Assembly (NCBI GenBank): GCA_040905465.1
Contig: JBBDRK010000037.1
Span: 8,180-20,929 of the forward strand
Reading direction: 5' to 3'
Length of the DNA stretch: 12,750 nucleotides
Origin: Trueperaceae bacterium
GTDB taxonomy: Bacteria > Deinococcota > Deinococci > Deinococcales > Trueperaceae
The notes below the pieces were generated by a model, which saw nothing but the letters and a program-made list of their open reading frames with translations, searched no databases and was not told the origin of the DNA. The first letter of the stretch is position 1. Each line of letters begins with the position of its first letter. Positions 1 through 12,750 of this stretch are shown here, piece after piece. The position numbers and the translations under genes are program-made.

Positions 1-95
1 CGATCATCACCAGGACCGTGCGCGGAGCGGTGCACGGGGTCACCGAGTGGCTGCTCGAGCAGCCGGGCGTGCGCCTGCTGGAACGCAACTACTGA
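1..95 (+). CDS. 3' end of an upstream CDS, truncated by the window edge; product not identified
   Basis: Frame from position 3 reads IITRTVRGAVHGVTEWLLEQPGVRLLERNY* (TGA 93-95) with almost all codons ending in G/C, as in the real genes of this window. Too short to assign a family. Confidence 0.65.
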   Translation, partial: IITRTVRGAVHGVTEWLLEQPGVRLLERNY

Positions 96-135
96 TGAAG
101 CCACCGGCGCCGCACCGCCCAGCGGGGGCAGGCTC

Positions 136-1149
136 GTGAGCTGGTACGTGTACCTGCTCGAATGCGCCGACGGCACGCTCTATACCGGCATCACCCGGGA
201 CCCGGCGGAGCGCGAGGCCGCGCACAACCGCGGCGTAGGGGCGGCCTACACCAGGGCGCGCCTGCCGGTCAGGCTGGCTTTCGTGGAACCGGCCGCGCAC
301 AGGCCGGCGGCGTTGCGCCGCGAGCTGCAGTTGAAGGCCTGGCCACGCCGGCGCAAGCTGGAGTTGCTTGCCACCCGGGAGTGCGTGCGCCGAGACGCGC
401 CGCTCTTGAGCACGGCCGGGTTCGCCGCCCCGCACGGCTTTTCCAGTCGGGACGGCGGCGTCAGCGACGGTTCTTACCGGAGTCTCAACCTGGGAGCGAA
501 CACGGCAGACCGGCCCGAGCGAGTCGAGCGAAACCGGGAGATTTTCGCCGACTGGTTCGGCGTGGATTCGAAGCGCGTGAGCCTGCTCGACCAGGTTCAC
601 GGCGAACGGGTCGTGCCGGCCGGCGCGGACGGTTCGCCGGCGGCGGACGCGCAGATAAGCGACGATCCCTCGCTGCTTCTGGCCATCGGCAGCGCCGACT
701 GCCTGCCGCTGCTGTTCCACGACCGGAGGACCGGAGCGGTGGGCGCCGCGCATTGCGGTTGGCGCGGTACGGCGTCGGGTCTGGCCGCCAAGACGGTTTC
801 GGCGATGCAGGAGGAGTTCGGGAGCCGGGCGCGCGACATCGTGGTGGCCATCGGTCCGGGCATCTGCCGCACGTGCTACCAGGTGGGGCCGGAGGTGGTC
901 GAGCGGTTTCTGGCGGCGGGCCTGCCGGCCCGGCTGGCCACGCCCGACGGCGAACGTTGGCTCCTCGACTTGGCGGCAGCCAATGTGCACGTGCTGGAGC
1001 GAGCCGGCGTGTCCCGGCGATCGATCCTCCTCCAGTCGCAGGCGTGCACCTCGTGCGATCCGGACCGATTCTTTTCGCACCGCCGCGATAGCGGCGTGAC
1101 CGGGCGCCATTGGGGGGCCGTTCGGGCGACCCGGCCGATGGACGGCTAA
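136..1149 (+). CDS. pgeF: Fusion protein: N-terminal GIY-YIG nuclease (UPF0213/YazA/YhbQ-like) + C-terminal PgeF/YfiH (LACC1/FAMIN-like purine nucleoside phosphorylase / peptidoglycan editing factor) domain
   Basis: aa 1-80: WYVYLLECADGTLYTGIT..R..HN.G.GA.YTR.R.P...E..LK.W.R..K, the small GIY-YIG pattern. aa ~88-337: HGFSSRDGGVS..SLNLG, LDQVHG, ADCLPLL, AAHCGWRG, AIGPGIC..CYQVG, CT.C..FFSHRR..G.TGR, the YfiH pattern with its His-Cys-His triad. No stop between the domains. Confidence 0.9.
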   Translation: MSWYVYLLECADGTLYTGITRDPAEREAAHNRGVGAAYTRARLPVRLAFVEPAAHRPAALRRELQLKAWPRRRKLELLATRECVRRDAPLLSTAGFAAPHGFSSRDGGVSDGSYRSLNLGANTADRPERVERNREIFADWFGVDSKRVSLLDQVHGERVVPAGADGSPAADAQISDDPSLLLAIGSADCLPLLFHDRRTGAVGAAHCGWRGTASGLAAKTVSAMQEEFGSRARDIVVAIGPGICRTCYQVGPEVVERFLAAGLPARLATPDGERWLLDLAAANVHVLERAGVSRRSILLQSQACTSCDPDRFFSHRRDSGVTGRHWGAVRATRPMDG

Positions 1150-1167
1150 CGTAAGGACGGGCAGAAG

Positions 1168-1860
1168 ATGCAGAGGCTTCTCGAGATAATGCGGCAGTTG
1201 CGGGCTCCCGATGGATGCCCGTGGGACCGCAAGCAGACTCACCTGACGCTGCGCCGTTACCTGCTGGAGGAAGCGGCCGAGGCGGTGGATGCCATCGCAG
1301 CGGGCGAGCCGGGGGAGATGGCGGACGAACTGGGGGACGTGCTGCTGCAGGTGGCCTTTCACGCGGTGATCGCCGAAGAAGCGGGGACGTTCCGCTACGA
1401 GGACATAGAGGAGGCGATAGTTTCCAAGCTGATCCGTCGCCACCCGCACATCTTCGAAGACGTCAGCGTGTCCGGTGCCGACGAGGTGCTCAGCAACTGG
1501 CAGGCGATCAAGGCCGCCGAGCGAGGCGGCCGCGAAGGCCGGCACACCTCGCCCGCGGCCGCCGTTCCTCGTGGCCTGCCGGCACTGATGCGGGCGGCCG
1601 AGGTCGGCAAGGCGGCGAACTGGCCGGCTCCCGACTTCAGCACGCCGCCCATTGGGGAGCCGGGCGACGGGAGTGCCTGGCTGGCCGCGACCGAAGAGGG
1701 GATAGGCGAACACCTGTTGGCTGTGGCGCAGTACGCCCGAGCGCACGGAGTCGACCCGGAACTGGCGTTGCGGGCTGCTGTCGATGCGGCCGTAGCTGCT
1801 GAGGTGGCGGGGGCCGCGGAGGACGCGACAGACGGTTCCGAAGACGTTCCAGAGGAGTGA
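1168..1860 (+). CDS. mazG: MazG family nucleoside triphosphate pyrophosphohydrolase
   Basis: LRAPDGCPWDRKQT..L..YLLEEA.E..DAI, DELGDVLLQV.FH, KLIRRHPHIF, W..IK..E motifs; second degenerate domain ending G.DPELALR; AAGGA upstream of the ATG. Confidence 0.93.
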   Translation: MQRLLEIMRQLRAPDGCPWDRKQTHLTLRRYLLEEAAEAVDAIAAGEPGEMADELGDVLLQVAFHAVIAEEAGTFRYEDIEEAIVSKLIRRHPHIFEDVSVSGADEVLSNWQAIKAAERGGREGRHTSPAAAVPRGLPALMRAAEVGKAANWPAPDFSTPPIGEPGDGSAWLAATEEGIGEHLLAVAQYARAHGVDPELALRAAVDAAVAAEVAGAAEDATDGSEDVPEE

Positions 1861-2450
1861 GCGAAACCGATCGGCGACTGGAAATGCTGCGGGAAACGCT
1901 GGCCTCGCGGGAGCGAGGGGGTATCGCCATACCCGGTTTCCGTCCGGCGGCGGTTCTGGTTCCGATACTGCGCGGGCCCGACGGGCTCGAGCTGCTCTTC
2001 ACCGTCCGCGGGGAGCAACTGACCCACCATGCCGGCCAGATCGCCTTTCCCGGCGGCCGGCTCGACCCCGGCGAAAGCGTCGAGCAGGCGGCGCTTCGCG
2101 AGACGTTCGAAGAGATCGGACTGGACGTGCCTCCCGCGGCCATTCTCGGCTGGCTCGACGACCATCCCTCACCGGCGCGCTTCATCGCCACCCCGGTGGT
2201 GGCGGAGCTCGACTGGCCGCAGCCGCTGGTACCGAACCCGGTGGAGGTTTCCGAGGTGTTCTCGGTGCCGCTGGCCGAGCTGCGCGCCATCGTTCCCCGG
2301 TGGGAGGAACGCGTGTTGCACGACTTCCGCCGCCGGATCCACTTCTACGCCTGGGGCGAGCGGCTCATCTGGGGCTTCACCGGCAATATCGTCAAGGAGT
2401 TGCTCGAGTTGCTCCCGGAAACCGGCGAGAATTCCGTGCCCCACTCGTGA
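1857..2450 (+). CDS. Nudix hydrolase, CoA pyrophosphatase (NudL/Pcd1) subfamily
   Basis: AAVLVP, LLFTVR..L..HAGQIAFPGG (UPF0035/NuCoA motif), Nudix box GRLDPGESVEQAALRETFEEIGL, NP.EV..VF.VPL, IWGFTG. GTGA overlap with the mazG stop, with GAGGA just upstream. Confidence 0.92.
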   Translation: MSETDRRLEMLRETLASRERGGIAIPGFRPAAVLVPILRGPDGLELLFTVRGEQLTHHAGQIAFPGGRLDPGESVEQAALRETFEEIGLDVPPAAILGWLDDHPSPARFIATPVVAELDWPQPLVPNPVEVSEVFSVPLAELRAIVPRWEERVLHDFRRRIHFYAWGERLIWGFTGNIVKELLELLPETGENSVPHS

Positions 2451-2492
2451 TAGCCTCGACTGGATGAACAGCCGATGCGTGGGGGCAGGGAC

Positions 2493-3956
2493 GTGAAACG
2501 ACACGACGTACGTGTGAGCCGCGGAGCAGAGCGCTACGCCTTCTCCGCGGGCGACGTGGTGGAGGCGTTGCAGGGCGCCGGCGTGCTCACCGACGACGCC
2601 ATCCGGATCGCTCGCGACGTCGAGAAGCACCTGCGCTCGCGCGACGTGCGTGACGTCGAGCTCGACGAGCTGATGGGCCGGCTGGAGCAGGTGGTACGCG
2701 ACCGGGTGTCGCCCGAGGCCGCTCAGCGTTTTCGCACGCAGACGCCGCCGTTCGTATCGATGAAGGTGACCAAGGGCAGCGAGTCGGAAACGTTTTCGCG
2801 CCGCACGCTCAGCCACTCGCTGGAGAAGTATGGACTGTCGTTCAAGGAGGCGTACGCGCTGGCCAAGCAGGTCGAACAGAGCCTGCGGTCGCAGGGATTC
2901 CAGTCGGTCGAGGAAGACATGCTGGCCCATATGGTGGCGCTGGCGCTGGAGGGACGCTATGGGCGCGAGGCGCGCCTGAAGTACGAAGCGACGCTCACCG
3001 ACCCGGTCGACCTGTACGTGCTCGAGGCGGACGGCACCAGGCTGCCGTACTCGCGCGGGATCCTGGCCCGGGCCCTGATGTCGGTTGGCTTGGGGCCGGA
3101 GCTGGCCTACAACCTCGCCAAACGCATCGAGGACGTGCTGTGGCGCTCGGGCGAGCGTAACGTGACCCGAGCGCGGGTGCGGCGCGAGGTCGACCGGCTG
3201 CTGATAGACGAAGCGGGGGTCGACTTCGCGCGCCGCTATCAGCTTCTTCACCGGTTGAGACAATCGGAGCGGCCGGTGATCGTGTTGATCGGCGGAGCAC
3301 CGGGGGTAGGGAAGAGCACTATCGCCTCGGAGTTGGGGTACCGCCTGGGAATTCCCCGGATGGTCTCGACCGACGCCGTTCGTCAGGCGCTGCGGTCGCT
3401 CATCTCGCCGGAACTGAGCCCGCTCTTGCACGAGTCCAGCTACACCGCCTGGCGGGCGGAGTTGCTGCCGCCCGAACGCATCGACGCGCGGCCGGAGCCG
3501 GTGCGCGTTATCAGGGGATTTCGCGCCCAGATCCAGCAGCTCGCCACGGCCATCACCGCCATCATCGAACGCAACCTGCACGAGAACATGGCGTTGGTGA
3601 TGGAAGGGATTCATCTGGTGCCGGGTTTGTCGCCGCGCGAGCACTTCGAGGGCGCATTGGTGGTGGAGCTGATGCTGATGGTGGAAGACGAGGCGAGCCA
3701 CCGCGACCACTTCGGCCTGCGCGAGCGGCAGACGCACGACCTGCGGGACCAGGACATCTATCTTGAGCACTTCCGGGAGATCCGTATCCTCCAGGAGTAT
3801 CTGCTGGACCGCGCTCGAGCCGAGCGGGTGCCGATCGTCGACGCCAGCGACTTCGATCACGCCGTCGACAAGGCGATGGAACATGTGCTGGCTTCGTTGC
3901 TCGTGCGCGGCCTGGTCGACGGCAGCGACCTGGCCAGCGGCGGCGAGCGCGCCTGA
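2493..3956 (+). CDS. 2-phosphoglycerate kinase-like P-loop kinase with three tandem N-terminal ATP-cone-like domains
   Basis: PVIVLIGGAPGVGKSTIASELGYRLGI..STD.VRQ.LR, LH.SSY.AW, EGIHLVPG, Y...F.EIR..QEYL...A match the 2PGK family. Three similar ~75-aa N-terminal units. The start is either ATG 2475 or, more likely, GTG 2493, which has a G-rich SD-like tract before it. Confidence 0.8.
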   Translation: MKRHDVRVSRGAERYAFSAGDVVEALQGAGVLTDDAIRIARDVEKHLRSRDVRDVELDELMGRLEQVVRDRVSPEAAQRFRTQTPPFVSMKVTKGSESETFSRRTLSHSLEKYGLSFKEAYALAKQVEQSLRSQGFQSVEEDMLAHMVALALEGRYGREARLKYEATLTDPVDLYVLEADGTRLPYSRGILARALMSVGLGPELAYNLAKRIEDVLWRSGERNVTRARVRREVDRLLIDEAGVDFARRYQLLHRLRQSERPVIVLIGGAPGVGKSTIASELGYRLGIPRMVSTDAVRQALRSLISPELSPLLHESSYTAWRAELLPPERIDARPEPVRVIRGFRAQIQQLATAITAIIERNLHENMALVMEGIHLVPGLSPREHFEGALVVELMLMVEDEASHRDHFGLRERQTHDLRDQDIYLEHFREIRILQEYLLDRARAERVPIVDASDFDHAVDKAMEHVLASLLVRGLVDGSDLASGGERA

Positions 3957-4010
3957 ACGAGTCCGTGGCCGGCGATGAAGTATCACATCACCGTCGCGGC
4001 GAACGCTGCG

Positions 4011-4028
4011 TAGACTGAACCGCGAGGA
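4011..4028 (+). promoter_or_regulatory. Candidate -10 element (TAGACT 4011-4016) and SD (GAGGA 4024-4028) for the ABC operon
   Basis: TAnnnT hexamer 17 nt before ATG 4034 in a 77-bp intergenic gap; no convincing -35. Confidence 0.45.
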
Positions 4029-4033
4029 TAACC

Positions 4034-5119
4034 ATGACCAGCAGAGCGATTGAAACCGAGCGGCTCACCAAGGCTTACGGAGCCAGGCCGATCGTCCGCG
4101 ACCTTACCTTTCACGTCGATCCCGGCGAGGTGTATGCGCTTGTCGGTCCCAACGGCGCCGGCAAGACCACGGTGATCCGCCTGGTGTCCGGCCTGGCCTT
4201 CCCGACGTCCGGCAGCGTGCGGCTGCTCGGCGCCGACCCCCATCAACGGCCGGAAGTGAGGCGCCGCCTGGGTGCCGTGGTCGAAGCCCCCGCCGCCTTC
4301 TACCCCTACCTGACGGGACGGCAGAACCTGGAACTGCACGCCAGGCTGGTAGGCGGCGTTCGCGAGACACGTATCGGGGAAGTGCTGGAAATGATGGAGC
4401 TCGGACCGTCGGCCGACAGGCGCGTGGGCGTGTACAGCCTGGGCATGAGGCAGCGCCTGGGCGTGGCCGGCGCCCTGCTGGCCGAGCCGGAGGTGCTGAT
4501 TCTGGACGAGCCCGCCAGCGGCATGGACCCGCTGAGCCTCCATCTGGTGCACCGGGTGCTGAAGGTAGCCGCCGAGGGCGGCACGGCGGTGCTCCTGTCC
4601 ACCCATCACCTGGACGAGGTGGTGGCGTACTGCTCGCGAGTAGCGATCCTCGAAGAGGGCGCGCTCATCGACGAGGTGGACCTGCGCGACAGGCGGGCCC
4701 GCTATAGGGCGAGCGTCTCCGACGTTCATGCGGCCCGTGTACTGCTGGACACGCAGCCGTTCGTGACCCAGGCAAGCATCCGCGGTGCCGAGGTCGTGTT
4801 CCAACTGACCGGTCCGGATGAGCTGCCACGAGTGGCGCCGGTTCTGACGAAGGCTCGCATAGACCTGCTCGGTCTGGCCCGCGATACTTTCGATCTTCGT
4901 GCCTACTACCAGGAGCGGTTGGGTGACCGGCGCCGACCCGAGGAGCCGCCCGGTCCGGAGCAGCTCACCGGGAGTCCTGCAACCGAACGGGCCGAAGCCG
5001 CGCCGACCGAGACCGAGCGTGCCGAAACCGAGCGGGCCGAAACCGACCAGGCCGAAACCGAGCGGGCCGAAACCGAGCAGGCCGAAACCGAGCAGGCGCT
5101 GCCGCGAGGCGAACGGTGA
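4034..5119 (+). CDS. ABC transporter ATP-binding protein (BcrA/multidrug-exporter-like) with a repetitive acidic C-terminal tail
   Basis: Walker A GPNGAGKT, signature YSLGMRQR, Walker B/D-loop LILDEPASGMDP, H-switch LSTHH; GAGGA SD. Confidence 0.93.
   Translation: MTSRAIETERLTKAYGARPIVRDLTFHVDPGEVYALVGPNGAGKTTVIRLVSGLAFPTSGSVRLLGADPHQRPEVRRRLGAVVEAPAAFYPYLTGRQNLELHARLVGGVRETRIGEVLEMMELGPSADRRVGVYSLGMRQRLGVAGALLAEPEVLILDEPASGMDPLSLHLVHRVLKVAAEGGTAVLLSTHHLDEVVAYCSRVAILEEGALIDEVDLRDRRARYRASVSDVHAARVLLDTQPFVTQASIRGAEVVFQLTGPDELPRVAPVLTKARIDLLGLARDTFDLRAYYQERLGDRRRPEEPPGPEQLTGSPATERAEAAPTETERAETERAETDQAETERAETEQAETEQALPRGER
5006..5095 (+). repeat. In-frame 15-bp tandem repeat, 6 copies (consensus GCCGAAACCGAGCRG) encoding TETER-AETER-AETDQ-AETER-AETEQ-AETEQ
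   Basis: Units start at 5006, 5021, 5036, 5051, 5066 and 5081, with no spacers. Confidence 0.95.
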
Positions 5120-5889
5120 TCGCGCTGTTGCGGATGGAGATCGGCAAGCTGCTGCGCCTGGCCAGCTTGCGCTTCAGTCTGGTGCTGCTGGTGGTGTTCC
5201 CGCTGCTGTGGGCATATGCACCAGGGGTGTTCGAGGTTTACGGCTTCTACCTGGTGTCTGGCTTCCAGGTTCCGGCGCTCGGACTCCTTTCGGGCATGGA
5301 GTTCCTGTTGCCGCTGCTGGTGGCCATCACCTCGGCGGAGCTGCTCGGTATCGAGATGGCTTTCGGCACACTGCCGACCATCCTTCTACGCCCGGTCAGC
5401 CGCTCCCGCTGGCTATTGGCCAAACTGTTGGTGGCGGCTCTCTACCCCTTCGTCGTCCTCCTGTTCCTGTTGCTGGTGTCGCTGGCGGCAGGAGCCTGGT
5501 TCGGCTTCGGACCGTTCGTCGGCGGCACCGGACTGGGTGAGGCCGGCATTCTAGGGCAGGGCGTCATGGAGCCTGCGGCGGCGTGGACCGAGATCGTGCG
5601 CGCTTACGCGGTCGCCGCGATCAGCCTGGTGCCGATCAGCCTGTTGGCGGTGCTGTTCAGCGTGGTCTTCATGAGCGCCGCCGGTGGCGCACTTGCGACG
5701 CTGGGCACGCTGATAGTCATGAAACTGCTTGTCGTCTTCCCGCTCGTCGAGCCCTACCTGCTTACCTCGCAACTCTCCGCCTATGTCGCCCCGGTGGCCG
5801 GCCTGGGATGGGTGGTGCTGCTGATTGCCGTTTACTGCACGGCCTTCGCCGTTGCGGCCGTCCTGTTGTTCGAGCGGAAGGACTTCTGA
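5116..5889 (+). CDS. ABC transporter permease (ABC-2 type)
   Basis: E..KL near the N-terminus, about 6 hydrophobic segments, E...GTL..ILLRPVSR...LLAK cytoplasmic motif, C-terminal FERKDF; GTGA overlap with the ATPase stop. Confidence 0.9.
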   Translation: MIALLRMEIGKLLRLASLRFSLVLLVVFPLLWAYAPGVFEVYGFYLVSGFQVPALGLLSGMEFLLPLLVAITSAELLGIEMAFGTLPTILLRPVSRSRWLLAKLLVAALYPFVVLLFLLLVSLAAGAWFGFGPFVGGTGLGEAGILGQGVMEPAAAWTEIVRAYAVAAISLVPISLLAVLFSVVFMSAAGGALATLGTLIVMKLLVVFPLVEPYLLTSQLSAYVAPVAGLGWVVLLIAVYCTAFAVAAVLLFERKDF

Positions 5890-6993
5890 ATGACGCGCCC
5901 GGCCGGGCGGCCGGTCAGGCCGCGGGCCGGGTCGCCGACCAGATGGCCGGGTGCGTGGTTGGCTGCGTTGCCGTCAGCGTTGCCGGCCGTGCTGTGGGCG
6001 CTGCTGGCGCTGGGCTGGTCGCAGGCGATCTCGTACACGGTTCAGGTCGTGGCGCTCTCCGATCAGCAGTCGGCGCTCAACGTGCAGCGTTCCCTGCTGG
6101 ATCAGGCTTACCCTGCCTACGTGGTGCGGGCCACGACCGCGCAAGGCGACATCTACCGGGTGCGGGTCGGTTCCTTCGCCAACCGGGCGGCCGCGTTGCT
6201 GTTTGCCGAGGCGATGCCCGAAACGGCGGGCGGACCGCCCCTGCCTGCTCTCGCGGAGGGCATTCCGCTCGGCGTGATGTCGCTCGAACCGCGCGTGCTG
6301 ATCGAGCTGGACGACGCGGAACTGGAGGTCTTGCCGTGGCGGGACGGGATCGCCTTGCGCCTCCAACCCGATCCCAACAGCCCTGCAACCTACCGGGTGT
6401 TTCGTGGCGCGGAGACATGGGTATTCGACGCGTGGCGGGCGCAACCGCTCGCGGAGGAGGTGTTGCGGTTGCGCAACATGTCGCTGTGGCCCGCTACCTG
6501 GCAGGAGGACGAGCCGACGGTGCGCGAAGAGTACCGGGTTGCGCTGCTCGACGGGCTGGCCGCCCGGCTGGGGCTGTCGCCCAGCCGGCTCGAGACCCTG
6601 CAGCGCCGGCCGGTGTTCGGGCCGCCGTTCCTCGTCGTGCTCGAGCTCGTGGACTCGGCCGCGTCGGGCGGCGGCACCATCCTGGGGGTGGCCGAGGCCG
6701 GAGAAACGCCTTCAGGTTACGGACCGCAACGGCTGGCGCTCGGCAGCGGCGAGTTGCCGGTGGTTGTGGAGCCGCTGTTCCGAGTCGACGGCCAACCGGC
6801 GGAGCAGCGTGAAGCGTTCGACGGCGACGGCTGGCGCGCAACCGCCTCGGGAGAGTTCTTCTTGCTGGCCGTAGGCGGCGACGACAGCGCAGCCTGGAAG
6901 ACCGGCGTCGGCCGACCGCTGTGGAGCGAAGGCAACTACCTGCTGGTTCGCGCCTCGGGCAACCTGCTACTGTACGATTTCGTGCCTCGCTGA
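5890..6993 (+). CDS. Secreted/membrane-anchored SPOR-domain protein with an uncharacterised C-terminal region
   Basis: Arg/Pro-rich N-terminus, hydrophobic stretch ending WSQA (signal-peptide-like), then YTVQVVAL....A......L....PAYV......YRVRVGSF.NRAAA (SPOR pattern). ATG directly follows the permease TGA. The exact start is uncertain. Confidence 0.75.
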   Translation: MTRPAGRPVRPRAGSPTRWPGAWLAALPSALPAVLWALLALGWSQAISYTVQVVALSDQQSALNVQRSLLDQAYPAYVVRATTAQGDIYRVRVGSFANRAAALLFAEAMPETAGGPPLPALAEGIPLGVMSLEPRVLIELDDAELEVLPWRDGIALRLQPDPNSPATYRVFRGAETWVFDAWRAQPLAEEVLRLRNMSLWPATWQEDEPTVREEYRVALLDGLAARLGLSPSRLETLQRRPVFGPPFLVVLELVDSAASGGGTILGVAEAGETPSGYGPQRLALGSGELPVVVEPLFRVDGQPAEQREAFDGDGWRATASGEFFLLAVGGDDSAAWKTGVGRPLWSEGNYLLVRASGNLLLYDFVPR

Positions 6994-7003
6994 CGGGAGC
7001 CGG

Positions 7004-7975
7004 TCAGGCGAGCGTCTCGGCAACCGCGACGGGAGAACCCTCGTGTTCTGCCAACCACCGTTCCACCGCCATGGCCGCGCGCGTTCCTGCGCCGACGCTG
7101 GTCGACAGCTGGCGGTAAACCTCGTCGGCGATGTCGCCCGCCGCGAAGATGCCCTCCACGCTGGTGTAGATCTCGTCGCGAACCGCCACATAGCCGGTCG
7201 CGTTGAGCTCGACGACGCCCCTGAGGTAGCCGGTGTTCGGCTCGTGTCCGATGTACACGAACACCCCGTCGGTTTCGATGACGGCTTCCTCGCCGGTATC
7301 GAGATTGCAGGTGCGCACGCCGTTGACCTGGCCGTCTTCGCCCAGAACCTCCTCCACCACGGTGTTCCAGGCCCAGTGCATCTTGGGGTTGGCGAACGCC
7401 CGGGCCTGAGCGGCCTTGTTGGCGCGTAGCTCGCGGCGCCGGTGAACCACCGTTACCGAGTCTGCGAATTTGGTCAGGAACAGGCCTTCCTCCACTGCCG
7501 CATCGCCGCCGCCTACCACTACGACTCGCTTGCCTCGGTAGAAGAAGCCGTCACAGGTGGCACAGGTCGACACTCCGCGACCGTAGAACTCGTCCTCGCC
7601 GGCGATACCCAGCCGCCGGGGATTCGCGCCGGTCGAGATGATCACCGCCTTGCCCAGGTAGTCGCTGTCGAAACCCTCCACCAGGAAACGGCCGTCGGGG
7701 TGCCGGCGGACTCCTGTGACCTCTTCCATCACGATGCGCGCGCCGAACTTCTCGGCCTGGCGGACCATGCGCTGGGAGAGTTCCGGCCCGCTCACGGCTT
7801 CGTCGAAGCCCGGGTAATTCTCTACCTCTTCGGTCTGGGCGATCTGGCCGCCCGGCAGGCCCTTTTCGAGGATGATGGTGTCGAGTTGAGCGCGACCGGC
7901 GTAGATTCCCGCGGTCAGTCCCGCAGGTCCTCCGCCTATGATTATCACGTCGTTCTCGATCAGCTCTTTCGGCAT
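7004..7975 (-). CDS. trxB: Thioredoxin-disulfide reductase
   Basis: [19 protein letters not shown], active site [44 protein letters not shown]. Start placed at ATG 7975 (MPKELIEND) because AGGAGG lies just upstream; the ORF-track start at 7999 is less likely. Confidence 0.96.
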
Positions 7976-7979
7976 GGGG

Positions 7980-8006
7980 CCTCCTCTTTCTGGGCCCATG
8001 CTAGCA
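7980..8006 (-). promoter_or_regulatory. trxB SD (AGGAGG 7985-7980) and candidate extended -10 (TG-C-TAGCAT, 8006-7998)
   Basis: The minus strand reads TGCTAGCATGGGCCCAGAAAGAGGAGGCCCCATG, giving TGnTAnnnT followed by a short leader. Confidence 0.55.
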
Positions 8007-8137
8007 CTCGGAGGGCGGCTTTCCGTTACCCGGCGATACCCTACGGGGATATTTAAAAGTGTGTCCGACTACCTGCCCGGATGCCGCGAGTCACGAGGTC
8101 CCCGGCGTTCGCCGCAGGTTGCTTCCGCGGGAGCGGC

Positions 8138-8602
8138 TCAGAGCCCGCCGGCGCGTTGGGCGGCTTGCTCCTCGGCCGTAGTGCGGGGAATCCAGACGTC
8201 CAGGTTCCTGTCGGCTTCGAGTCGCAGTCTGCTGCGAAACGGTTTGTAGAGGTCGTATTCCAGATACGGCTCGCGGGCCTCGAGGCGCAGCGATATCTCC
8301 TGCTCGGAACTCAGTTCGACTTCCATCGGCGTCCTACCCACCCATAGATCGTCGATTATGACCGACGCGTTGCTCGGGTCGCTCGTGACCGTGAGTACCA
8401 CCTGCGCCCGAGCGTTGTTCACCTGCTGGCGCGCGGTCACTATCAGCGTCGGGACCACCATCAGCACCAGGAGGCCAACTATCAGCAGCTCGAGCAGCGG
8501 TGCCCGTCCGGCAGCTCTCTCCGGTCCAATGGCCCTGGTCCCACGCATACTCGGTATTGCGGTCAATGCGCCCAATCCCATTCGGTCGTCGATTCTGGCC
8601 AT
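8138..8602 (-). CDS. Single-pass membrane protein with a PEGA domain
   Basis: TM segment LLELLIVGLLVLMVVPTLIV, then LTVTSDPSNASVIIDD..VGRTP (PEGA pattern); AAGGGGGG upstream of the ATG. Confidence 0.75.
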   Translation of the reverse strand: MARIDDRMGLGALTAIPSMRGTRAIGPERAAGRAPLLELLIVGLLVLMVVPTLIVTARQQVNNARAQVVLTVTSDPSNASVIIDDLWVGRTPMEVELSSEQEISLRLEAREPYLEYDLYKPFRSRLRLEADRNLDVWIPRTTAEEQAAQRAGGL

Positions 8603-8775
8603 GCGCCCCCCTTGCCCAAGGTGCGACCACGCTTCCGGTTACATCTCGTTCGATCCTAGCCGACTGCTGTCCAGCTCTTCCGGGCAGCAATCACACCGCT
8701 ATTGGCTCGGTCACGTCATTCGTACCGCAATTGTGCGGCTTCGTGCCGTCGATGTGGAGCAAATCCTGTAGCCAT

Positions 8776-8808
8776 TGGTACACTGTTGCGCGCAACAGCG
8801 TCGGGAGG
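8776..8808 (+). promoter_or_regulatory. prlC promoter region: extended -10 (TG-G-TACACT 8776-8784), perfect palindrome CTGTTGCGCGCAACAG (8783-8798), SD GGAGG (8804-8808)
   Basis: Read directly from the sequence; spacing to ATG 8815 is appropriate. Confidence 0.6.
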
Positions 8809-8814
8809 ACAGCT

Positions 8815-10857
8815 ATGAATCCGCTACTTTCACGAGAGTTCCAGATCCCGTTCGATCGGGTTCGCCGCGAGCATGTGGTTCCCGGAGTCGTTCGGGCGGT
8901 AGAGGACGCCGAAGGCGAAGTCGGCCGCATCATCCACCTCGACGAGCGGCGAACCTACATGAATACGGTAGGCGCGCTCGACGCGCTGGTAGATCGACTG
9001 GATCGTGTAGTCGGCATCGTTTACCACCTGATGTCCGTCTCCAACGAACCGGAGTTGCGCAAGGCGTTCGACGAGGCGCTGCCGATCTTCTCGGGGTTCT
9101 ACTCCAGGCTGCCCACCAATGCCGGCCTGTGGAATGCGCTCAAGCGCTACCGCGACGAGGAGGAGGCGGCTTCGCTCGACCCGGTGCGTGCCAGGCGGCT
9201 GGAAAAGCTGCTGGACGAGTTCAGGCGTGCCGGCGCCGATCTTCCCGATGAGCAGCGCGCGCGGGTGGAGGACATCCGCACCGAACTGGCGAGACTCTCC
9301 ACCGAGTTCGGCAACAATGTGCTGGACGCGACAAATTCGTTCGAGATGGTCCTCGAGGACGAAGCGGACCTCGCCGGCTTGCCGGAGTCGGCCGTTCGCC
9401 AGGCGCGCGCGGCCGCGGAAGCCAAGGGTGTCGAGGGGTGGCGCTTTACCCTGCATGCCCCCTCCTATGTGGCGTTCGTACAGTATTCCGATCGTCGCGA
9501 ACTTCGGCGTCGCATGCACGAGGCCTACGCAAACCGTGCGGCCTCCGGCGAGCACGACAACCGCCCCAAGATTCGCGAGATACTCGCGTTGAGGCGCGAG
9601 ATGTCGCGGATGCTGGGTTACCGCGACTTCGCCGATTACCGGCTTGAGCTCAACATGGTGAAGAGCGGGGCGGCTGCCGTCGGTTTCGAACGGGAGCTGC
9701 TCCGCAAGACTTCGCCGTACTGGCAAGAGGAGATCGAGGAGTTGCGCCGTTTTGCCCGCGAGGAACTCGGTCTCGAGAGGATCGAGCCCTGGGACCAGGC
9801 GTACGCGATCGAAAAGCTGCGGCGCACGCGCTTCGAGCTCGACTCCGAGGAGTTGCGCCCTTACTTCCCGCTCGACGGTGTTGTCGCGGGGCTTTTCGAC
9901 GTCGCCCGGCGACTGTTCGGAGTGGTGGTCAACGAAGCAGAGAACGCCGCCGTCTGGCACCCGGACGTGCGCTTCTACGAGATGAGGGACGAGGCGGGCA
10001 GGCACCTCGGCTCGTTCTATGCGGACTGGTTTCCCCGGGAATCGAAACGTTCCGGAGCCTGGATGAACGGACTCATACACGGCGAGTTGGACCCCGACGG
10101 CGCGCTCGAGCCTCACCTGGGCCTGATGGTCACGAACTTCACCCTTCCGCAAGACGGAAAGCCGGCCCTGCTGACGCACCGCGAGGTACAGACCGTCTTC
10201 CACGAGTTCGGTCACCTGCTCCACCACCTGCTCTCCCGTGTAGAGCTTCCGCCACTGGCGGGAACGCAGGTGCCGCGTGACTGGGTCGAGCTCCCGAGCC
10301 ATATCATGGAGAACTGGACCTGGCAGCGCGAGGCCCTCGACCTCTTCGCGCGCCACGTCGACACCAACGAGCCGATCCCGGAAGAGCTGTTTCGGCGTCT
10401 GAAGGCCAGCAGGACCTTCATGGAGGCCAGCGCGCAGATGCGTCAGCTCTCGTTCGGGAGCGTCGACCTGGCCCTTCACATCGATTACGACCCGCTGTCG
10501 GACGAGGATCCGGTGAAGTTCGGTAATCGCGTCAGGGAGGAGTTCGTGATGCGACCGGAGTTCGCCCGTGACGGCTTCCTGTGCGCGTTCGGCCATGTCT
10601 TCGCCGGCGGATACGCCGCCGGTTACTACTCCTACAAGTGGAGCGAGATGCTGGAAGCCGACGCCTTCACCCGCTTCGAGGAGAACGGAATCTTCGACCG
10701 CGAGACCGGCAGGGCGTTCGTCGAGTCGATCCTGTCGAAAGGCGACAGTCGCGATCCGGCGGTCCAGTTCCGGGAGTTCATGGGGCGCGACCCCGACCCG
10801 GAGGCGTTGCTGCGGCGCAACATCGGCAGCGCCTACCGCGCCCCGGTAGCAAGCTGA
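8815..10857 (+). CDS. prlC: Oligopeptidase A (M3A zinc metallopeptidase)
   Basis: MNPLL start after GGAGG; F.NNVLDAT, LRPYFPL, VWHPDVRFY, D.FPRESKR.GAWM, NFT.P..KPALLTH.EV.T.FHEFGH.LH (HExxH), D.VELPS..MENW, GGYAAGYYSYKWSE.L.ADAF, FMGRDP. The ORF-track start at 8500 is an upstream over-extension. Confidence 0.95.
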   Translation: MNPLLSREFQIPFDRVRREHVVPGVVRAVEDAEGEVGRIIHLDERRTYMNTVGALDALVDRLDRVVGIVYHLMSVSNEPELRKAFDEALPIFSGFYSRLPTNAGLWNALKRYRDEEEAASLDPVRARRLEKLLDEFRRAGADLPDEQRARVEDIRTELARLSTEFGNNVLDATNSFEMVLEDEADLAGLPESAVRQARAAAEAKGVEGWRFTLHAPSYVAFVQYSDRRELRRRMHEAYANRAASGEHDNRPKIREILALRREMSRMLGYRDFADYRLELNMVKSGAAAVGFERELLRKTSPYWQEEIEELRRFAREELGLERIEPWDQAYAIEKLRRTRFELDSEELRPYFPLDGVVAGLFDVARRLFGVVVNEAENAAVWHPDVRFYEMRDEAGRHLGSFYADWFPRESKRSGAWMNGLIHGELDPDGALEPHLGLMVTNFTLPQDGKPALLTHREVQTVFHEFGHLLHHLLSRVELPPLAGTQVPRDWVELPSHIMENWTWQREALDLFARHVDTNEPIPEELFRRLKASRTFMEASAQMRQLSFGSVDLALHIDYDPLSDEDPVKFGNRVREEFVMRPEFARDGFLCAFGHVFAGGYAAGYYSYKWSEMLEADAFTRFEENGIFDRETGRAFVESILSKGDSRDPAVQFREFMGRDPDPEALLRRNIGSAYRAPVAS

Positions 10858-10885
10858 AGACTCTTGTGGGAACCTCGTCCCCCAG

Positions 10886-12022
10886 TCAACGGGCCGGCGG
10901 CTCCGGCAGCAACCCCTGTACTCGTGCGATCGCCGCCAGTTGCGGCGCCTGCCCGTACTGGGCGACTCCGCCGCTGACACCTTGGCTCCGCAGCAGTCGA
11001 TCGTAGACGGCGGTTATTCGGGAGGACACGGTGGGCCGAAAGTAGCGTGCCGAGCGCGCCCTGGCTTCGGCGAGGTCGTCCACGGCCCGCTCCGGCAGCC
11101 GGTCGATCAGGGCCGAGCGCTCCTCGCTCGGCAGGGCGCCCAGCATCCGCGCCAGCAGTGACAGCGCCGTGGCGTAGCGCGCGAAGCCGTTGTCGGCTCG
11201 CAGCCCTGCCAGCAGTGCCGCGAGGTCGGCGTCGGACTCGGCGGCGAACCCCGCGACGTGCGCCAGCTCGTGCGCGCCGATCGAGACCCGCGAGGCGGGC
11301 GCGAGTGCGGCGTCCACCTGTGGCTCGAGCGTGAACGGAAAGACCATTCCGGCGTAGCCGGCGCGTAGCAAAGATCCGCTCGGCAAGAGCTTCACACCGG
11401 CCGGCAAGCGTACCGGCCGATCCAACCGGATTGCCAGCCGCTCGAGCTCCTCAGATACCGCCGCCAGCGCCTCCGCCGCATTCGGATCGGAGTCACGGTA
11501 GGCCAGGATCCAGGCCAGCATGTCTTCCGCCAGGCCCGTCATCTCGGACGGCGCGTGGGTAGCGGCGGCCAATCCAAGGACCTCCGGCAACGGCGGCCGG
11601 CGGTAGTTGAGGCCCCATATCAGCGAGTAGCAGGCCAACAGGACAACTGCCAGAAGAGCTGCGCCGGCCAGGCGAACGGTAAGCGGAGTCACTTTGCCGG
11701 TCAACAGGGTTCGCCACAGGACCAGGCCGACCAGCGGCGGCAGCACCGCGATGCCGAGCGGCAGCACTGTCCAGCCGGTGAGGCCGGTGCTGAGAGCGGT
11801 GAGCGCCGGATAGAGATTGCGTACGTACAGTGCTTCGAAGGCGGCCGGCGGCAGCAGCCACAGCGCAAGCGCGAGCAGCGACAACACCGACGCCGGGTAG
11901 AAGGCGGCGGGCAGTGCCGGCCCTTTCTTCGCCGGGCCCAACCGCACGGGGCTAATCGTTGCCGGGCTTTTCTTTGCCGGGCGCTTCTTCGCCGGTTCTA
12001 TCTTGTCGGGGTCTAACTTCAT
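10886..12022 (-). CDS. DUF3810-like membrane protein with a zincin HExxH motif
   Basis: N-terminal TM segments, WGLNYRR.PL, G..G...PFTLE..V, AHELAH..GFA.E.DA, Y...L..QG...G...Y. Family call is from motif recall. The start is uncertain because the SD is weak. Confidence 0.75.
   Translation of the reverse strand: MKLDPDKIEPAKKRPAKKSPATISPVRLGPAKKGPALPAAFYPASVLSLLALALWLLPPAAFEALYVRNLYPALTALSTGLTGWTVLPLGIAVLPPLVGLVLWRTLLTGKVTPLTVRLAGAALLAVVLLACYSLIWGLNYRRPPLPEVLGLAAATHAPSEMTGLAEDMLAWILAYRDSDPNAAEALAAVSEELERLAIRLDRPVRLPAGVKLLPSGSLLRAGYAGMVFPFTLEPQVDAALAPASRVSIGAHELAHVAGFAAESDADLAALLAGLRADNGFARYATALSLLARMLGALPSEERSALIDRLPERAVDDLAEARARSARYFRPTVSSRITAVYDRLLRSQGVSGGVAQYGQAPQLAAIARVQGLLPEPPAR
11909..12013 (-). 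repeat. Degenerate 15-nt/pentapeptide periodic repeat (7 units: DPDKI EPAKK RPAKK SPATI SPVRL GPAKK GPALP)
   Basis: Pro at every fifth residue from 5 to 35; CCGGCRAAGAAR occurs three times in register. Confidence 0.75.
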
Positions 12023-12046
12023 CGGATCGTCACCGCTGCGCGCTCG

Positions 12047-12750
12047 TCATGACCTGCCTCGCGTTACCGAATTCCTCGCTTGGTTGCGGCTTGGTCGTCG
12101 CTCTCCTCGCATAACCGGGACCGAGTCCCCGTCTTGCCAGCCCTCGAGTCGTTCGAATAGTTCGCGTGTCAGCGACCACCAGCCGCCGTCGAGCGGCCGC
12201 AGCAGGCGAACCGGCAGTGTCTCGCGGGAGTAGTGTTGCACGGCCTTCGGTGCCAGCACGTAGAAGGCCAGCCGGGTCGCCGCGTCCAGCAGTGCGGCGC
12301 GGGCCCAGGGTAGCAGCCGGTGTCCTTCGCGCTCACGCAGCGTGAGATGAGCTACTGCGCCCTGCATCAGCAGGCGCAGTTCGGCGGGGGCGGCGCTCGT
12401 GAAACTCAGGCCGTCGTCGCGGCGGTCGGCGGACAGCCGCACTCCGGCTTCGCGTACCGAATAGGTTGGCAGGGGAGGTGGAAGCCTGCGATCGTAGCGC
12501 AGGGACAGTTCGTCGATCAGGGCGGCCAGATGACGTTCCAGCCGGCCTTTCTCGCGCTCGCCCAGGAGCAGGGGGTCGCCGAGTCGCGTTTCGACGCCGA
12601 GGCGCTCGAACTCGAGCCGTTCGAGCGCCTCGGCCCCGGTGTCGCTCGGAACGGTGTCGCTCGGAACGGTGTCGCTCGGAACGGTGTCGCTCGGCACGGC
12701 AGCGCCCGCCACGCCGCCGCCCGACTCCGTCTCGCTCGGCACGGACGCGT
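12047..12750 (-). CDS. Hypothetical protein, 3' part; probably begins beyond the window edge
   Basis: Frame is open from the window end through GTG 12742 to TGA 12049-12047, protein-like composition, co-oriented with the DUF3810-like gene. No family recognised. Confidence 0.6.
   Translation of the reverse strand, partial: ASVPSETESGGGVAGAAVPSDTVPSDTVPSDTVPSDTGAEALERLEFERLGVETRLGDPLLLGEREKGRLERHLAALIDELSLRYDRRLPPPLPTYSVREAGVRLSADRRDDGLSFTSAAPAELRLLMQGAVAHLTLREREGHRLLPWARAALLDAATRLAFYVLAPKAVQHYSRETLPVRLLRPLDGGWWSLTRELFERLEGWQDGDSVPVMRGERRPSRNQARNSVTRGRS
12638..12697 (-). repeat. In-frame 15-bp tandem repeat, 4 copies, encoding (VPSDT)x4
   Basis: Plus-strand unit GGTGTCGCTCGGAAC at 12638, 12653, 12668 and 12683 (last with 1 mismatch); a degenerate VPSET copy at 12728-12742. 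Confidence 0.95.

Follow-up and report, generated by a model that had tools for sequence, protein, structure and literature searches.

The function of bacterial PgeF in proofreading cell-wall synthesis has now been characterised: it is a cytoplasmic amidase that takes L-Ser or Gly, and not L-Ala, off UDP-MurNAc precursors, and editing by the E. coli protein requires H71, C107 and H124 together with D89 and D106 (PMC12280929). The structural basis of PgeF activity has also been described (PMC8844914), and one of the solved structures, 7w1g, is the complex of YfiH with UDP-MurNAc-L-Ser. The UPF0213 GIY-YIG proteins, such as YhbQ and YazA, are widespread and have solved structures and no known activity. 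In the literature found, YhbQ is mentioned in passing or as a relative of Slx1, and no biochemical activity was found for UPF0213/YhbQ. Slx1 itself is reported to be weak alone and to gain 500-fold from its partner Slx4, and the definition of the Slx1 family includes a zinc-finger domain C-terminal to the GIY-YIG/URI domain (PMC7017083).

Here we describe a gene in which a UPF0213-type GIY-YIG domain and PgeF form one protein. The two families were met together in the literature only as separate mentions, and no paper linking GIY-YIG with PgeF was found in a search that is thin on subscription journals. The architecture, for which the initial annotation knew of no description, is rare and apparently undescribed. 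Databases list it without remark, and the named fused homologues, from Trueperaceae, are annotated only as 'PgeF' or 'YfiH family protein'.

The fused gene and its two domains

The window is the whole 12,750-nt stretch of Trueperaceae DNA that was analysed. Its features around the fused gene, and the evidence for each, are as follows.

1..95, plus strand: 3′ end of trmB (tRNA m7G46 methyltransferase), frame 3, stop codon TGA at 93-95; Methyltransf_4 in the upstream frame
124..128, plus strand: GGGGG, putative ribosome-binding site 7 nt 5′ of the GTG start; read from the sequence
136..1149, plus strand: fused gene, GIY-YIG (UPF0213 type) and PgeF; Pfam, NCBIfam, homologue alignments, model, Logan contig
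136..375, plus strand: GIY-YIG domain, aa 1-80; PF01541, PDB 1zg2 and 1ywl, Y6, Y16, R26, H30, N31 and E63 invariant in 16/16 fused clusters
376..432, plus strand: aa 81-99, a junction formed by a linker of about 7 residues and then the PgeF N-terminal strand (APLL); alignments, sister-genus stop/start overlaps, model pLDDT 88-93
433..1146, plus strand: PgeF domain, aa 100-337; PF02578, TIGR00726, PDB YfiH/YlmD, H155, D171, D188, C189 and H206 invariant
1168..1860, plus strand: MazG-type nucleoside triphosphate pyrophosphohydrolase, following the fused gene in the block; Pfam, TIGR00444 above cut-off, synteny
1857..2450, plus strand: NUDIX hydrolase, best match CoA pyrophosphatase, below cut-off; Pfam, NCBIfam, synteny
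2475..3956, plus strand: ATP-cone and P-loop kinase-like protein resembling 2-phosphoglycerate kinase, below cut-off; Pfam, NCBIfam, synteny

The gene is one GTG-initiated ORF of 337 aa, and the GTG at 136 agrees with the start sites of homologues (V/M-SWYVYLL). Immediately before the window, some 135 nt ahead of the start codon, the scaffold is broken by a gap of 100 N with a 55-nt overlap duplicated around it, and the 915-aa open frame around the gene exists because of this gap and overlap. A trmB-GIY-PgeF triple fusion was thereby ruled out: with the overlap collapsed, trmB stops at the TGA at 93-95, which is in a different frame and leaves 40 nt to the GTG start. Orthologues of trmB sit upstream of the fusion in genomes G052 and G053 too, and the one in G052 scores above the cut-off of TIGR00091.

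The initial annotation had read one ORF with a GIY-YIG domain and a complete YfiH domain, and this was borne out by Pfam and TIGR00726. GIY-YIG (PF01541) covers aa 3-74 (E 9.6e-12; 45.5 bits, cut-off 22.6) and Cu-oxidase_4 (PF02578, the YfiH/PgeF domain) covers aa 104-329 (E 3.2e-73; 246.5 bits, cut-off 22.9). These were the only domains given by a Pfam scan of the 337-aa protein, in which neither a DNA-binding extension nor a zinc finger was found. Membership of the PgeF profile is indicated by the equivalog model TIGR00726 (167.6 bits, cut-off 141.15), and the E. coli-type model NF007998 (136 bits, cut-off 369) places the protein outside the enterobacterial equivalog; the GIY domain is matched by no NCBIfam model. 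The fused protein is the sole PgeF and the sole UPF0213-type GIY-YIG protein of its genome, which is 95% complete and has a single PF02578 match and two PF01541 matches, the second being UvrC.

Over the whole domain the GIY part resembles two UPF0213 proteins of solved structure in sequence, 1zg2 (E 1.2e-13) and 1ywl (E 1.3e-10), and it shares with them the fold and the conserved Y, Y, R, H, E pattern. Unlike free-standing UPF0213 proteins, which are about 90-110 aa long (1zg2 and 1ywl about 95-107; orthologues in sister genera 84-104), it forms the N-terminus of a 337-aa protein. The GIY-YIG/URI core also aligns with Slx1 (6seh, 4xlg) over 71-82 columns at 20-28% identity; the fused protein is nevertheless not a member of that family, having no Pfam zinc finger and no Slx4-like partner. 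The PgeF part has sequence matches to 11 solved YfiH/YlmD chains.

Nine residues of the GIY domain (Y6, Y16, T17, G18, R26, H30, N31, E63 and K67) are invariant in all 16 clusters of fused homologues, and Y4 is variable among them (Y, F or H). Y6, Y16, R26, H30 and E63 are invariant also across a 16-row alignment of fused and free forms, which is not the case for N31; two Tyr, Arg, His and Glu are what we take to be the catalytic residues of the GIY-YIG superfamily. In the PgeF domain, H155 (of QVHG), D171, D188, C189 (of ADC) and H206 (of AHCGW) are likewise invariant in 16/16. The D-17-D and C-17-H spacings equal those of the E. coli numbering, and by spacing and motifs the five residues map to H71, D89, D106, C107 and H124 (numbering of PMC12280929), giving the His-Cys-His triad with two Asp. 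The motif residues named in the initial annotation (Y6, Y16-T17-G18, R26, H30, E63, QVHG, ADC and AHCGW) are thus all present and each is invariant. As judged from these alignments, every catalytic residue of both domains is kept.

This conservation bears on whether the GIY-YIG domain could be catalytically dead or re-purposed, serving as a PgeF appendage for binding, targeting or oligomerisation. Such a role would fit a domain that has no DNA-binding extension and belongs to a family for which no activity was found in the literature, but the invariance of Y6, Y16, R26, H30, N31 and E63 in 16/16 clusters is the pattern expected of a working active site, and we regard a dead domain as very unlikely. 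Mean pairwise identity among the 16 fused clusters is 72.6% in the GIY domain, 55.6% in the junction and 63.4% in the PgeF domain.

An AlphaFold (AF2) model built on the 16-cluster alignment has a pLDDT of 86.8 and a pTM of 0.89; residues 108-114 are the only stretch modelled with low confidence. In Foldseek, the predicted structure gave target-normalised TM-scores of 0.74-0.83 to 14 listed YfiH/YlmD chains including 7w1g, which points to the YfiH fold, and the N-terminus of the model aligned to 1zg2, 1ywl and Slx1. With TIGR00726 above its cut-off, a TM-score of about 0.8 and the H-C-H triad with two Asp, the protein is like bacterial PgeF/YfiH/YlmD (E. coli YfiH 7w1g and 1z9t, Geobacillus YlmD 6t0y); unlike the solved and characterised members, which are single-domain, it has an N-terminal GIY-YIG domain of 80 aa. 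A complex prediction of the GIY domain against the PgeF domain had a score of 0.00 with no verdict returned, and is counted neither way.

Distribution of the fusion

The fusion is real and under selection. A word-indexed homologue search of 5.8 billion clusters, in which 8000 candidates were scored, yielded 1132 matches, of which the best 120 were listed. Both Pfam domains are present in 16 of these best 120 matches of 1132, at 57-100% identity to the query and from four sources (lgn, jgi, ena and ncbi); the remaining 104 have the PgeF domain alone. An HMMER scan of 1.84 billion representatives gave 31,889 matches, the best 150 of which reach down to 151 bits, and among these 150 only P0010 spans both domains and represents the same clade (one 50%-identity cluster). 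Within the family, sampled as 128 genomes of 36 genera, uninterrupted full-length matches were seen in G000, G052 and G053 only. These are all three genomes of one genus, g1, and the fusion is present in 1/36 genera. Some PgeF matches in g23 and g27 have N-terminal extensions reaching to query residues 22-40, with stops inside, in which a domain HMM finds no GIY remnant.

It might be supposed that two genes were joined by a sequencing indel or by gene calling, the more so as the scaffolding fault of 100 N and a 55-nt duplication is so near, about 135 nt ahead of the start. The same frame is, however, found in 16 clusters from four sources and in 3/3 genomes of the genus, and the linker is alignable across homologues. 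Furthermore, a 665-nt Logan contig assembled from reads (run X1) covers 244-908, junction included, and shows 0 differences and no indel; run X1 is probably the source sample, and the contig is therefore independent as an assembly but not as a sample. The initial annotation had named a stop or indel near 370-390, and a fusion confined to a single assembly, as findings that would speak against it, and both were looked for: the first is absent from the Logan contig, and the second is excluded by the clusters and the genus genomes. An artefact is so improbable as to be negligible.

Gene order around pgeF and the origin of the junction

With a cut of E <= 1e-15, chosen for this analysis, GIY orthologues are present in 21 of the 128 family genomes, leaving 107/128 without one. 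A PgeF match is found in about 121/128, and most relatives accordingly have PgeF without a GIY gene. Among 364 genomes of the phylum, the orthologue is also present in a single genome of a second family, G129, where it does not adjoin pgeF. The arrangements of the two genes in the 21 GIY-bearing genomes are as follows.

Fused: G000, G052, G053 (3/21)
Abutting, with stop/start overlap: G003, G005 (2/21)
Same strand, GIY first, with about 400-590 nt between it and the downstream pgeF: G025, G026, G121-G126 (8/21)
GIY upstream of pgeF at a distance of about 720 nt: G089, an unpublished genome (1/21)
GIY and pgeF unlinked: G022-G024, G030 (4/21)
PF02578 found nowhere in the genome, trmB-GIY-mazG retained: G001, G002, G020, which are 89%, 62% and 96% complete, respectively (3/21)

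In 14 of the 21, from 5 genera, the GIY gene thus precedes pgeF by less than 1 kb in the same orientation. A DoxX-like ORF in the gap of 400-590 nt was verified in G025 and G121, two of the eight genomes with such a gap. Outside the family, 80 UPF0213 loci from many phyla were sampled with flanks of at most 4 kb, several of them shortened by contig ends; one is a Trueperaceae record, and among the other 79 PgeF was near UPF0213 in one locus (a Desulfosudaceae MAG), on the opposite strand and convergent. What these counts mostly say is that GIY and PgeF are not obligately coupled and that the link between them is mostly local, so that its value as a functional clue is modest.

In the window the same-strand order is trmB, GIY::pgeF, mazG, nudix and the ATP-cone/P-loop kinase, followed by an ABC transporter. 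The block trmB-(GIY)-pgeF-mazG-nudix-ATP-cone kinase recurs across Trueperaceae, in variants that include trmB-pgeF-nudix-ATPcone, trmB-DUF1684-pgeF-..., trmB-DUF1684-GIY-DoxX-pgeF-mazG-..., trmB-GIY-pgeF-mazG-... and trmB-GIY-mazG-.... In 17 of the 21 GIY-bearing genomes the GIY gene holds one fixed position in this block, upstream of pgeF or mazG. Joint gain and loss of MazG and GIY was ruled out by the presence of MazG in 77/128 genomes and 28/36 genera.

In GIY-YIG homing endonucleases the catalytic domain is followed by one that binds DNA, and these enzymes are mobile, with patchy insertion at varied sites. The fused protein was rejected as one of these, since it has no DNA-binding domain, its GIY gene keeps the fixed place in the block in 17/21 genomes, and GIY identities track the PgeF tree.

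A PgeF tree of 39 rows, comprising the 30 best family loci and the GIY-bearing loci (duplicate loci of G123 and G089 omitted; quick method, midpoint root), places genus g2 as the sister of the fused clade with an SH-aLRT of 98. The genes of g2 are separate but touching, the GIY stop and the pgeF start overlapping as ATGA in G003 and TGATG in G005. Loss of this stop/start boundary would give the junction that is observed, in which the GIY C-terminal helix is followed by about 7 residues and the 'APLL' strand of PgeF.

These observations are most plausibly read as a recent merger, at the level of one genus, of operon neighbours that were translationally coupled, with both halves still functional; to this reading we assign a probability of about 0.7. 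The ancestor of one Trueperaceae genus would have had a UPF0213-type GIY-YIG gene directly upstream of pgeF, both genes being already translationally coupled by overlapping stop and start codons, and the boundary between them would then have been lost to leave a single reading frame. The C-terminal domain presumably keeps the usual job of PgeF, that of a cytoplasmic Cys-His-His amidase stripping misadded L-Ser or Gly from UDP-MurNAc precursors, and the N-terminal domain may retain whatever phosphodiester-cleaving activity stand-alone UPF0213 proteins have. Since no UPF0213 biochemistry was found, this independent function of the GIY domain is something we infer. The main effect of the fusion would be to fix 1:1 co-expression, and a mechanistic hand-over between the domains would not be required.

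Unlinked, adjacent, overlapping and fused forms of the two genes in one family make a clean example of operon-neighbour merging. Two observations could also suit another history than a plain merger. The GIY domain is more conserved than PgeF after the fusion and the model gives a short linker with good confidence, which would fit a fixed two-domain machine as well. In addition, the substrates of MazG and NUDIX are nucleotide-linked, like the UDP-MurNAc compounds handled by PgeF, and a shared theme of 'error removal' may be suspected.

Possible coupling and other fusions of either partner

A fusion may also be taken as a Rosetta stone, in which case GIY-YIG and PgeF would belong to one pathway or complex. 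The GIY domain could then be a cleavage arm and PgeF its recognition or activating partner, so that precursor proofreading or nucleotide sanitation would be tied to nucleic-acid or nucleotide-linked cleavage. The same-strand linkage within 1 kb in 14/21 GIY-bearing genomes of the family, the stop/start overlap in g2 and the strong conservation of the GIY domain after the fusion are all consistent with this, as are a predicted pTM of 0.89 with a confident short linker and the MazG and NUDIX neighbours. The GIY module is elsewhere fused to DNA-repair and sanitation enzymes (MGMT and a NUDIX domain), and its structural relative Slx1 is reported to be stimulated by a partner, Slx4 (PMC7017083).

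The linkage is, however, limited to one family, where it follows the common gene order, and 107/128 genomes of that family are without the GIY orthologue. GIY occurs with no PgeF in three genomes, the genes are unlinked in four, and a DoxX-like membrane-protein gene intervenes in two genera (verified in G025 and G121). Beyond the family, PgeF is near only one of 79 loci, and there convergent, and the best 150 HMMER matches from 1.84 billion representatives include one fused representative. Coupling of this kind therefore appears rather unlikely. The hint for two poorly understood families that the initial annotation had seen in the fusion is accordingly weak, the genes being mere neighbours in a common gene order within one bacterial family and each occurring without the other, and the fusion is unsuited for annotating either family with a common pathway.

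The more specific idea of nucleic-acid cleavage coupled to nucleoside salvage has lost its basis. The purine nucleoside phosphorylase activity of PgeF was reported in 2025 to be weak, needing >500-fold more protein, and independent of the triad, with no physiological role detected in E. coli (PMC12280929). This undercuts the salvage idea and also argues against coupling in so far as coupling leans on that activity.

Other fusions of the GIY module were sought with aa 1-85 as query among proteins of 185-590 aa, which gave 90 matches whose domain orders were checked on examples. The GIY-PgeF clade accounts for 11 of these matches and GIY+DUF2461 for 73 clusters, from Gemmatimonadales where named. 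GIY+DUF1697, MGMT (O6-methylguanine methyltransferase)+GIY and GIY+NUDIX are represented by one cluster each, and 3 matches have GIY-YIG as the sole Pfam domain. The module is 55-69% identical in the differently partnered fusions. The GIY-YIG+DUF2461 (TIGR02453) proteins of Gemmatimonadales are 262-360 aa long, mostly about 320-330, and are like GIY-PgeF in that an N-terminal GIY module, 57-69% identical, is followed by one enzyme-sized domain; they differ in the DUF2461 partner, in phylum and in being far more numerous (73 clusters). PgeF has other partners as well, since P0207 (444 aa) is a fusion of DUF1684 and PgeF, of which one representative was seen. As in GIY-PgeF, PgeF is here fused at its N-terminus to an upstream neighbour from the Trueperaceae block; unlike in GIY-PgeF, that partner is DUF1684. 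The two fusions together indicate that PgeF merged with whichever gene was upstream, at least twice. It was therefore too strong to regard UPF0213 GIY-YIG proteins and, in bacteria, YfiH/PgeF proteins as stand-alone, as the initial annotation did.

One may speculate, by analogy with Slx1 and Slx4, that the UPF0213 GIY module is a partner-dependent cleavage unit that has been repeatedly bolted onto enzymes recognising errors or damage (PgeF, MGMT, MutT-like NUDIX, DUF2461 and DUF1697). We consider this generalisation quite unlikely. If it were true, PgeF would be the physical partner of the GIY module, and the substrate would be nucleotide-linked and tied to the proofreading of cell-wall precursors or of the nucleotide pool. 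UPF0213 would thereby gain its first functional handle, and the GIY-YIG fold possibly its first substrate other than DNA. The natural fusion is a ready-made construct to ask whether a nuclease-like module needs a partner.

A minor observation concerns the junction itself. The alignment column of V84 reads GTG, GTG and TTG in the three fused genomes, a candidate internal start that could yield free PgeF; but Val is commonly encoded by GTG, and the SD-like motifs upstream are poor.

Other fusions of the GIY-YIG module and PgeF

The GIY-YIG module of the fusion gene is also joined to other partners. A search with its GIY domain among proteins of 185-590 aa recovered 73 clusters (within P0123-P0198) in which GIY-YIG is fused to DUF2461 (TIGR02453), and those clusters that carry a name belong to the Gemmatimonadales. 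The GIY domains of these proteins share 57-69% identity with that of the fusion gene; stand-alone GIY genes from other genera of the Trueperaceae are no closer to it, and some are more distant (46-63%). The comparison suggests either a very strong constraint on the GIY domain or horizontal transfer. PgeF likewise has a further partner, DUF1684, in a 444-aa fusion protein with one representative (P0207), and in genus g23 DUF1684 is encoded by a separate gene abutting pgeF (L008-L031).

Neighbourhood and absence of pgeF

In genera g14 and g35 a gene for a DoxX-like small membrane protein lies between the GIY gene and pgeF:

L039 3309-3737, DoxX-like gene between GIY and pgeF
L041 3354-3740, DoxX-like gene between GIY and pgeF

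Outside the Trueperaceae, a UPF0213 gene adjoined a PgeF gene at a single locus of 79, in a Desulfosudaceae MAG (L070 2088-3209), where the two genes are convergent and approximately 130 nt apart. Profile searches with PF02578 gave no match anywhere in five family genomes (G001, G002, G004, G020 and G100; completeness 62-100%). According to PMC12280929, pgeF is missing from those species whose stem peptide begins with Ser or Gly (position 1), so cell-wall chemistry might differ in these five.

The ATP-cone kinase-like gene

Domain matches and synteny define a further gene of the block:

2475-3956, + strand, ATP-cone and P-loop kinase-like protein

Its product is 81-87% identical among the three species of genus g1, as against 60-74% for its block neighbours. 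It resembles 2-phosphoglycerate kinase PRK12337 with a score below the cut-off (546.8 versus 603), and its N-terminal ~170 aa had no Pfam match.

Assembly and strain variation

Upstream of the fusion gene, a 100-N scaffold gap is flanked by an exact 55-nt duplicate (window 1-55; L002 1204-1414, G000:C37:8024-8234), which looks like an unmerged k-mer overlap. Together they break trmB in two and produce a spurious open frame of 915 aa that extends into the fusion gene. A second strain variant was seen in sequencing run X1, probably the source sample, over window 69-273, where its GIY domain has no frameshift. This variant carries 12 substitutions and, at 101 in intergenic sequence, lacks 3 nt.
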